Part shown: positions 1 to 64,000 of the stretch, in pieces
Layout of the letters: each line of letters starts with the position of its first letter
Position numbering within the stretch: position 1 is the first letter of the stretch
Origin: Synergistales bacterium
GTDB lineage: Bacteria > Synergistota > Synergistia > Synergistales > JAFGMB01
Direction: 5' to 3'
Length of the DNA: 64,000 bases
NCBI GenBank assembly: GCA_963666205.1
Contig: OY762654.1
Coordinates: 2,272,001-2,336,000, forward strand
Position numbers and translations under genes: made by a program
The notes under the pieces: generated by a model
What the model was told of the DNA's origin: nothing
Seen by the model: the letters and a program-made list of their open reading frames with translations, nothing else
Database searches by the model: none

Positions 1-14
1 GTAAACTTGATGAA

Positions 15-1088
15 ATGGGTATACCGTACAGAAAAAACGTTGGAGAACATGGCGTGGTAGCCCTTCTTGAGGGTGCCCGACCGGGGAAGGTTTTTGCATT
101 CCGTGCAGATTGTGATGGATTGCCCATCAGGGAAGAAACGGATCTTCCCTATGCTTCTAAAAACGGTTGTATGCATGCCTGCGGGCATGATGTCCATACG
201 GCAATGGCTCTGGGCATGGCGAAAATCCTTTCTTCACACAAGGAAGATCTATGTGGGGCTGTCAAGTTCATTTTTCAGCCTGGAGAAGAAGGATGCAAGG
301 AAGGCCCGGGAGGAGCCAAACGGATGCTGGATGATGGAGTCCTTGAGGATCCTTCTGTCGATGCCATACTTGCGTTACATACAGGTTCAATATGGAAAGA
401 AAGTTTCCAGCCTGGTGATATAGGTTTTCATTATGGGGGTATCATGGCCTGTATGGACAGGTTCGAGATCCTTGTAAGGGGTAGGGGGAGCCATGGTGCT
501 TACCCGCATGGTTCAGTCGATCCCATAAGTATAGCCACGCAGATAATTTCTGAACTTCAGACCATAGTCAGCAGGGAGATAAATCCTGTAGAACCTGCAG
601 TCGTCAGTATTGGAGAGATACATGCAGGGACCGCTTTCAACATAATTCCTGAAGAGTGCAGGATCTCCGGAACTGTCAGGGCCCTTAATCAGGGAACAAG
701 GGAGTTCATCGCCAGGAGGATTGAGGAGATCTCAAATTCAGTTGCAGAGGGTATGAGAGGAAAAATCCAGTTCAAGTATGGCTGGGAAGGGCCTCCGCCT
801 GTGGTGAATGATGCGGATTTCACAGAGGAATTCAGACAGGTGGCTTCCCGAGTTCTGGGGGAGGATAGAGTGAAGGAAATAAAACATCCATCCATGGGCG
901 GTGAAGATATAGCCTTTTTCCTTGAGAAAGTTCCTGGAACTTTTGCATTTCACCCCAGCTGCAATAAGGAAAAAGGACAGATATATCCGCATCACAATCC
1001 CAGGTTCATGATAGATGAGGATGTGCTCTGGGTGGGTACTGCCGTTTCTGCTGCAATGGCAGTCGAATGGCTCAAAAAACACTCATAA
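15..1088 (+). CDS. M20D family amidohydrolase (probably 5'-truncated by the window edge)
   Basis: RADCDGLPI, MHACGHD, FQPGEEG, GGEDIA and PHHNPRF motifs; the frame appears open to the window start. Confidence 0.9.
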   Translation: MGIPYRKNVGEHGVVALLEGARPGKVFAFRADCDGLPIREETDLPYASKNGCMHACGHDVHTAMALGMAKILSSHKEDLCGAVKFIFQPGEEGCKEGPGGAKRMLDDGVLEDPSVDAILALHTGSIWKESFQPGDIGFHYGGIMACMDRFEILVRGRGSHGAYPHGSVDPISIATQIISELQTIVSREINPVEPAVVSIGEIHAGTAFNIIPEECRISGTVRALNQGTREFIARRIEEISNSVAEGMRGKIQFKYGWEGPPPVVNDADFTEEFRQVASRVLGEDRVKEIKHPSMGGEDIAFFLEKVPGTFAFHPSCNKEKGQIYPHHNPRFMIDEDVLWVGTAVSAAMAVEWLKKHS

Positions 1089-1115
1089 TATCCCCTGGGA
1101 GGAGGTCCAGTGATA

Positions 1116-2291
1116 ATGAAAAACGAAGCAAAGGAAATACTGGATCAGGTAATCGAATGGAGAAGACACTTCCATAAGAATCCTGAGATCGGCCTTGAAA
1201 CTGTAAAGACTGAAGCCTATATCGTGGATGAATTGAAAAAGATGAATATAGATGATATAAGGCAGGGAATAGGGGGACATGGGGTAAGAGCGGTTATTTC
1301 TGGGGGGCTCCCCGGAAAGAATCTTGCCCTCAGGGCTGACTGTGATGCACTTCCAATAAGAGAGGAGACCGGCCTGTCTTTTGCCTCTAATAACGGTAAT
1401 ATGCATGCATGCGGACATGATGCCCACTCTGCAATGTTACTGGGAACTGCCAGGCTTTTGAGCAGTCGAAAAGATCAATTAAAGGGAAAGGTTATCCTGA
1501 TCTTTCAGCCTGCAGAAGAACAGGTTATTGGAGCAAAGGCCATGATAGATGACGGCCTTCTTGAAGGCCTTGAAATAGATGAGATAATTGGTGTCCATAC
1601 GGGATTATTGTGGAAGGAATTTCAGCCAGGTGAGCTCGGGATAAAATACGGAAGCATGATGGCTTCCCTGGACAGATTCAAAATTACCCTGAAGGGCAAA
1701 GGTGGTCATGGTGCCATACCACACATGACAGTGGATCCCATAAGTATGGCAGGGCAACTTATTGTGAAGCTGCAAACCATAGTCAGCAGGGAAAAAGATC
1801 CTTTAAAAGGTGCTGTTATGTCCATAGGCAGTATCCAGGGAGGAACTGCATTCAACATCATTCCGGGAGAATGTATTCTTGAAGGTACCGTAAGAACCCT
1901 TGATCCCGAAACAAGGATTCTTATGGAAGAGCGAATAACTGAAATTTCGAAAGCCACTGCGTCCAGTATGAGGGGTGAGGTTGATATAGAATATATCCCT
2001 GGTCCGCCTCCTCTGATCAATGATACACAGGTACTGCAAAGAGTGCAGACCGTGGCAGAGAATATTCTCGGGAAAGAGAAAGTCAGGGAAATACAGGAAC
2101 CTTCATTAGGCAGTGAAGATTTTGCGTATTTCCTCGAAAAAGTGCCAGGGGCATTTATTTTCCATTCCGGATGCAATGCTGCAAAAGGACAGACCTATCC
2201 TCATCACAACTCAAGATTTGATATTGATGAGGAAACCCTATGGGTCGGACCAGCCCTTTTTGCGGGATATGCTCTTACCTGGCAAGAATAG
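1116..2291 (+). CDS. M20D family amidohydrolase (tandem paralogue)
   Basis: WRRHFHKNPE, RADCDALPI, MHACGHD, FQPAEE and GSEDFA motifs; GGAGGAGG RBS upstream. Confidence 0.92.
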   Translation: MKNEAKEILDQVIEWRRHFHKNPEIGLETVKTEAYIVDELKKMNIDDIRQGIGGHGVRAVISGGLPGKNLALRADCDALPIREETGLSFASNNGNMHACGHDAHSAMLLGTARLLSSRKDQLKGKVILIFQPAEEQVIGAKAMIDDGLLEGLEIDEIIGVHTGLLWKEFQPGELGIKYGSMMASLDRFKITLKGKGGHGAIPHMTVDPISMAGQLIVKLQTIVSREKDPLKGAVMSIGSIQGGTAFNIIPGECILEGTVRTLDPETRILMEERITEISKATASSMRGEVDIEYIPGPPPLINDTQVLQRVQTVAENILGKEKVREIQEPSLGSEDFAYFLEKVPGAFIFHSGCNAAKGQTYPHHNSRFDIDEETLWVGPALFAGYALTWQE

Positions 2292-2323
2292 TAATCTGAG
2301 ATCCATTTAGCTTTTCCCCTTTA

Positions 2324-2351
2324 GGCCTCCGTCCCTGGACGGGGGCTTTTC
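2324..2351 (+). terminator. Intrinsic terminator after the amidohydrolases
   Basis: GCCTCCGTC-loop-GACGGGGGC stem followed by a T-run. Confidence 0.75.
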
Positions 2352-2480
2352 ATTATATCTCTAATGTACACTTATTCTAATATATAATTATCCAGATGAT
2401 ACAATGAAGTTTCACATGAATAATATTGCGGTTAACAGAAAGAGCCTTCCGATCAATATTGGCGAAAGGGGAGTGTCATT

Positions 2481-4205
2481 ATGAGGAATAGTGAAATTGC
2501 CATTATCTTTGAAAAGATCGCGACCCTTCTTGAGATAAAAGGGGAGAACAGGTTCAAGATAATTGCCTATCGAAGGGCTGCGGAGAATATATCTTCACTG
2601 GGTAAGGATCTTACAATTATTACAGAAGAAGGAACTCTAAAGGATATCCCGGGGATCGGGAAAGCCATAGGAGAAAAGATCAAAGAATTGATCGTTACAG
2701 GAAAACTCGAATTTTATGAAGAACTGATATCCGAGGTTCCAGAGTCTCTTCTTGTCTTGACAGAGATTCCGGAACTAGGTCCCAGAAGAGTCAGGATTTT
2801 ATGGGAAAAGCTTGGCATATCGGATCTGGATGCTCTTGAAGGAGCGGCCAGAAATAAAAATCTCCAGACACTTGATGGGTTTGGCCCAAAGATCGAGTCA
2901 AATATTCTGTCAGGCATTCAGAAATTCAGGAAACATCCATTTCAGGGGAGAATTTCTCTTGGCAGGGCGTGGAGTACCGCTTCAGCCATAATAGACAAAA
3001 TGAAAGATAAATCATGGCTGGTTAAGATATCACCTGCAGGTTCCATTAGAAGGATGAAGGATACCGTAGGAGATATTGATATCCTTGCGGCATCCAGAGA
3101 GGCTGAAAGGGTGATGGATCTTTTTGTTGGTATGAAAGAAGTGAATGAGGTTATCCTGAGAGGAAAAACAAAAACGAGCATAAGGACAGGATCTGGTCTT
3201 CAGGTGGACCTGAGAGTAATAGTCCCCGAATCATGGGGAACGGCGTTACAGTATTTTACAGGAAACCAGGAACATAATGTCCAGATTAGAGAACTTGCCC
3301 TGGACAGAGGTTACAGCCTCAGCGAATATTGTCTCAGGTCCATTTCTGAGGATAAGGAAATATTTTTTGAAAATGAAAGAAGTCTGTATGAATTTCTTGG
3401 GTTGTCCTATATTCCTCCTGAACTCAGACAGGGCAAAGGTGAGATAAATCTAGCCCGAAATGGAGAGCTTCCTGAACTTATAGAGCTCAATGACATCAGG
3501 GGAGATCTTCAGTTCCATACTGACTGGAGTGACGGAAAGGCTTCTCTGGAAGAAATGACCAAAGCGGCGATTCAGAGAGGTCTTGAGTATATTCTAGTCA
3601 CAGATCATTCTCATGGATTGGGAATAACTGGAGGAGTTACCTCTGATGATCTTGTGAAACAGGGCAGGGAAATAGATCTTTTGAATAAGAAATATGAGGG
3701 TAAAATGAGAGTTCTCAAGGGAGTAGAGGTAGAAGTCAAGGCCGATGGAAGTCTTGATCTGAGCGATCAGGCCCTGAGATCCCTTGATCTGGTTGTGGCA
3801 GCGGTCCATTCCTCCCTTCGGCAGGAAAGAGATAGAATAACAGAAAGATATATAAGAGCAATCGAGAATCCTTATGTACACATCCTTGCCCATCCCACTG
3901 GAAGACTTATCGGAGAGCGGGATGGCACAGATGCTGATTGGGAGAGGATCTTTAAGGCGGCGGCTTCGACAGGTACCCTTCTTGAGATCAATGCCACCCC
4001 CCAAAGGCTTGATCTTCCTGATAATCTCGTAAGAAGAGCCAGAGAACTGGGATGCAGGTTTGTTATAAGTACTGATGCTCATATTATGGAACATTTCGAT
4101 TTTCTGTTTTTTGGAGTTGGTGTTGCCAGGAGAGCGGGGCTTACTGCTGCAGACATAATTAATACATGGCCTTGGGAAAGATTGGTTAACTGGAAGAAAG
4201 GCTAG
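2481..4205 (+). CDS. polX: DNA polymerase X family / PHP-domain 3'-5' exonuclease
   Basis: HhH IPGIGK, AGSIRR-VGDIDIL, QVDLR, LQYFTG; PHP motifs HTDWSDG, TDHS, AHPTGR, STDAH. Confidence 0.95.
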   Translation: MRNSEIAIIFEKIATLLEIKGENRFKIIAYRRAAENISSLGKDLTIITEEGTLKDIPGIGKAIGEKIKELIVTGKLEFYEELISEVPESLLVLTEIPELGPRRVRILWEKLGISDLDALEGAARNKNLQTLDGFGPKIESNILSGIQKFRKHPFQGRISLGRAWSTASAIIDKMKDKSWLVKISPAGSIRRMKDTVGDIDILAASREAERVMDLFVGMKEVNEVILRGKTKTSIRTGSGLQVDLRVIVPESWGTALQYFTGNQEHNVQIRELALDRGYSLSEYCLRSISEDKEIFFENERSLYEFLGLSYIPPELRQGKGEINLARNGELPELIELNDIRGDLQFHTDWSDGKASLEEMTKAAIQRGLEYILVTDHSHGLGITGGVTSDDLVKQGREIDLLNKKYEGKMRVLKGVEVEVKADGSLDLSDQALRSLDLVVAAVHSSLRQERDRITERYIRAIENPYVHILAHPTGRLIGERDGTDADWERIFKAAASTGTLLEINATPQRLDLPDNLVRRARELGCRFVISTDAHIMEHFDFLFFGVGVARRAGLTAADIINTWPWERLVNWKKG

Positions 4206-4336
4206 TCAATCTTGGGCATACCCCTAATAGGTATTTATACTTAGCCATAATATGGTGTTTTTTACGATGTCATTTCCTCCTTTTCTTCGTAAACTATCGT
4301 TGCAAGATAAAGATATATCCCAAGGAGGAATAAGAA

Positions 4337-4930
4337 ATGAACTTTAAAAAAATTACAGTGTTTGCTCTTACAGGTGTACTTATGACTTCAGTTCCGGTTT
4401 TTGCCCACCAGGGATCTGAAACAGGCAATTCCCGAAAATATGTGTCAGAACAGCAGAGAACTGTATGTTCATCCCTGAATAAAACAGAAACATCAGGTTA
4501 CAGGAATATGAACACAAGCAGGTTGGACCATGGAAATGATGGAAAAAGGAATGGGAAAGAACTTGTAAAAGGTGCAGATCTTCACAATTACGGCAAAGCT
4601 GAAAGGCTCAGAAACAATATGAAAATCAGTGGACAGAATAGTGACGGGAATAAAGGGTCCAATGGTTTAAGGAAAACCCTTAATGATCAGATTGACTCTG
4701 GAAGAGGAAAGAACAGGATGGAGAGAAGAAATGAGAATTCGGGTCATGATATAGCAGAGAAGGGCCATGTCGGACATTACGGGCAGAAGGGTGAAAATTC
4801 CAATAAGAGAATGAACTCTGGCAACGGAGAAGGTCGGAGAATGAAGGATGGTAATAGAGAAGGCCTGAGGGATGGTTCAGGTTCAGGAACAGGCAACAAA
4901 GATGGATTTCATCGCAACAGACTGCAGTAG
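4337..4930 (+). CDS. Secreted low-complexity G/N/R/K-rich hypothetical protein
   Basis: AGGAGG RBS; signal peptide ending PVFA; hydrophilic, probably disordered mature part. Confidence 0.75.
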   Translation: MNFKKITVFALTGVLMTSVPVFAHQGSETGNSRKYVSEQQRTVCSSLNKTETSGYRNMNTSRLDHGNDGKRNGKELVKGADLHNYGKAERLRNNMKISGQNSDGNKGSNGLRKTLNDQIDSGRGKNRMERRNENSGHDIAEKGHVGHYGQKGENSNKRMNSGNGEGRRMKDGNREGLRDGSGSGTGNKDGFHRNRLQ

Positions 4931-4967
4931 ATAAGCTGAAAAAATGATGAATGTCAAGAGATAGATC

Positions 4968-5001
4968 AAGGGTTCCAGTCAGGAGATTGGAACCCTTTTT
5001 T
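4968..5001 (+). terminator. Intrinsic terminator
   Basis: AAGGGTTCCAGTC-loop-GATTGGAACCCTT stem plus T-run. Confidence 0.75.
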
Positions 5002-5085
5002 CTGATTCTGGATCGGGGTTGTTCTGCTGTTGCTTGTATGTTACTCTTCCGTGAAGATCTTTTTGATAAGGAAGGTGTCACTCTA

Positions 5086-5763
5086 ATGTCTTTAGGAGAT
5101 ATTATAGGCCCTGTTATGGTAGGACCTTCTTCAAGCCATACTGCAGGAGCAGCAAGACTTGGAAAACTGGCCAGGGCATGTTTTGATGGAACTCTGAATC
5201 GAGCGGAGATATATCTCAGGGGCAGTTTTTCGGATACAGGTAAGGGTCATGGAACTGATCGTGCGATAATTGCAGGTCTTCTCGGAATGGCCCCGGATGA
5301 TATCAGACTCAAAGATTCCTTTGAATTAGCTTTTGATAAAGGTTTTGATTTTCTTATTCTTTCAGAGACAGTAGATGGTGCTCATCCTAACTCTGTTCGA
5401 CTTGTCCTTTATGGAAACGAAGGGATCTCCATGGAAATAGTTGGTGCATCTGTTGGAGGAGGATCCGTGCTGATCCAGGAGATCGACGGGTTTAGAGTCA
5501 ATATTTCGGGTGAACTTCCTGTACTTGTCACTTTTCATGAAGATGTTCACGGTGTAGCAGCAAAGGTAACTGCTCTCCTTGCCGAGATGAAGATAAATAT
5601 CGCTGGATTGACATTGTCCCGAAAATCAAGATCCGGTCTGGCTTCCATGGTAATAGAAGTCGATGATGTCCTTCCTCCGGGGATTGTGAACAGAATTCTT
5701 GCTTCTACAAAGGCTATACAGAGGGCTTTTATATTGCCTCTTAAAGGAGATGAACTGATTTGA
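5086..5763 (+). CDS. sdaAB: L-serine dehydratase, Fe-S dependent, beta subunit
   Basis: DIIGPVMVGPSSSHTAGA, GHGTDRA, HPNS, SVGGG and a C-terminal ACT domain; start moved to ATG 5086 behind AAGGAAGGTG. Confidence 0.95.
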   Translation: MSLGDIIGPVMVGPSSSHTAGAARLGKLARACFDGTLNRAEIYLRGSFSDTGKGHGTDRAIIAGLLGMAPDDIRLKDSFELAFDKGFDFLILSETVDGAHPNSVRLVLYGNEGISMEIVGASVGGGSVLIQEIDGFRVNISGELPVLVTFHEDVHGVAAKVTALLAEMKINIAGLTLSRKSRSGLASMVIEVDDVLPPGIVNRILASTKAIQRAFILPLKGDELI

Positions 5764-6629
5764 GATCTTTCAGAGATGTACTGGATTATTGTATTAGAGA
5801 AGATCTCTCTTTTGATAAGGCAGTACTGGAAATGGATTCGTCTGAAAGCGGTCTTTTGTCAGATGATATCGGGGAACTTATGAAACAGAGACTGTCAGAT
5901 ATGAAGAGATCTGTACGGGAAGCTCTATCAAGACCATGGAAGGCAACTATCACAGAAGCGGATGCTCCCATGTTAGGAATCTACAGAAACGGAGAGAACA
6001 CTTTTTCCGGTCCCCTGGTGACCCGGGCTTCAGAGATAGCACTTGCTGTATCTACATACAATGCATGTATGGGAAGGATCGTTGCTGCTCCTACTGCCGG
6101 CAGTTGCGGTATTATACCGGGTATTATCTTTGCCTTTCAGGAAATACATCCTGTCTCTGATGATATCCTTCTCAAGGGACTTATTACCGCGGCGGGAGTC
6201 GGTCAGATCATTGCTCGAAGGGCTACTCTTGCGGGAGCTGAGGGTGGTTGCCAGGCAGAGTGCGGTGCAGCTGCTGCTATGGCTTCTTCGGCCCTTGTCT
6301 CCATGAAGAGTGAGGATAATGAAAAAATCGCTCACGGTGCAGCCATTACCTTGAAGTCCATCCTGGGACTTGTGTGTGATCCGGTTGCCGGTCTGGTTGA
6401 AGTTCCCTGTATCAAAAGAAATGGAACACTTGTTGCTCTGTCGGCAATAGGTGCAGATATGGCAATGGCAGGTATCAGATCTGTTATTCCCCCCGATGAA
6501 GTTGTTGATGCCATGGGACACGTAGGAAGAGCCCTTCCTGAAAGCCTTCGGGAGACGGCGAAAGGAGGAGTAGCTGTAACGCCAAGGGGAAGGGAAATAA
6601 CCCTTTCTCTAAACAATGCCGACCACTGA
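5760..6629 (+). CDS. sdaAA: L-serine dehydratase, Fe-S dependent, alpha subunit
   Basis: IVAAPTAGSCG, GAEGGCQAECG, LGLVCDPVAGLVEVPC, LRETAKGG. Confidence 0.95.
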   Translation: MRSFRDVLDYCIREDLSFDKAVLEMDSSESGLLSDDIGELMKQRLSDMKRSVREALSRPWKATITEADAPMLGIYRNGENTFSGPLVTRASEIALAVSTYNACMGRIVAAPTAGSCGIIPGIIFAFQEIHPVSDDILLKGLITAAGVGQIIARRATLAGAEGGCQAECGAAAAMASSALVSMKSEDNEKIAHGAAITLKSILGLVCDPVAGLVEVPCIKRNGTLVALSAIGADMAMAGIRSVIPPDEVVDAMGHVGRALPESLRETAKGGVAVTPRGREITLSLNNADH

Positions 6630-6634
6630 TCAAT

Positions 6635-6677
6635 AAACAGGGGGCAGGTATTTCGCGATCCTGTCCCCTGCTGTTTC
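6635..6677 (+). terminator. Stem-loop/terminator after sdaAA
   Basis: Imperfect inverted repeat CAGGGGGCAGG ... CCTGTCCCCTG. Confidence 0.55.
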
Positions 6678-6980
6678 TGAACCCCCTTAACATCACTGTT
6701 TGTAATATTTTCACATAATTTCAAGTCCGCCAGAAACATCCTTCCAGCATCCATTCCTAATGAAATCATTTTAGAATGCCGGGAACAAAGATGCTCCTTG
6801 ATCAGGAAATGAAATTGATGTAAACAAAGTATTGCAGAAAAGATGCAGCTGGAACCTTTTCGAGTCAAGGTTGTTTTCATTCGCCAATTTTGCTAATCAT
6901 CTCGTCAGAGTGTAAAATAGTTTTATTCATGATAAGTTTATTCGGATAGTTTAAAAAAATGAACCGGGAGTAGGCAGGAA

Positions 6981-8378
6981 ATGGAAAACATGGAATTGGT
7001 CGAGTCTCTATACAGGATATCCCTGTCAATAGGAAACAGTATGGAAATGGGAGAAATGCTTGAAGAGGCCCTGGAAGCATACTGTTCAAATCTTGGACTT
7101 GAGGAAGTTTGTGTTTTATGTCCTGATATTTCAGTAGATAATACCTTCCATCCAGTCAGCATTTTCCCACCAGGATCAGATAAATCTGCTGTCATATATG
7201 AAATTATCCGTTCCATAGATCTGTCTGTCATTGATTCTGGCCTTGAAATGTTCCAGGATGGTCTTCCTGAAAGAGGAAAGATCAGGGAGGATCTTTTTTA
7301 TGTTATCCAGGAATTGAAGGATTACGGGCTGATAATCATGACGAAATCCGGATCCGCCTTTATGCCCCCTCTGCTGAATCAGTTAGTTCCGTTGAATTCA
7401 AGACTGGCCTCTGCCTGTTTAGCCTGCCTTGGCAATGAAATTCTGCAGAGGGAGATAAAATTCAGAAAGGCTGCAGAGGAGGCCCTTCTCAGAAGTGAGA
7501 AAAGACTGGACCTTGCCCTTCAGGTCACAGATGATGGCTTGTGGGACTGGAACCTGGAAGAAGATGTTGTATATTTCAGTCCTACCTATTACACGATGTT
7601 GGGATACGAACCTTATGAATTCCTTCCAAGTTTTGAGAAGTGGAAAGAACTTGTTCATCCGGAAGATGTCGATTATGCCCTGAAAAAAGTAATGAATTGC
7701 ATGGAAAACAGAGGAGAAGGATTCGAGATGGAATTCCGCCTCGCTTCGCGGAGTGGGGAATGGATATGGATCCTTGGACGGGGAAAGGTCGTCGAAAGGG
7801 ATCGAGATGGAAATCCCAGAAGAATGGTGGGAACCCACGTAAATATTACAAGCAGAAAGGAAACGGAAGAGAAAATGGAAAGGCTGAACAGGGAGCTGTA
7901 CATATCGGCCTCTACAGACAGGATAACAGGACTTTTGAACAGACAGCGATTCGATGACATTCTGGTTCAGGAAATGGAAAGGGCTTCGAGGTATGAAAAT
8001 CCACTGTCTGTTCTCATGTTCGATCTGGATAATTTTAAACTTATCAATGATACATTCGGCCACCAGAAGGGTGATTCAATACTTCAGGATATTGCCGGTA
8101 TCATTCGGGAAAATATCCGCAGCACCGATTTTGCAGCAAGATGGGGTGGAGATGAGTTTGTTGTTCTGGCGCTTGCAGACCTGAATAATGCATTTCAATT
8201 GGGAGAAAAACTGAGAAAGGAAATATCCCAGGTGAACCTTCCTGGTCTGGGAGATATCACTATAAGCATGGGAATTACAGAATTTATCCAGACGGACACT
8301 CTCCATTCCCTTGTAAAAAGGGCTGATGATGCACTCTACAGGGCCAAACAGAACGGCAAAAACAGGGTAGAAATCTGA
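6981..8378 (+). CDS. PAS-domain diguanylate cyclase
   Basis: PAS (DGLWDWN, WKELVHPED, GTHVNIT) plus GGDEF domain with RWGGDEF and an RxxD I-site (RSTD). Confidence 0.93.
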   Translation: MENMELVESLYRISLSIGNSMEMGEMLEEALEAYCSNLGLEEVCVLCPDISVDNTFHPVSIFPPGSDKSAVIYEIIRSIDLSVIDSGLEMFQDGLPERGKIREDLFYVIQELKDYGLIIMTKSGSAFMPPLLNQLVPLNSRLASACLACLGNEILQREIKFRKAAEEALLRSEKRLDLALQVTDDGLWDWNLEEDVVYFSPTYYTMLGYEPYEFLPSFEKWKELVHPEDVDYALKKVMNCMENRGEGFEMEFRLASRSGEWIWILGRGKVVERDRDGNPRRMVGTHVNITSRKETEEKMERLNRELYISASTDRITGLLNRQRFDDILVQEMERASRYENPLSVLMFDLDNFKLINDTFGHQKGDSILQDIAGIIRENIRSTDFAARWGGDEFVVLALADLNNAFQLGEKLRKEISQVNLPGLGDITISMGITEFIQTDTLHSLVKRADDALYRAKQNGKNRVEI

Positions 8379-8416
8379 GAATATCCGTGCTGTTGCACAT
8401 GCTGTATATTTTATTA

Positions 8417-9169
8417 TCATTTAATTATGCTGTATTCTACAGTAACTACCGCTTTAATGCTTTTATCGATAGTGCTTGTGTCATACATTCCATAGTCCTG
8501 AACTTCTGTAGAGAATAGTGGTGTTATCTGAAATACTCCCTGACTTGCTGAAGCAAGTTCACCAACGCGACTCCCGCTGTTTTCAGCAAGTTGTTCTGCT
8601 CTCGCGAAAGCATCGCGGGTTGCATCACCCAGGAGTTCTATTTTCATTTCATCTATGCCTGTAAAATAATATTGTGGAGGAAATGATATAAATTCTATTC
8701 CATCCTGAATAAGGGTTGTGGATTCCCTGGATATTCTGGAAATAAGATCCACATCAGAGGATCTTATTTCTACTCTTTGTTCAAGATCGTATCTTTCTAT
8801 TATGTTGGTGAATACTCCCTGGTCATTTCTCCTGTACCGTACCATAGTATTTATTGAAGAAGTATCGATCCTGTTTTCCTCAACCCCGAATTTAGCCAGG
8901 TAGCTCCTTATTTTCTCCAGATCCGCCTGCAGTTTTATATATGCCGACTCAAGGTCAGTGCTCCTCGATACAAAACTTCCATTCCAGACAGCCATGTCAG
9001 ATCTGATTGTTTTTTCTGCATATCCCTTGACTCTTACTGTCTGATGGGACATTTTTACTCGTTCTACAGTCCTTGACATAATAAAAGTGGAAATTATGAT
9101 GGCACATGCAAGAAAGAGGCCCAGAAAAAATAATCCACCTGTCAGTTCTGAAGTATTTCTTTTTATCAT
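8417..9169 (-). CDS. SIMPL (DUF541) domain protein
   Basis: N-terminal TM helix; VRVKGYAE, ASQGVFQIT and DTSTIDK..AVVTVEY. Confidence 0.85.
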   Translation of the reverse strand: MIKRNTSELTGGLFFLGLFLACAIIISTFIMSRTVERVKMSHQTVRVKGYAEKTIRSDMAVWNGSFVSRSTDLESAYIKLQADLEKIRSYLAKFGVEENRIDTSSINTMVRYRRNDQGVFTNIIERYDLEQRVEIRSSDVDLISRISRESTTLIQDGIEFISFPPQYYFTGIDEMKIELLGDATRDAFARAEQLAENSGSRVGELASASQGVFQITPLFSTEVQDYGMYDTSTIDKSIKAVVTVEYSIIK

Positions 9170-9303
9170 TTATCAGCCACTCTCCCGGGAAAAAGAAATA
9201 TTCTTTCAAATATTCTTATATTATTTTACTCCTTGTTTCCTGAAGAGAGAAACTTTCCAGAATTTTACATTATTTGAATAGTCAGGATATCCCTGTTATC
9301 ATA

Positions 9304-9323
9304 AAGACTGATATATTAGTCTT
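9304..9323. promoter_or_regulatory. Palindromic putative GntR operator
   Basis: Near-perfect palindrome AAGACTGATATATTAGTCTT directly upstream of the GntR gene. Confidence 0.5.
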
Positions 9324-9355
9324 ATATCAAGAGTATATATAAGGGGATATGGCCA

Positions 9356-9991
9356 ATGGAACCGCATCTGGACGAAATCTACCTAGCCATAAGAAAGCGT
9401 ATAGTTGATCTGGTTTATAAACCAGGAGAGGTGTTGAGTGAAAAGTCCCTTATTGGAGAATTCAGTACGAGCAGGACCCCTGTCAGGGAAGCCCTTTTAA
9501 GACTGGAGCAGGACAGGCTTGTCAACATCATTCCCAGGGTAGGAACATACGTAAGCCAGGTCGATATCCGATCAGTCAAGTATGCCTATGAAATGAAGAA
9601 AAATCTGGAGGGACTGGCTGCGGAACTTGCAGCGGAAAGAGCTACTGAGGAACAGATATCAGAGCTTCTATCCGTTGCTTCACGATTCACTTCCTATGAT
9701 AACGTTCGGGATTACAGCAAATGTATTGATGATGACCGCTGTTTCCATTCTCTTACACGAAGGGCTTCAGGTAACCCCCTTCTAATACGCACTCTGGATG
9801 ATCTGAGCGTAATAACAGTCAGGTTTTTAAAACATATACAATATGTGGAAAAAGAATTCGACTGGTACAAGGGATCAATTAACGGAATAGCCCAGGCTAT
9901 CCGAGCTCGGGAAACCGAAAAGGCCCGGTCTGAAGCAGAGTTTCACACTGAGGCATTCCTGTCCAAACTTGCCAGTTATTTTTTTGGTTAA
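9356..9991 (+). CDS. GntR family (FCD) transcriptional regulator
   Basis: wHTH motif SRTPVREAL..LEQD.LV...PRVG plus FCD domain. Confidence 0.92.
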   Translation: MEPHLDEIYLAIRKRIVDLVYKPGEVLSEKSLIGEFSTSRTPVREALLRLEQDRLVNIIPRVGTYVSQVDIRSVKYAYEMKKNLEGLAAELAAERATEEQISELLSVASRFTSYDNVRDYSKCIDDDRCFHSLTRRASGNPLLIRTLDDLSVITVRFLKHIQYVEKEFDWYKGSINGIAQAIRARETEKARSEAEFHTEAFLSKLASYFFG

Positions 9992-10031
9992 GGGAGTATG
10001 AGATTCGTATTCAACGCTCAAAGGAGGTTAT

Positions 10032-10586
10032 TTGATGTATGAAGTGAGATGGCATGGAAGAGGCGGTCAGGGAGGTTTTACTGCTGCCCGCCTTCTGGGA
10101 ATGGCTGCATCGGTTCATGAAGGGAAATATTCACTGGCTTTTCCGTCCTTCGGGCCGGAGAGAAGGGGAGCTCCAGTCCTTGGTTTTACAAGAATAAGCG
10201 ATAAGAAGATCACGGACAGAAGCCAGGTGGATGAATGTGACTATGTTGTTTTCCTTGACGAGACCCTGGTAGGAGAGACGACCCTCCTTGGATTGAAGGA
10301 TGAGGCATTTATCCTTATCAATACGGCTGATCCTGAAAAATACAGCACCATGACGGATAAGCGGATAGTGGCGCTGGATGCCACAAGCCTTTCCCTTGAA
10401 GTGCTGGGGAGGCCTATAACCAACACCGCCATGCTGGGAGCCCTTGTTGCCCTTTCGGGGGTGGTGTCCCTGGAAGCTCTCAAGAAGGCCATTCAGGACG
10501 GGATGAAACCATCCCTTGTTGAAAAGAACTGTGCCATAGTTGAAAAAGCTTTCAACATGGTTAAGGGAGCTGTGAACAATGGATAG
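10032..10586 (+). CDS. porG: 2-oxoacid:ferredoxin oxidoreductase gamma subunit
   Basis: EVRWHGRGGQG, FGPERRGAPV, NTAMLGA. Confidence 0.92.
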   Translation: MMYEVRWHGRGGQGGFTAARLLGMAASVHEGKYSLAFPSFGPERRGAPVLGFTRISDKKITDRSQVDECDYVVFLDETLVGETTLLGLKDEAFILINTADPEKYSTMTDKRIVALDATSLSLEVLGRPITNTAMLGALVALSGVVSLEALKKAIQDGMKPSLVEKNCAIVEKAFNMVKGAVNNG

Positions 10587-10893
10587 GCCAAAGATTGTGA
10601 AGTACAAGGAGCCTGAAAGGGCTGAAGATTATCCTGTAGGAGCTACCTTCAGGGCTGGCCATCTTGTGCAGGCGAACGCAGGCTGGAGAACGTTCAGACC
10701 CGTTATCGATGAGGACAAGTGCATTAAATGTCTCAGATGTTTCCTTGTCTGCCCTGATGGTGCCATCGATAAATCTGGAGAGACTCTTGAAATAGACTAC
10801 AATTTCTGCAAGGGCTGTGGCATCTGTGCCCATGAATGTAAAGTCGGTGCCATCAGAATGGTCAAGGAAGGGGCTGATGAGGATGGCAGGTAG
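10579..10893 (+). CDS. porD: 2-oxoacid:ferredoxin oxidoreductase delta subunit (2x[4Fe-4S])
   Basis: WRTFRPV; CIKCLRCFLVCP and CKGCGICAHEC. Confidence 0.92.
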   Translation: MDRPKIVKYKEPERAEDYPVGATFRAGHLVQANAGWRTFRPVIDEDKCIKCLRCFLVCPDGAIDKSGETLEIDYNFCKGCGICAHECKVGAIRMVKEGADEDGR

Positions 10894-12070
10894 AAAGATC
10901 TTTATTTCAGGCGACGAGGCGGTAGCAGAGGCAGTTCGCCTGGTGAGTCCCCATGTTATTTCTGCATATCCCATAACCCCTCAGACAGTAGCAGTGGAAA
11001 GGATTTCCGATTTTGTGGAGGATGGTTCTCTCAAGGCAGAGTATATCCATGTGGAGTCAGAGCATAGTGCCATGTCCGCTGCTCTGGGTGCTGCAGCAGT
11101 CGGAGCCAGGACCTTTACCGCAACATCCTCTCAGGGTCTGCTTTACATGGCCGAAGTTCTGCCGTATGTGAGCGGAGCGAGATTTCCTATTGTAATGATG
11201 AATGCCAACAGGGCCCTTGCCGTTCCATGGGCTCTCCTCTCGGACCACAGGGATTCCCTTTCACAGCTCGATTCAGGATGGATACAGGTCTATTGTGAAG
11301 ATGCCCAGGAGACCCTGGATATGATAATCCAGGCCTACAGGATAGCTGAGGATGAGAGGGTCATGACTCCCATGATGGTTAACCTGGACGGTTTTGTCCT
11401 GACCCATACCTATGAACTGGTAGAGCTTCCTGACCAGGCTGCATTGAAAAGTTTCCTTCCCGATTACAGCACGGATAACAAGATGGACCTCGATGCTCCT
11501 AAAAGCGTATGTCTTGCCGCCATGAACCATTATATGGAATACATGATGAAGCAGGAGCTGGACATGAGGAACGTTGAAAGCATAATCGAAGAAACTGACA
11601 GGGAGTACGGAGAAATGTTCGGCAGGTCGTACGGAGGAATGATAGAGCAGTACATGTGTGATGGCGCAGATGCCGTACTTGTCACTCTCGGAAGTGTTAC
11701 GGGAACGGCCAGGGTAGTGGTAGATTCCATGAGATCAGAGGGCTATAAGGTAGGGCTTGTCAAATTGAGGTTCATGAGGCCCTTCCCGAAAGAGGAGATA
11801 ATAGAGATCGGATCAAAGGTTAAAGCCATTGGGGTGGTGGATAAGGACATCTCGGTAGGATATGAGGGCATAGTCTTTACCAATGTCAATTCGGCCCTTT
11901 CAGACCTCGATAAAGTTCCGCAGCGGCTCAACTTTATTGCAGGTCTTGGAGGCAGGAATGTTTCCAAGGCCCATATCAGGGATATGTACATGCAGCTGCT
12001 TGAAGTGGCAGAAGGGAAAGAGAAAGAGAAGATCCAGTTCGTAAATGCGAGGTGTGAATATAATGGATAA
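10883..12070 (+). CDS. porA: 2-oxoacid:ferredoxin oxidoreductase alpha subunit
   Basis: AYPITPQT, ESEHSAMS, TATSSQGL, GLGGR. Confidence 0.93.
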   Translation: MAGRKIFISGDEAVAEAVRLVSPHVISAYPITPQTVAVERISDFVEDGSLKAEYIHVESEHSAMSAALGAAAVGARTFTATSSQGLLYMAEVLPYVSGARFPIVMMNANRALAVPWALLSDHRDSLSQLDSGWIQVYCEDAQETLDMIIQAYRIAEDERVMTPMMVNLDGFVLTHTYELVELPDQAALKSFLPDYSTDNKMDLDAPKSVCLAAMNHYMEYMMKQELDMRNVESIIEETDREYGEMFGRSYGGMIEQYMCDGADAVLVTLGSVTGTARVVVDSMRSEGYKVGLVKLRFMRPFPKEEIIEIGSKVKAIGVVDKDISVGYEGIVFTNVNSALSDLDKVPQRLNFIAGLGGRNVSKAHIRDMYMQLLEVAEGKEKEKIQFVNARCEYNG

Positions 12071-12962
12071 GAACATGGTGACCAATGCCAGGGAATTAAC
12101 CAACAGTGAGTTTTTCTATGGCCATAAAGCCTGTGCCGGGTGTGGTGGAAGCCTTGCGGTAAGGCTTGCCCTTAAAGTGCTTGGTCAGAACTCTTTTGTT
12201 TCCCTCCCACCGAACTGCATGTCCGCTGTCGGGTTCCTTTTCCCTCAGATCTCCTTTGTTACCAATGCCATTATTGCTCCATTTGCCGCTAATGCTGCGG
12301 TCCTTTCTGGTATAGAAGCCGGAGCAAAGGCCCTGGGACTCAAGGATCACCATGTGGTGGGTTTTGCAGGTGATGGCGGTACAGCCGATATCGGGATACA
12401 GGCCCTGTCTGGAGCCATAGACAGGGGCGACAGGATAATCTACATCTGCTATGACAACGAGGCTTATATGAATACGGGTATCCAACAGAGTGGACTTACC
12501 CCCTATGGTTCAAGTACCACCACTTCTCCGGCTGGAAAGAACCTTCCAGGTTCTACAAAAATGAAAAAGAACATGTTCGAGATAGTTGCTGCCCACGGTA
12601 TATCCTATGCAGCAACTGCGAGTATCGGATATCCTGAAGATTACCTGAAAAAGGTAAGTAAGGCCGCCCAGTGTGAGAGCACTTCATACATACATGTAAT
12701 GGCTCCATGCTGTACCGGTTGGGGTTTCCCCGGTGAAAGAACCATTGAAATAGCCAAAGAGGCAGTTGACTGTGGATTATGGTTCCTGGCGGAATATGAG
12801 AATGAGAAATTTACACTTAATAGAAAACCCTCTTCCTTTAGTTCTGTCAGGGAATACCTGATGAAACAGGCCAGATTCAGACATCTCAAGGATAATGACA
12901 TCAGCATAATTGAGCAGTACAGGGATCATAAATGGCAGAAGATGCTTAAGAACTGGGATTGA
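12063..12962 (+). CDS. porB: 2-oxoacid:ferredoxin oxidoreductase beta subunit (TPP-binding)
   Basis: GHKACAGCG, GDGGTADIG, YDNEAYMNTG.Q.S. Confidence 0.93.
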   Translation: MDKNMVTNARELTNSEFFYGHKACAGCGGSLAVRLALKVLGQNSFVSLPPNCMSAVGFLFPQISFVTNAIIAPFAANAAVLSGIEAGAKALGLKDHHVVGFAGDGGTADIGIQALSGAIDRGDRIIYICYDNEAYMNTGIQQSGLTPYGSSTTTSPAGKNLPGSTKMKKNMFEIVAAHGISYAATASIGYPEDYLKKVSKAAQCESTSYIHVMAPCCTGWGFPGERTIEIAKEAVDCGLWFLAEYENEKFTLNRKPSSFSSVREYLMKQARFRHLKDNDISIIEQYRDHKWQKMLKNWD

Positions 12963-12988
12963 TAAATTAAGAGATCCGGAGAAAACAG

Positions 12989-13034
12989 AAAAGAGGCCCC
13001 CTCAGTTTTTAATCAGCTGAGCCGGGCCTCTTTG
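12989..13034. terminator. Bidirectional terminator between porB and pgl
   Basis: Inverted repeat AAAAGAGGCCC...GGGCCTCTTTT between convergent genes. Confidence 0.7.
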
Positions 13035-13046
13035 ACTTTGTCCGGG

Positions 13047-13703
13047 TCATAATGAACCTGCGGCATCTCTGTCTGCAAAAATATAAACCGGTCCTTCAGG
13101 GGAAAGCATATTAGCAGGGAACTCCTGTCCCTGTAGAAGATCCTTAAGGACTTCTTTTTTTGCAGTGCCTGTAACACAGAAAAAGATCTTCTTTGAACGG
13201 TTAAGGGTTGAGATCGAGAGTGATATCCTTTGCGATGGTGATTTGGGGGCATTGATTACATTTACTACGGGAGAGGTTTCCTTGAGAGCGGGGTTTCCTG
13301 GAAACAGGCTTGCAGTGTGTCCATCCGCCCCAAGACCCAGGATAGTAATCTCAAAGGGCAGTATTTTTTCAAAGGATTGACCTTCGGAGTCAGGTTTCTT
13401 AAAACAGCGTAATTGTTCATAAAGATCCAATATACGGCAGGGAAGACCCCAAAATATCTTTTTCAGGGAGGTATCATTTCTTTCAGGATGGCCCTTGGGA
13501 TAACAGCGTTCATCCGTTGGAATAAATATGACCCTCTCCCAGGGGATATTACACATTGCAGCAAGTCTTGCATACGTTCTGAGGGGGGAGCTGCCTCCTG
13601 CCAGCGCGGCTGTCCCGCCATAATAAAGAGAAGCAGTTAATTCATCTGCAAGTTCCAGAGACAGGGATTCCGGGTCGCTGAATACTCTCAGAGAGATCTC
13701 CAT
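13047..13703 (-). CDS. pgl: 6-phosphogluconolactonase
   Basis: [32 protein letters not shown]; in an operon with zwf and gnd. Confidence 0.92.
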
Positions 13704-15100
13704 CTGTGACCTTCCTCCAGGATCTTATCCTGACAGAATGGACCTGAAGACCCATCATTATAACTTTCGAGAGATTCACTTGAATTTTCCCATTTCAGAA
13801 GAATGGGTTGCAAGGCATGCCAGGACCAGTTTATCTCATCGAATCTCAGAGAATGACTCCTGTCTCCATCTATAATATCCTTTATCAATGAAGAATAGTC
13901 GGGAAGGGCCCTGTATCCGTCTCTCTGGTAGGGTGAGGTAAGGTTTATAGAGCTTGCCTCAAGCTCCAGGCCTGGTTTCTTTGCCTGCATTATCATGCTT
14001 ATTTTCTGTTCCGGTTTGATATCAAAGATCAGCCAGTTGGTCTCAAAGGGCTCGCTTCCGCAGAGACAGGAATAGAATAGTGCCAGGGGTGGGAGTTTAA
14101 ACTCAATGGCTACCTGGGTTGAAGATCTTTTCATTTTCTTTCCTGTCCTGAGGTAAAAGGGCACATCCTTCCATCTCCAGTTATCTATAAAAAGTTTCAT
14201 TGCAACAAATGTTTCAGTTCTGGAATCAGCGGGGATACCCTTTTCGGAAGCATATCCCCTGTAAGTTCCCCTCACCGCTGATTTATCTATCATTGAACCA
14301 TCGAGTTGACGTAAAGACCTCAGGACTTTAACTTTTTCGTCCCTCAGAAAAGTAGGGTCAAGGGTAGCCGGCGGTTCCATGGCTGTAAGGGCCAGTATCT
14401 GAAGAAGGTGATTCTGAACCATATCCCTCAAAGCCCCCACCTTGTCGTAATAGGATCCTCTGAGTTCTATTCCCTCTTCCTCAAAGGCCGTTATCTGGAC
14501 CTGCCTGATATAGTTTCTATTCCATAAAGGTTCCATAAGCATGTTGGCAAAACGGAATACAAGGATATTCTGTATGGTTTCCTTGCCAAGAAAATGGTCA
14601 AGCCTGTAGATCTGATCTTCGTTCCATAAAGCATGGATCCTTTCATCCAGTTCCAGAGAACTGATTTCATCCCATCCAAAGGGTTTTTCCAGCACTATTC
14701 GCCGAAAACCACTGTCTTCAATATTTAAACCGGAACTGGCAAGGTCTTCGGCAGTGGAAGCAAAAAGAGATGGAGGCAGGGAAAGATAAAAAATTATAGA
14801 TTCAGCGAAAATCTGCTTCATTTGGGACGAATTTCTTACCAGATCCTCCCACTCCATGTAGAAGAATCTGTTACAGAATTCGGCCAGTATTTTCCTTTCG
14901 CAGGAAGGTTTGGCCCGGTTTATAGAGTTTCTGATGCTTTCCCTGAAGGAATTATTGTCCATTTTCTGGCGGCTGATGCCCCATATCCTTATGTCGGCGG
15001 GTAGGTAACCCTTTTCTTCTAGGGTAAAAAGTGAAGGAAGGAGTTTTTTCCTGGCCAGGTTCCCGGTAATGCCAAAGATAACCATGTCAACCATTTTCAA
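13688..15100 (-). CDS. zwf: Glucose-6-phosphate 1-dehydrogenase
   Basis: [43 protein letters not shown]. Confidence 0.95.
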
Positions 15101-16011
15101 TCCGCCTTCTTGATCTCATGTCCTCCAAAAGCATTTCGCATAATGGCCAGGATCTTATCTCCGTATTTTTCTTCATTTCTGCTGCTGAAACGCTCAAAAA
15201 GAGCATTTGCAAGTATGGGTACGGGTACGTCCAGGTCTACTGCTTCTCTCAATGCCCATCTGGCTTCTCCCGAATCTCCAACCTCAGGGATTATTTCCGC
15301 AAGTTCCTGATCCTCTACAAGGTACATGGCCAGTAGATCCAGAAGCCAGCTTCGAATGACAGTACCATCCTTCCATGCATTCGAAACAGTTGCCAGGTCC
15401 AGACCAAATTCCTTTTTTTTCTTCAGGAGCTCGAATCCTTCAGCATAAGCCTGCATCATTCCGTACTCTATGGCATTGTGTACCATCTTGACATAATGTC
15501 CTGAACCGGGAAGTCCAGTATGAACCCATCCTTTGTTTTCACCTGGAGCCAGGGTATGGACAAGGGGCAGAATCATTTCTGCAACTTCTTTTTCTGCTCC
15601 AAACATAAGTCCATAGCCTTCTTTCTCTCCCCATATTCCTCCGGATACTCCCATATCTACAAAATGTATGCCCTTTTCTTCAAGATTACGATATCGGGTC
15701 ATGGAATCCCGATAGTCGGAATTTCCCCCATCAATTATGCAATCTCCCTTTTCCATGATCTCTGATAAAATCCTGATGGTAGTATCGGTAGGTATCCCTG
15801 CAGGAAGCATGATCCATATGACTCGGGGATGGTTGATAGCCCTGACCAGTTCCTCAGGAGTAGAGCACGGCGTAAGACCGCTCTTTGCCAGGTCTTTGAC
15901 GGCTTCATAGCTCCTGTTATATCCGTAGACATCAAAACCTTTGCGAAGGAGTCTTTTCGCTATACCTCTGCCCATTTTCCCCAAACCTATAATTCCAATC
16001 TGTCTGATCAT
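15097..16011 (-). CDS. gnd: 6-phosphogluconate dehydrogenase (decarboxylating, short form)
   Basis: [38 protein letters not shown]. Confidence 0.95.
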
Positions 16012-16155
16012 AATACTAATATATTACCATATATTCATATGGCAATGAATTATAATTATGGTGCATTTTCTTGAGGATCATCCTTCTCTGATATACTTCT
16101 TGAGAAAGAGAGAATGCTTAAATCCGTCAAATATTTACATTGGAGAGGGTCAGAA

Positions 16156-16692
16156 ATGAAAAAATGGCTGGTTATACTTGTTGTCCTTTCAATGACGATC
16201 CTTATTGTCCTCTTTTTCAGAGACCTCCGCAGAAACGATATTTCCGGGGAGTACGATAGGGGTAACACGCCAGTTACGGAAGTAAAGAGAAGCCTGCCTG
16301 AAAAAAAGCCTGCAGGAGAAGAAATGGATCTGGAGAAGTACAGGATAAAAGCTGTTGATGGGAGAAAGGATATACAGGGAGATCTTTCTGTTATCCCTGA
16401 TGCTGATTCCCTTCAAAAACTTGCAGATGGTATAAATGGAAAGAAGAATTCTTCCGGGGAGGGAACTTGCGGTTCTATTGATCTGCCACCTAAAATTAAA
16501 GAGGCAGCGGATCAACTTAAGGATATGGTCGATTCTTTTGATGATGCAACTCTGAAGACAACCAGAAGGGCATTGAACAATATCCCCTTTTTCGAAGCGG
16601 AGCCCTCCAAAGCAAAGATCAGGATGTCTGGTGACAGGGTCACTCTGAAAGTTACTATTCCTGCTGATGATATAAGGATCGGCAAGAATTAG
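16156..16692 (+). CDS. Membrane-anchored hypothetical protein
   Basis: GGAGAGGG RBS; N-terminal hydrophobic anchor; no recognisable domain. Confidence 0.65.
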   Translation: MKKWLVILVVLSMTILIVLFFRDLRRNDISGEYDRGNTPVTEVKRSLPEKKPAGEEMDLEKYRIKAVDGRKDIQGDLSVIPDADSLQKLADGINGKKNSSGEGTCGSIDLPPKIKEAADQLKDMVDSFDDATLKTTRRALNNIPFFEAEPSKAKIRMSGDRVTLKVTIPADDIRIGKN

Positions 16693-16748
16693 GTTTCGTT
16701 CAGGTTCAAACCTGGGTTTCTGTTCCAGTCACAATGTTAGCTCTTATT

Positions 16749-17217
16749 ATGCTTGAGATCATAGATGCTCTCAAGAAAACGCAGTATCTGTCATTTCTGA
16801 GGTCACTTTTTTCTGAATATGCCGGGTCTCTTGAGTCTGATCTTGATTTTCAGGATTTTTCCATGGAGTAATCATCTTTACCTGGCAAATATTCCTCTCC
16901 TGAAGGAGTTCTCCTGCTTTCTCTTTTCAACGGAAGTCCCGCCGGGTGTAGCCATGCATCCGTGTTCTGGAGATGTTCTCGAAATGAAAAGACTCTATGT
17001 TAATCCATACTTTCAAGGCTTATCCATTGGAAGAAAACTGGCAGAGAAACTCATTGAGCTGGTCGGGTCCTAAGGATTCAGTTTTATGAGACTGGACACT
17101 GTCGCTACAATGACATTTGCCATAGCCCTTTACAATTCTTTTGGTTTCAGGGAAATTCCCCCTTACTGCTATAATCCAGTTCCGGGTGCTCTTTTCCTGG
17201 AATTTAAACTTGAATGA
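16749..17217 (+). pseudogene. GNAT acetyltransferase pseudogene
   Basis: Reconstructed reading: ...EYAGSLESDLDFQDFSME*SSLPGKYSSPEG...AGC / ...EMKRLYVNP...GRKLAEKLI...*GFSFMRLDT...LYNSFGFREIPPYCYNP; TAA at 16869 and 17071 plus a frameshift near 16948. Confidence 0.85.
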
Positions 17218-17443
17218 ACTGCCTTTTCCCGTAAAGCATTTTCTTACCCCTTTCATTTTTATCTCTTGTGCTTCCTGTCAAGTTCTTGAGATTGAGAGTT
17301 TTGAGGGCAATAGCCTTTTAAGGCTATTGCCCTTTACATTTTATTGAATATAATCAATAACAGTTAGTTAAACTTATGATGGGATATCTTTCTATCTGGG
17401 AACAGTTTTTTGCCCTGAAATGTCAGGGCAGGAGGAGGAGGAA

Positions 17444-18640
17444 ATGAAAAAAGCCTATGTGGTAGGAACATGTGATACCAAGTACCATGAGCTGGCTTAC
17501 GTGAGGGATCTTATAAGAAAAACGGGTATAGAGACCGTACTTGTCGATGTGGGCATCAGATCTCATGATCATCCGGTGGATGTTTCAAATACAGAGGTAG
17601 CCAGTTATCATCCCGACCTGAGGGATCTTCTGGAAAAGGTCACTGACAGAGGAGAGGCAGTTATTGCCATGTCAAAGGCTCTCGAGAGGTTCATCGTAAC
17701 CAGGGATGATCTTTACGGTATTATCGGGCTCGGTGGTTCAGGTGGTACATCCCTTATTACATCGGGAATGAGACAACTTCCCATAGGTTTGCCGAAGATC
17801 ATGGTTTCAACTGTGGCCTCTTCAAATGTTGCTCCGTATGTGGGACCTAACGATATATGTATGATGTATTCGGTGACTGATGTGGCTGGGATCAACAGGA
17901 TATCCAGGGTGGTGCTTGGAAACGCCGCCCATGCCCTGGCAGGGATGGTCAAAGAGACTATTCCTGTGGAAAAAAATGGAAAAGAACCTTTGGGAATGAC
18001 CATGTTCGGTGTCACTACTCCATGTGTGAATCAGTTAATGGATCTTCTCCAGGAAGATTATGACTGCCTGGTCTTTCATGCTACGGGAACAGGTGGTCAG
18101 TCAATGGAAAAACTTGTTGATTCCCGGGTGATGAAGCGGGTAATAGATGTAACAACTACCGAGGTTTGTGACCTTATGATGGGTGGTGTCTTCAGTGCGG
18201 GGGAAGACCGGTTTGGAGCGATAATACGGAGCGGTATACCTTATGTCGGATCCTGTGGGGCTCTCGATATGGTGAATTTTGGTGCAATGGAGACAGTTCC
18301 CGAGAAATACAGAGGAAGAAATCTCTATGTCCATAATCCTCAGGTAACCCTTATGAGGACAACCCCCGAGGAGAATCGAAAAATGGGAGAATGGATAGGC
18401 CATAAACTCAATCAGTGTAATGGACCAGTGCGTTTCCTTTTGCCTGAAAAAGGGGTATCCATGATAGATGCTCCTGATATGCCTTTTTACGATCCGGATG
18501 CCGATGAAGCATTCTTTAGTTCTCTTGAAGAAACTCTGGAGCAAACCCATACCCGAAAGGTTATTCGGCTGCCGTACCATATCAATGATCCGGAGTTTGT
18601 TGCAGCTCTTGTGGACAATTTCAGGGAGATCAACTCCTAG
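17444..18640 (+). CDS. Tm-1-like ATP-binding domain protein (UPF0261)
   Basis: GTCDTK, GGSGGT, LPIGLPKIMVST, TMFGVTTPCV, FHATGTGG, HNPQVTLMRT. Confidence 0.92.
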   Translation: MKKAYVVGTCDTKYHELAYVRDLIRKTGIETVLVDVGIRSHDHPVDVSNTEVASYHPDLRDLLEKVTDRGEAVIAMSKALERFIVTRDDLYGIIGLGGSGGTSLITSGMRQLPIGLPKIMVSTVASSNVAPYVGPNDICMMYSVTDVAGINRISRVVLGNAAHALAGMVKETIPVEKNGKEPLGMTMFGVTTPCVNQLMDLLQEDYDCLVFHATGTGGQSMEKLVDSRVMKRVIDVTTTEVCDLMMGGVFSAGEDRFGAIIRSGIPYVGSCGALDMVNFGAMETVPEKYRGRNLYVHNPQVTLMRTTPEENRKMGEWIGHKLNQCNGPVRFLLPEKGVSMIDAPDMPFYDPDADEAFFSSLEETLEQTHTRKVIRLPYHINDPEFVAALVDNFREINS

Positions 18641-18747
18641 AAATTCCTATGGTTAATAGAACAGGTCTCAGGTATTTTATTTTGCGTGTTCAGCTTTTCA
18701 CCTGAAACCGGGATCAGGAACAAAAATCTTGTTGGGGGGGATTTTGT

Positions 18748-19578
18748 ATGAATAAACTTACCAGAACGGAACTGCTGGAAAAATTTCGAAATATGATCGA
18801 AAGAAACGAACCCATCATAGGTGGGGGAGCTGGTACTGGTATTTCTGCGAAATGGGAAGAAGCCGGTGGGATAGACCTCATAGTTATTTATAATTCCGGC
18901 CGTTACCGTATGGCGGGCCGGGGATCCCTGGCAGGTCTCATGGCTTACGGAAATGCCAACCAGATAGTTAAGGAAATGGCGATGGAAGTCATCCCGGTCG
19001 TCAAAAATGTTCCGGTACTTGCTGGTATCAATGGAACCGACCCATTCGTTCACTGGGATAATTTTCTTAAAGAACTCAGAGATCTGGGTTTTGCAGGAGT
19101 TCAGAACTTTCCTACAGTAGGACTTATCGATGGGATCTTCAGGGCAAATCTGGAGGAAACCGGAATGGGTTATGGCCTTGAAGTCGAAGCTATACGAATG
19201 GCCCACAAAATGGATATGCTTACTACACCTTATGTATTCAGCTCAGAAGATGCCATAGCCATGACAGAAGCAGGTGCTGATATTATCGTGTGCCATATGG
19301 GACTAACAACCAGGGGCAGCATTGGAGCCCATACATCAAAGACCCTGGATCAATGTGTGGCTCTTATTGATGAATGGGCATCGGCTGCTAGAAGTGTAAG
19401 GGAGGATGTGATCGTACTTTGTCATGGAGGGCCTTTAGCAATGCCTGAAGATGCACAGTATGTCCTTGAACGCTGCCGGGATATCAATGGTTTCTATGGC
19501 GCCAGCAGCATGGAAAGACTTCCCGTGGAAATTGCCATAAAGGAACAGATAGAAAAGTTCAAAAAAGTGACTTTCTGA
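18748..19578 (+). CDS. TIM-barrel protein, phosphoenolpyruvate hydrolase-like (Tm-1 partner)
   Basis: [54 protein letters not shown]. Confidence 0.92.
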
Positions 19579-19594
19579 TGCTCCAGTTCAAATA

Positions 19595-19627
19595 ATTTAA
19601 AGCCGGGCTGAATACCCGGCTTTAAAT
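19595..19627. terminator. Bidirectional terminator
   Basis: ATTTAAAGCCGGG-loop-CCCGGCTTTAAAT between convergent genes. Confidence 0.8.
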
Positions 19628-19690
19628 CTATCTTTATTATTTTAGCTTGATCACATGTCTTTTCTTTTTTTAATTTTCTCTCTGCTGTTG

Positions 19691-20572
19691 TTAAATAAGA
19701 TCTACAATGTTGATATCGTCATGAATATAATATTTCCCAAAATTGGCAAGAGTTTCGTATTTCTTTATTTCTTCTTTAGCCTGTTCAGGATTTTTCAGGT
19801 AAATTCCGATTATCAATGCATGGATCAGTGCCACTACAGCGGACATGGGTTCAACAAGAGTAATAAATTTCATGGGGACTGTAAAAATCAGATCGCATAA
19901 TGCCGCTATAGGGGATACATGGCTGTCTGTTATTCCTATAAGAGAAACTCCTTTGGATTTGAGTATCTTGGCTATGGTCTGTGTTCTTTCAGGATATCTT
20001 GGAAAACTGAGTATCAGGGCTGAACAACCTTTACCTATATCTTTAAGGTCGTTATATTCCTCTATATTAAAATTAACTATCTTTTTCACTTTTTGTCGGA
20101 TGATACTCAGGTATAGAGCGTATTCTACAGCGCATGAATCCGGTTGAGCTCCTACGATAAGAATATTACTTGAATTATAGAGCAGGTTAACTGCCTTCTC
20201 AAAAATTTCCGGTTTCAGTAAAGCAAGAGTTTCATCCATTATAGCTTTTTCAATCCCGAAAACCTTGGAAAAAAGGTTCTGCTCAAGATCCTCTCTTGCA
20301 AGAGAGGATCTTTCCAGGGAAGAAATATGATCCTTGATCAGATCTTTCATTGCTAACTGCAAATCAGATGAACCGGAATAACCCAGGGTATGGGCTAATC
20401 TCGTTACTGTAGATTCACTAACACCGGCAGCTTTAGCCAAAGTAGAAGCATTCTCGAATGCCATGTTCCTGTAGTTCAGCAGCATGAATTTTGCAAGCTG
20501 ATATTGTTTGGGGCTGAGGGAATCTGCATTGCTGTTGATCCTTTGAATTAAGGGTTTCTTTGTGATTGTCAT
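19691..20572 (-). CDS. MurR/RpiR family transcriptional regulator
   Basis: HTH LAKAAGVSESTVTRLA..LGYSG; SIS domain SFPRY, ITDSHVSPIA. Confidence 0.92.
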   Translation of the reverse strand: MTITKKPLIQRINSNADSLSPKQYQLAKFMLLNYRNMAFENASTLAKAAGVSESTVTRLAHTLGYSGSSDLQLAMKDLIKDHISSLERSSLAREDLEQNLFSKVFGIEKAIMDETLALLKPEIFEKAVNLLYNSSNILIVGAQPDSCAVEYALYLSIIRQKVKKIVNFNIEEYNDLKDIGKGCSALILSFPRYPERTQTIAKILKSKGVSLIGITDSHVSPIAALCDLIFTVPMKFITLVEPMSAVVALIHALIIGIYLKNPEQAKEEIKKYETLANFGKYYIHDDINIVDLI

Positions 20573-20732
20573 TCAGGTGCCCCCATTCAGGAAAATCTTT
20601 ATTCAAAATCTGAGAAACCAGGTATTTACGAAACATTTCAGTCTGGGAAACTGTCATGTACTATCTTTAATTTCATCTAGAGAAAACTTCAATTCTGGAC
20701 CTTCTTGTCTAAAAATTCAGGGTATAGTATGA

Positions 20733-20761
20733 TTCTATCATATGATAGAAAATTTTCATCA
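20733..20761. promoter_or_regulatory. Palindromic operator between the divergent RpiR and threonine dehydrogenase genes
   Basis: Perfect 18-bp palindrome TTCTATCATATGATAGAA (20733-20750) overlapping a GAAAATTTTC palindrome. Confidence 0.55.
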
Positions 20762-20814
20762 AGTTCTTATTTTGCAAGAATATTTCCAGCATATTCGAAA
20801 GAGGGGGAGTTGGA

Positions 20815-21771
20815 ATGAAGAAAATCCTTGTAACGGGGTCATTGGGGCAGATAGGCGTGGAGTTGATAAATTATCTGAGAGATCTATATGGAGGGAACAG
20901 TGTTTTTGCTACGGATGTAAGTGATAAAGAACTTTCCAAAGTCAAACGTGATGGCCCCTTTGAAATCCTTGATGTCAGGGATGGAGAGGCTTTTGAGCAT
21001 ATTGTTTCTTCTTTTAAACCCGATACAATATTTCATCTGGCCGGGATCCTTTCAGCTAATGCGGAAAAATTTCCCCAGAAAGCATGGGATATTAATATGA
21101 ATGGTCTATGTAATGCTCTTGAAATAGCCCGAAATTATGAAACTTCCCTTTTCTTTCCAAGCTCAATTGCCGCCTTCGGCCCTGGCAGCCCATCGGATAA
21201 CACCCCGCAGGACTGTATGCAGAGACCTTCCACCATCTATGGGATAAGTAAAGTGGCAGGGGAATTACTATGTGATTACTATCATTCAAAATACGGATTG
21301 GATACCAGAGGAGTCCGCTTTCCCGGCCTCATCTCCTATGAAGCGCTTCCTGGAGGGGGAACCACAGATTATGCAGTACATATATACTATGATGCTTTAA
21401 CAAAAAAGAAATATACTTCATTTATCGCTTCCGCAACCTATATGGATATGATGTATATGCCCGATGCACTGGATGCAATGGTCAAACTGATGGAAGCAGA
21501 TCCTTCCAGACTTGTACATCGCAATTGCTTCAACATAACAGCCATGAGCTTTTGCCCTGAAGATATGGCGAAGGAGATTAAAAAATACATTCCGGACTTT
21601 GTTCTTGACTATGATGTTGATCCTGTTCGCCAGTCGATTGCGGAATCATGGCCCAATTCTATTGATCCTTCTTGTGCTGTTGAGGAATGGGAATTTTCTC
21701 CAGTATATGATCTGGAGGCCATGACTGCAGATATGCTTGAAAAAGTAGCCCTTAAACTGAAGCTTCGATAA
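20815..21771 (+). CDS. L-threonine 3-dehydrogenase (extended SDR/epimerase-like)
   Basis: ILVTGSLGQIG, PSSIAAFG, YGISK, PGGGTTDYAV, MMYMPD. Confidence 0.85.
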   Translation: MKKILVTGSLGQIGVELINYLRDLYGGNSVFATDVSDKELSKVKRDGPFEILDVRDGEAFEHIVSSFKPDTIFHLAGILSANAEKFPQKAWDINMNGLCNALEIARNYETSLFFPSSIAAFGPGSPSDNTPQDCMQRPSTIYGISKVAGELLCDYYHSKYGLDTRGVRFPGLISYEALPGGGTTDYAVHIYYDALTKKKYTSFIASATYMDMMYMPDALDAMVKLMEADPSRLVHRNCFNITAMSFCPEDMAKEIKKYIPDFVLDYDVDPVRQSIAESWPNSIDPSCAVEEWEFSPVYDLEAMTADMLEKVALKLKLR

Positions 21772-21828
21772 AAAGAGTAGTATTACTCTTTTCCAGGTTC
21801 GGAGGATTTTTTGAGAAAAGGTTTACTC

Positions 21829-21868
21829 CATATGCCACCCCCCTATTCTCCATACAGGGGTGGCATAT
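21829..21868. terminator. Long stem-loop between convergent genes
   Basis: Inverted repeat CATATGCCACCCC ... GGGGTGGCATATG. Confidence 0.6.
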
Positions 21869-21956
21869 GTGTAAGAAGGATTGGTAAAAGCCTGTTAACG
21901 TGGGCGAAACTCACTAAAGTATCGACCCCTGTCAGCCTGCCGGACAGGTGTTATCT

Positions 21957-22637
21957 TTAAGTAAGGATTTCCATGGTTCCGACTTTGCAGTACGGCGATA
22001 GCCCGGTTACCATTTCCCTGATGTATACAAGGTGGTTTGTTGCGTATTGTGAAGAAATACCTTTTGGAACATAGACAGTGTAAAGGGCCTGGGTTGTGTT
22101 GAATGTTACCTGGGTCCGCTCGTCCGGTCCATAAATTATGCTGGAAATTATGCCTTCCTGGTCAGCCATGAAGATATCTCCCCTTTTGAGAGTCTGTTCT
22201 TTCCCTCCCATGGTTTTGTAAGTCTCCTCTCCCGAGGCTGCATGTACTGTTACTGGAAGAGAAATTTTTGTCATATCATGTACTGCTGTAAGGAGCAGAT
22301 TCTTAAGCTCGGCCATGAACATTATCTGGACAAAGGGAGGGGCCTCGGGAATACTTTTTCCCTTTAATGCCACAGATTCCAGTTGCAGAAGGACATGATA
22401 TGTCTTTTTGAATGTTTTATAGTAATCGGAATAGATCTTTATTTCGGAAATATTTTTGATGTTATTCCTTTGCATCCCTGAATAATTATTACGGAGTTCC
22501 CTTTCCAGTTCTTCTCGCAGAAAGGCCAGTTCAGGGAGACAGGAGGAAAGTTCTGCATTCCTTATCTCAAGAAAACCAGCCATAATGCCCGTCAAGTTAT
22601 TTCGGACCTCCCCGGATATGTAAAAGATCGAAAACAC
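21957..22637 (-). CDS. B3/B4 domain protein (PheRS beta editing-domain-like)
   Basis: YSDYYKTFKKTYHVLLQLESV, MFMAEL, SSIIYGPDERT, ALYTVYVP. Confidence 0.75.
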   Translation of the reverse strand: MFSIFYISGEVRNNLTGIMAGFLEIRNAELSSCLPELAFLREELERELRNNYSGMQRNNIKNISEIKIYSDYYKTFKKTYHVLLQLESVALKGKSIPEAPPFVQIMFMAELKNLLLTAVHDMTKISLPVTVHAASGEETYKTMGGKEQTLKRGDIFMADQEGIISSIIYGPDERTQVTFNTTQALYTVYVPKGISSQYATNHLVYIREMVTGLSPYCKVGTMEILT

Positions 22638-22727
22638 CTCCCTGTTATAGATGCGCTATATATATATTTGTGTATTTATCGTAAACTATTGACATTACCT
22701 GATCGGCCAGGAGGAATATCACTCATA

Positions 22728-23672
22728 ATGCCAGGAAAATCCGACTATCGCGATATCAAAGCATCTATCTTTATGATAATGGCCTGCCTGTTCTGGTCGG
22801 GCACCTTTGTTACAGGTAAAACAGGTGTACTTCAATTTCCGCCCTTCACTTTCGCATTCCTGAGGTTTTTCTTTGCGGTTATTCTTGCTTTTCCTCTGGC
22901 CATGGTTCTTGAAAGGGGTAAATGGAAATTGTCTCTAAAGGAACTACCTCCTGTGTTCCTGATAGGAGCCTTTGGTTTTTTCGGAAACAACCTGCTGTTC
23001 CTGAATGCCTGCAGATATTCTTCTGCAGTGAACCTGGCCTCTATAGCAGCTTCATGTCCTATGATGACGGCTCTTCTGGCTACCTTATTGCTTAAGGAAG
23101 CAATGGATCTAAAAAGGTTTACAGGAATTATTTTTGCTTTTACCGGAGTGCTTCTCGTCCTTTCAGGTGGAGATATTTCAATATTAAGAGATATGTCCTT
23201 TAATTATGGCGATGTTATCCAGACAATAGGGATAGCCCTGCTTGCCATTTACAGCATACTGAGTCGAAAACTGGGTCAGAATTACTCACCCATTGTTATA
23301 GTAGCCTATGGTCTGCTTTTTTCCATGACTGCAACATTCCCGCTTATGATAATGGAGCATCCCTGGACATATTTATTAAAAGCAGATCTTTCAGGTTGGA
23401 TATCGGTCCTGTATCTTTCCTTTCTTGGATCGGTTGCGGCTTATTTCTTTCAGCAGAAAGCCATTAAGCACCTTGGTGCGAGCAGGACTATGGCCTTTAT
23501 GAACCTTATCCCGGTCTTTTCGGTTATTCTTGCTGTAATAATCCTGAAAGAGAATGTAAGCATAACCCAGATAGCAAGTACAGGTCTTATAATACTGGGT
23601 GTATTCCTGAATGCTGGAACAAAAACATCTACTATTGGACACGGACATATTCTCCCTCTGGAAAACAGATAA
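22728..23672 (+). CDS. DMT/EamA family transporter
   Basis: About 10 TM helices in two EamA repeats (FWSGTF, LRF; NLIPVF...ILKE). Confidence 0.9.
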   Translation: MPGKSDYRDIKASIFMIMACLFWSGTFVTGKTGVLQFPPFTFAFLRFFFAVILAFPLAMVLERGKWKLSLKELPPVFLIGAFGFFGNNLLFLNACRYSSAVNLASIAASCPMMTALLATLLLKEAMDLKRFTGIIFAFTGVLLVLSGGDISILRDMSFNYGDVIQTIGIALLAIYSILSRKLGQNYSPIVIVAYGLLFSMTATFPLMIMEHPWTYLLKADLSGWISVLYLSFLGSVAAYFFQQKAIKHLGASRTMAFMNLIPVFSVILAVIILKENVSITQIASTGLIILGVFLNAGTKTSTIGHGHILPLENR

Positions 23673-23701
23673 GGATACGAGATGTCTTTATAAGGTTTTT
23701 C

Positions 23702-24202
23702 CTAGCTTACTTTATCCCAGTCAATGAAATTGAGGAGTATACTGACAAATTTTTCCAGGCCGGCAGCATCTTCGTTATCAAAACGGCCTGTAATAGGGCT
23801 GTCGATATCAAGAACTCCACAAACTTTTCCACCAACTATAATGGGGATAACTATTTCCGAGAGAGAAGCCTCATCGCATGTAATATGTCCTGGAAACTTT
23901 CTGACATCAGGTACTACCAGGGTTTTCATTTTAACAACAGAAGTACCGCATACGCCCTTCCCTTTCTGGATGTGTGTACAAGCAGGTTTCCCCTGGAAGG
24001 GGCCAAGAACAAGTCCGTCTTCCCTGGTGATGTAAAAACCTGCCCAGTTGATGTCGTCCATAAGCAAGAACAGAAGAGCTGCTGAATTAGCAAGGTTTGC
24101 AAGCCAGTCAGGTTCTTTCGATACCAGTTTCTTCAGCTGAATGTTCATGTATTCATAAAATGAAGGTTTATCCTCTGCGAGGATCCCTGCAAATCTTTTC
24201 AT
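23702..24202 (-). CDS. msrC: GAF-domain free methionine-R-sulfoxide reductase
   Basis: NWAGFY, LGPFQGKPAC, GKGVCG, FPGHITCD..S.SEIV, VLDIDSP. Confidence 0.88.
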   Translation of the reverse strand: MKRFAGILAEDKPSFYEYMNIQLKKLVSKEPDWLANLANSAALLFLLMDDINWAGFYITREDGLVLGPFQGKPACTHIQKGKGVCGTSVVKMKTLVVPDVRKFPGHITCDEASLSEIVIPIIVGGKVCGVLDIDSPITGRFDNEDAAGLEKFVSILLNFIDWDKVS

Positions 24203-24362
24203 ATTCGTATACCTCCCTGAAAAGCATTGAACTCAAGATTCGATTCTCAGGTTGTAAGGGATCTCAGCGTTTCTGTCGAAATATGTTGCCTGAAGGTTCT
24301 ATGCTTTTCCATTATGTATAAAATCTCGTTTGTTATCCTGAAATAAAAGTAATTTATTGTGG

Positions 24363-24980
24363 TCATGTCTTTTTCCTTTTCCCGTAAAGATCACTGACGT
24401 GATTAAAGGGATATTTGATCTTTGGCAGGGGGGATACTTTATTATGAGGGGTTTCTTGTATCTCTATCCGGCTCATAAGATCAGAAGCAAGATGCTGGCC
24501 AAAATCCATGCCTCTTTCCTGTGAAGGGAAAGACATAAGAAAGTATTTGTTACCTCCAGTTGTTACAAGAGCCAAATCCCATTCTTCCTGTTTAATGGAT
24601 ACAAATATGTTATGGATAAACTTTTTTTCCAACAGAATTGCATGGATCTCCATGAAGGTTCCCCTTTTCTTTTTCAATGGCAGAAAAGGACCCCACCAGA
24701 GAATAAAAATCTGGGAAGAATAAAATATATTTATATTCGGATACTTAAGGGCAATAAGAGCCCAGTATATGCCCAGAGCCATAATGGGCCATAGATGTTC
24801 CCTCCCGGCAAGAAGGCTCCCTGCGCCACTGAAAAACACTCCAATACCAATAATGCCTAGGAACATCTTTGGATAATTCCTGTATTTGATTATCCTGCAG
24901 CCAGCGTCAAAGTATCTCTTCATTATTGAAGTCACTGCCTTATTTTGCTTCAACATGGTACCACTTGGACATATGATCAC
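24363..24980 (-). CDS. Hypothetical membrane protein (start uncertain)
   Basis: 205-aa ORF with two adjacent TM segments followed by a soluble region. Confidence 0.55.
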   Translation of the reverse strand: MIICPSGTMLKQNKAVTSIMKRYFDAGCRIIKYRNYPKMFLGIIGIGVFFSGAGSLLAGREHLWPIMALGIYWALIALKYPNINIFYSSQIFILWWGPFLPLKKKRGTFMEIHAILLEKKFIHNIFVSIKQEEWDLALVTTGGNKYFLMSFPSQERGMDFGQHLASDLMSRIEIQETPHNKVSPLPKIKYPFNHVSDLYGKRKKT

Positions 24981-25542
24981 TCCAAATTATAAGAGTAATA
25001 TCATTCCTTTTCAAGTTCAGATATTTAACTGATTAAAAAGTTTTTGTCTCCAGGTTTTTTTGTTCTGTCAAGTCAGTGAAAAAACTGGTTATTTTCTCTC
25101 GTTAAAGTTTCATGCAGAGAAAAACGTATTCCATTTTTCCTGCTGTTATTCGTTGCTGTCATTCTGAGGACTATCAGGTACAAGCTGTTTAACTTGAGCA
25201 TCAGCTGGGAAAAGAGGTTTTTCTCCCTTTTCTTCAAGGATCCTTATTGAATGAAAGACAGGTAAATGTGAGCAGACCAGGAATACCCTTTGCTCTTAAT
25301 CTGTCTTATATAATCCTTATCTATCGTCCTTTTGAACAGGAGCATTGCAGGGAACACTATCCATATGAACCTTGTCCCGGAACCAGTAGTCCTTCAGACC
25401 TATATGGATTGAACAAAGAGTCCCTCCGGAGTTGTGTGTTTTGGATTATTTCAGATGACATCCTGGTCCCGTAGCCTCTTCCATAAAGATGTTACAGTTA
25501 TTACGTCAAAGACAAAGACCCTTGAGAAAAAAATATTTGAAA

Positions 25543-25641
25543 GCTTGAAAGCGAAAAGGCAAAACCGTCGAGAGGCGGTGACGCAAAGCCACGGGTCTCC
25601 AGTTTCTTCAGGAAGAGACAGCCGGGTTACCGAAATTAAGC
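25543..25641 (+). ncRNA. Cyclic di-GMP-I (GEMM) riboswitch
   Basis: GGCAAAACCGTC-GAGA-GGCGGTGACGCAAAGCCACGGGTCT...GACAGCCGGGTTACCGA matches the GEMM core; G at the G20-equivalent position implies c-di-GMP rather than cAMP-GMP. Confidence 0.93.
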
Positions 25642-25650
25642 AAAAATCGG

Positions 25651-25689
25651 AAAGCCTTCAGGTTACAGGACTGAAGGCTTTCATTTTTT
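25651..25689 (+). terminator. Terminator of the riboswitch expression platform
   Basis: AAAGCCTTCAG-loop-CTGAAGGCTTT followed by CATTTTTT, between the aptamer and the gene. Confidence 0.85.
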
Positions 25690-25746
25690 CGATCAGGGGA
25701 TTGAATTTCAGGAAGGTTTCTTCCAGAGAGGTCGGGGGTGTTCTTG

Positions 25747-26283
25747 ATGGCTCTAAAAAATGTAGCCGAAGCCTGGTCCATTCTCCAGCAGGAAATTGAA
25801 AATCAATCCGATGCAGGTTTAGAGATGGGTACCATTGTAAAAGGCAATAAGACTATTGACGAGATACGAAATGTAAGGAGAGATCCCAAAGCAGAGGCCA
25901 TAAAAGCCCTTGCGAGCGGTTTCTCTGTGGAAGATCCTGTGACTGTACCTAAGCAGGAGATCGAGGGAAACATGGTGCCTTACGATATGCCCCCCATTGA
26001 TCCCAGGGATATGGTTGAAGAGGGGGCAGTCGATCTCCACGATTCTCACATAATTCCCCCGGTGTCTACAGAACAGGAAGACCAGTTGAATGAAAGAAGG
26101 GGAGATATAAAAATGAAAAAAAGTATAAGGATCCGTAAAAATGGTGAGCAGGTTAACGTAAGAGTTTTCGTTGGTGAAGAAGAATTCTGCGGTATGTGTC
26201 TTACCTGCGGGTCAGAAAATGCCATTTCTCTGGGTGGAGCAAGATTAATGATCCAGGGTGACGAAACGATACTGGAGATATAA
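25747..26283 (+). CDS. Hypothetical protein under c-di-GMP riboswitch control
   Basis: Open frame directly downstream of the riboswitch with GGGGGTG RBS; C-terminal CxxCxxC. Confidence 0.7.
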   Translation: MALKNVAEAWSILQQEIENQSDAGLEMGTIVKGNKTIDEIRNVRRDPKAEAIKALASGFSVEDPVTVPKQEIEGNMVPYDMPPIDPRDMVEEGAVDLHDSHIIPPVSTEQEDQLNERRGDIKMKKSIRIRKNGEQVNVRVFVGEEEFCGMCLTCGSENAISLGGARLMIQGDETILEI

Positions 26284-26404
26284 ATATCTTTATCTATCAG
26301 GTTTTGATATTTCCTGCGCAATATTATCTAGCCTTATAAATCTTTTCAATATGAATTTTAGTTGCTTTCATAGAGTCCTCCACTCATGAAAGATCATTCA
26401 CCCT

Positions 26405-26435
26405 GAGACCCGGTTTTGCCGGGTCTTTCTTTTTC
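26405..26435 (+). terminator. Intrinsic terminator
   Basis: GAGACCCGG-TTTTG-CCGGGTCTT plus T-rich tail. Confidence 0.7.
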
Positions 26436-26503
26436 TTCAAAGTCAATTCGGGTTATAATCCAATTTAATTCAATCTGATCATATAGACAGGAGGTTCCTT
26501 GCG

Positions 26504-26962
26504 ATGGAGGAATATACCGTAGATAGTATTTCTCAACGAGTTCATGATCTTTATTGGCTGGAAGATATGAATTGTGCAGTTACGACACTGATCATCCTTT
26601 CAGGGATCTTTGGTATCCCGGTTCATTCCCAGGTACTGAGTGGTGCCTGCGGAATGCATGGTGCAGGCAAATTCGGAGCCCAGTGTGGTCTGGTTGAGGG
26701 AACACTTATGTTTTTAGGTATATTGGGTAAAAATAATGGGTTAAATAAGGAGGAAATTGAAAAATGGTGTTATGAATATGCTTCCCGGTTTCAGAAGGTT
26801 TTTGGTTCTCTGTTATGCAGAGTTCTTCGTCCACAGGGCTTTAAAAGTTCTAATCCTCCACATATTTGTGAAGATATGACGGTTAAAAGCATTATATTCT
26901 CTGCAGACTTTATCTCTGGTTCTATTGCTGGAAATACAAAATCATTCGACAACTCCAAATGA
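26504..26962 (+). CDS. C-GCAxxG-C-C family putative redox-active protein
   Basis: NCA, GMHGAGKFGAQCGLVEG, FGSLLC, HICE. Confidence 0.85.
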   Translation: MEEYTVDSISQRVHDLYWLEDMNCAVTTLIILSGIFGIPVHSQVLSGACGMHGAGKFGAQCGLVEGTLMFLGILGKNNGLNKEEIEKWCYEYASRFQKVFGSLLCRVLRPQGFKSSNPPHICEDMTVKSIIFSADFISGSIAGNTKSFDNSK

Positions 26963-27781
26963 TCGTGGAGCTCTGGGGAATGTGCCCTGATCCCATTTGT
27001 GTTCTGTCTTTTCCATATCTGAGTCGCTTTTCAGGAAATTAGCATAGTTCAGGTGATGTTTCTTCATGATGATGCCTTCCTGAAGATCATCATAGGTGGC
27101 ATCAAGATGATACCATTTGCCTTCAAGTTCGACCATGTTCCACATATGGTTCCCACCCGATACGATAATATTTTTGAATCCTAACCCTTCCAGCATCCTG
27201 TAGAGAAGAAGGGCATATCCCTGGCATACGGCTTTGCCTTTAAGAGCATGGTATCCTCCATGTCGGGCATAAAATTGATCATAGGTGATATTTCTGATAA
27301 CCCATTCATAGACGGTCCGGATCCTTTCTAGATCTGTCATGTCAGGTTCGATTATATTCCAGGCTATCTTTTCAGCCTTCTTTTTAACATAGTCCCTTTC
27401 CTTTCTTGTTTCCTGATAATATATCCGGATCTTAACCTTCCTGGAACCTCCAGGATTTTCGTGAATATAATATTCCCAGTAATTTGCTGAGTTTTTAAGA
27501 TAATAGTCGGAACTATTCTGAAAGGCGTAAGAAATAGCATTTCCAAGTTCAGAAAGAGATAGTCTGTATCCATTGACTTCGATCTGAAGTTTACTCTCAC
27601 CCTTGTCGATCATTTCCTGGAGAATTGCGGAAAAATCTTCCTTTCCTGAAGAAAAAGCGATAGCATGATCTGTCCAGGTTCTTCTGTATAGAATCGGCTG
27701 AGGCAGATCCTGCCTGATCAGGAAAAACCATACTGCAGAAATCAGAATTAAAATTATTCCAGGCAGAAAGATCTTTTTCAA
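26942..27781 (-). CDS. Transglutaminase-like domain protein (membrane-anchored/secreted)
   Basis: Catalytic-triad motifs AVCQGYA, HMWN and WYHLDATYD; N-terminal TM. Confidence 0.88.
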   Translation of the reverse strand: MKKIFLPGIILILISAVWFFLIRQDLPQPILYRRTWTDHAIAFSSGKEDFSAILQEMIDKGESKLQIEVNGYRLSLSELGNAISYAFQNSSDYYLKNSANYWEYYIHENPGGSRKVKIRIYYQETRKERDYVKKKAEKIAWNIIEPDMTDLERIRTVYEWVIRNITYDQFYARHGGYHALKGKAVCQGYALLLYRMLEGLGFKNIIVSGGNHMWNMVELEGKWYHLDATYDDLQEGIIMKKHHLNYANFLKSDSDMEKTEHKWDQGTFPRAPRSFGVVE

Positions 27782-27931
27782 TTGCGACCTCCGTCTGAAA
27801 AAGGATAGTATTCTTGTTTTTAGATTAACTTAAGGTAATCTTTCTTAAATCTCTGTATTTTTAAAAAAGGCAAAATACTTTCAGCTTATGACAAAATGCT
27901 CCTAGATCCCGGCTGAGGTGCTAGCATAGCA

Positions 27932-29014
27932 TTAAAGATCTTCCTGGTGGTCTATCCTAAAGGGCTGAAAGTTACCTCCGCAGGGTGTTCCATCACTAAT
28001 CCAGATCGTCTTTTCTTCCAAATCCATGATAATGGAATAGACAGAACACAATCTTTTACCTTCAGGGTCAAAGGCATCTTCATGTCGGCATATTGAATCA
28101 GGTCTATTTAGATGATCGGCTAAAAATGTCTGACATTGATCGAAATTAATATTACCTGAGGTTGAAGACAGAAGCACATTGATTCTTCCTAGCCTGTGAA
28201 AAGTGTCTGGTAATATAACTTTCCCGAAATCATTTTCTCTACAAACCAGATTCATTGATAAAAAATGATTAGTATGAGCAATGTAGCCTTCTTCTGCATA
28301 TAAAACCCCGAAATCTGAGGGAGTAGATTCAATGTTGATGATTTCTCCATCTTCAGTTCCGATGAGAAAATTCCCGGAGCTCGCACGTCTAGCAGTGGCT
28401 ATAGATTGGACGGCATCTCCAAGAGTTTCAGAATCAAGCATCTTCCTCAGGAGTATATGAACCGGAACTCCAGACTGACCTTTTCCAGTAGAAAGTGCAT
28501 TAAAACACGTTCCAAGCCCTGAAGAGTTCAAACCTTTGCCACTGATTATTCCTGCTTCTGCAACCATAAGAATAGCAGGTAGTGGATCTTGATGGAGTTC
28601 TACTATCACTAATGTTTCTTCTTGACGTTTAATCCAATCCCAATTCTGGCATACGTATGTTCTATCGTTCAGGGAGTAACGCGGTGTGACGCCAAAAGCG
28701 GTACAGCCGTCTATGTCCGTATCTAATACTATTTCACTTCTGGAGTTAAGAGTAAGAATATCCTTGAATGAGAGATTGGCTCCTTCAGATATTCCTTCCA
28801 TTTCTTTTATCAGATCAGGGTAGTTATTCTGGATCCACGGAAGGAAATTCATTGCCAGAGACTGTGCCTTATTCCATTCCAGCCTGGAAAAAGCCTGAAA
28901 CATGTCAGCATAGTTACTTATGCTTTTTTCTATCATTGTTTTACACGTTGTTCCGTATTTGAGGCCTCTTTCAAAGGGAGTCCCCTCGAGTTTAATTTTA
29001 CGATATTTGCCCAA
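27932..29014 (-). CDS. C45 family autoproteolytic acyltransferase/hydrolase (Ntn-hydrolase)
   Basis: ERGLKYG, LNSRSE, G|CTAFG autocleavage site, QNWDW, HTNHF, SICRH. Confidence 0.9.
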   Translation of the reverse strand: MGKYRKIKLEGTPFERGLKYGTTCKTMIEKSISNYADMFQAFSRLEWNKAQSLAMNFLPWIQNNYPDLIKEMEGISEGANLSFKDILTLNSRSEIVLDTDIDGCTAFGVTPRYSLNDRTYVCQNWDWIKRQEETLVIVELHQDPLPAILMVAEAGIISGKGLNSSGLGTCFNALSTGKGQSGVPVHILLRKMLDSETLGDAVQSIATARRASSGNFLIGTEDGEIINIESTPSDFGVLYAEEGYIAHTNHFLSMNLVCRENDFGKVILPDTFHRLGRINVLLSSTSGNINFDQCQTFLADHLNRPDSICRHEDAFDPEGKRLCSVYSIIMDLEEKTIWISDGTPCGGNFQPFRIDHQEDL

Positions 29015-29106
29015 TTTTATCCCATCCTTTCGGAATTTATTAATTTGCTGCTTCTGAATCTGGATGTAGTTGAAGTTCAGGATTTTAAAAGAAATATATC
29101 ACTAAG

Positions 29107-29163
29107 TTGACAAATTTGTGTATATTCTGTAATGATTTAATCCGGAGGTCAGAGGTCAGACCA
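29107..29163 (+). promoter_or_regulatory. Sigma70 promoter with FadR-type operator
   Basis: TTGACA at 29107; GGTCAGAGGTCAGACCA (29147-29163) resembles FadR-subfamily TGGTCnGACCA sites. Confidence 0.6.
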
Positions 29164-29233
29164 ACGTATATAATAGCATTCCCCCTGTATTTAGTAAATT
29201 TAGGTTTTTGATATTTAGAGGAGATGGCTTTTT

Positions 29234-29986
29234 ATGGATATGAGTTTCAATAAAATCCCTAGAATGACTGTAACTGAAGTCATAGTGGATCAGATTAAAG
29301 AAAAAATACTAAGTGGAGATCTGGTACCTGGCCAGCAGCTGCCTCCTGAAAGAATACTTGCTGAGATGCTGTCCGTCGGTAGAACCTCAGTAAGAGAAGC
29401 AATCAAGGCACTTCAGCATATGGGAATACTTGAGGTCCGGAGTGGTGAAGGAACTTTTCTCTGTTCAAATCTTTCTCTTTTATCAGATCATTTCAAAGCA
29501 TCCTATCTTCTTAAACATTTTTCTGTCCTTGAGCTGGTTGAAGCTCGAACTGTGATTGAGGCGGCAACCGCCTTTTTCGCTGCCGAGAGATCAACTCAAC
29601 AAGAAAAAGAAGCCCTTAAAGAGATCTTTCAGGGAGCAGCCAATAGTTTGGAAAATGTATCAGATTTTCTAAATGCGGATTTTCTTTTTCATCAGAAAAT
29701 TGCAGAGATGAGTCAGAATTCAGTTTTATTGGAAATGTTCAAGGCGATGCGGGAGCTTACCCTGGAAGAGAATCTGGATGTGATTAAAAAACGTGGCCAG
29801 ATGCAATCTGCATTGGAATACCACAAAGAAATACTTGATGCAATTCTTTCAGATAATCCTTCAGAAGCCAGGAAAATAATGTTAATTCATCTTGCAAATC
29901 TTAAAGACAGGATAAAGGAGATATGCAAGGAACATCTTGAAGAGCGCCTGAAGGAAGGAGGGGATTACAAGGGAGTAATACATTAG
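29234..29986 (+). CDS. FadR/GntR family transcriptional regulator
   Basis: LPPERILAEMLSVGRTSVREA, GEGTF, FCD domain. Confidence 0.93.
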   Translation: MDMSFNKIPRMTVTEVIVDQIKEKILSGDLVPGQQLPPERILAEMLSVGRTSVREAIKALQHMGILEVRSGEGTFLCSNLSLLSDHFKASYLLKHFSVLELVEARTVIEAATAFFAAERSTQQEKEALKEIFQGAANSLENVSDFLNADFLFHQKIAEMSQNSVLLEMFKAMRELTLEENLDVIKKRGQMQSALEYHKEILDAILSDNPSEARKIMLIHLANLKDRIKEICKEHLEERLKEGGDYKGVIH

Positions 29987-30025
29987 AAGTTCAGAAAAAT
30001 TTATTAAGATGGAGGTGGAGCACTT

Positions 30026-31000
30026 TTGTCGAAGTATAAGGTGTTTATGACAGATACTATTTTTCCAGACACCAGTATTGAAGAAAAAGAACTATCCAGT
30101 ATCGATGCGGAATTAGTAGTTTCTTCAGCAAATGATCCCCGGACATTTATTGAAGAAGGCAGGGACTGTGATGCCATGCTGATCGTCTATGCTCCTGTAG
30201 GAGCAGAGGTTATCAGCGCACTTGAGAAATGCAGGGTAATGGTAAGAACGGGAATCGGAGTTAATAATATCGATATTGAGGCTGCAAGTGCAAAGAAGAT
30301 TATGGTTGCAAACGTGCCTGATTATTGTGTAGATGAAGTGGCTGACCATACATTCTCTCTTTTCCTTTGTGGAGTCAGAAAGATATCCTACCTTAACCAG
30401 AAGGTCAAGTCAGGTGTCTGGAATGTTAATGAGGCAAAACCTATTCCCAGGCTGAGGGGTAAGAAATATGGCCTTTTAGGCTGTGGGGCTATAGGACAGC
30501 AGGTTGCGACAAGAGCAAAGGCCTTTGGTATGGAGGTCCATGGTTATGATCCTTTCCTTTCTGATGAAAAATTTGCTGAACTAGGCATAATAAAGGTTGA
30601 AACTCTTGAGGAATTTTTCCCCCGGGTCGATTTCTTTTCTTTGCACGTACCTCTTACTGAGACCACACACCATATGATTAACAGGAATACTCTCCAACAG
30701 ATGAAATCCAGCGCATTTTTCGTCAACACCTCAAGGGGACCTCTAGTCAACGAGGAGGATCTATATGAAGCATTGTCGAACAAGGTTATAGCAGGGGCAG
30801 CTCTTGATGTCCTGAATACTGAACCGCCTGAAATGCCATTTTTGCTGTCGGAACTGGAAAATGTGATTCTTACTCCTCATGCTGCTTTTGTTTCAGAAGA
30901 TGCAATTCCGGAGCTTCGCCGGAAGGCTGCACAGGAGATAGCACGGACTCTGACAGAGGGTAAACCCAAATTCTGGGTAAACAGGAAAAGTTTTTCGTAA
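30026..31000 (+). CDS. D-isomer-specific 2-hydroxyacid dehydrogenase (CtBP-like)
   Basis: NVPDYCVDEVADH, GCGAIG, HVPLT, VNTSRG, ALDV..EP, LTPHAAF. Confidence 0.9.
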   Translation: MSKYKVFMTDTIFPDTSIEEKELSSIDAELVVSSANDPRTFIEEGRDCDAMLIVYAPVGAEVISALEKCRVMVRTGIGVNNIDIEAASAKKIMVANVPDYCVDEVADHTFSLFLCGVRKISYLNQKVKSGVWNVNEAKPIPRLRGKKYGLLGCGAIGQQVATRAKAFGMEVHGYDPFLSDEKFAELGIIKVETLEEFFPRVDFFSLHVPLTETTHHMINRNTLQQMKSSAFFVNTSRGPLVNEEDLYEALSNKVIAGAALDVLNTEPPEMPFLLSELENVILTPHAAFVSEDAIPELRRKAAQEIARTLTEGKPKFWVNRKSFS

Positions 31001-31047
31001 ACTGAATTTAAAGATTTATTTTATTCGTAAGTGGAGGGATATATTTT

Positions 31048-32298
31048 ATGGTCACAAAATTCAACACTACAGCAGCTCCGTGGAAGTCTGAAAAATGGTA
31101 CACCAGCCCCTGGAATTTTGTAGGGGAAGTAAGGGATCAGATGAACTTTTCCAAGAATATCCAGTTTCATGATGTTTCTTTAAGGGATGGAGAGCAGCAG
31201 GCTGGTCTTATTTTTACCAAAGACCAGAAGGTAGCTCTTGCTGAAAAGCTTGCGGAGTTGGGCATCCACAGGATCGAGGCAGGAATGCCTGTTGTTTCGG
31301 AACAGGATGCGGAAGCAATAAAGGAGATACTCAAGAGGAATCTTGGCCCTCAGATCTTCTCTTTTGCCAGATGTATGAAAGAGGATGTACAGAGGTCAGT
31401 CGATCTAGGTGTCAAGAATATAGTAATGGAAGTACCGGCCAGTGATCATATTCTGAAATATGCCTATAAGTGGGAATATGAAAAGGCCATTGAAGTATCC
31501 ATTGAAGCTACTCTTTATGCCAGGGAAAACGGCATGTATGTGTCATTCTTCACCATTGATGGCACCAGGGCCGATATGAACGATTACCTTAACATTGTCG
31601 AGAGAGTAGCGACAGAAGGACATATGGATGAACTCACAGTTGTTGATACATTTGGTGGTTTGAATCCTCATTCTGTACCTTATCTGATAAAGAAGGTAAA
31701 AGAGAAGATTTCTGATAAGCCTATCGGTATACATTTCCATGATGATTTTGGTCTCGGCGGGGCTACTACGATCATGGGGCTAGCAGCAGGAGCAGACATT
31801 GCCCATACTTCTATTTCAGGAATAGGTGAGCGTTCTGGAAATGCTCCTTATGAGGATGTAGCCCTTTCTCTTCTTACCATGTATGGAGTTGATACAGGTC
31901 TTAATTATGAAAAGATCTATCCCCTCTCCAAATATCTCAGAGACATTTCAGGACTTCATGTACGGCAGAACAGAGGTATCGTTGGAGATAACGTAGCGGA
32001 TATCGAGTCTGGGATAGTTGCGGCCTGGTACAAGAATGTGGAAGGGATCGCACCACTTGAACTTTCTCCATATCTGTATGATCTCGTAGGACACCCTGAT
32101 ACTCAGGTTGTGATCGGAAAGATGAGCGGTATTCCAACAGTTGAGATCTATATGGACAAACTTGGAATGGCAACTGAAGACAAGGATCTGAAAATGGAAA
32201 TAGTCAAGAGGGTAAAGGACAAGGCTTTTGAGAAATATGGTCTTCTTACTCTAGAGGAGTTTGGGGAAATAGCAAAGACTGTGTTGGATAGAGGATAG
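31048..32298 (+). CDS. DRE-TIM metallolyase (pyruvate carboxyltransferase / homocitrate-isopropylmalate synthase-like)
   Basis: DVSLRDGEQ, IEAG, HFHDDFG, GIGERSGNA, VIGKMSG. Confidence 0.88.
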   Translation: MVTKFNTTAAPWKSEKWYTSPWNFVGEVRDQMNFSKNIQFHDVSLRDGEQQAGLIFTKDQKVALAEKLAELGIHRIEAGMPVVSEQDAEAIKEILKRNLGPQIFSFARCMKEDVQRSVDLGVKNIVMEVPASDHILKYAYKWEYEKAIEVSIEATLYARENGMYVSFFTIDGTRADMNDYLNIVERVATEGHMDELTVVDTFGGLNPHSVPYLIKKVKEKISDKPIGIHFHDDFGLGGATTIMGLAAGADIAHTSISGIGERSGNAPYEDVALSLLTMYGVDTGLNYEKIYPLSKYLRDISGLHVRQNRGIVGDNVADIESGIVAAWYKNVEGIAPLELSPYLYDLVGHPDTQVVIGKMSGIPTVEIYMDKLGMATEDKDLKMEIVKRVKDKAFEKYGLLTLEEFGEIAKTVLDRG

Positions 32299-32436
32299 CC
32301 GGGAAAATTGCCCTGGAAAGCGTCTTATCCCGGCTAATTTATGAAACAGTTCATCCTAATCTAAATGAATGCGGGAAAAAATGCAAGATATGGTAACTGA
32401 TTAGAGTTCATACTAAAACTGTGGAGGTGTAACGGA

Positions 32437-33465
32437 ATGAGAGGAAGATCTTTAGTATTAAGGGTTGCATTTGTTCTGTTGATCGGTCTGCTTGCTTTTT
32501 CAATGGTAGGAAGAGTAGAGGCAGCAAAAAAACCGATAGTAGTAAAGTTCGCCCATAATGGGAATACCATTCCTGAGGATCCACAAAATGTAGCCTGTTA
32601 CAAGTTCAAAGAGATGGTGGAGGAAAAATCCAACGGAGAACTTAAGGTAGATATTTACCCTGCTGCCCAGCTGGGTGATGCAAGAACAATCGTCGAAGGA
32701 GTTCAGATGGGTAGCATCGAAATGGCAGATATCGAAAATGGCCCCATGGGCAGGTTTGTCCCTGAAGCCATGCTTTGGGATTTGCCTTTCATTTTCAGAG
32801 ATATTGATCATGCCCATAAAGTTCTGGATGGGGATGTAGGCAAGTATGTCCAGAAAAAATATATTGCGGTCGGGATAAGACACCTGGCATTTAATGATGG
32901 AGGATTCAGGTACTTTACAAATAACGTGAGACCTATAAATAAAATGGCTGACATTGAGGGCCTGAAGATCAGGGTAATGGAAAGCAAGGTAATGATAGAT
33001 ACTATTAATGCCTTTGGTTCCTCTGCTGTTCCCATGGCTTTTGGAGAACTTTACACTGCTCTTCAACAGGGAGTTGTTGACGGACAGGAAAATCCGATGA
33101 ATCTTATTTACAGCCAGAAATTTTATGAGGTTCAGAAATATCTTTCAAGAAGTGGCCATTTCTATTACCCTCGACAGTACATCGCTTCTGAAAACTGGTG
33201 GAATACCCTGAGTGATGAACACAAGCAGATCCTTGCAGAATGTTCAGTTACAGCTTGTAATATCCAGAGAGAAGAACTTGTTGCATATGAAGTTAAAATG
33301 ATGACAGTCCTGAGAGAAAAGGGCATGGAGATCAATGAAGTCGATAAGTCTGATTTTATAAAAGCTGCCCAGTCAAAAATCTATCCGTCTTATTACGAGG
33401 TTGTTGGCGGTGGAGATGAAGCATACGGTAAGGAGCTTGTCCAAAGGGTAGTTGATACCAAGTAG
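32437..33465 (+). CDS. dctP: TRAP transporter substrate-binding protein
   Basis: Signal peptide; YPAAQLG, DLPFIF, GFR, GLKIRV, ELYTALQQGVVDGQENP. Confidence 0.93.
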   Translation: MRGRSLVLRVAFVLLIGLLAFSMVGRVEAAKKPIVVKFAHNGNTIPEDPQNVACYKFKEMVEEKSNGELKVDIYPAAQLGDARTIVEGVQMGSIEMADIENGPMGRFVPEAMLWDLPFIFRDIDHAHKVLDGDVGKYVQKKYIAVGIRHLAFNDGGFRYFTNNVRPINKMADIEGLKIRVMESKVMIDTINAFGSSAVPMAFGELYTALQQGVVDGQENPMNLIYSQKFYEVQKYLSRSGHFYYPRQYIASENWWNTLSDEHKQILAECSVTACNIQREELVAYEVKMMTVLREKGMEINEVDKSDFIKAAQSKIYPSYYEVVGGGDEAYGKELVQRVVDTK

Positions 33466-33480
33466 CAGGGTAAATAAATT

Positions 33481-33519
33481 AAATCAGGGGAGAAAGATGA
33501 AACCCTTCTCCCCTGATTT
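33481..33519 (+). terminator. Intercistronic stem-loop between dctP and dctQ
   Basis: AAATCAGGGGAGAA ... TTCTCCCCTGATTT; position typical of mRNA-stabilising or partial-terminator hairpins. Confidence 0.65.
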
Positions 33520-33596
33520 GAATTTTATCTGAAATATTGTTCTCGTAGCGTTTTATGGAAACAGAACACTTGTTAATATGTCTGGGGATGAAATTA

Positions 33597-34094
33597 ATGG
33601 CTTATTCAGAAAAAAAGAGCCTTTTCGAAAAGTTCAACACAATTGTAAAATGGTTTTTAGCCATTCTCATGATGATTATTGCAACTTTAACATTTTACCA
33701 GGTTGTTATGAGATATGTGTTCAACAATGCTCCATCATGGAGTGAAGAAATGGTACGTTTCATGTTTGTATGGTCGAGCTTCATTGCTGCTGCTATAGGT
33801 ATTAAAGAACATATTCATATAGGAGTGGATGTGTTTGTAAACCTTTTGCCTAAGTCGGTTGCTCGAATTGTTCAAATTGGCGTTAATCTTATAATTATCA
33901 TTTTTGCAGGATACATGATCAAGTATGGTTTGGCGGTAACAGTTATGACTCAAAGACAACCCTCTCCGGCTCTGGGGCTTCCGATGAGTTGGGTATACAG
34001 TTCTATCCCAGTTATGGGTGTTCTTCTAATTCTATATTGTGTAATGGAAATTGTGTATGGTTTCCAGAAAGTACGCGCTGAAGGGGAGGCATAA
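33597..34094 (+). CDS. dctQ: TRAP transporter small permease
   Basis: QVVMRY, WSEE, HIGVD, SPALG; 4 TM helices. Confidence 0.92.
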   Translation: MAYSEKKSLFEKFNTIVKWFLAILMMIIATLTFYQVVMRYVFNNAPSWSEEMVRFMFVWSSFIAAAIGIKEHIHIGVDVFVNLLPKSVARIVQIGVNLIIIIFAGYMIKYGLAVTVMTQRQPSPALGLPMSWVYSSIPVMGVLLILYCVMEIVYGFQKVRAEGEA

Positions 34095-34097
34095 GGC

Positions 34098-35372
34098 ATG
34101 CTTGCAGCTTTGGTAATAACTCTTGTTGTTTGCTTTGTTACAAATGTACCAATAGGTTTTGCTCTTGGAATTGCTGCACTTGCCAGTTTATTAGCATCTG
34201 GAACAATGCCCATTTCAATGATACCCCAGAGGATGGTAGCGGGTGCGAATTCTTTCCCACTACTCGCAATTCCTTTTTTTATGCTGGCAGGAGCTATCAT
34301 GGAAAGAGGAGGCGTTTCTAAAAGGATAGTTGATTTAGCGAGTTCTATAGTAGGACACATCAGTGGAGGTCTCGCTGCAGTTTCTATAGTTGCCTGTACT
34401 TTTTTTGCAGCTATCTCAGGTTCAACGCCGGCAACAGCAGCAGCTGTTGGTGGTTTGACCATCCCAGAAATGGAAAAACGAGGATACGATCGTAGTTATG
34501 CTTCAGCCGTTGTAGCTGCAGCATCTTGTCTTGGGGTAATCATTCCACCGAGTATTACTATGGTTATTTTTGGCATAGTGGCTAATGTTTCAGTAGGTCA
34601 ATTATTGATAGGTGGAATAATTCCCGGATTATTTCTGTCTTTCCTCTTGATTGTTGTAAATCTGATTCGTTCAAGGCAGCTGGGTTATCCTACTGAAAGA
34701 AAAAGGACCTGGAAGGAGAGGCGTAGTTCTTTCGCTGAAGCCATCTGGGGATTGATGATGCCTATCATAATACTTGGAGGAATAATGACCGGCATCTTTA
34801 CTCCTACAGAATCTGCTGCAATAGCTGTTGTTTATGGTCTCTTCGTCAGTTTTTTTATTTACAAGGAACTGAGCGTAAAAGATCTGGTCCCGATTTTCTA
34901 CAAGGCTTCTTTGAATTCGGCAATGATTATGTTACTGATAGGAGCTGCAAGCCCTTTTGGTTGGATAATGACCGTTCAGCAGGTTCCACAAATGGCTTCA
35001 ACTGCTATTCTTGGTCTTTCAAGCAATCAGCATGTTATTTATGCTCTTATGCTTGTCATTTACCTGATGCTTGGAACTTTTATGGAAACCGGTGCAATTA
35101 TTCTCCTTGTTGTTCCTATTTTTGCACCTATTGCCACTCAGTTGGGAATTGATATGGTGCAATTCGGTGTTGTAACCGTTATCGCTCTTGCGATTGGAAT
35201 GGCAACTCCACCAGTTGGTATTGCCCTTTTTGCAACTTGTGGTATCGCTGATATTACCATCGGTCAAATCACATGGAAAATATTGCCCTTTCTATTTACT
35301 CTTATAGCAGGGCTTTTTATCCTGGCTTATGTTCCTGTATTATCGACATTCCTGCCAGATCTATTGTTCTAG
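34098..35372 (+). CDS. dctM: TRAP transporter large permease
   Basis: LLAIPFF, AISGS, IIPPS, FTPTES, TPPVG. Confidence 0.95.
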   Translation: MLAALVITLVVCFVTNVPIGFALGIAALASLLASGTMPISMIPQRMVAGANSFPLLAIPFFMLAGAIMERGGVSKRIVDLASSIVGHISGGLAAVSIVACTFFAAISGSTPATAAAVGGLTIPEMEKRGYDRSYASAVVAAASCLGVIIPPSITMVIFGIVANVSVGQLLIGGIIPGLFLSFLLIVVNLIRSRQLGYPTERKRTWKERRSSFAEAIWGLMMPIIILGGIMTGIFTPTESAAIAVVYGLFVSFFIYKELSVKDLVPIFYKASLNSAMIMLLIGAASPFGWIMTVQQVPQMASTAILGLSSNQHVIYALMLVIYLMLGTFMETGAIILLVVPIFAPIATQLGIDMVQFGVVTVIALAIGMATPPVGIALFATCGIADITIGQITWKILPFLFTLIAGLFILAYVPVLSTFLPDLLF

Positions 35373-35485
35373 TTTTTTCTAGTTTCCATTAGGTAAATGT
35401 TGTTCTGATTCAGATTTAAAAAACGTCAATTTTGCATCTCTGACATTATACGTCCTGATATCTTTCTGGACATGGTCTTCTTGCG

Positions 35486-35516
35486 ATTTATGCCTCTTTG
35501 TTAAGAGGCATAAATC
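35486..35516 (+). terminator. Terminator hairpin after dctM
   Basis: GATTTATGCCTCTT-TGTT-AAGAGGCATAAATC. Confidence 0.65.
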
Positions 35517-35713
35517 CTGTTTTTATAAAAGGGTCATGACTATAACCTATAATTTCCCCAAAGATTGTAAGAACCAGCTTACCGAAGTCCTGCACTCGAT
35601 TATTAAATTTAAACTCCCATTTTTTATAGTTTGAATTCGAATCATATTATCCTCAGTTTTATTCTGTTGGAGATAGATTTTCATATGAGCTGGCGGGATG
35701 CAGGTAAAAAATA

Positions 35714-35900
35714 TCACTGAACTTGGAATATTCCCATAATGCCCAGATGATCATGTTCCAGAATATGACAGTGATAAACTACTCTATCTAGGTGAAGGAA
35801 CCTGGCTGTAAACATGAGTGTTTCACCAGAATACACCAGTACAGTATCTGAAACTGGACGCCATTCATACGGAAAGGATGGGCCATGATAATTTCCATAT
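35714..35900 (-). pseudogene. Multicopper oxidase C-terminal remnant
   Basis: Only the DTVLV...VYHCHILEHDHLGIMGIFQV copper-binding signature remains; no upstream domains. Confidence 0.75.
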
Positions 35901-36604
35901 CTCTTTCCATCATACGCCCCATAAAGTATCCTCTCATTGATCCTCTTTCCTCTTGTAGCCTTGATCACTGGTCCCGGATAATCTTTGTTGTAACCGTATA
36001 TCTCAGTACTTGTACCTTCAAAAAAAGAATGGTGGTATTTATTTACATTAATGTAAAAAATAAAGATATCAGAGGAGGGGATCCGTGTCTTTCAACAACT
36101 CTGAAATCTCCAGGTGATTTCTTTTAATTGGAAAAGAATTAATATTCTCGAAAGGAATTTTCCCTTTCAGAGTCTGAATGGGGTGGGCAAAAATCATATA
36201 GAAAGAACAGGAATAAAGGAAATAGATGTATCTTAATCACTCTTCTCATCACCAGGTTTCTCCTTATCCTTAATGACTTTAAGAAGCATGTGGATGTGTG
36301 ATTGCGCTAGGGTAGATGGATCAGAAATTTATAAACCTTAGGCAGTGAATGGAATAACCCAGTATATATTTATCAATATCATTCTAACAGGACATCATTC
36401 TAAAAAAATATTACCTATAGATCTCTTGTCTGTAAGACCCGTACTGAATAGTCCAACAGGCCTGTCCAGTACGGGACTTTGTGCCTTGAAAAATAGTTCA
36501 TTCACTCCTTGATAGAAATATCTACTCTCGTATATTGTATTTAGGTAGAGAAAAGTCCATCTACTATTCTTCATTACATATATTTTTTCAGGAGGCAGAA
36601 AGAT

Positions 36605-37390
36605 ATGAAAAAGGTTTTTTCATCCCGGGAAAGGGGTTTTACCCTCGTAGAAATCCTGGTAGTGATAGTAATAGCTGGGATACTGTCAGGCAGTTTAGTG
36701 CTGGCAATGGGCAAGGCTGATGTTAAACCCAAGGCATCAAAGATCATCAGTGATATCAGAACGGTCAAGGCAGGAGCACTGATGTATGTCCTGGATAATG
36801 GAAGAAGCATTAATGGCGGTGCAGACATAAGCGTTCTTCAACCTTATGCCAGTCCGGAGATACTGAATAATGAAGATGTAACATACAGCTTTGTGACCAT
36901 TGAGGGACAGACCTATCTTAAGGTGAACCTGAGCGCCGTTGAAGATGAAGTTAAGGAAAAAATAGCAGAGATGATTGATGGAAACGAATTCTATCAACCT
37001 CAGGCCTCTCTTCATCTTTACAGAGAATTGATGAATCTTGCTTTTGATTCGAGAAATAACGTTATTTCTTTTTTTGCAGCTAAACCTGCTTATGCAGGTA
37101 ACAACGGTAACAACGGTAACAATGGTAACAATGGTAACAATGGTAACAACGGTAACAACGGTAACAACGGTAACAATGGTAACAATGGTAACACCAACGA
37201 TAATACTGGCAATAATCAAGATAATAATCAAGATAATAATCAAGACAATGGAAACAATATCGGTATTACTTTTAATGATAACGTCGATACCGAAAATGGA
37301 GATTATGAATTATCAGAAGAAAATGATGATGTGAAAGATACAGAATTAGAAAACTACAATGGTGGGGATATCATCCTTATCAGGATCTGA
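36605..37390 (+). CDS. Type IV pilin-like (prepilin N-methylation) protein with Asn-rich insertion
   Basis: RG|FTLVEILVVIVIAGIL prepilin site; KIISDIRTVKAGALMY; GGAGG RBS. Confidence 0.88.
   Translation: MKKVFSSRERGFTLVEILVVIVIAGILSGSLVLAMGKADVKPKASKIISDIRTVKAGALMYVLDNGRSINGGADISVLQPYASPEILNNEDVTYSFVTIEGQTYLKVNLSAVEDEVKEKIAEMIDGNEFYQPQASLHLYRELMNLAFDSRNNVISFFAAKPAYAGNNGNNGNNGNNGNNGNNGNNGNNGNNGNNGNTNDNTGNNQDNNQDNNQDNGNNIGITFNDNVDTENGDYELSEENDDVKDTELENYNGGDIILIRI
37097..37192 (+). repeat. 9-bp tandem repeat GGTAACAAY, 10 full units plus 6 nt, encoding (GNN)n
   Basis: Read directly from the sequence. Confidence 0.97.
37211..37246 (+). repeat. 12-bp tandem repeat AATAATCAAGAY x3, encoding NNQD
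   Basis: Read directly from the sequence. Confidence 0.95.
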
Positions 37391-37427
37391 AGGAAGATAT
37401 CTTAACCAGTAATAAATATGAAATATT

Positions 37428-37456
37428 GAGCCGGCGGTATATCTGCCGGCTCTTTC
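37428..37456 (+). terminator. Terminator after the pilin gene
   Basis: GAGCCGGCGG-TATA-TCTGCCGGCTC followed by TTT. Confidence 0.7.
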
Positions 37457-37459
37457 CTA

Positions 37460-38010
37460 TTGTTTTCTCCTTCTCTTCTAGGACTATCTGGAAGTAGTAT
37501 CAGCGTTTTCGAGGGGGTTCTTAATGGAACATGCAACTTAATTATGGATCTTCTCCAGAATGGGGAAGAATTTGAGGAGGCTCTAAGAAGGTTCAGCAGA
37601 GGGGATATGCAGAAGTCGATCCTTCCATGGATATTGATGGAATAGATACTGCTCTTAAGGCAATGATACTTTCTCAGGTTCTTATGAATTCTCCTGTTCC
37701 GGATATTGGTGCCATGGAGGTAAAGGGGATATCAGATCTTGATCCTGTATATATTAACAGCGCAAGGGATAAAAATGAACGGATCCGTCTTATCGCCAAG
37801 GGCGAAAGGATGAATGGTGATATCCGGATATCAGTGAAACCGATATCTCTTGCACCTGATCATCCTCTGTATTATCTTCCAGGAGCAGTCAACGGGATCA
37901 TTCTGTCTTACGATGTCCTTGATTCAATTTGTCTTACCGGTGCACGTACTGGTTCAAGGGAAACAGGTTTTGCTCTGCTTCATGATCTGCTATCCTTGTG
38001 GGGGGTAGAA
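37460..38010 (+). pseudogene. hom: Homoserine dehydrogenase remnant (N-terminal domain missing, frameshifted)
   Basis: FEGVLNGTCNLI...FEEAL / KVQQRGYAEVDPSMDIDGIDTALK...HPL...G..NGI...GARTGSRETGFALLHD; 1-nt frameshift near 37586; no NAD-binding domain. Confidence 0.82.
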
Positions 38011-38061
38011 TTTAAGATTCTCCAGTTCTGCTTTTTCTTTAAAATGAGGAGGTTCCCGCAT

Positions 38062-39111
38062 TTGATCGTTCAAAAATATGGAGGTTCTTCTCTTTCATGT
38101 TCCGAAAAGATTCTTAAAGTGGCTGAAAGAATAGTATATGATCTTTCTTCCCATGGAAAAATGGTAGTAGTAGTTTCTGCTATGGGAGATACCACAGATT
38201 ATCTTCTTGATCTTGCTGAACTGGTTTCTGAAAAACCTCTTTCCCGGGAAGTAGATGTTCTTCTTTCAACGGGAGAGCAGATATCAGCCTCACTTCTGGC
38301 CATGGCTCTGGGCACAAAGGGGATATGTGCAAGATCTTTCAATGCTTTCCAGCTTGGAATCATTACGGATGATCATCATGGAAATGCCCGTATAATCTCT
38401 ATAGATAAGGGGAAAATCGAAGAATCTTTTAAAGATAATGATGTACTTGTCGTAACCGGCTTTCAGGGTATTAACTCCCTTGGTGATATAACGACCCTCG
38501 GCAGGGGGGGGTCTGATATTACTGCTGTAGCCATAGCTTCCTGCTGTAACTGCCCCTGTGAAATATACAGTGATGTGGCTGGTATATATACCTGCGATCC
38601 CGGATTGATACCTGGAGCTAAAAAACTGGAATTTATAACGTATGACCATATGCTTATTCTGGCCATGGCTGGTGCTGAAGTTCTTAATCCTGTTGCCGTA
38701 GAAAAAGCAAAAAATGATGGGGTTCCTCTCTATTGTGGCTCCACTTTCTCAGACGAAAAAGGAACGAGAGTGGTGGATTCCTTTCCTGATGAAATGGAAC
38801 TTCAGGATGTTATCGGTATTGCAACTGAAATAGTAGATGGGAAACTTTTTCACACGAAAGTGGGGGCTGATTATCCGGAATTTTCTCTCTCCAATTCTTT
38901 TTTCAGTGGTCCTTTGACAAGGATAACTGCAGTGGGAAATAGGAGAGATCATGAAGCTTTGGGAAACCATGTTCTTTTGTCCCTCAATATGGCAGGGATA
39001 CACCTTTTTGAAGCCAGTGTTAATCCTGGTAATTTTTCAGCTTTGATAAGTACAGAGGACCGGAAACGTTCTGTTGAGGTTTTGGCTTTAGAATTTGGTT
39101 TGCTGAGATAG
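38062..39111 (+). CDS. lysC: Aspartate kinase
   Basis: TTG start behind AGGAGG; IVQKYGGSS, VVSAMGDTTD, LSTGEQ, TLGRGGSD, IYSDVAGIYTCDP; reduced ACT region. Confidence 0.88.
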   Translation: MIVQKYGGSSLSCSEKILKVAERIVYDLSSHGKMVVVVSAMGDTTDYLLDLAELVSEKPLSREVDVLLSTGEQISASLLAMALGTKGICARSFNAFQLGIITDDHHGNARIISIDKGKIEESFKDNDVLVVTGFQGINSLGDITTLGRGGSDITAVAIASCCNCPCEIYSDVAGIYTCDPGLIPGAKKLEFITYDHMLILAMAGAEVLNPVAVEKAKNDGVPLYCGSTFSDEKGTRVVDSFPDEMELQDVIGIATEIVDGKLFHTKVGADYPEFSLSNSFFSGPLTRITAVGNRRDHEALGNHVLLSLNMAGIHLFEASVNPGNFSALISTEDRKRSVEVLALEFGLLR

Positions 39112-39443
39112 GAACTTGTCGCAAATACAGATCCCTTTTCTGATTTGTAATCATGTGATTTTAGTAGAAGGGTTATTGAAGAGATGTTAATGATCCAGGG
39201 CTATAAGATAATTATGGAGGTTCCCTATGGTGAAATTACCCTTGAGGGATGAACATTCGGGCAGTTTTTCCACTTGTAGAGGGGTAACGGTTAAGGGTGG
39301 TATATGGTTGACTGGCATTACAGTTATTCTGGTTGAGATGAGCCACTGCATATGTCCTTTCCCAATAAATAGATGAAGAATGGATCTTCCTATCGGGGAC
39401 ATGCTGTTTTTCTAACAATGATTTTTATTTCAGGAGGTCCTCA

Positions 39444-39851
39444 ATGGCAAAAAAACAGTTTTTTTCTGACAGGGTACCAGAACCAAGAGGATGTTATTCA
39501 CAGGCAATTATTCTGGGAGATACCCTCTATTCATCCGGACAGTTGCCTGTAGATCCTGATTCGGGAAACCTGGTAAGGGGAAGTGTTTCGGAACAGACAA
39601 TACAGATAATGGAAAATCTGAAGGCTCTTCTGGAAGACGCCGGTTCTTCAATTGATAATATTGTAAAAACGACCATATTTCTGCGTGATGTATCTTTTTG
39701 GGAAGAAATAAACAGGGTTTATTCTGCATATTTCCAAGATAGGGTTCCGCCCGCAAGGACTGTCGTCAGTGGTATAGATATCCATTATGGACTCGATGTT
39801 GAGATGGAAGTAATCGCATATGTCCCTGATATCCAGGAAAAGGAGAAATGA
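39444..39851 (+). CDS. RidA/Rid family enamine-imine deaminase
   Basis: P.G.YSQA, YSSGQLP, VKTTIFL, PPART, VEMEVIA. Confidence 0.9.
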   Translation: MAKKQFFSDRVPEPRGCYSQAIILGDTLYSSGQLPVDPDSGNLVRGSVSEQTIQIMENLKALLEDAGSSIDNIVKTTIFLRDVSFWEEINRVYSAYFQDRVPPARTVVSGIDIHYGLDVEMEVIAYVPDIQEKEK

Positions 39852-39855
39852 TCCT

Positions 39856-41007
39856 TTGCTCTATTGCCCGAAGTGTTCCCGAAATTATCCTGAAAGCAGC
39901 CTTTTATGGAAGTGCAGTTGCGGTAGTTTCCTGATTTATAGACCTGAAAAAAAACGGTTACCTGACAAAAAAGATATATCTTCCAGGCCCAATGATATAT
40001 GGCGTTATAGAGAAGTTCTCCCCCTTTCCGGGGATGTGGACCCTGTTTCAATGGGAGAAGGGATGACCCCTCTGGTCTTATCATCATGGAAAGGAAAAGA
40101 TGTCCTCTTTAAACTTGATTATCTTTGTCCGACCGGTTCATATAAGGATCGGGGAGTATCATACCTTGTCAGCAAACTGAAAGAACTCGGGGTGGACAGA
40201 ATAATAGAGGACTCTTCCGGCAATGCCGGAGCTTCCATGGCAGCCTATTGTACCAGGGCTTCAATTGAATGCGAGATATTTGTTCCTGATTACACTTCTG
40301 CCGGTAAATGTCTTCAGATCGAAATGTATGGAGCAAAACTGCGCAGGATTCCCGGAACAAGGGAAGCTACGACAAGGGCGGCTGAAGCTGAGGCCGCAAA
40401 AATATATTATGCAAGCCATAACTGGAGTCCATACTTTGTACACGGAATCAAGACCTTTGCCTATGAGATATGGGAACAGATGGGTTGGAAGGTCCCTGAT
40501 AACATAGTTCTTCCAGCCGGTCAGGGCAGCCTTGTTATGGGGGCAAGGCTTGGTTTTCAGGAACTTATGGATTCAGGAAGGACAGAAAGATTACCAAGGA
40601 TCTTTGCTGTCCAGTCCGCAAACTGTGCTCCCCTCTATGAAGCCTTTAGGACGGGGCAGAATGATCCGATAAAGATCATTAAAAAGGAAACCATTGCTGA
40701 AGGAATAAGTTCTGCCGAACCAGTGAAAGGTGATATGGTCCTTTCTGATGTGAGAACCAGTAAAGGGCAGATCCTTAAAGCGGAAGAGAAGGATATATGG
40801 AACAGTTTTCTCCGGCTTTGTTCACTGGGTTTCTATGTTGAACCCACAAGTGCAATAGTGGGAGCAGCTCTTGAAGTTCTTTACGCTGCAGGTTCTATTT
40901 CTGAAAAACAAGTTACAGTAGCACTTCTGACGGGGTCCGGATTGAAGGCAACGGACAAAATACTTCATTACCGGGAGGAATTCACAGCCTGGTCCGGGGC
41001 CAGGTAG
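39856..41007 (+). CDS. thrC: Threonine synthase-like PLP enzyme
   Basis: N-terminal CxxC...CxC; MGEGMTPL, PTGSYKDRG, SSGNAG, VEPTSA, LTGSGLK. Confidence 0.85.
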   Translation: MLYCPKCSRNYPESSLLWKCSCGSFLIYRPEKKRLPDKKDISSRPNDIWRYREVLPLSGDVDPVSMGEGMTPLVLSSWKGKDVLFKLDYLCPTGSYKDRGVSYLVSKLKELGVDRIIEDSSGNAGASMAAYCTRASIECEIFVPDYTSAGKCLQIEMYGAKLRRIPGTREATTRAAEAEAAKIYYASHNWSPYFVHGIKTFAYEIWEQMGWKVPDNIVLPAGQGSLVMGARLGFQELMDSGRTERLPRIFAVQSANCAPLYEAFRTGQNDPIKIIKKETIAEGISSAEPVKGDMVLSDVRTSKGQILKAEEKDIWNSFLRLCSLGFYVEPTSAIVGAALEVLYAAGSISEKQVTVALLTGSGLKATDKILHYREEFTAWSGAR

Positions 41008-41101
41008 ATCAGGTCCCCTTCTTACGAGTCTGAAATATGAATTTATCCAGCGATGGAGTAGAATATCAGTATGAAATAAGAAGGTAGGGGGGTGAGAATG
41101 G

Positions 41102-41503
41102 ATGTTCTTTTTCAAACTTCTGGCACTAATGCTTGGTGTCGAGATGGTTTCCCTTGCTCCAGTTTTCATTCTTATGCACAAAGAGTTCAAAAAGATTCTG
41201 TTTAATGTTCTCTGTCCGGAACAGCGTCCTTCATGGATGTGGTTCCCTATCACCGGAGTCGCAGGTCTGATATTACTTGCCTGGTATGTTGAGTTGACAA
41301 CGAAGGTAAATCTGTCCTGGATAATTACCCTTTATCTGACCCTCGGGTTTGTCAAGTTCTACCTGATAATTTTCAGATATGATCAGTTTAGAGATATTAT
41401 GATCGACTTTAGTCGGAAAGAACGTTTTTTTCAGTGGGGGTTAGGATCATTGATATACTTTATTGGTATCTTTTTTCTGATCCTTGGGATGTTCGGCTTC
41501 TGA
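41102..41503 (+). CDS. Hypothetical membrane protein
   Basis: Four hydrophobic segments; GGGGGGTG RBS. Confidence 0.7.
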   Translation: MFFFKLLALMLGVEMVSLAPVFILMHKEFKKILFNVLCPEQRPSWMWFPITGVAGLILLAWYVELTTKVNLSWIITLYLTLGFVKFYLIIFRYDQFRDIMIDFSRKERFFQWGLGSLIYFIGIFFLILGMFGF

Positions 41504-41541
41504 TATCCTGTTCATAGTGTCTGGTTCATCTGATCTTTCAG

Positions 41542-41580
41542 TAAAAGGTGGCCCCCCTTTACCAGAGGGGCACCTTTTAC
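41542..41580. terminator. Bidirectional terminator
   Basis: GTAAAAGGTG(G)CCCC...GGGGCACCTTTTAC between convergent genes. Confidence 0.7.
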
Positions 41581-41590
41581 TTTTCATTTT

Positions 41591-41875
41591 TTAATTGGCC
41601 GGAGTATAGATATTGACTTCACTGCTTTCCCTGATCTCACCCAATCGGGGGACCAGAGCAGTGAAGTGGGGAGCTTTAAAATGAGCTTCCAGACTCTCCA
41701 TGGTATCCCATACTTCCAGAAAAGTAAGAATCAAGGGGTTATCCTTATCCTGGTAAAGAGCATATGAAATGCATCCCTTTTCTTTACGTGTCATATCGAC
41801 AAGTTCATAGGCTATCTTTTTGTACTCCTCCTGTAACTCTTTCTTGACTATTGATTTAGCTACTACGTGTATCAA
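41591..41875 (-). CDS. Antibiotic biosynthesis monooxygenase (ABM) / putative quinol monooxygenase
   Basis: TRKEKGCISYAL, FLEVW, LEAHFKAPHF; GGAGGGG RBS. Confidence 0.88.
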   Translation of the reverse strand: MIHVVAKSIVKKELQEEYKKIAYELVDMTRKEKGCISYALYQDKDNPLILTFLEVWDTMESLEAHFKAPHFTALVPRLGEIRESSEVNIYTPAN

Positions 41876-42240
41876 CTATTTCCCCTCCATTTAATTCAGA
41901 TACAAAAAACCTTCTGGATTGAATAATTTTATCACAGGAAGATTTTAATAAGGATAATGGCTGACATTAGTTGACTCATTAAAAATTTATTCATTCGTGA
42001 ATTTGTTCTAAGTTATTATAATTACAACAGAATCTTCTACAGGTATAGAATGATCTTAATAAAAAGGGTATAAGAGCCTGACCAAAACTGCTCTATATCT
42101 GATCTTTTGTCATATTTCATAATGAGAGAATAGATAATCATGTTAGCGATAAGACATATTTAGATGGCATTGTGTAGAGTCTGACTGGATCCTGTAAATA
42201 TATTCCACAGATTCCATCAGTGAATTAATTTGTAACAATA

Positions 42241-42522
42241 ACTTGTATATGTGCTGTTCGTCTGGATATTATAGCTATTCCTGGAGAAACCTCCCCTTCT
42301 CCTCTTTCTGCAATTATTGCAGATGAAGCTGCCTCGGTAATATCAACCGTAAGATCACTGCTGTCAGTCTCATTCATTTCCCGGGAAAAAATTAGGTGAT
42401 GTTGTCGAATTTGGAGGATTATCAGGGAGAGCTTTCGTAATGTTGGTTAGCACCTTCGGTTCTGAGATGTTTATTGCCAGGGGAGGGAGGTCCCTGCCCC
42501 TGTTATTGTTTTGAATAATTGA
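42241..42522 (+). pseudogene. C-terminal remnant of a UPF0210/DUF711 (PFL-family) protein
   Basis: Across about 3 frameshifts: CAVRLDIIAIPGETS..LSAIIADEAA / [16 protein letters not shown] / [12 protein letters not shown]...FIARGGR / PAPV..LNN*. Confidence 0.8.
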
Positions 42523-42528
42523 AAGGAT

Positions 42529-42783
42529 CTAACCATTATGTTTGAGTTTTCTGACCAGTATCAGAACAGCCATCCATATAAAGGCAACTGAGCAAGAGGC
42601 TTGAATGCTATTGCTTGCAAGATATCCGAAATATCCGGAGAGGCAGGGTGTCCCGATAGTGACCCCCTGTCTCATGAGGATAAGTAAATAAGGATCGGGA
42701 ATCACCCTTTTCAGGATCAGATAAACTCCCAGGAAGGGGAATGTCCAGAGAGAAGCGCCAAGAGCTGTTGCGAAAGAGATCAT
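42529..42783 (-). CDS. Small hypothetical membrane protein
   Basis: AAGGAG RBS; 84 aa, hydrophobic. Confidence 0.55.
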   Translation of the reverse strand: MISFATALGASLWTFPFLGVYLILKRVIPDPYLLILMRQGVTIGTPCLSGYFGYLASNSIQASCSVAFIWMAVLILVRKLKHNG

Positions 42784-42903
42784 TCTGTTTTTTCTCCTTT
42801 TGATTTCCAGTCATTTTATGTATTTTCACTCGAAAAATGCATATCTGAAAGGTCTGGCCCCTTTGTTCATTGATTATTCAGGCCACCGACTTACCTATTC
42901 TTT

Positions 42904-43359
42904 TTAAAATAGTCGTTTTATGATGTAACCCCAGAATAATGGTGCCAGGAGCATTGTTCCAAGAACAATCAACCCTAATCTACCCTCCTTTATTCTGTAA
43001 TCATAAAGGATAAGAGATATGGGTGTTCTGAGAAGAAAATACATTATTAAGGTCTCTGTTATAACACTGAGGATTACCCATATTATACCTGTCAGCAGGA
43101 GAAAAGGGATAGATGCTTCAATGCTGGAAGTGCCTACAAGAAGCCAGAAAAGAAATAGGATTACCAGTATGATCATTGATGTTTCTGTCTGGTGGGACCT
43201 TCTTTCTCCTGCGAAAGGAACGAGAAATACGTTTTTGAATCCTCTGATGATAATTTTTAAAAAAACAAGAACTACCCAGAACCTCAAAGCCCACATGATA
43301 AGATCATCCATTGACAACGTCCTTCCGGTGTTTTGTTCATGTAATTCCTTTCGAATCAT
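42904..43359 (-). CDS. Hypothetical membrane protein
   Basis: Four TM segments; W..L...E...DY....GRL..IVL..ML.AP pattern. Confidence 0.65.
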   Translation of the reverse strand: MIRKELHEQNTGRTLSMDDLIMWALRFWVVLVFLKIIIRGFKNVFLVPFAGERRSHQTETSMIILVILFLFWLLVGTSSIEASIPFLLLTGIIWVILSVITETLIMYFLLRTPISLILYDYRIKEGRLGLIVLGTMLLAPLFWGYIIKRLF

Positions 43360-43587
43360 TTCAAGAGATATTATAGATCAGATTTTATACCCAGCCGGGG
43401 ATACATTGTCAAAAGAAAATGATGTTGACATTCCCCTTCTTAACACTTCTGTTTAAGCCCTTTGGTACTGTTTTACAGATTGTTTTACTTTACCAGTTCT
43501 CCAATACATCATTTGACCATGATAGAGAAAAGATGTATCATCTATTCACGTATATGAATCAGCGTTTATGAGTGGGGTACAGGAGGA

Positions 43588-44028
43588 GTGAATGTTATGA
43601 CAAAAATGCAGGTTAATTATGTTTATTTTGCTCTTGTTCTTTTACTTTCCATGCTTCTTCTTATAACCGGTCGCATAATGGTTGCACAAAGCTATTCTTC
43701 TGAGACTGAAAATGTCGGGAGGGTAGAAGTAGCACAGGCAAGGCAGAGAATTCTTACAGGAGAGAGTCTTTTTGTTTGTGCATACGATGGTATTGAAAAA
43801 TACAGATCCGTTGCTCTTGAAGGATCCATATCCCTCAATAGTTTCAAGGAGGTATTGAATGAAATACCTCTGGATAAAGAGATAATATTTTACTGAGCAT
43901 GACCGGAGGAAGCTTCAGCAGTCCGTGTGGCTGCGTCCTTTCTTGAGCAGGGCTACAATGTCAAAGCTCTTCTCGGAGGAGTAGATGCGTGGAAAGATGC
44001 AGGTTATATTGATCTTGTATGTGAATGA
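43588..44028 (+). CDS. Exported rhodanese-like (seleno)protein with two in-frame UGA codons (Y-U-A-U-P)
   Basis: Frame continues past TGA 43894 and TGA 43900 as PEEASAVRVAASFLEQGYNVKALLGGVDAWKDAGY, the rhodanese C-terminal signature; SECIS-like hairpin at 43918-43934. Confidence 0.8.
43906..43940 (+). promoter_or_regulatory. Candidate bacterial SECIS element
   Basis: Stem GCAGUC/GGCUGC with loop CGUGU, starting 22 nt after the second UGA; possible lower stem GAGGA/UCCUU. Confidence 0.6.
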
Positions 44029-44396
44029 GTTATCACTTTATGTGTCTTTAAAATAGGGGAAACGAATATAATCCGCGTAAATCTCGTTCGGTTGAAGAAC
44101 CCATAAAAACAGAAACAGGCGATATGTTACTGTAGAAGTGGAAAAAGATTTGCAATGATGGGGCTGAAAAGCCCCTTTCCAGTTTTATTCTCTTGGTTAT
44201 TTTACTTAAGGATCGTATATGGATCTTTTCCCATATCTGAATGCTATCAGGCCCCCCACGGGTATTCTGGTAGAAGGGAAAATGAGGGGTATTTCGTTAA
44301 TGGCATTTCCCTTTGGCGAGAGTGTTCTTTATTGAACTGGGAAATTCGGTATTCTATTCTGAAAATTGCCATTATCATTTTTTAGAAAAATAATGG

Positions 44397-44425
44397 TTGA
44401 CTCATTCTATAAACATGTGTAAGAT
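44397..44425 (+). promoter_or_regulatory. Sigma70 promoter of the ilv leader region
   Basis: TTGACT-17 bp-TAAGAT with TG extension. Confidence 0.75.
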
Positions 44426-44470
44426 GACCACTAATTTACTTTCAGCAGCCACAGCAAAGGAGGGATAGCA

Positions 44471-44572
44471 GTGAAAGGAACGTCATTTATCAAGATCCAG
44501 CACATCAACGTAATAATTATAGCCATCATTATTAGCTGCGGGTCCCTTCCTGGAGCGTTTGTTGGCTGTTAA
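44471..44572 (+). CDS. Ile-rich ilv attenuator leader peptide, copy 1 (33 aa, MKGTSFIKIQHINVIIIAIIISCGSLPGAFVGC)
   Basis: AAAGGAGG RBS, GTG start, 9 Ile codons, followed by antiterminator and terminator. Confidence 0.85.
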   Translation: MKGTSFIKIQHINVIIIAIIISCGSLPGAFVGC

Positions 44573-44593
44573 CATCTGACCAGCATGCATTTC

Positions 44594-44632
44594 AGGGCCG
44601 GGATTCCCCGAAGGGGTTCCGGCCCTTTTTTT
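44594..44632 (+). terminator. Attenuator terminator 1
   Basis: AGGGCCGGGATTCC...GGGGTTCCGGCCC followed by TTTTTTT. Confidence 0.9.
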
Positions 44633-44711
44633 GTGGAAATCAAAGAAGTGATTCAGTAGCGATATAGAGATGGATTGTTAGCGATACCTTGTCAACAAAG
44701 GAGGGATAGCA

Positions 44712-44813
44712 GTGAAAGGAACGTCATTTGTAAAGATCCAGTACATCAACATAATAATTATAGCCATCATTATTAACTGCGGGTCCCTTCCTGGAGCATT
44801 TGTTGGCTGTTAA
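44712..44813 (+). CDS. Ile-rich ilv attenuator leader peptide, copy 2 (33 aa, MKGTSFVKIQYINIIIIAIIINCGSLPGAFVGC)
   Basis: Near-identical to copy 1, 241 nt downstream; same RBS; 9 Ile codons. Confidence 0.85.
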   Translation: MKGTSFVKIQYINIIIIAIIINCGSLPGAFVGC

Positions 44814-44834
44814 CATATCACCAGCAGGCATTTC

Positions 44835-44871
44835 AGGGCCGGGACTCCCGAAGGGGTCCCGGCCCTTTTTT
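44835..44871 (+). terminator. Attenuator terminator 2
   Basis: AGGGCCGGGACTCC-CGAA-GGGGTCCCGGCCC followed by TTTTTT. Confidence 0.9.
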
Positions 44872-44903
44872 GTGGAGAAACTGAGGATAAGGGAGGGAAA
44901 GTT

Positions 44904-45155
44904 ATGGAGGGTTATCTCAAGGTAGTAGCAGAAGACAATCCGGCAACTCTTGTTAAGATATCAAGTCTTCTGTGCAGGAAAGGTTATGAAGTTAAAAGCC
45001 TGACTTTTGGGCCTGATTCATCTGAAGGATTGTCTCTTTTCAACATTGTCCTGAGGGATAACGGAAAAGAAGCCATCAGGATCCTTAAGCAGATAAACAA
45101 GCTGATCGAAGTTGTTGAAGTGAGATCAGTAGAGCCTGAAGGAGTGACTGTATAA
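44904..45155 (+). CDS. ilvN: Acetolactate synthase small subunit, short ACT-only form
   Basis: ACT domain ending KQINKLIEVVEV; first gene ahead of ilvC and ilvB. Confidence 0.8.
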   Translation: MEGYLKVVAEDNPATLVKISSLLCRKGYEVKSLTFGPDSSEGLSLFNIVLRDNGKEAIRILKQINKLIEVVEVRSVEPEGVTV

Positions 45156-45214
45156 GTATCCTGATACATAGAGAAACGTGGAGACAGAAAGAATTACTAA
45201 TATAAAAGGAGTGC

Positions 45215-46231
45215 ATGACATTGGCAAAGATCTATTACGACAAAGATACGGATATGAAGGTTCTTGAGGGAAAGACAGTAGCAGTACTTGGATATGGAAG
45301 CCAGGGGCATGCCCATGCCCAGAATCTTAGGGACAGTGGTGTGAATGTAGTGGTAGGACTCTATGAAGGCAGTCGTTCTGCCGTTACTGCAAGAGCAGAC
45401 GGATTTGAGGTTTTTTCTGTTGGTGAAGCGACATCTCTGGCAGATGTAGTAATGTTCCTTATGCCCGATCATCTTCAGGGCAGGGTCTTTCATGAAAGTG
45501 TTAAGCCCAATCTTAAGCAGGGAATGGCCCTTGCCTTTGCCCATGGATTCTCAATCCACTTCAACCAGGTTGAACCACCTGCAGGAGTGGATGTATTCAT
45601 GATCTCTCCCAAGAGTCCTGGTCACCTGGTGAGGTCCATGTACAAGGAAGGTAAGGGAGTACCTGCTCTTGTGGCGGTAAGGGAGAATGCGTCAGGTAAT
45701 GCCATGGATATAGCGCTGGCCTATGGTTCAGGTATAGGTGCAGGCAGGGCAGGGATTCTTGAGACTAATTTCAAGGAAGAAACGGAGACCGATCTTTTTG
45801 GTGAGCAGGTAGTTCTCTGCGGAGGCATCACTGAACTTATGAAAGCTGGTTTTGAAGTTCTGACCGAGGCAGGTTACGATCCTGAGATCGCCTACTTCGA
45901 GTGTCTTAATGAGATGAAGCTCATAGTGGATCTTATGTTCGAGGGTGGAATTTCGTGGATGAGATACAGTGTGAGTGATACTGCCAACTATGGAGATATG
46001 TGTGTGGGTCCCAGGATCATAGATGAGGATGCAAGAGAGAAGATGAGAGAAGTCCTCCGCAATGTTCAGGATGGGGTTTTTGCAAAGGACTGGATCCTTG
46101 AGAATCAGACAGGCCGTCCCCGCTTAAAGAAGTGGATGAAGAGTGAACAGGAACACCCAATAGAGACGGTTGGTTCCCAGCTCAGGGATATGATGCCATG
46201 GCTTAATGCCAAAAGGGTTCCTAAACCCTAG
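45215..46231 (+). CDS. ilvC: Ketol-acid reductoisomerase
   Basis: [45 protein letters not shown]. Confidence 0.97.
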
Positions 46232-46302
46232 AAAACAACTCATCCATAAAAGTATCGTTCTTTAGGTCCGGAGTGTGAGAAAGGGAACAGGAGGAAGAAT
46301 TC

Positions 46303-47967
46303 ATGAAAATGACAGGTGCTGAAATGGTCGTTAAATCCCTTGAAAAAGAGAATATTGGCTGTGTGTTCGGATTACCGGGAGGGACGGTGATACCCCTTTA
46401 TGATGCCTTGTACGATGCCTCGTTTCTTCATGTCCTGATGCGGCATGAACAGGCGGCATGTCATGCCGCGGAAGGTTATGCCCGTATAAAGGGAAAAGCG
46501 GGAGTATGCATTGTAACCTCCGGTCCGGGGGCCACCAATGCTATTACGGGATTGTCAAATGCCATGCTTGATTCAGTTCCTCTTGTTCTTATAGCAGGCC
46601 ATGTCGCAAATTCGATGATGGGGACAGATGCCTTTCAGGAGGCAGATATTTTCGGGAGCAGCTTTTCCTTTGTCAAACACAGTTTCTTTGTTAAAAAAAT
46701 AGAAGAACTGACCTATGCCATGAAAAATGCATTTGCTCTTGCAGAATCCGGCCGACCTGGTCCTGTCCTGATAACTCTTCCGGTAGATGTTCAGCGTTCG
46801 GTAGGGGAGTTCGAATATCCTGATAGAGCTGCCCTGCCGACGTCCGGTATGGTTTCCTTTCCGGATCCTGATCTGATCAAATCTACATTTAGTGCGATTC
46901 AGGATTCCTTTCGACCTGTAATCCTTGCAGGAGGAGGAATTTTAAGTTCCAGGGCAAGTTCTGAACTATCAGAATTTGCAGAAAAAATGAATATACCTGT
47001 AGCTACGACCCTTATGGGGAAGGGTGCTTTCCCCGAGAGTTCTGATCTTTCCCTGGGAATGGCTGGTATGCATGGAACCCCCCAGGCAAATCTGGCTATA
47101 TCCAATTCCGATCTTCTGATTGCAGTAGGGACTAGATTCAGTGACAGGACTACCGGTAATCTCGGCAAATTTGCTCCCTCTGCCCGTGTCATTCATGTCG
47201 ATATTGATGAATCGGAATTTGACAAGATTCGTAAGGCAGACTTTCCTGTTCATGGTGATGCAGGAGCCGTATTAAAGGAACTATCTTCAAAAACCGGATC
47301 GCGACATTCTCCGACCCAGTGGCTTGATCAGATTGCTGAATGGAAAGATACTTATCCTCTCGAACCCGAAGAAGACTCCCTATCTGCTCCCCTGATTATC
47401 AGGAAACTTAGAGAAAAGGTAGGAACGGACTGTATTCTAACCACTGAAGTCGGTCAGAACCAGATGTGGTCTGCTCTTCACTGGACAGTTGATAAACCGG
47501 GAAAATTTATCACATCGGGGGGGCTTGGGACCATGGGCTTTGGCTTTCCTGCAGCTATCGGGGCATCTTTTGCCAGAGGTAAAGAACCAGTGGTCTGCGT
47601 TGCAGGAGATGGAAGCCTTCTTATGAATCTCCAGGAACTTGAAACATGTGCGAGATATGAACTACCGGTCAAGATCTTCCTGCTGAATAACGGAACCCTT
47701 GGAATGGTGAGGCAGTGGCAGGAAATGTTTGCCAATGAGAGATATTCCCATACTGTTACCGGGGATAAATGTAATTTCCCCCAAATTGCGGAAGCATGCG
47801 GAATAATGGGCCTTCATGTGGATTCAGTGGCAGATCTGGAAAGAGCTCTTGAAACTGTTTTTCTTCACAATGGTCCGGTTCTGGTTGACTGTCGAATACC
47901 TCTTGAGGAAAAGGTCATGCCGATGGTCCCTCCAGGTAGAGGCCTTGCCGAGTTCCTGTACCGGTAA
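46303..47967 (+). CDS. ilvB: Acetolactate synthase large subunit
   Basis: FGLPGG, RHEQ, TSGPGATN, GMAGMHG, SGGLGTMGFG, GDGS, LGMVRQWQ. Confidence 0.96.
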   Translation: MKMTGAEMVVKSLEKENIGCVFGLPGGTVIPLYDALYDASFLHVLMRHEQAACHAAEGYARIKGKAGVCIVTSGPGATNAITGLSNAMLDSVPLVLIAGHVANSMMGTDAFQEADIFGSSFSFVKHSFFVKKIEELTYAMKNAFALAESGRPGPVLITLPVDVQRSVGEFEYPDRAALPTSGMVSFPDPDLIKSTFSAIQDSFRPVILAGGGILSSRASSELSEFAEKMNIPVATTLMGKGAFPESSDLSLGMAGMHGTPQANLAISNSDLLIAVGTRFSDRTTGNLGKFAPSARVIHVDIDESEFDKIRKADFPVHGDAGAVLKELSSKTGSRHSPTQWLDQIAEWKDTYPLEPEEDSLSAPLIIRKLREKVGTDCILTTEVGQNQMWSALHWTVDKPGKFITSGGLGTMGFGFPAAIGASFARGKEPVVCVAGDGSLLMNLQELETCARYELPVKIFLLNNGTLGMVRQWQEMFANERYSHTVTGDKCNFPQIAEACGIMGLHVDSVADLERALETVFLHNGPVLVDCRIPLEEKVMPMVPPGRGLAEFLYR

Positions 47968-47999
47968 TCGTGTTGTGACCTGTTTCCTCGATTCTTGGT

Positions 48000-48092
48000 A
48001 TGGAGGGTATTTCCAATGTAAATGGAGTTAACAGGTTAGTCCTGCTTATCCTTAACTGCTGGTTCCCTTCTGGAGCGATTGTTGACGGTTAG
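48000..48092 (+). CDS. Putative third, diverged leader peptide (30 aa, MEGISNVNGVNRLVLLILNCWFPSGAIVDG)
   Basis: 3' half homologous to leaders 1 and 2 (TTAACTGC.GGT.CC.T.CTGGAGC..TTGTTG...CATT..AGGGCCGG); LVLLIL run; RBS weak or absent. Confidence 0.55.
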   Translation: MEGISNVNGVNRLVLLILNCWFPSGAIVDG

Positions 48093-48112
48093 CTTCTCAC
48101 CGTAAGACATTC

Positions 48113-48147
48113 AAGGGCCGGAACCCACAAAATATGTCTGGTCTTTC
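48113..48147 (+). terminator. Weak or degenerate attenuator terminator 3
   Basis: AAGGGCCGGA/TCTGGTCTTT 10-bp stem with 3 G-U pairs and a 14-nt loop. Confidence 0.45.
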
Positions 48148-48185
48148 GTTATTGTTTCATAGGGAAAAAGAAGGGATGTTTTAAG

Positions 48186-48701
48186 ATGAAAGGATATCTA
48201 AGTGTTCTGACCCGGAATAGCCCTGGTGTTTTCATGAAAATCTCCAGTCTTCTTTACAAAAGTGGTCTGGAAATGGAAAATCTGACTTTTGGACAGGATT
48301 CATCGGTAGTCTGTTTCCGTTTCAACATTGCTGTAACCACAGGCAGAGTGAATTCTTATCAGGTGGTAAATCAGCTCAAAAAACTGGTCGAGGTGATCGA
48401 CGTCAAAGAAGCAGAGAAAGATTGCCTGGTTGAACAATGTATGATAAATCTCAAGGTAAGGAAAACCATGCAGAACGGACCTCGCCTTTTTCTGATAGCT
48501 GACCTTTTTAATGCAAGGGTGGTTCATCATGATCAGGAAACGACAACATTTGAACTCATGGGAGATAGCGTAGAGACTGGAGCCTGTCTCGGTGCTTTAA
48601 AGTCCTTTGAAATAGTTGAATTGTCCGTCTTCAATGTTGATGAAATCGTCAAGGGCGATTTTAAATGTAATAGAAAGAGTTCTCTGCAGATTACAGTATA
48701 A
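48186..48701 (+). CDS. ilvN: Acetolactate synthase small subunit, long form (paralogue)
   Basis: ACT domain (QLKKLVEVIDV) plus IlvH-like C-terminal domain (IADLFNARVV...FELMGD). Confidence 0.8.
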   Translation: MKGYLSVLTRNSPGVFMKISSLLYKSGLEMENLTFGQDSSVVCFRFNIAVTTGRVNSYQVVNQLKKLVEVIDVKEAEKDCLVEQCMINLKVRKTMQNGPRLFLIADLFNARVVHHDQETTTFELMGDSVETGACLGALKSFEIVELSVFNVDEIVKGDFKCNRKSSLQITV

Positions 48702-49006
48702 ATAAGTGCATTAGGCTGGTCATAACCGGATATGGAAACCAGTATTATGACCGTATTCGGAACCTTGAAGACAGAAAGGGAATTCGGGAATAGTCTATGA
48801 AGATGTCAGTTCTGCATTTCCAGCCTGTATATACGGTTTCCTGGTTTATCCAGTCGGATAAGGTATTTTTTCCTGTTGAAGCAAAATTGGGCCTTTATTT
48901 GGACAATGGTAAATTCTTCACGATTTTTTTCAAAAGAATCTCTTTACTTATATCTAGTCTTAACTAATTATCTTAAATATTATATACTTGCAAACAAGAG
49001 GGAGAA

Positions 49007-49579
49007 GTGATGTTGAAAATGAAGATTATTATATCCTTACTCTTCCTTTTTTTCTTTTCAGCAGGTTGTTCCTCAGGGGAAGAGGGAATAGAAAAAGTTC
49101 TGTTTGCGTTTGAGAGAAAAGACGCTTTGCAGGGATGGGTTTCAATGAATGATAACGTAATGGGCGGTGTATCTTCTGGTGAAATATCCTGGGATAATGG
49201 TATGGCTGTTTTTCGAGGGAATCTCTCCCTTGAGAATAACGGAGGTTTCAGTTCTACAAGGTCTCCAGAAATAACATCAGATATTGTATCCTTCAAGGGA
49301 CTCTCGGCAATGATAAGAGGAGATGGAAGAAAATATTCATTCACCCTTCAAGGCGCATCCGGGGATAGTGGGTATCTTTTCCAGTCTCCTTTTTTAACGA
49401 AATCGGGAAAATGGGAGGAAATAAAGATTCCCTTTTCTGATTTTGTGGCGACATTCAGAGGAATTTCCCTTCCTTTCATGTCCTTGAACCTTAAAAAAAT
49501 CAAAAGAATAGGCATACTGATCGCAGATAAAAAGGAGGGACCCTTTAAACTGGATATCCTTTGGTTTAAGGTTTTTTGA
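49007..49579 (+). CDS. CIA30 family lipoprotein
   Basis: Lipobox SAG-C; NDNVMGGVS, LSLENNGGFSS, GDGRKY, PFSDF..TFRG, LIADKKEGPFKL. Confidence 0.9.
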   Translation: MMLKMKIIISLLFLFFFSAGCSSGEEGIEKVLFAFERKDALQGWVSMNDNVMGGVSSGEISWDNGMAVFRGNLSLENNGGFSSTRSPEITSDIVSFKGLSAMIRGDGRKYSFTLQGASGDSGYLFQSPFLTKSGKWEEIKIPFSDFVATFRGISLPFMSLNLKKIKRIGILIADKKEGPFKLDILWFKVF

Positions 49580-49754
49580 TCATGGATCTTTCTCCATATC
49601 CGGATTACTCACTTTATCCAGTCAGTCCTGAATCCTGTTTCTTCTCATCAAAACTACCTCTTGGGCTATGTTGGTAACAAATGCAAAAGAAATAATTTAC
49701 CTGGATCCAGAATTACCCTTCCTTGCCTCAGCTCAGTCAAAAATGCAGCATCTG

Positions 49755-49810
49755 TTGACTTTAAAACATTTCAATTGTATTATACAACCAAATTAAGCAA
49801 CCGGTTGCAT
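49755..49810 (+). promoter_or_regulatory. Sigma70 promoter with downstream LacI-type palindrome
   Basis: TTGACT-17 bp-TATTAT; AAGCAACCGGTTGCAT at 49795-49810. Confidence 0.65.
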
Positions 49811-49834
49811 AATAGAATTGGGGAGGTTATACAA

Positions 49835-50023
49835 ATGTGGATAAAAGATTCCAGGGGAAATTGGTTTGTTTCTGAAAAAAATCTTATTGGACAAGTGTTT
49901 ACTCCCGAGATTAAGGCCGTCTGGATAAAGGACGGTAATGGTAACTGGTATATGGCTGATGAAACCACATATGTTCCTCCTGTTTATGATACAGGGCAAT
50001 CTGAAGAAAAGCTTGCATCCTGA
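49835..50023 (+). CDS. 62-aa hypothetical protein with two WIKDxxGNW repeats
   Basis: GGGGAGG RBS, ATG 49835, own promoter, internal duplication. Confidence 0.7.
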   Translation: MWIKDSRGNWFVSEKNLIGQVFTPEIKAVWIKDGNGNWYMADETTYVPPVYDTGQSEEKLAS

Positions 50024-50190
50024 AACACTCATTGAAATGCTTCAGTAAATTTTCAAATCCTCTGAAAAATATTTTTGAACCCCATTAGTATCATTTGATG
50101 TATTTTCTCTTTGGTTCCTTTGCAGGTTTAGTCTGGTTCCCCCTCCTTGTGAAGTAGTCCTTTCTGGTATCCTCGCTGTCATTCTTTATG

Positions 50191-50229
50191 ATGCAAGCGG
50201 TTGCATGGAATATCTATTGCTGTTACAAT
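50191..50229 (+). promoter_or_regulatory. pyr operon promoter overlapped by a LacI-type palindrome
   Basis: ATGCAAGCGGTTGCAT (50191-50206), whose 3' end is the -35 TTGCAT, then 17 bp, then -10 TACAAT. Confidence 0.65.
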
Positions 50230-50308
50230 TCTCTATAAAGCTCGACTGTAGAGTCCCTATTATATGGCCTGTGGAATAAGGTCAATTTCCAGGAAAGAGG
50301 GTGTACTT

Positions 50309-50869
50309 TTGGTCTATATAGAGAAAGCACACATCATGAACGAAGAAGATATGAAGAGAGTATTAAGGAGAATAGCAATTGAGATCATAGAAAGGAACAG
50401 GGGGCTTGAAGATGTAGTCCTTCTCGGGATCCAGAGAAGGGGTGTATATCTTGCATGCAGACTCAAGGAGCTCCTTAAAGATATAGAAGGAGTGAAAGTT
50501 CCTACAGGCGAACTTGATATAACCCTTTACAGGGATGATATCCCCACCCTTCTTGAACAGCCCGTAGTTCACAGTACTTCCATTCCCGTAGATATCGCAG
50601 GTAAGAAACTGATCCTTGTTGATGATGTTCTTTATACCGGAAGGACTATCCGCGCTGCCCTTGATGCTCTCATGGATCTTGGCAGACCGGATAACGTGCA
50701 GCTTGTGATACTTGTTGACAGGGGACACAGGGAACTTCCTATCCAGGCGGATTATGTAGGTAAGGTCATTCCGACTTCCCGAAATGAGATGGTTGAGGTG
50801 TTTATGGAAGAACTGGATGGCAAGGACCAGGTCGTTATTACAGAAGAAAGTGAGGTGCAGGTGGATTGA
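50309..50869 (+). CDS. pyrR: Bifunctional pyr regulator / uracil phosphoribosyltransferase
   Basis: [46 protein letters not shown]. Confidence 0.95.
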
Positions 50870-51792
50870 ACTGGAGACATAAATGCCTTCTTGATCTTGA
50901 TGACTGGACCAGAGAAGAACTTTCCCTTTTTCTGGAACAGGCTAACTATATGGAAGAGCTTCTTAATCGGCCTATCAAGAAAGTACCGGCCTTAAGAGGC
51001 AAAATGATAGTTAACTTCTTCTTTGAACCCTCTACGCGAACAAGGGTTTCCTTTGAACTTGCAGAGAAAATGCTGAGTGCAGACGTCGTAAACTGGTCAG
51101 CTTCCGGATCTAGTGTGAGCAAAGGTGAAACTCTGAGGGATACTGCGTGGACTTTGGAATCAATGGGGGCTGATGCTGTAGTAATGAGACATGGGGCAGT
51201 GGGAGCTGCTGACTATCTTGCTAGAAAGTTGAGAAAAGCTTCTGTATTTAATGCAGGAGACGGCACCCACGGTCACCCTACCCAGGCTCTTCTTGATTTA
51301 CACTCAGCCTGGAAGAAACTTGGATCTCTGGAAGGTGCAAAAATGGTCATTGTTGGAGATGTTCTCCATAGCAGAGTGGCAAGATCTGATATAAAGGCCT
51401 TTTCCAAAATGGGAGTAAATGTTGTCCTTTCAGGTCCGGCTACACTCATGCCAAGGGATATTTCATGTCTTGGAGCGGAATATGAACCTGTCCCAGAAGT
51501 TGCGCTGAAAGACTCTAATATGGTTTACCTTCTGAGGATCCAGCAGGAAAGACAGAAGCAGGGTCTTATTCCTTCTCTGGATGAATATCATGTCAGATAT
51601 GGTGCTACTGAGGATCTGTTGAAATTCGCCAGACCTGATGCCCTGGTAATGCATCCTGGCCCGATTAACAGGAGAGTAGAGATAGCATCCGAAATTGCTG
51701 ATGGGAATCAGAGTATTATTCTCGAGCAGGTCCGCAGCGGTGTGGCTGTTCGTATGGCCCTTCTATATCTATGTGTTGGAGGTGGCAAATAA
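50866..51792 (+). CDS. pyrB: Aspartate carbamoyltransferase catalytic subunit
   Basis: [40 protein letters not shown]. Confidence 0.96.
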
Positions 51793-53090
51793 TGATCCTG
51801 TTGAAGGGTGGAACCATATTTGACGGTAAAAATATATTACAAGGAACGGCCGATGTCCTGATTGAAGAAGGAAGGGTCAGCAGGATAGCACCCTCTATAG
51901 AAAAAGAGGGAGTCACCGAATTTGATGTTAGTGGGAAGATTATATGTCCTGGCTTTATAGATATCCATGTTCACTTCAGGGATCCTGGTTTTGAATGGCG
52001 GGAGGATATACAGTCCGGTTCCAGGGCCGCCGCCGCTGGCGGGTATTCCACAGTTGTCGTTATGCCCAACACGGATCCTCCAGTTGATAATGCTCCCATG
52101 ATCGAATATGTAAATTCAAAAGGAGCAAAGACAGCAGGAGCAAGAGTTCTTCCTTCGGGCTGTGTAAGTAGGGAAAGAAAGGGAGAATTAATGGCAGAAC
52201 TTGGCAAAATGGCCAGGGCAGGAGCCGTTTTTTTTACAGATGATGGTTCTCCCCTTGCCAATACCGATCTCATGAGAACAGCGCTGCTTTATACAAGAGA
52301 TATGGATGTCAGGATCATGGAGCATCCGGAAGATCCCTATCTTACTGCAAAAGGGCAGGTGAATGATGGTCTTGCCTCTTCTCTGAGCGGTCTTAAGGGA
52401 ATGCCAGCTTCTGCGGAATATATAGATATAGCAAAGGGTATCGCTCTATGCAGGGAAACAGGATCTCCTATCCACTTCACCCACGTAAGCACCAGAATGG
52501 CCATGGAAGCTATAAGTTCTGCAAAAAATGAAGGACTCCCCGTTACCTGTGATGTTACCGCTCATCATCTATCTCTGGACGAAAATCATGTAATGGTAAG
52601 TAAATTTGATTCCGTCTACAAGGTTAACCCTCCTCTTAGGAGTAAAGATGATGTTAAAGCTCTTTGGAAGTATTTATCCCAAGGGGTTGTAGATGCAATA
52701 ATTACAGATCACGCCCCATGGCATGAAGATGAAAAGGATGTTCCCTTCCAGGAGTCTCCTTTCGGGATCGCATCTCTTGAATGTTCTGTAGCAGTGGTAT
52801 TTGATACATGGATAAAACTGGGCAAACCCGTTGACCTTGCCATGCTGCTTTCCCTCTTTACCCGTTGTCCAGCCCAACTCCTTCCCGATCCCTGGAAGAC
52901 GGAGCTTGGAAGGCTGGAAGAAGGTTGTATAGCGGATATTACTGTCCTTGATCTTGACGAATCCAGAACGGTTGACCTGGCTCAATGGAAAAGCAAGGCC
53001 AGAAACTGTCCCTGGAGGGGCGAACTCCTTTCCGGATGGACAACCCTTACTATGATTGAAGGCCGAATAGTGTATTCGGGAGTCGAATAA
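51792..53090 (+). CDS. pyrC: Dihydroorotase
   Basis: PGFIDIHVHFRDPG, MPNT.P, KVNPPLR, TDHAPW, PFGIASLE. Confidence 0.95.
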   Translation: MILLKGGTIFDGKNILQGTADVLIEEGRVSRIAPSIEKEGVTEFDVSGKIICPGFIDIHVHFRDPGFEWREDIQSGSRAAAAGGYSTVVVMPNTDPPVDNAPMIEYVNSKGAKTAGARVLPSGCVSRERKGELMAELGKMARAGAVFFTDDGSPLANTDLMRTALLYTRDMDVRIMEHPEDPYLTAKGQVNDGLASSLSGLKGMPASAEYIDIAKGIALCRETGSPIHFTHVSTRMAMEAISSAKNEGLPVTCDVTAHHLSLDENHVMVSKFDSVYKVNPPLRSKDDVKALWKYLSQGVVDAIITDHAPWHEDEKDVPFQESPFGIASLECSVAVVFDTWIKLGKPVDLAMLLSLFTRCPAQLLPDPWKTELGRLEEGCIADITVLDLDESRTVDLAQWKSKARNCPWRGELLSGWTTLTMIEGRIVYSGVE

Positions 53091-53091
53091 T

Positions 53092-53886
53092 ATGTGTGAT
53101 GGTGGATCATCCATCCCTGCTGGTGACTTCAAAGGTACCGTAAGGGATATAAGACAGATAACAGAAACTGTTTTTTACATACGCATTGTCTGTCCCGTCA
53201 TATCCAGACTGGTGAGACCCGGGCAATTCATAATGGTCCGCTTCCCGAACAGATATGATCCTCTTCTGGGAAGGCCTCTGGCAGTTTCTTCTGCAGAGGG
53301 AGATGATGTTTCCATATGTTTTCAGGTAGTGGGCAGAATGACAGAATTGTTATCCAGGATTCTTCCAGGTGAAATTCTTTCCCTGAGAGGTCCAATGGGG
53401 AACGGTTTCGGATCGCCATCTTCAACAAGGGTTACTATGGTGGCAGGAGCCCTCGGGGCAGCTCCTCTGATCTTTGCATATAATAGAATACCTGAAAATA
53501 TTGGGAAAGATTTTATCCTTGGTGTTGCAGACTGTTCATGGTACCCATTCTGTGAGTGGATTAAACAGCTGATACCGGAAGTAAGGTTTTTTTCTGAGGA
53601 TGGCAGTATCGGTGAAAAGGGGACAGTCCTTAATGGTCTGGTTGAGGAATTATCTCCAGAGGAAGAGATCTGGACATGTGGTCCCATTCCCATGATGAGA
53701 GTCATAGGAGAGAAATATACCAGGGGAAGAGAGAGGATCAGGGTCAGTCTGGAAACCCGTATGGCTTGTGGAATGGGAGGATGTCAGGGATGTGTAATCA
53801 ACACCCTGAAGGGCAAAAAAAGGGTCTGTGTTGATGGGCCCGTTTTTTCTGCAGAGGAGGTATGCTGGGATGACCTCAAAGGATAA
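53092..53886 (+). CDS. pyrK: Dihydroorotate dehydrogenase electron transfer subunit
   Basis: PGQF, RPL, GPMGNGF, CGP.PMM, SLETRMACGMGGCQGC, RVCVDGPVF. Confidence 0.93.
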   Translation: MCDGGSSIPAGDFKGTVRDIRQITETVFYIRIVCPVISRLVRPGQFIMVRFPNRYDPLLGRPLAVSSAEGDDVSICFQVVGRMTELLSRILPGEILSLRGPMGNGFGSPSSTRVTMVAGALGAAPLIFAYNRIPENIGKDFILGVADCSWYPFCEWIKQLIPEVRFFSEDGSIGEKGTVLNGLVEELSPEEEIWTCGPIPMMRVIGEKYTRGRERIRVSLETRMACGMGGCQGCVINTLKGKKRVCVDGPVFSAEEVCWDDLKG

Positions 53887-54793
53887 ATCCCTCTGCGTCA
53901 ATATCGGTGGAGTCCTCCTTGATTCTCCTATCGTAATCGCATCAGGGGTCTGGCCCTATGAAGAGGAACTATGGTCTCGTGAACGCCTGAAAGGAGTAGG
54001 TGCGTTATCTACCAAGGCAGTTACTCTTGAACCCCGGATCGGCAATCCGGGTACCAGGGTCTGGGAAACACCTTCGGGAATGCTCAACAGTATAGGCCTC
54101 CAGAATGGTGGAGTAGATACCTTTATTAAAGAATATCTTCCCATTGTGAGAAAAAGTGGATTACCTTTTGTCGTTAATGTTGCAGTGGAACGACCTGCAG
54201 AAACAGAGGCTACCCTGAAAAGGCTTAATGAAATCAGGGAGATCATTCCGGCAGTGGAACTGAACGTTTCCTGTCCGAATGTTGATGATGGGGGAATGTG
54301 CTGGGGGCTTTTTCCTGAAAGTGCAGCCCAGGCTGTATCTCTTGCAAGAGAATTCTGGAAGGGGTCCCTATGGGTAAAACTTACCCCTCAGTCTCCCGAT
54401 ATCATGGGTGTGGCATCAGCTGCAGAGGACGCTGGTGCAGATGCGCTTGTAGTAGCTAATACGTGGCTTGGTATGGCTATCGATACAAGGACTGCAAGGC
54501 CCGTTTTTGAAAGGACCTGTGCTGGCCTTTCCGGACCTGCTATTTTCCCCCTTGCTCTCAAAGCTGTATGGGATGTAGCGTCTACTGTAAATATACCCAT
54601 TGTCGGTTGCGGAGGTGTAATCAGTTATCAGGACTGTCTGGCCATGATAATGGCTGGAGCTTCCGCTGTTGAGATCGGAACGGCGATGTTCATCGACTTT
54701 GAAACTCCTGCAAGGATATGCAATGGTCTTTCAGATTATCTTGAAGAAAAAGGTCTTTTCGATCTGGGTGAACTTGTTGGTATAGCAAGATAA
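53870..54793 (+). CDS. pyrD: Dihydroorotate dehydrogenase (class 1B) catalytic subunit
   Basis: GMLNSIGLQN.G, ELNVSCPNV, VKLTP, GLSGPAIFP, IVGCGG. Confidence 0.95.
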   Translation: MTSKDKSLCVNIGGVLLDSPIVIASGVWPYEEELWSRERLKGVGALSTKAVTLEPRIGNPGTRVWETPSGMLNSIGLQNGGVDTFIKEYLPIVRKSGLPFVVNVAVERPAETEATLKRLNEIREIIPAVELNVSCPNVDDGGMCWGLFPESAAQAVSLAREFWKGSLWVKLTPQSPDIMGVASAAEDAGADALVVANTWLGMAIDTRTARPVFERTCAGLSGPAIFPLALKAVWDVASTVNIPIVGCGGVISYQDCLAMIMAGASAVEIGTAMFIDFETPARICNGLSDYLEEKGLFDLGELVGIAR

Positions 54794-54836
54794 AAAGAGA
54801 TACTCCCCCGGTTTAGCAGGGGGAGTATCTCTTTTC
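54794..54836. terminator. Bidirectional terminator between pyrD and the hydrogenase operon
   Basis: AAAAGAGATACTCCCCC...GGGGGAGTATCTCTTTT, overlapping the protease stop codon. Confidence 0.8.
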
Positions 54837-55274
54837 CCATAGTTCCTTAAAGGAATGAAAGGCTCGTTCCATCCTTTCCCTGCAGATAGGGGTTATCTCT
54901 TCTTTAAAATCAAAGGAGTGTCCGCTGACAGAAAGAAGTAAAGTTTCCGGATAAGGTATTTTTAAGGATTCCATGAGGTGAAGGACCCAGGCTGGACCCA
55001 TGGAGTGAATGTTCAGGCCTTCTATATTCGGATCAGGTTTCATTACCTCAAGGAGAAATCCTTCAGGCAGACCTTCGGCAGAGGCATCTATAAATATAGC
55101 AAGATCCTTATCTCTCAGATCCTCTACGATCTCCGGGAGCAATTGCTGTTCTATCCACGTTTCAGCTTCTACTCCCTTTGATATAAGAAATTCACAAACA
55201 AGGGGTGCCAGTTCATGGCCGAGCCTGTCATCTTCACGAAAGGGATTGCCATAGCCCGCAACGAGGACTTTCAT
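54813..55274 (-). CDS. Hydrogenase maturation protease
   Basis: VAGYGNPFREDDRLG, QLLPE, IFIDA, HSMGP. Confidence 0.9.
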   Translation of the reverse strand: MKVLVAGYGNPFREDDRLGHELAPLVCEFLISKGVEAETWIEQQLLPEIVEDLRDKDLAIFIDASAEGLPEGFLLEVMKPDPNIEGLNIHSMGPAWVLHLMESLKIPYPETLLLSVSGHSFDFKEEITPICRERMERAFHSFKELWEKRYSPC

Positions 55275-55344
55275 CTTTTCACCTCTCAAAAATAAATAAG
55301 GGGCCAGGTTGAAACTGGCCCCCTTTTTTTACAGCGTATTATGC

Positions 55345-56781
55345 TCAGTGTTTCTCGATGCGTGTTAGTTCTTTTCCCTTATGGTCAACAACAGTTACCA
55401 TAAGAGGCATTTTGCCTACAGCATGAGTCGAGCAGGAGAGACATGGGTCATAGCAGCGGATGACGTGTTCCATACGGTTGAGAACGCCTTCCTTGATATC
55501 CGGGCCTTTGATGAATTCTCTGGCTACCATTTCAACACCCTTGTTCATTGCATAATTATTATGTCCAGTAGCAACAATAAGGTTTACCTTTTCGATAGCC
55601 CCTTTATCGTTGACCTCATAATGATGGATAAGGGTACCTCTGGGTGCCTCGATAACACCTATACCTTCGGGCTGAAGGTTGGTTGAGGTTACACGCAGGT
55701 CACTACCGGTGATATCCGGATCATTGAGAAGTTCCTCCGTGCGTTCAAAAGCGTAAAGAATTTCCATAAGCCTGGCATAATGATAGTACAGTGTGTAGTG
55801 TACAACCCCATCATCGGTCATTGAACGGAATTCTGCAAGTTCTGCAGATGCTTCAGGAGTAGAGAAGTCGTCACAGGCATTAACCCTTCCAAGAGGTCCT
55901 ACCCTGTATGATCCATGGGGGAAACCGAGAGAGCGATAGAAGGGGAACTTCAGATAACTCCAGCTTTCTACATGTTCTCCCAGATATTTATAGTAGTCTT
56001 TGTTGGCAAATTCATCTGTTATCCTTCCTCGTGGGCTCCGGAGGCGGATATCTCCATCGTAAAGTTCAAGCTTGCCTCCATTAACCAGGCCAAGGTAAGA
56101 ACTTTCAAGCGTAGCAAAAGTTCTTGCCAGTTCATGGTTTTGGGAAAGATAGTCCTTAACCAGTCCTATTGTCTCTTTAAGTTTTTCCTTAAGGGCGGGT
56201 ATACCCTTGAGGATCTCATCCTTCTCTGTAGTCTTAAGGCTTCTGTTGACACCTCCGGGGATGCTGTGCCACGGATGTACTTTTTTGCTGCCCAGGGTTT
56301 TGATGATCTCCTGTCCATACTTCCTCATGCCTATTCCAACCAGTGCAAGTTCGGGATATTTCTGAGCCACTCCGACCACATTCCTTATAGCAGGATCTGC
56401 GTCGAATCCGAAGAGAATATCCGGGCTTGAAAGATGGAAAAAACTCAAGGCATGGGATTGAATGAACTGTCCCATGTGCATAAGTTCTCGAAGCTTATGG
56501 GCGGTCGGTGTTATCTGAACCCCCAGAATGGCATCGCATGCCTTGGCCGATGCCAGATGGTGGCTAACAGGGCAGATCCCACATATTCTTGGGGTAATAA
56601 CAGGCATTTCTCTGAAATCCCTACCCCTGGAGAAGACTTCAAATCCCCTGAACTGGGTTACGTGAAACCTGGCATTATCAACCTGTCCGTCTTCTCTGAG
56701 GGCTACTGTGATCTTGCCGTGACCCTCGATACGGGTGACTGGATTTACTTCTATAGTTCTTGTCGTTGTGTTATTTTTCAT
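55345..56781 (-). CDS. [NiFe]-hydrogenase large subunit (HydL/HoxH-like)
   Basis: TRIEGHG; L1 PRICGICPVSH; L2 RCYDPCLSCSTH plus C-terminal extension. Confidence 0.95.
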   Translation of the reverse strand: MKNNTTTRTIEVNPVTRIEGHGKITVALREDGQVDNARFHVTQFRGFEVFSRGRDFREMPVITPRICGICPVSHHLASAKACDAILGVQITPTAHKLRELMHMGQFIQSHALSFFHLSSPDILFGFDADPAIRNVVGVAQKYPELALVGIGMRKYGQEIIKTLGSKKVHPWHSIPGGVNRSLKTTEKDEILKGIPALKEKLKETIGLVKDYLSQNHELARTFATLESSYLGLVNGGKLELYDGDIRLRSPRGRITDEFANKDYYKYLGEHVESWSYLKFPFYRSLGFPHGSYRVGPLGRVNACDDFSTPEASAELAEFRSMTDDGVVHYTLYYHYARLMEILYAFERTEELLNDPDITGSDLRVTSTNLQPEGIGVIEAPRGTLIHHYEVNDKGAIEKVNLIVATGHNNYAMNKGVEMVAREFIKGPDIKEGVLNRMEHVIRCYDPCLSCSTHAVGKMPLMVTVVDHKGKELTRIEKH

Positions 56782-56793
56782 TTTCAATTCCTC

Positions 56794-57333
56794 CTAGTCG
56801 TACCGCATCATGTCAACAGGAACTTTGGGAATTCTCCCCTGGAGAATTTCCTGGAAGACGTAGAGGATGGTGTCGGGATCGGGAGGACACCCGGGCACGT
56901 AAACGTCGACCTTGACCTTGTAATCGATGGGTATAGCCTTCGGCAGAAGGGCTGGTACGTCTCCTCCCGGAATAATCCCTTCGGGATTTACAGTGCTGAC
57001 TCCGTTTTTATATCCTTCGTTAAGGACTTCACTGGCATCCATGAAATTCCTCATACAATTAATTCCGCCAAATACCGCACAATCTCCCCATGCTATGAGA
57101 ATTTTGCACTGTTTTCGCATTTTCTCAGCTATATGCAATTCTTCTTCGTTACCTAAAGCACCGGAAATAACTCCAACATCGACCTGGGGTATTTCTTTTA
57201 TATCAGTGATAGGTGTTGAAGTAAGTTCAACGGCATCGAGAAGATCGACGATACGCTCGTCAATATCAAGGAAGGACATGTGACATCCAGCACAGGCCTC
57301 GAGCCAGGTAGTAGCAATTTTTGGTTTCGTCAT
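56794..57333 (-). CDS. [NiFe]-hydrogenase small subunit (HydS/HoxY-like, single cluster)
   Basis: ACAGCHMS, GDCA..GG, PGCPP; 179 aa. Confidence 0.93.
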   Translation of the reverse strand: MTKPKIATTWLEACAGCHMSFLDIDERIVDLLDAVELTSTPITDIKEIPQVDVGVISGALGNEEELHIAEKMRKQCKILIAWGDCAVFGGINCMRNFMDASEVLNEGYKNGVSTVNPEGIIPGGDVPALLPKAIPIDYKVKVDVYVPGCPPDPDTILYVFQEILQGRIPKVPVDMMRYD

Positions 57334-57336
57334 TTC

Positions 57337-59325
57337 CTACACCTCCTCCAGGACAGCCATCTGAGCCTTTTCGGGTGGGACCTGGTTCGTGAAGATATTT
57401 TCACAGGGCCTTACCTCTGAACTGGCAATGGAAATTCCCATTTTATCAGTAATGGTGTTGAATATTTCTGATAGTCCCTTAAGATCCTTCTGCGGGCGGA
57501 CTATCACATTGAGTCTTCTCCGTTCGCCTTCTATGGTACAGAAGTGTCCACTTCTCTCATACCATGCCGGTGCCGGGAGAAGGATATCTGCCATGTTCAC
57601 CAGGGGATGAACCATGAACGGGGTCTGTACAACGCAGAATCGGGCCATGCTCATTGCCTCAAGAGATTGCGGGGCTTCAGGAACAAGTCCTGTGGAAGAG
57701 ACATAGAGACAGTCAATATCTGCTGTCTCAAGCCAGGCTTCTTCTCCCAGAACTGTGTTAATGGCGGCCAGACTATTGCCGCTTCTCACCATGGGTACGA
57801 TCCCAAGACCATCTGCAAAGAAAGCCCTGGATGCAATTGCGAGGTTTGTAGCCGCTGTAATATTTGCGGCTTCATCTGCCAGTTTGCCGCCAAGGATCAG
57901 TACGGGTTTCTCTGCTTTTTCGAGCATCCTGGCAAGGGTATTCAGTTCAGGATTACCAGTGATCTCAGATCCATCGCTTACCGCCTGGACAAGCTGTAAA
58001 AGAATTTTCCTGACCTCTTTTCTGTCAGATCTGATATCCACATCTGTGATTCCCTTGAAGGGTGTAGTGCAATCGCAGATGTTTGCCAGTTTTGCTTCTT
58101 TCTGGATAGTTGCTACGCGGATGTAGCTTGCAACTACCGGAGCTTCATCCTGGGGGTCCGCTTCTATGGTCAGGATCATGTCGCTCTCCAGGATGTTATG
58201 AGCAGCGGTAAAGGGATGGACACCCTGTTCCACAAAAGGTTGAAATCCTTTCTTGAAACCTCTCAGAACATCTCCTGAAAAACAGTCGATGTATTTGAGG
58301 TTTAGAGAATTCTTGAAGACATCGCTATAAAGGGTAAGTTCTTCATCAGTATGAAGACCGGAGAGTATTGCCCCAGCCTTCGATTTACTCCAAGCATCTT
58401 TCATCTTCAAGGCAGCCTTGGTAAGGGCTTCATCCCAGGATGCTTCCCTGAATGTGGAACCTTCCCGGATCATTGGAACAGAAAGACGCTCTCTTTCTGT
58501 TGATTCCGGAAGCCCCCATCTGCCCTTATGACAGAGCTGTCCTCCGTCAGGACCTTCTGCATTTGAACCTTCAACTCTTGCAATGCTTCCAGTGCGGACG
58601 TAGCCCTTTATCTCACAACCGACTGAACACATGGGGCAGATACTTTCCACAACTTCGTCGCAATCATGCCTTCTTCCCCTGTAGACAAACTCCCGTATGG
58701 TGATGGTACCGGTAGGACAGACCTGTGCACAGGCTCCGCAGTTTATGCAGGTTTCGCTGTCTCCCATCATCTCTCCCAGATCTGAGATCACACTTGCGCT
58801 CCAGCCTCTTTTCTTGAGATCAAGGGTATGTGCTCCCACTTTTTCTGCACACATTCGGATGCATCTGCCACAGAGTATGCAACGGTTATGATCCATTTGA
58901 AGATCAGCTGAAGTAGCGTCGTTTTCAAAATCGTGATAGAGATAGGGATACCTAACACTGTCCATTCCATGTTCAATGGCAAGAGTCTGGAGTTCACAGT
59001 CTCCGCTCTGGGAACAGAACATACAGAAGTGGTTTCTTCCAGCGAAGAGGAGTTCCAGTATCTGTTTTCTGTAGTTGAACAATTTATCTGTCTTTGTACT
59101 TACTACCATACCGTCCTGAGCAGGGGTTGTACATGAGGTAAGAAGTTTGTTGCTTCCCTCTACCTCGACTACGCACATACGGCATGCTCCCGAAGGAGAA
59201 AGACCTTTCAGGTAGCAGAGGGTAGGTATATAGGTATCATTTCTGCGGGCAACCTCAAGGATAGTGTCCCCCTGGAGGCCCTTACAAGTTTTTCCGTCTA
59301 TGATCAAAGTGATCTCGCTCATCAT
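57337..59325 (-). CDS. HydA/NuoG-like Fe-S subunit with a cofactor-less molybdopterin-oxidoreductase-like C-terminus
   Basis: IPTLC..GACRMCVVE, HFCMFC..SGDCELQ, CILCGRC.RMC, CINCGACAQVCP, CPMCSVGC...LCHKG; no H-cluster motifs. Confidence 0.88.
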   Translation of the reverse strand: MMSEITLIIDGKTCKGLQGDTILEVARRNDTYIPTLCYLKGLSPSGACRMCVVEVEGSNKLLTSCTTPAQDGMVVSTKTDKLFNYRKQILELLFAGRNHFCMFCSQSGDCELQTLAIEHGMDSVRYPYLYHDFENDATSADLQMDHNRCILCGRCIRMCAEKVGAHTLDLKKRGWSASVISDLGEMMGDSETCINCGACAQVCPTGTITIREFVYRGRRHDCDEVVESICPMCSVGCEIKGYVRTGSIARVEGSNAEGPDGGQLCHKGRWGLPESTERERLSVPMIREGSTFREASWDEALTKAALKMKDAWSKSKAGAILSGLHTDEELTLYSDVFKNSLNLKYIDCFSGDVLRGFKKGFQPFVEQGVHPFTAAHNILESDMILTIEADPQDEAPVVASYIRVATIQKEAKLANICDCTTPFKGITDVDIRSDRKEVRKILLQLVQAVSDGSEITGNPELNTLARMLEKAEKPVLILGGKLADEAANITAATNLAIASRAFFADGLGIVPMVRSGNSLAAINTVLGEEAWLETADIDCLYVSSTGLVPEAPQSLEAMSMARFCVVQTPFMVHPLVNMADILLPAPAWYERSGHFCTIEGERRRLNVIVRPQKDLKGLSEIFNTITDKMGISIASSEVRPCENIFTNQVPPEKAQMAVLEEV

Positions 59326-59341
59326 TTTACCTCCCTGGACC

Positions 59342-61135
59342 CTATTCTTTCGATATGGCATCGAAGGGACACTTCTCATAACATGTGCCGCACTTGATGC
59401 ACGCATCCTGATCGATGAAATATGGAGTCTGTCTGTCCCCTGTTATACATTTGACAGGACAGTTCCTTGCGCAGAGGCCGCATTTCTTGCACGCTTCAGG
59501 GTCTATTACAAAACGTACGAGTTTTGTGCAGGCACCGGCAGGACAGCGTTTTTCATTAATATGGGCTTCGTACTCGTCCCTGAAGTACCGGAGAGTTGTA
59601 AGAACAGGGTTCGGAGCAGTCTGACCAAGTCCACAGAGGGACATGTCCTTGACCATCTGCGCCAGGTTTTCAAGGGTAACAAGGTCCTCAAGGGTTCCTT
59701 CTCCCCTGGTTATTTTATCCAGGAGAAGCAGCATCTGTTTTGTACCTTCCCTGCAGGGTGTACACTTTCCGCAGGACTCGGCCTGGGTGAATTCCAGGAA
59801 GAACTTTGCTACATCGACCATGCAGTTGTCCTCGTCCATTACGACCAGGCCACCTGAACCCATTATTGCCCCTACCTCTGCAAGGGACTCATAGCTTATG
59901 GGTATATCTAGATGTTCCTCGGTAAGGCATCCTCCGGAAGGTCCGCCGATCTGGACAGCCTTGAATTTCTTGTCGTTCAGGATCCCTCCGCCTATCTCCA
60001 TCACTACCTCGCGAAGGGTTATCCCCATGGGTACTTCAACAAGTCCTGTATGTTTTACCTTCCCCGTCAGTGCAAAGACCTTGGTCCCCTTGGATTTTTC
60101 CGTGCCCATGGAGGCATACCACTCCCCTCCATTACGAAGAACGGGGGGAACGTCGGCCCAGGTCTCCACGTTGTTGATGTTTGTGGGTTTGCCCCATAGT
60201 CCGCTAACTGCGGGGAAGGGGGGTCTAGGTCTTGGCATACCTCTCTGTCCCTCGATGGACCCCATGAGGGCGGTCTCTTCACCGCATACGAAGGCACCTG
60301 CTCCCTCCTTGACATGGAGATCGAAGGAGAAGTCCGTTCCAAGGATGTTCTGTCCCAGAAGGCCGTATTCCTCGGCCTGTGCGATGGCAGTATTGAGATG
60401 TTTTATGGCAAGGGGATACTCGGCTCGACAGTATATGTAGCCTTCGTTGGCGCCCATGGCGTAGGCTCCGATAAGCATGCCTTCGATGACCGCATGGGGA
60501 TCTCCTTCCAGGATCGACCTGTCCATGAATGCCCCCGGGTCGCCTTCGTCAGCATTGCAGATGACATACTTCTTGTCGCCCTGAGATTTAGCGCAGAAGC
60601 TCCACTTGAGACCGGTGGGGAAGCCGCCGCCTCCACGGCCCCTGAGCCCCGAGGTCTTTACTTCTTCGATGACATCACCGGGTGTCATTTCTTTAAGAAC
60701 CTTTGCCAGGGCCACGTAGCCGTCACGGCTGATATATTCATCTATGCTGTCCGGATTAATGTAACCACAGTTGGCAAGGGCCACACGGTGCTGCTTCCCG
60801 TAGAAGGGGATATCCTTGTAATGGGGAACCTTGGGTTTTTCCTCGGTCCCTGTGTAGAGAAGGCGTTCCACTATCCTTCCCTTGTAAAGATGTTCCTCTG
60901 TTATTTCGGACACATCTTCAGGTGATACCCTGCAGTAAAAGGTACCTTCAGGATACACAACAACGATGGGACCCATCTCGCACATTCCATGACAACCGGT
61001 GGGTACAACAAGGATCTCATCGGAGAGACCCTTCTTTTCGATCTCCGATTTGAATTTTTCTATGACTTCATGGGAACCGCTGGAAGCACAGCCGGTTCCG
61101 GTACATACAAGAACATGAGATCTGTAGATCGGCAT
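59342..61135 (-). CDS. HydB/NuoF-like FMN- and NAD-binding subunit
   Basis: N-terminal thioredoxin-like 2Fe-2S; SGLRGRGGGGFPTG, NADEGDPGAFMDR, AFVCGEET, ESCGKCTPCREG; C-terminal 2x[4Fe-4S]. Confidence 0.95.
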   Translation of the reverse strand: MPIYRSHVLVCTGTGCASSGSHEVIEKFKSEIEKKGLSDEILVVPTGCHGMCEMGPIVVVYPEGTFYCRVSPEDVSEITEEHLYKGRIVERLLYTGTEEKPKVPHYKDIPFYGKQHRVALANCGYINPDSIDEYISRDGYVALAKVLKEMTPGDVIEEVKTSGLRGRGGGGFPTGLKWSFCAKSQGDKKYVICNADEGDPGAFMDRSILEGDPHAVIEGMLIGAYAMGANEGYIYCRAEYPLAIKHLNTAIAQAEEYGLLGQNILGTDFSFDLHVKEGAGAFVCGEETALMGSIEGQRGMPRPRPPFPAVSGLWGKPTNINNVETWADVPPVLRNGGEWYASMGTEKSKGTKVFALTGKVKHTGLVEVPMGITLREVVMEIGGGILNDKKFKAVQIGGPSGGCLTEEHLDIPISYESLAEVGAIMGSGGLVVMDEDNCMVDVAKFFLEFTQAESCGKCTPCREGTKQMLLLLDKITRGEGTLEDLVTLENLAQMVKDMSLCGLGQTAPNPVLTTLRYFRDEYEAHINEKRCPAGACTKLVRFVIDPEACKKCGLCARNCPVKCITGDRQTPYFIDQDACIKCGTCYEKCPFDAISKE

Positions 61136-61149
61136 AATTCCAGACCCCC

Positions 61150-61527
61150 CTAGTCAGCTTTCCCAATGGCAAGATCTTCCACGATCCTGCCGTTGACGAC
61201 ATGTTCAGCTATGATCCTGCTGACATCCTCTTTCCTGACATTCCCGTAGGTTATTCTTTCCTTACCGGGGATTATGACATCAAGAAGGGGTTCCTGCTGG
61301 CACATTCCGATGCAGCCTGTGGTCTGGACAGACACGTCATGGATGCTTCTTCTTTCAAGTTCCCTGAGAACTTCGTCCATTATCTCCCTGGCTCCTGCTG
61401 CTATGCCGCATGTACCCATTCCAATAACAACGGTCTTGTTGCCGGTACTTCTTGTCGAGGTCAGATCACCGCAGGATTCCTTGATCTTACGGAGATCGTC
61501 AAGACTCTTGATCTTAGCCATTGCCAT
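61150..61527 (-). CDS. Thioredoxin-like (2Fe-2S) ferredoxin-domain subunit (HydD/HndB-like)
   Basis: GMGTCGIAAGA, TGCIGMCQQEP. Confidence 0.88.
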   Translation of the reverse strand: MAMAKIKSLDDLRKIKESCGDLTSTRSTGNKTVVIGMGTCGIAAGAREIMDEVLRELERRSIHDVSVQTTGCIGMCQQEPLLDVIIPGKERITYGNVRKEDVSRIIAEHVVNGRIVEDLAIGKAD

Positions 61528-61532
61528 CCTCC

Positions 61533-62003
61533 TTACTCGAACTTGTCAAGTATTCCCTGAACTTTGTCAGGGGTAAGCCTTCCGAAGGTCTGGTCATCTA
61601 CCACCATTACAGGAGCGAGGCCGCAGGCTCCCAGACAGGCCACTGGCTCGATGGTGAAACGAAGATCATCGGTAGTTTCGTTTTCCTGGATACCTGTTAT
61701 GCCTTTGACCCTTTCCAGGATTTTAAGGCTCCCCCTTACGTGGCAGGCAGTTCCTCTGCAGACCCTGATCACGTGTCTTCCACGTGGAGACAGGTGGAAC
61801 TGTGCGTAAAAGGTGGCAACGCCGTAGATCTCGGCAGTCGGGATCTTGAGTTCCCTGGAAACGGTACGCATTGCCTCTTCCGGCAGATAACCGAAATAAC
61901 CCTGGATCTCCTGAAGAATGGGGATAAGCCCGCCCTTCTTCTCCTTCCAGGGCGATACGATCTCTTCCGTCTTCTGCACAAATTCTTCTTTCGTGTACGC
62001 CAT
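61533..62003 (-). CDS. HydC/NuoE-like 2Fe-2S subunit
   Basis: LIPILQ.IQ..FGYLP, YGVATFYAQF, VCRGTACHVRG, VACLGACGLAPV. Confidence 0.95.
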   Translation of the reverse strand: MAYTKEEFVQKTEEIVSPWKEKKGGLIPILQEIQGYFGYLPEEAMRTVSRELKIPTAEIYGVATFYAQFHLSPRGRHVIRVCRGTACHVRGSLKILERVKGITGIQENETTDDLRFTIEPVACLGACGLAPVMVVDDQTFGRLTPDKVQGILDKFE

Positions 62004-62037
62004 GTTTTCCTCCTTAATCGCATTGGTATATAGAATA

Positions 62038-62055
62038 ATGTGATGATTTTCACTT
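62038..62055. promoter_or_regulatory. Putative Rex (or CRP/FNR-type) site upstream of the hydrogenase operon
   Basis: ATGTGATGATTTTCACTT versus Rex consensus TTGTGAANNNNTTCACAA; 35 bp before the hydC start. Confidence 0.5.
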
Positions 62056-62532
62056 TCTTGAAAATAAGACGACCATTTACATTTAACAGAGAACTGGAAA
62101 AATCTACCGATAAATGCTATCTCGTTTACTCACTAAAACGATAACAACGTTTTTTGAAGGATATTATAGTAAAACGATGAAGGTCACTGAAAAAGATTCT
62201 ATTCACAATAACGTTCTGGCAATGTTAACATGATGTAATTGCCTGTACAAGGATGGATATATTATACAAAAATACAACCTGAAAAGCAGGATGAATATTT
62301 CATGTGTATGCAACTGCTGAATAAAAATATCACTTCAGCAAGACCATATGGCAGTAAGGCCTCGTTATGCCAGGGGAGCAACGTGCTCTAGCAATGTCTT
62401 TGATGTCTGGAGTTGTCATTTTATTTGTGACTTGATCCTGTTCAATATTGGCCATTGAAAGATCTTTAATATATTATTATGGCTCAGATAAGTGCTCTCA
62501 CTTCAGGAAATACGATTCGACAGGAGGGGATT

Positions 62533-63339
62533 ATGCTGGAGTCAGCTATTCGTAACGTTGAAATCCTCAGGATCTATTCTTCCGGTTCCAGGGAAAGGAG
62601 GATGGACGAGGTTATGGAGGAGAGACCCTTTATTCTGGAAGTGGATGGTCAGGAAGAGGTATCGGTGATCCTATCCCCGGGAAACGAGAAATATTGGGCA
62701 CTGGGACATCTTGCATGCCGTGGAATGATAACTTCCCTTGATGATGTAGACCGAATTACTGTTATAAAGGATAGGATCTGTGTTTTTCGAAATGTGAAGA
62801 AGACAGGTATTACCCTTACAAATAAAATGATACATACAGCATCTACCAGATTGATCGAGGGAACTTCACTTATAAAAGCTTTTCCATGTCCACTCGATGT
62901 TAAATGGAGCGTTTCCCCTTCGATATTGATAAAGGCAGTTGAAGAATTGGCTGATTCGTCGCTGTTTATTCGAACAGGGGGTGTTCATGTTGTTCTTTTG
63001 GCTTCGATTGAGGGAGAGATTCTTTTTCGAGTAGAAGACATAGGAAGGCATAATGCTGTGGACAAGTCAATAGGATGGGCCCTTGCTCACGGAATAGAAA
63101 TGGGGAAATGTTTTATGGCCGTATCAGGAAGGCTGCCAGCTGATATGGTTTACAAGGCAATCGGTTCGGGTATACCCATGCTTGCGAGTGTTTCTGCAGT
63201 AACGGCTTCAGGAGTTGATGCCGCGGTCAAGGGTGGAATAACCCTGATCGGCTTTGCCAGGAACGGACGGTTCAATGTTTATAGTTTCCCCGAGCGTATA
63301 AAGGTCTCTCAAAAAGTCAAGGGAGCCGGGGGTTTATAA
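62533..63339 (+). CDS. fdhD: Formate dehydrogenase accessory sulfurtransferase
   Basis: EERP, TGGVH, EDIGRHNAVDK.IG, SGRL...MV.K, TLIGFAR. Confidence 0.9.
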   Translation: MLESAIRNVEILRIYSSGSRERRMDEVMEERPFILEVDGQEEVSVILSPGNEKYWALGHLACRGMITSLDDVDRITVIKDRICVFRNVKKTGITLTNKMIHTASTRLIEGTSLIKAFPCPLDVKWSVSPSILIKAVEELADSSLFIRTGGVHVVLLASIEGEILFRVEDIGRHNAVDKSIGWALAHGIEMGKCFMAVSGRLPADMVYKAIGSGIPMLASVSAVTASGVDAAVKGGITLIGFARNGRFNVYSFPERIKVSQKVKGAGGL

Positions 63340-64000
63340 GATTTCGAAGCTCCTCGGGTGTGTTAATGCCTCTGAAGGAACGCCTGTATCCAGGTAGTAC
63401 CCTCAGAGCATCCTCGGGAACTATGGTTACACTAACGTCCCCGTAAAAGGACGTTAGTTTTCGTTTTTCCAGGAAGAGGCTGTTTCGAATTGCTGGAATA
63501 CAGGATGTTTTGTAAAAGGCGTGCAGGGGTTCAATGAAACCATTAAGGCGGGCGCATATTATGGAACTGTCTGCCTCCTTTGACCGCCACATGGATCTCA
63601 GTACAGCTTCCTTGACATCCGGCATATCACATCCTATTGCAAAAGCCCATTCAGTCCGGATGTTCTCAAGCCCGGTTGCAAGACCTTCCAGAGGCCCGTT
63701 CCCAGGATGGGCATCCACAACGATCCTCAGATTCCAATGTTTTCTTGCTGGATTCAGAACATTTTCCAGAGTTTCTTTGTCCTTCGACCCAACTGCAATA
63801 ATGATTTCATTGAACCAGCCAGAGAGGCGACAGATCACTCTTTCGATAAGAAGTGTTTCATCGACGGACAGAAAAAGTTTATTTCCGCCAATACGTCTTC
63901 CTTTTCCACCGCCTAGAATAATGGCGGAGGCAGGAATAATCCCGCATCCGCCGAAAGGTTTTTCCTGGACTTCAGAATTCACGTTAATCCAGTTTCTCAA
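63317..64000 (-). CDS. mobA: Molybdenum cofactor guanylyltransferase (start at or near the window edge)
   Basis: IILGGGKGRRIGGNK, GPLEGL, CDMP, EPLHAFY, INTPEEL. Confidence 0.9.
   Translation of the reverse strand: MRNWINVNSEVQEKPFGGCGIIPASAIILGGGKGRRIGGNKLFLSVDETLLIERVICRLSGWFNEIIIAVGSKDKETLENVLNPARKHWNLRIVVDAHPGNGPLEGLATGLENIRTEWAFAIGCDMPDVKEAVLRSMWRSKEADSSIICARLNGFIEPLHAFYKTSCIPAIRNSLFLEKRKLTSFYGDVSVTIVPEDALRVLPGYRRSFRGINTPEELRNLINPRLP

Follow-up and report, generated by a model that had tools for sequence, protein, structure and literature searches.

A U-x-U form of a rhodanese-family selenoprotein was reported in 2007, when Zhang and Gladyshev described a UxU 'rhodanese-related sulfurtransferase' from the Olavius algarvensis symbiont metagenome and explained that 'a second Sec evolved ... 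resulting in a UxU motif' (PMC1976440). The sections of that report relied on here describe the protein solely from metagenomic contigs of deltaproteobacterial symbionts and make no mention of a membrane anchor, a partner gene, the sharing of a SECIS element or recurrence (PMC1976440). The table of a 2026 review includes the entries 'rhodanese-like form 3, NF041203, CxU, 1 Sec' and TsoB, with UxxxxU and 2 Sec, and none of its listed rows is a U-x-U rhodanese entry (PMC13188914). TsoB (NF045694; rhodanese/DsbD fusion-like) resembles the protein considered here in having a rhodanese domain and two closely spaced selenocysteine (Sec) residues (PMC13188914); it differs in being a 572-position fusion protein with another Sec spacing (UxxxxU). 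A literature search for the LYCAU rhodanese gave nothing relevant among the matches listed, and the Haft preprint (10.1101/2022.07.06.499078) mentions rhodanese 0 times. With regard to decoding, the SECIS of Escherichia coli fdhF, which is recognized by SelB, is a coding-region hairpin just 3' of the UGA with a G (and U) in a small apical loop, and its upper stem-loop lies 11 nt from the UGA (PMC8659212). In contrast to fdhF with its one UGA (PMC8659212), the locus described below has one element that apparently serves two.

Here, we analysed a rhodanese-like gene in a 64,000-nt stretch of DNA (the window) from a Synergistales bacterium. An earlier note on this DNA, made from its letters, had proposed that two in-frame UGA codons in the gene are both Sec codons read with one SECIS, giving a U-x-U site. 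This proposal is well supported by comparative evidence, namely the conservation of the codons, selection on the tail, covariation in the hairpin and the Sec machinery of the genome. The features of the locus are as follows:

42904 to 43359, minus strand: predicted gene for a 151-residue protein with four transmembrane helices (4-TM protein), the divergent neighbour, from its conserved adjacency in 5/5 family genomes
43581 to 43586, plus strand: Shine-Dalgarno-like AGGAGG, 10 nt 5' of the ATG at 43597, as suggested by sequence reading
43597 to 44028, plus strand: coding sequence of the rhodanese selenoprotein, 143 residues (Sec100, Sec102), TGA stop included, from translation, Pfam, AlphaFold2 and Foldseek
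43612 to 43665, plus strand: hydrophobic core of the N-terminal membrane helix, residues 6-23, VNYVYFALVLLLSMLLLI, from a hydropathy scan and the model helix
43894 to 43896, plus strand: first in-frame UGA, residue 100, at the canonical catalytic Cys position, from profile alignment to 6mxv and 3o3w
43900 to 43902, plus strand: second in-frame UGA, residue 102, at the canonical Sec position of the family, from its conservation as TGA in the homologue segments (92/92)
43918 to 43934, plus strand: SECIS-like hairpin with a 6-bp stem and the 5-nt loop CGUGU, from pairing and covariation in 92 segments
44026 to 44028, plus strand: terminating TGA of the rhodanese gene, at the same position in orthologues

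The codons TAC TGA GCA TGA CCG (43891-43905) stand directly after those for ...EIIFY, and beyond the second UGA the frame stays open for 41 codons (PEEASAVRVAASFLEQGYNVKALLGGVDAWKDAGYIDLVCE) up to the TGA stop at 44026-44028, so the sequence bears out the two in-frame UGAs and the open tail that had been described. The stop codon has an equal position in the orthologues, being TGA in G001, G003 and G004 and TAA in G002 (G000 denotes the window's own genome, and these four are its family relatives). Residues are numbered from the ATG at 43597, which places the UGAs at residues 100 and 102 of 143. This ATG is more likely to be the start than the alternative GTG at 43588, because it follows AGGAGG at a distance of 10 nt and because MTKMQ is the N-terminus of the stored public proteins. 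TGA is an ordinary stop in this genome: it terminates 10 of the 35 ORFs of at least 250 aa in the 64-kb window, and the rhodanese gene as well. General reassignment of UGA was rejected on the basis of this count. A separate gene 3' of the second UGA was also rejected, given that sequence reading finds neither a start codon nor a ribosome-binding site there. A promoter scan near the gene returned 6 sites against 5.6 expected, and the TTGACC-17-TATCAT arrangement at 43513-43541 therefore provides no promoter evidence.

Conservation of the two codons was assessed at two scales. The order-level search covered 61 genomes, that is, the window's own and 60 same-order relatives, and 15 of them had a match at E ≤ 0.001. 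A full-length, membrane-anchored orthologue was present in all five genomes of the window's taxonomic family. The active-site motif reads FY-U-A-U in G000 and G001, FY-U-A-U in G003 at 55% identity, FY-U-G-U in G004 at 44% identity and FY-C-N-U in G002 at 56% identity; U-x-U is thus found in four of the five family genomes (G000, G001, G003 and G004), across three genera and 98-44% identity. Nine same-order genomes of other families encode shorter cytoplasmic forms of about 103 residues, with C-A-U or C-G-U in 9/9. The species-level scan used one genome per species (185,579 species), and the best 80 of 102 relatives were kept. Tabulating Cys against UGA, as the earlier note had suggested, gave TGY (C-x-U) at the first position in 71 of these best 80 of 102 loci, TGA (U-x-U) in 8 and one undecided (L104), while the second position was TGA in 92/92 aligned homologue segments (columns 13-15 invariant). 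The statement of the note that relatives carry C-x-U holds in those 71 loci. The eight U-x-U loci comprise one from Acetomicrobium (L049), three from Nitrospirota (L068, L080 and L115), two unclassified, recorded as 'bacterium' (L102 and L112) and two assigned to 'delta proteobacteria' (L105 and L124). The order-level and species-level counts are not to be summed because the sets overlap, the L049 protein being the G001 protein. The description of such a site as rare, and implicitly as new, was overstated, since a UxU rhodanese was reported in 2007 and several phyla contribute to the 8 U-x-U loci among the 80.

A maximum-likelihood tree of 88 rows, built without L036, L112, L116 and L124 (fewer than 50 residues upstream), requires 5 changes of the U-x-U state, at least 3 of which are forced by well-supported branches. 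The AU test rejected a single U-x-U clade (p 0.003, log-likelihood difference 76.3), the group being set by the U-x-U trait but named after the tree was viewed. The comparison indicates that U-x-U evolved several times out of C-x-U with the hairpin unaltered, and that TGY and TGA at the catalytic position were swapped repeatedly via single-base changes under a constant hairpin. For the window's family, the simplest reading would be an ancestral U-x-U with a single reversion to Cys in G002.

The hairpin GCAGUC-CGUGU-GGCUGC is present as the earlier note had claimed, with G second in the loop. The loop opens at 43924, which is base 22 after the second UGA and base 28 after the first, so that 21 and 27 bases intervene, and the stem begins 15 and 21 nt after the two UGAs. 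Its conservation was examined in an ungapped alignment of 92 distinct 66-nt homologue segments, each of which begins two codons ahead of the first position. Across the stem of six pairs (columns 31-36 with 42-47), 93.1% of 552 cells were paired, compared with 28-53% when the 3' partner was slid by 1-3 columns. Both sides of the stem were changed in 68 cells, and the observed covariation score was reached by 0 of 500 shuffles. Columns 33 and 45, which are codon third positions (Ser/Ala and Ala), pair as UA in 55 segments, CG in 28, GC in 4, UG in 3 and AU in 2, with 0 unpaired; protein constraint cannot explain this pair because two synonymous third positions are involved and they are never unpaired. 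G occupies loop position 2 in all hairpins, and the loop is GGUCG or GGUCA in many homologues. As a negative control, the non-Sec paralogues (C-D-S/T; G000, G001 and G003) were inspected, and 3/3 had only 2 of 6 pairs in the hairpin register. In a thermodynamic test, the hairpin region of the window did not fold better than shuffles (z 0.47), and support for the hairpin rests on covariation rather than energy. The hairpin occupies identical columns in U-x-U and C-x-U genes and is similar in length and strength in both, averaging 6.4 bp and -9.8 kcal/mol in U-x-U rows (n=11) and 5.8 bp and -9.0 kcal/mol in C-x-U rows (n=81). No second conserved hairpin was seen across the 92 homologue segments, and an Rfam scan of 41400-45300 at E ≤ 0.1 gave zero matches. 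The locus thus has what characterizes a bacterial SECIS, a conserved hairpin with a G in its small apical loop, shortly 3' of a UGA.

Spacing was compared with that of six other genes in the same genome, for which the UGA-to-loop distances, taken from MFE folds with hairpins assigned by eye, are 17 nt (selD), 18 nt (two copies of grdB), 24 nt (fdhA) and 25 nt (two copies of grdA). The 21 nt of the second UGA fall within this range of 17-25, and the 27 nt of the first lie 2 nt outside it. The published bacterial SECIS model permits 16-37 nt between UGA and loop. The genome itself, a single 2.95-Mb contig, was searched with curated cut-offs for the Sec machinery, and the four components that the earlier note had asked to be confirmed are all present: tRNA-Sec (selC) at 77.1 bits, above cut-off and with the anticodon tca (ARAGORN); selB at 364 bits and selA at 565 bits, both over their curated cut-offs; and selD at 334 bits, also above cut-off. 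The selD gene carries one in-frame TGA of its own, and the two grdA copies and fdhA have one each. Synergistetes have been described as selenoprotein-rich, with Sec used by 13 of 14 genomes (PMC5029168).

Evidence that the tail is translated comes from substitution patterns. Between genera, the 41 codons after the UGAs have a dN of 0.29-0.47 and a dS above 1.4 or saturated, with ratios of 0.17-0.33 in the comparisons that allow one. For the 54 codons that precede the first UGA, dN is 0.27-0.41, disregarding the comparisons that involve G004, which a one-codon insertion puts out of register; both sides are therefore equally constrained, and purifying selection is present downstream of the UGAs. 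Between G000 and G001, the tail has 4 base differences and 2 residue differences. Furthermore, G001 and L049, which are separate assemblies, carry the identical TGA GCA TGA, as do contigs from four public runs. Among these contigs, a DNA metagenome contig (X4), from a run that may be the source sample, covers 43450-44150 with one difference, C>T at 43510. Two metatranscriptome-library contigs of one study (X7 and X12) cover 43654-44150 and 43732-44150 with zero differences, and are not proof of transcription; one further run has a contig over 43727-43945, also with zero differences. The recurrence of the same codons in G001, L049 and the contigs of four runs rules out, for practical purposes, a TGA unique to this strain or a sequencing error, either of which would have undermined the original proposal.

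The read-through protein scores 27.8 bits against Pfam Rhodanese (PF00581; cut-off 22.2). Its AlphaFold2 model, based on a 78-row alignment, has a mean pLDDT of 91.7 and consists of a long helix (residues 3-38) followed by an alpha/beta domain (41-143). In Foldseek searches, the alpha/beta domain matched solved rhodaneses, including BH2092 (3nhv) at E 5.6e-7 and the rhodanese domains of CoA-disulfide and persulfide reductases, GlpE, Sud and YgaP. YgaP (2mrm) and Sud (1qxn) are single rhodanese domains with Cys only, at 13-17% sequence identity to the model. Both E. coli YgaP and Wolinella succinogenes Sud are membrane-tethered or exported, YgaP being anchored at its C-terminus. A PDB profile search aligned the 'FY-C' of the family with the 'FYC' of 6mxv, whose Cys opens the active-site loop, and the first UGA therefore stands at the canonical catalytic Cys position. 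Thus, the assignment of the residue after IIFY to the catalytic Cys of rhodaneses agrees with the alignment to solved structures (6mxv and 3o3w). The loop of the family is 2 residues longer than that of 6mxv and, in the window protein, reads Tyr-Sec-Ala-Sec-Pro upon read-through. The Pfam score above cut-off and the alpha/beta fold, with the catalytic position immediately following the central beta-strand, together place the protein among the rhodaneses. A nearly invariant Cys61 (in 'LLVCAY') marks the FY-[CU]-x-U clade, and a Cys adjoining the C-terminus (Cys142) is added in 5/5 members of the window's own taxonomic family.

Among NCBIfam models, the best match was NF041203 ('rhodanese_LYCAU, rhodanese-related (seleno)protein'), at 51.4 bits against a cut-off of 115 and over residues 84-140 only. 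The orthologues score 52-61 bits, and the window gene, its orthologues and representatives from Geobacter and Nitrospirota score 47-64 bits overall. True NF041203 genes occur in the same genome as two tandem genes (G000:C1, approximately 1272061-1272869) with [LI]Y-C-A-U and signal-peptide-like N-termini; of this pair, one member was scanned directly and the other through its G001 counterpart, with scores of 149 and 158 bits. The window protein has a single rhodanese domain, a Sec two residues past the catalytic Cys position and a hairpin in the same register, as NF041203 proteins do. Unlike in those proteins, the catalytic Cys is also Sec, so that the motif is Sec-Ala-Sec rather than Cys-Ala-Sec, and the score is below 115 bits. 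In the tree, an 82-row FY-[CU]-x-U clade is set apart by a long branch from 6 LYCAU rows. The window protein is accordingly placed, from these sequence comparisons, in a large FY-C-x-U rhodanese selenoprotein clade that is a sister of NF041203, and not within that family. It gave no match to NF045694 (TsoB) at E ≤ 0.1, and its relatives reached 19-29 bits against a cut-off of 805. It resembles the 2007 form in being a rhodanese-family selenoprotein with U-x-U, a likeness drawn from the motif description in that report (PMC1976440).

A collection of 5.8 billion proteins yielded 4 matches among 65 candidates, and the full-length form was absent. Three of the four are 99-residue proteins ending in ...EIIFY, namely the window's own product and two relatives with identities of 86% and 79%; the remaining match is a metagenomic homologue of 107 residues with C-A-W (P0005). 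With stumps for three of four matches and no full-length form stored, the gene has been missed by gene callers, as the earlier note had anticipated. Given these stumps and the NF041203 scores far below cut-off, the whole C-x-U / U-x-U rhodanese clade has probably been cut short in annotation.

The N-terminus was also considered with respect to membrane topology. Lysine and arginine are balanced on the flanks of the hydrophobic core at residues 6-23 (1 vs 1-2), and by net charge the N-flank is the more positive side in 4 of 7 orthologues and level in the other 3, never the reverse. These features lean towards an N-in, domain-out topology and would make export of the rhodanese domain plausible. 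The signal or anchor suggested by the earlier note is thus retained as an anchor on account of the 18-residue hydrophobic core and the model helix 3-38; the description of the protein as exported and extracytoplasmic was too firm for a single helix with balanced K/R and a charge bias in 4/7. The predicted 4-TM gene adjoins the rhodanese gene divergently in 5/5 family genomes, with 95-32% identity, and its product was found in 0 of the 56 other same-order genomes. The approximately four membrane helices of this 151-residue neighbour were read from hydrophobic stretches. It has no Pfam or NCBIfam match, and an Atlas search with it returned unnamed clusters only, with a best score of 0.88. A complex prediction of the 4-TM neighbour with rhodanese residues 1-45, the part without Sec, was run with no controls and gave a score of 0.00 (mark 0.32), which counts neither for nor against a complex. 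A distant paralogue of the 4-TM protein occurs elsewhere in 4/5 family genomes, and the one in G000 adjoins genes that resemble, by eye, NfeD and SPFH. Otherwise, the neighbouring genes in the window belong to threonine and branched-chain amino-acid biosynthesis.

Taken as a reading of the locus, both UGAs are very probably Sec codons served by the one SECIS hairpin. In the proposed mechanism, SelB with Sec-tRNA(Sec) would recode both UGAs (43894 and 43900), directed in each case by the single hairpin at 43918-43934, and the product would be one 143-residue protein with an N-terminal membrane helix and then a single rhodanese domain. The second UGA would represent the ancestral Sec of the FY-C-x-U clade, and the first a one-base TGY-to-TGA replacement of the catalytic Cys, a change for which the hairpin already in place, being close enough, would suffice without a new RNA signal. 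Sec100 may be the nucleophile that carries sulfane sulfur or selenium, with Sec102 as its resolving partner through a selenenylsulfide or diselenide and with Cys61 and the C-terminal Cys142 as possible relay residues. The protein may act at the membrane, possibly with the 4-TM neighbour, in chalcogen transfer or reduction. Two successive Sec insertions should lower the yield.

Other explanations were weighed against this reading. It is unlikely that only the second UGA is Sec and that the first is passed by Cys-tRNA(Sec) at low selenium or by near-cognate suppression, giving C/W-x-U. The distance of 27 nt between the first UGA and the loop, outside the range of 17-25 in six other genes of the genome, would fit this explanation, as would the Trp at the second position of P0005, which implies that non-Sec residues are tolerated somewhere in the loop. 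However, a first-position TGA has been maintained in three genera with TGC or TGT one mutation away and in use by G002, and UGA is an ordinary stop in this genome; the repeated origin of U-x-U in other phyla is hard to explain unless Sec is the product. Somewhat less probable still is a selenium-dependent gate at which the first UGA mainly terminates: most of the product would be a 99-residue stump, and the complete protein would appear only with a plentiful supply of Sec-tRNA(Sec). In favour of it, RF2 competes with Sec insertion, the loss is compounded when one Sec codon follows another, and gene callers yield exactly a 99-residue product. Such a product would nevertheless be without the active-site loop and the last helix-strand-helix of the rhodanese fold, and the 41 downstream codons are as constrained as those upstream, which makes the full-length protein the selected product. 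Moreover, this gate overlaps with the two-Sec reading and does not exclude it. For a pseudogene, or for TGAs introduced by sequencing or assembly, there is the raw look of two stops and nothing more; the same codons recur in G001, L049 and the run contigs and persist in G003 and G004, where identity is down to 44-55%, selection on the tail is purifying and the hairpin covaries, so that this possibility is refuted for practical purposes.

The two-Sec protein is a U-x-U variant of the C-x-U rhodanese selenoproteins, a kind already known since 2007. What this analysis adds is the occurrence in a genus for which complete genomes exist, an N-terminal membrane anchor, a conserved partner gene, repeated origin of U-x-U while the hairpin stayed constant, and evidence that annotation resources miss the whole clade. 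A double-Sec rhodanese does not overturn current views, as Synergistetes were already known to be selenoprotein-rich (PMC5029168). It is conceivable, although doubtful, that the double-Sec rhodanese, its Cys61 and Cys142 and the 4-TM protein form a lineage-specific, selenium-based membrane module for redox reactions or chalcogen transfer. The gene would also be a natural example of a single bacterial SECIS serving two Sec codons separated by six bases, with an unusually long spacing for one of the two. If true, this would offer direct experimental access to the slack that SelB has between hairpin and A-site. Chemically, an active site with Sec in the place of the canonical rhodanese nucleophile and another Sec two residues further on would be unusual. 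Furthermore, since the one-base change from Cys to Sec appears to have occurred several times without a change of RNA signal, the reach of a SECIS would extend over at least 6 nt on a single mRNA.

The double-Sec rhodanese gene of the window is flanked on one side by a divergently transcribed gene and on the other by a repeated intergenic segment:
42904-43359 (-), predicted protein of 151 residues with four transmembrane segments (4-TM), of no known family
44452-44639 and 44693-44880 (+), direct repeat, two tandem copies of 188 nt

The 4-TM neighbour carries the conserved motif KN-x-F-x-x-P-x-x-G-x-x-RS, and its gene is divergent from the rhodanese gene in all five genomes of the family; searches of 56 further genomes from the order did not recover it. 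A distant paralogue lies elsewhere in the same genome at locus L146 (G000:C1:1424095-1427478), where, by our reading by eye rather than by profile scan, it is adjoined by NfeD-like and SPFH/band-7-like genes and possibly by a chromate-transporter-like gene.

The 188-nt copies are 88-92% identical and separate the rhodanese gene from the ilvN-like (44904) and ilvC-like (45215) genes. Each has a strong terminator-like hairpin at its end, at 44594-44626 in the first copy and at 44835-44866 in the second. Three weaker, partial copies occur elsewhere in the genome, and Rfam gave no hit to the region with an E-value of 0.1 or less. The repeat may represent an undescribed leader or attenuator, or else a small repeat element.

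Two further ORFs lie in the window:
36605-37387 (+), protein bearing a pilin-like motif (prokaryotic N-terminal methylation) and, below the cut-off, a weak collagen-repeat match (24 bits)
37627-39108 (+), C-terminal homoserine-dehydrogenase segment (residues 2-122) followed by a domain of the amino-acid (aspartate) kinase type at residues 146-370, with the real start possibly farther upstream

Outside the window, the following genes of the same genome each contain one in-frame TGA and a downstream hairpin with G in its loop; as read from MFE folds, the loop is 17 to 25 nt from the UGA:
G000:C1:1003112-1003552, grdA, copy one
G000:C1:2666504-2666944, grdA, copy two
G000:C1:2337019-2339037, fdhA, beginning just beyond the window's end
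G000:C1:2905894-2906826, selD

Among rhodanese homologues, the metagenomic protein P0005 (107 aa, 59% identity) reads FY-C-A-W, with Trp, presumably encoded by TGG, at the Sec position of the family. The genome itself encodes another rhodanese locus, L044:
G000:C1:1272061-1272869 (-), two rhodanese selenoprotein genes in tandem

Both share the active-site motif [LI]Y-C-A-U. The one scanned scores 149 bits against NF041203 (rhodanese_LYCAU), and the counterpart of the other in genome G001, of the same family, scores 158 bits. Their N-termini are signal-peptide-like, as in MKIRKPLFLVLLLSLFLFIPMIAEA, followed by VPK. The products of this tandem pair, rather than the double-Sec rhodanese of the window, look like exported selenoproteins.

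Follow-up and report, generated by a model that had tools for sequence, protein, structure and literature searches.

A Predicted Isoleucine-Type Leader-Peptide Attenuator, Doubled in One Synergistales Genus, Precedes an ilv Operon

Introduction

The enterobacterial leaders ilvL, leuL, thrL, trpL and hisL are ribosome-mediated leader-peptide attenuators that operate by a 1:2, 2:3 and 3:4 pairing logic. A model of ribosome-mediated attenuation has been published (PMC1183508), and the Corynebacterium ilvB-II uORF is placed in the classical leader-peptide attenuator class (PMC10272879). Stav et al. (2019; PMC6429828) described the PBC-10 motif, which occurs mostly in Synergistaceae and precedes ilvH, encoding the acetolactate synthase small subunit, and other amino-acid genes, often several times per genome. 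It counts 53–58 examples, including one before acetohydroxyacid synthase in Thermovirga lienii (region NC_016148.1/318758-319077). The motif combines a terminator with alternative structures and was read as a possible protein-binding element (PMC6429828).

Regulatory elements arranged in series have been described for several other leaders. Tandem homologous riboswitches are described as 'pseudo-cooperative' (PMC9481103), and tandem T-boxes have been reported before branched-chain amino-acid operons (PMC12452182). The Salmonella mgtCBR leader contains the 'tandem attenuators' mgtM and mgtP, which respond to two signals, ATP and proline, act additively and, in the accessible text, have no intrinsic terminators (PMC3641672). 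Two leader peptides act on translation of ermB (PMC8274638), and the rimP leader has tandem terminators, the available part of that report making no mention of doubled leader peptides (PMC2965389).

The locus described here, upstream of ilvN'-ilvC-ilvB in a Synergistales genome, appears from sequence comparison to hold a real, genus-conserved, doubled Ile-type leader-peptide attenuator built on a phylum-wide scaffold. In the literature searched, which took in few subscription journals, no report was found of two homologous leader-peptide attenuators for the same amino acid in series, and no reinterpretation of PBC-10. The preliminary description of this DNA knew of no such arrangement for peptide attenuators or for this lineage. 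This stands for a homologous pair reading one signal, whereas the scaffold is probably the published PBC-10 motif, and the term 'tandem attenuators' is already in print for mgtCBR, as far as the accessible text of these sources goes. The identity with PBC-10 is deduced from genomic context and set by the motif's verbal description, because the published consensus is a picture (Fig. S7).

Results

Organization of the Doubled Leader

Between positions 43800 and 45400 of the window (the whole 64,000-nucleotide stretch analysed), a single family of direct repeats was found, and this is the doubled unit. Its two copies of 188 nt, at 44452–44639 and 44693–44880, are 88% identical without gaps and lie 241 nt apart, in agreement with the two copies of about 180 nt at this spacing that had been noticed before. 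Each copy contains a ribosome site, a 33-codon ORF with nine Ile codons, an antiterminator and an intrinsic terminator; all features of the operon given below lie on the plus strand. A gapped alignment shows 15 differences between the copies, two of which are end gaps in or beyond the U-run. The terminators differ by a loop indel and by one-sided changes from G-U to G-C or from U-G to C-G. The frame, the Ile count and the pairing are thus preserved between the copies, as proposed, but two-sided compensation is absent from the terminator.

A sigma70-type promoter-like site, TTGACT-17-TAAGAT (9/12), is predicted at 44397–44425 and recurs at the equivalent locus (L012) of a sister species. Consensus scoring yields a second candidate, TTGCCA-17-AATAAT (10/12), at 44366–44394. 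The first had been presented as a consensus promoter; it is present, but such sites are barely above chance level, with six found versus 3.4 ± 1.9 in shuffles. The sole promoter-like site between or inside the units, TTGTAA-16-CATAAT (9/12, 44728–44755), lies within the second leader ORF, past its start.

This single site, together with an N gap in copy 2 of the sister-species assembly, speaks for a reading in which the units act apart, with an internal promoter feeding unit 2 or the doubling being an assembly artefact. We consider this very improbable. The site is not kept, its -35 element reading TTTATC in copy 1 and in both copies of the sister species. Furthermore, the genome is a single contig in which the copies differ at 15 positions, and the unique spacer is common to the sister species and bridged in an independent metagenome. 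Both possibilities had been raised in the preliminary description, and neither is borne out.

Both units recur in the sister species (G001), together with a homologous spacer, which here measures 53 nt (44640–44692), contains no promoter-like site and is 79% identical between the two species. The sister-species copies are identical at 169 of 170 positions up to the assembly gap, which may reflect gene conversion or collapsed assembly. Both units are bridged by a 251-nt contig (44471–44722) of an independent activated-sludge metagenome, and the next contig runs from 44712 into ilvB; the 49-nt stretch common to the two has about twice their depth, as expected of two copies. The contig joints listed for four runs, two of which (X4 and X5) cover the region, include none that skips 241 nt. 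The PLSDB plasmids gave no match, and an exact 25-nt pattern had no match in metagenome contigs. An artefact is very unlikely on this comparison, since the pair lies on a single contig, differs at 15 positions between copies and recurs both in the sister species and in an independent metagenome.

Leader ORFs and Control Codons

Each leader is preceded by a GGAGGGA Shine-Dalgarno (SD) sequence, at 44459–44465 and 44700–44706, the first of which is also a potential pairing partner of segment 2 in unit 1. Leader ORF 1 (44471–44572, starting at GTG 44471 and not at 44472) and leader ORF 2 (44712–44813) have the GTG start, 33 codons and nine Ile codons with which they had been described; their sequences are VKGTSFIKIQHINVIIIAIIISCGSLPGAFVGC and VKGTSFVKIQYINIIIIAIIINCGSLPGAFVGC, respectively. 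The control run comprises codons 15–21 (44513–44533) of ORF 1 and codons 14–21 (44751–44774) of ORF 2. Seven of the last ten codons before the scaffold are Ile in leader 1 and eight in leader 2, and the probability of at least seven Ile in ten codons is about 1.3e-6 at the Ile frequency of the genome.

ATA was considered as a rare, stall-prone codon and ruled out, because it is the commonest Ile codon of this genome (28.5 per 1000 codons, with ATC at 24.8 and ATT at 21.6). At G000:C1:383378-500533, ARAGORN lists a single tRNA-Ile(GAT) gene and a tRNA-Leu with anticodon AAG (C1:456001-456087), which is unusual in bacteria. An arrest peptide is disfavoured, as the residues that follow the control run vary (SCGSPPG, SCGVLPG, SSGSPE, RCGDSPG) and are encoded on paired RNA.

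The other ilv leaders compared, 35 in number, average 8.5 Ile, Leu or Val in their last ten codons. At least two of the three amino acids are mixed in 33 of them, whereas the doubled leaders are nearly pure Ile; the only other Ile-rich leader of the set, L050, belongs to a single unit.

Conservation of the Scaffold in Synergistota

A covariance model of the scaffold has a match in 104 of 151 Synergistota genomes, and this genome contains ten strong copies, two weaker full-length matches and one doubtful low match. The closest IlvC relatives are from Synergistales. Among 47 other ilvC loci, a number that includes four repeats of genomes already counted, 39 have exactly one full unit, one has a cut-off unit and seven have none. 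The model was re-run on the 76 genomes with at least two matches plus G003, and the tables were read by eye; among 247 matches in these 77 genomes, only the units of G001 lie less than 1 kb apart on one strand. The doubled unit is found in 2 of 78 genomes, this one (G000) and G001, and since it is limited to two species of one genus, the doubling is best taken as one event.

The control codons carried by the reused scaffold may specify Leu, Val, Phe, Tyr or Thr/Met, and some copies are mixed. Leu codons precede an aconitase-family leuC, Val codons precede panB and a class IV aminotransferase gene, and Phe codons precede a family-3 solute-binding-fold gene in an aromatic operon. In the sister species G001, Met/Thr codons are found before hom. 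Some further units were encountered. Those at L044:2976-3070 and L047:2970-3061 (minus strand) look intact, are Tyr-rich and Ile/Val/Leu-rich, respectively, and are followed by no long gene on their strand; they are orphans or control very short ORFs. At L129:1500-1650 (G000:C1:1749048-1749135), a weaker unit of 37 bits with a Phe/Leu/Ile-containing leader precedes a gene for a 405-aa membrane-like protein that has no Pfam match. A leader rich in Tyr, Phe and Trp, on a different scaffold, lies before a DAHP synthase gene at L045:1836-2100 (minus strand).

The reading frame was compared across 47 members, a set that excludes four repeat genomes (L055, L057, L059 and L060), the cut-off unit L051 and the relic unit described below. 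An SD sequence and a start codon lie in frame with the scaffold in 46 of the 47, and in the other two frames in 0 and 1 of them; the leader stop falls 8–12 codons past the anchor in 46. This conservation of frame is the strongest sign, at the level of sequence, that the leaders are translated. It also bears on the proposal for PBC-10, in which the scaffold would be a protein-binding (or ligand-binding) element and the ORFs would be incidental. Stav et al. (2019) cautiously suggested, in the text available, that a protein dimer binds to a palindrome close to P1 of PBC-10 (PMC6429828). The retained frame argues against such a reading, as does the constancy of a scaffold whose codon runs vary according to the pathway downstream. 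At the doubled locus, moreover, no Rfam riboswitch or T-box was matched. We regard incidental ORFs as extremely unlikely, and translated leaders as the preferred reading.

The Rfam search covered all 4227 families and gave no match at gathering score at the locus, the best hit (E 0.1) being an unrelated sRNA. No Rfam leader family matched there at E<=10, and none of 14 loci of paralogues and relatives had an Rfam match at gathering score. The six T-box matches of the genome lie elsewhere. Two tandem T-box matches, below the Rfam cut-off, were noticed at G000:C1:776848-777368 (L131), before asd- and dapA-like genes.

RNA Structure and Predicted Ribosome Switch

The intrinsic terminators extend over 44594–44633 (stem 44594–44626) in unit 1 and 44835–44872 (stem 44835–44866) in unit 2. 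Both have stems of 14 bp, with predicted energies of -25.4 and -30.8 kcal/mol, and are followed by the U-tract that the preliminary description had noted. Antiterminator 1 occupies 44540–44606, where 44540–44555 pairs with 44590–44606 around an inner helix at 44557–44588; antiterminator 2, supported by folding and covariation, occupies 44781–44847. In the antiterminator, both GGGUCCC and CCUGGAG pair with the terminator 5' arm to form a single long stem. What had been taken for a separate inner hairpin is the inner part of this stem. In the absence of the terminator 3' arm, the antiterminator is the minimum-energy fold, at -27.9 kcal/mol in unit 1 and -28.2 kcal/mol in unit 2. A local 'protector' hairpin (segment 1:2) at 44535–44556, the candidate counterpart of the pause hairpin of classical attenuators, overlaps the 5' strand of the antiterminator and has an energy of -11.6 kcal/mol in unit 1 and -7.6 kcal/mol in unit 2.

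Covariation was examined in alignment A1, which retains 35 of 41 pattern matches after exclusion of four near-duplicates (L014, L018, L027 and L065), L052 and a false match in L066; the relatedness of the 35 sequences inflates the figures that follow. The terminator helix is paired in 97.9% of cells and shows two-sided changes at 7 of 11 pairs, a result obtained in 0 of 500 shuffles. For the antiterminator, 87.7% of cells are paired, and its covariation score was reached by 0 of 500 shuffles, its count of two-sided pairs by 31 of 500. The protector hairpin is paired in 90% of cells, with no covariation beyond chance (matched by 167 of 500 shuffles). Terminator and antiterminator thus covary among the relatives, a comparison that the preliminary description had suggested.

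The effect of a translating ribosome was simulated by removing the nucleotides under and behind it and folding the remainder with either the terminator 5' arm only or the whole terminator. With the 5' arm only, the antiterminator has a probability of about 1.0 as long as the A site is at or before codon 19. The outer antiterminator helix is lost at codons 20–22 and both helices by codons 23–24, past the Ile run. With the whole terminator present, the terminator wins at equilibrium for every ribosome position; the switch would therefore be kinetic and rest on the order of folding, not on the equilibrium state that these tools compute. When both ribosome and terminator arm were left out, the folds were ambiguous: the outer antiterminator helix reached 0.5 and 0.08 in the two units, and 0.94 when unit 2 was folded, free of ribosome, with its spacer. 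Computed folding, covariation and ribosome masks agree that antiterminator and terminator exclude each other, as had been proposed. The layout of a ribosome-stalling attenuator, attributed to the locus from the beginning, is backed by covariation, reading frame, pathway-matched codons and computed geometry.

In these folds, segment 2 of the scaffold has the leader ribosome site as a further possible partner. In 25 lineage-pruned members (about one per lineage or paralogue), the cognate helix between the two averages -23.0 versus -19.2 kcal/mol for swapped partners, a difference reached in 0 of 20000 permutations, and the residuals are negative in 22 of the 25. The two doubled copies show this only modestly: of 254 ordinary AGGAGG genes, 5 and 18 pair as strongly, and the copies' own SD ranks only 7th and 21st of 45. 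Segment 2 (44535–44555 of the window) presumably resembles the anti-Shine-Dalgarno end of 16S rRNA, and this likeness would account for its ability to pair with ribosome sites. The SD helix and the local hairpin would capture segment 2 in the absence of ribosome loading and again behind a ribosome that has moved on.

Folding of the two units together raises the possibility that they are coupled, since unit 1 can pair with terminator 2. Terminator 1 would refold once the polymerase has passed and free segment 2 of unit 1, which could then act as a cross-antiterminator by pairing with the 5' arm of terminator 2, or could pair with the leader-2 ribosome site. A stalled ribosome 1 would thereby let unit 1 antiterminate terminator 2, and the second checkpoint would test whether the stall lasts about 240 more bases, an RNA timer filtering stall duration, instead of giving the product of independent trials. 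The pairing of segment 2 of unit 1 with the terminator-2 arm (-20.1 kcal/mol) equals that of unit 2's own segment; with the terminator-1 arm it has -17.7 kcal/mol. At 37 and 55 °C, with ribosome 1 at codons 17–19, the cross helix forms with a probability of 1.0 for four of the five positions given to ribosome 2; for the fifth, at its stop, the value is 0.31–0.56. After refolding of terminator 1, the probability that segment 2 of unit 1 pairs with SD2 is 0.97–0.99. The cross helix falls, however, to 0.01–0.08 when ribosome 1 is at codon 20 and ribosome 2 sits on its stop, and it spans about 290 nt in an equilibrium prediction, partly across a bound ribosome for which the mask has no steric treatment. 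Antiterminator 1 would also have to be displaced within seconds, and any recent duplication brings cross-pairing with it, whether or not the cell makes use of it. Equilibrium folds of this range that reach across a ribosome carry little evidential weight, so that we hold coupling to be unlikely, and two attenuators acting one after the other remain the preferred reading.

One contig of RNA run X9 covers 44000–44607 at a depth of 67 and stops inside terminator 1, with 44644–45126 uncovered, a pattern that would agree with termination at unit 1. It was not counted as evidence of termination: it comes from one study, contigs cannot show ends, and it begins upstream of the promoter.

Downstream Operon and Selection on the Units

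The first gene behind the leader is an ilvN-like gene (ilvN', 44904–45155) that encodes 83 aa with the first ACT domain only. It is followed by ilvC, encoding ketol-acid reductoisomerase (45215–46231), and by ilvB, encoding the acetolactate synthase large subunit (46303–47967), the only biosynthetic one over the cut-off in the genome. A third, decayed scaffold unit (48000–48146), with a terminator of -9.8 kcal/mol, precedes a second ilvN of 171 aa (48186–48701). Its Leu-rich ORF of 30 codons (48000–48092) has no ribosome site, and compared with the sister species about 140 nt are missing, including a -35-like site and the ribosome site. The relic offers, on sequence grounds, a picture of what release from selection looks like in this operon.

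In the third unit of G001 (L128:12950-13270), a -35-like site and a ribosome site accompany a Val-rich leader, the frame of which continues through the terminator. One metagenome contig has 321 letters at the third unit versus 181 here. Over the end of ilvB and the relic unit (47847–48117), one contig of run X5 joins opposite strands like an inversion, possibly an assembly effect. The spacer between the doubled units was considered as a possible leftover of the ilvN start, to which it bears, by eye only, a faint likeness. In the thr cluster (37511-38043 and 37627-39111 of the window; L128:1450-2931), hom is 5'-truncated, only about residues 179–356 matching. The remnant runs in frame into aspartate kinase, and the Met/Thr leader attenuator of G001 is missing here; the genome has two further hom paralogues.

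We take the Asn of the GYN motif in IlvN to be tied to valine feedback, for which the literature search gave no confirmation. Both IlvN proteins have GYE/GLE where most relatives have GYN, and valine feedback may have been lost in these paralogues. Its loss was considered as the cause of the doubling and set aside. Relatives L015, L016, L018, L022, L017 and L050 also have no Asn and carry one unit, so that the loss is at most a contributing factor. In IlvH, valine binds ACT1 (PMC13381585).

Identity between the two species amounts to 96% for unit 1, 79% for the spacer, 92% for ilvN' and 93% for ilvC. When 14 random changes were placed over unit 1, all seven features tested survived in 24 of 3000 trials, a rough figure given that the thresholds lie near copy 1; copy 2 retains all seven. 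Both copies therefore look to be under selection, judged by these patterns. A near-neutral local duplication, with unit 2 intact through youth or gene conversion and its effect on expression tolerated, would fit the restriction of the doubling to one genus, the near-identity of the sister-species copies and the other churn in the operon (the truncated ilvN and the relic third unit). This has, in our view, a slim chance of being correct. The spacer has drifted between the species far more than unit 1, all features survive the 15 copy differences, no joint listed for the four runs skips 241 nt, and a terminator of -31 kcal/mol ahead of the only biosynthetic ilvB cannot be without effect.

Discussion

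We consider it likely, from sequence and modelling, that the locus comprises a series of two ribosome-mediated transcription attenuators, which arose by local duplication and each of which senses charged tRNA-Ile. Both would control ilvN'-ilvC-ilvB, and possibly the second ilvN, from one promoter. In each unit, a ribosome is expected to load at GGAGGG and to translate the leader behind RNA polymerase. When Ile-tRNA is scarce, it would stall at codons up to about 19–20 and leave segment 2 free to pair with the emerging 5' arm of the terminator; the terminator could then not nucleate, and polymerase would continue. When Ile-tRNA is ample, the ribosome would proceed past codons 21–24 to the stop, covering segment 2 and the inner helix, and the terminator would form. 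Alternatively, segment 2 may pair with its own ribosome site or with the local hairpin and be captured in the absence of a ribosome or after its passage. The pair would have originated from the single, Synergistales-wide ilv attenuator by duplication in an ancestor of this genus, in a lineage with almost pure Ile control codons and not the mixed Ile/Leu/Val type.

A transcript would have to pass both checkpoints, and basal read-through would therefore be about squared, with only modest steepening. In a toy model with invented values (5% basal and 90% maximal read-through, independent units), a second unit widens the range from 18-fold to about 320-fold. The 90-to-10% window narrows from 80- to 44-fold, from 9- to 6.7-fold or from 3- to 2.6-fold, depending on the steepness of the unit. 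Under ample isoleucine, the doubling thus probably tightens control of the operon considerably. The preliminary description had anticipated a response both tighter and steeper; within the model the gain in tightness is upheld, but little is gained in steepness.

The underlying mechanism is that of the textbooks, and the doubling represents one event within one genus. Its significance would lie in serial doubling, known for riboswitches and T-boxes, of homologous ribosome-read attenuators for one amino acid. The scaffold moreover constitutes a natural experiment, being single before ilv in dozens of relatives and double in one genus, and it takes at least six codon programmes; reporters can therefore directly test how attenuators combine and whether they cross-talk. 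If the identity with PBC-10 holds, a concrete mechanism would be supplied for an orphan motif, together with a modular amino-acid sensor part. Coupling of the units, should it be true, would make the pair a kinetic-proofreading device, obtained by duplicating a reusable, codon-programmable chassis for attenuators that is probably PBC-10 and that additionally protects its own ribosome site through base pairing.

Comparison with the known systems places the locus among several of them. Like mgtCBR, it has two uORF-based attenuators in one leader. Unlike mgtCBR, whose units are described as non-homologous and as reading two signals, both units here are Ile-rich and have intrinsic terminators. With PBC-10, as described in the accessible text, it shares a scaffold that is common in Synergistota, occurs several times per genome before ilv and other amino-acid genes, and joins a terminator to alternative structures. 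By contrast, that text has neither a leader ORF nor tandem copies; the comparison extends to the text and not to the consensus figure (Fig. S7). As in tandem riboswitches and T-boxes, to judge from the parts of the reports available, two complete units for the same signal, each with its own terminator, stand in one leader. The sensor here, however, is predicted to be the translating ribosome and not an aptamer or a tRNA-binding RNA, and the near-identical units can cross-pair in folding. With the classical attenuators the locus has in common a short ORF, cognate control codons, an antiterminator that excludes an intrinsic terminator, and ilv targets. It differs from them in its scaffold, in having two complete copies in series with an Ile-only codon run, and in the covarying helix between the leader ribosome site and segment 2.
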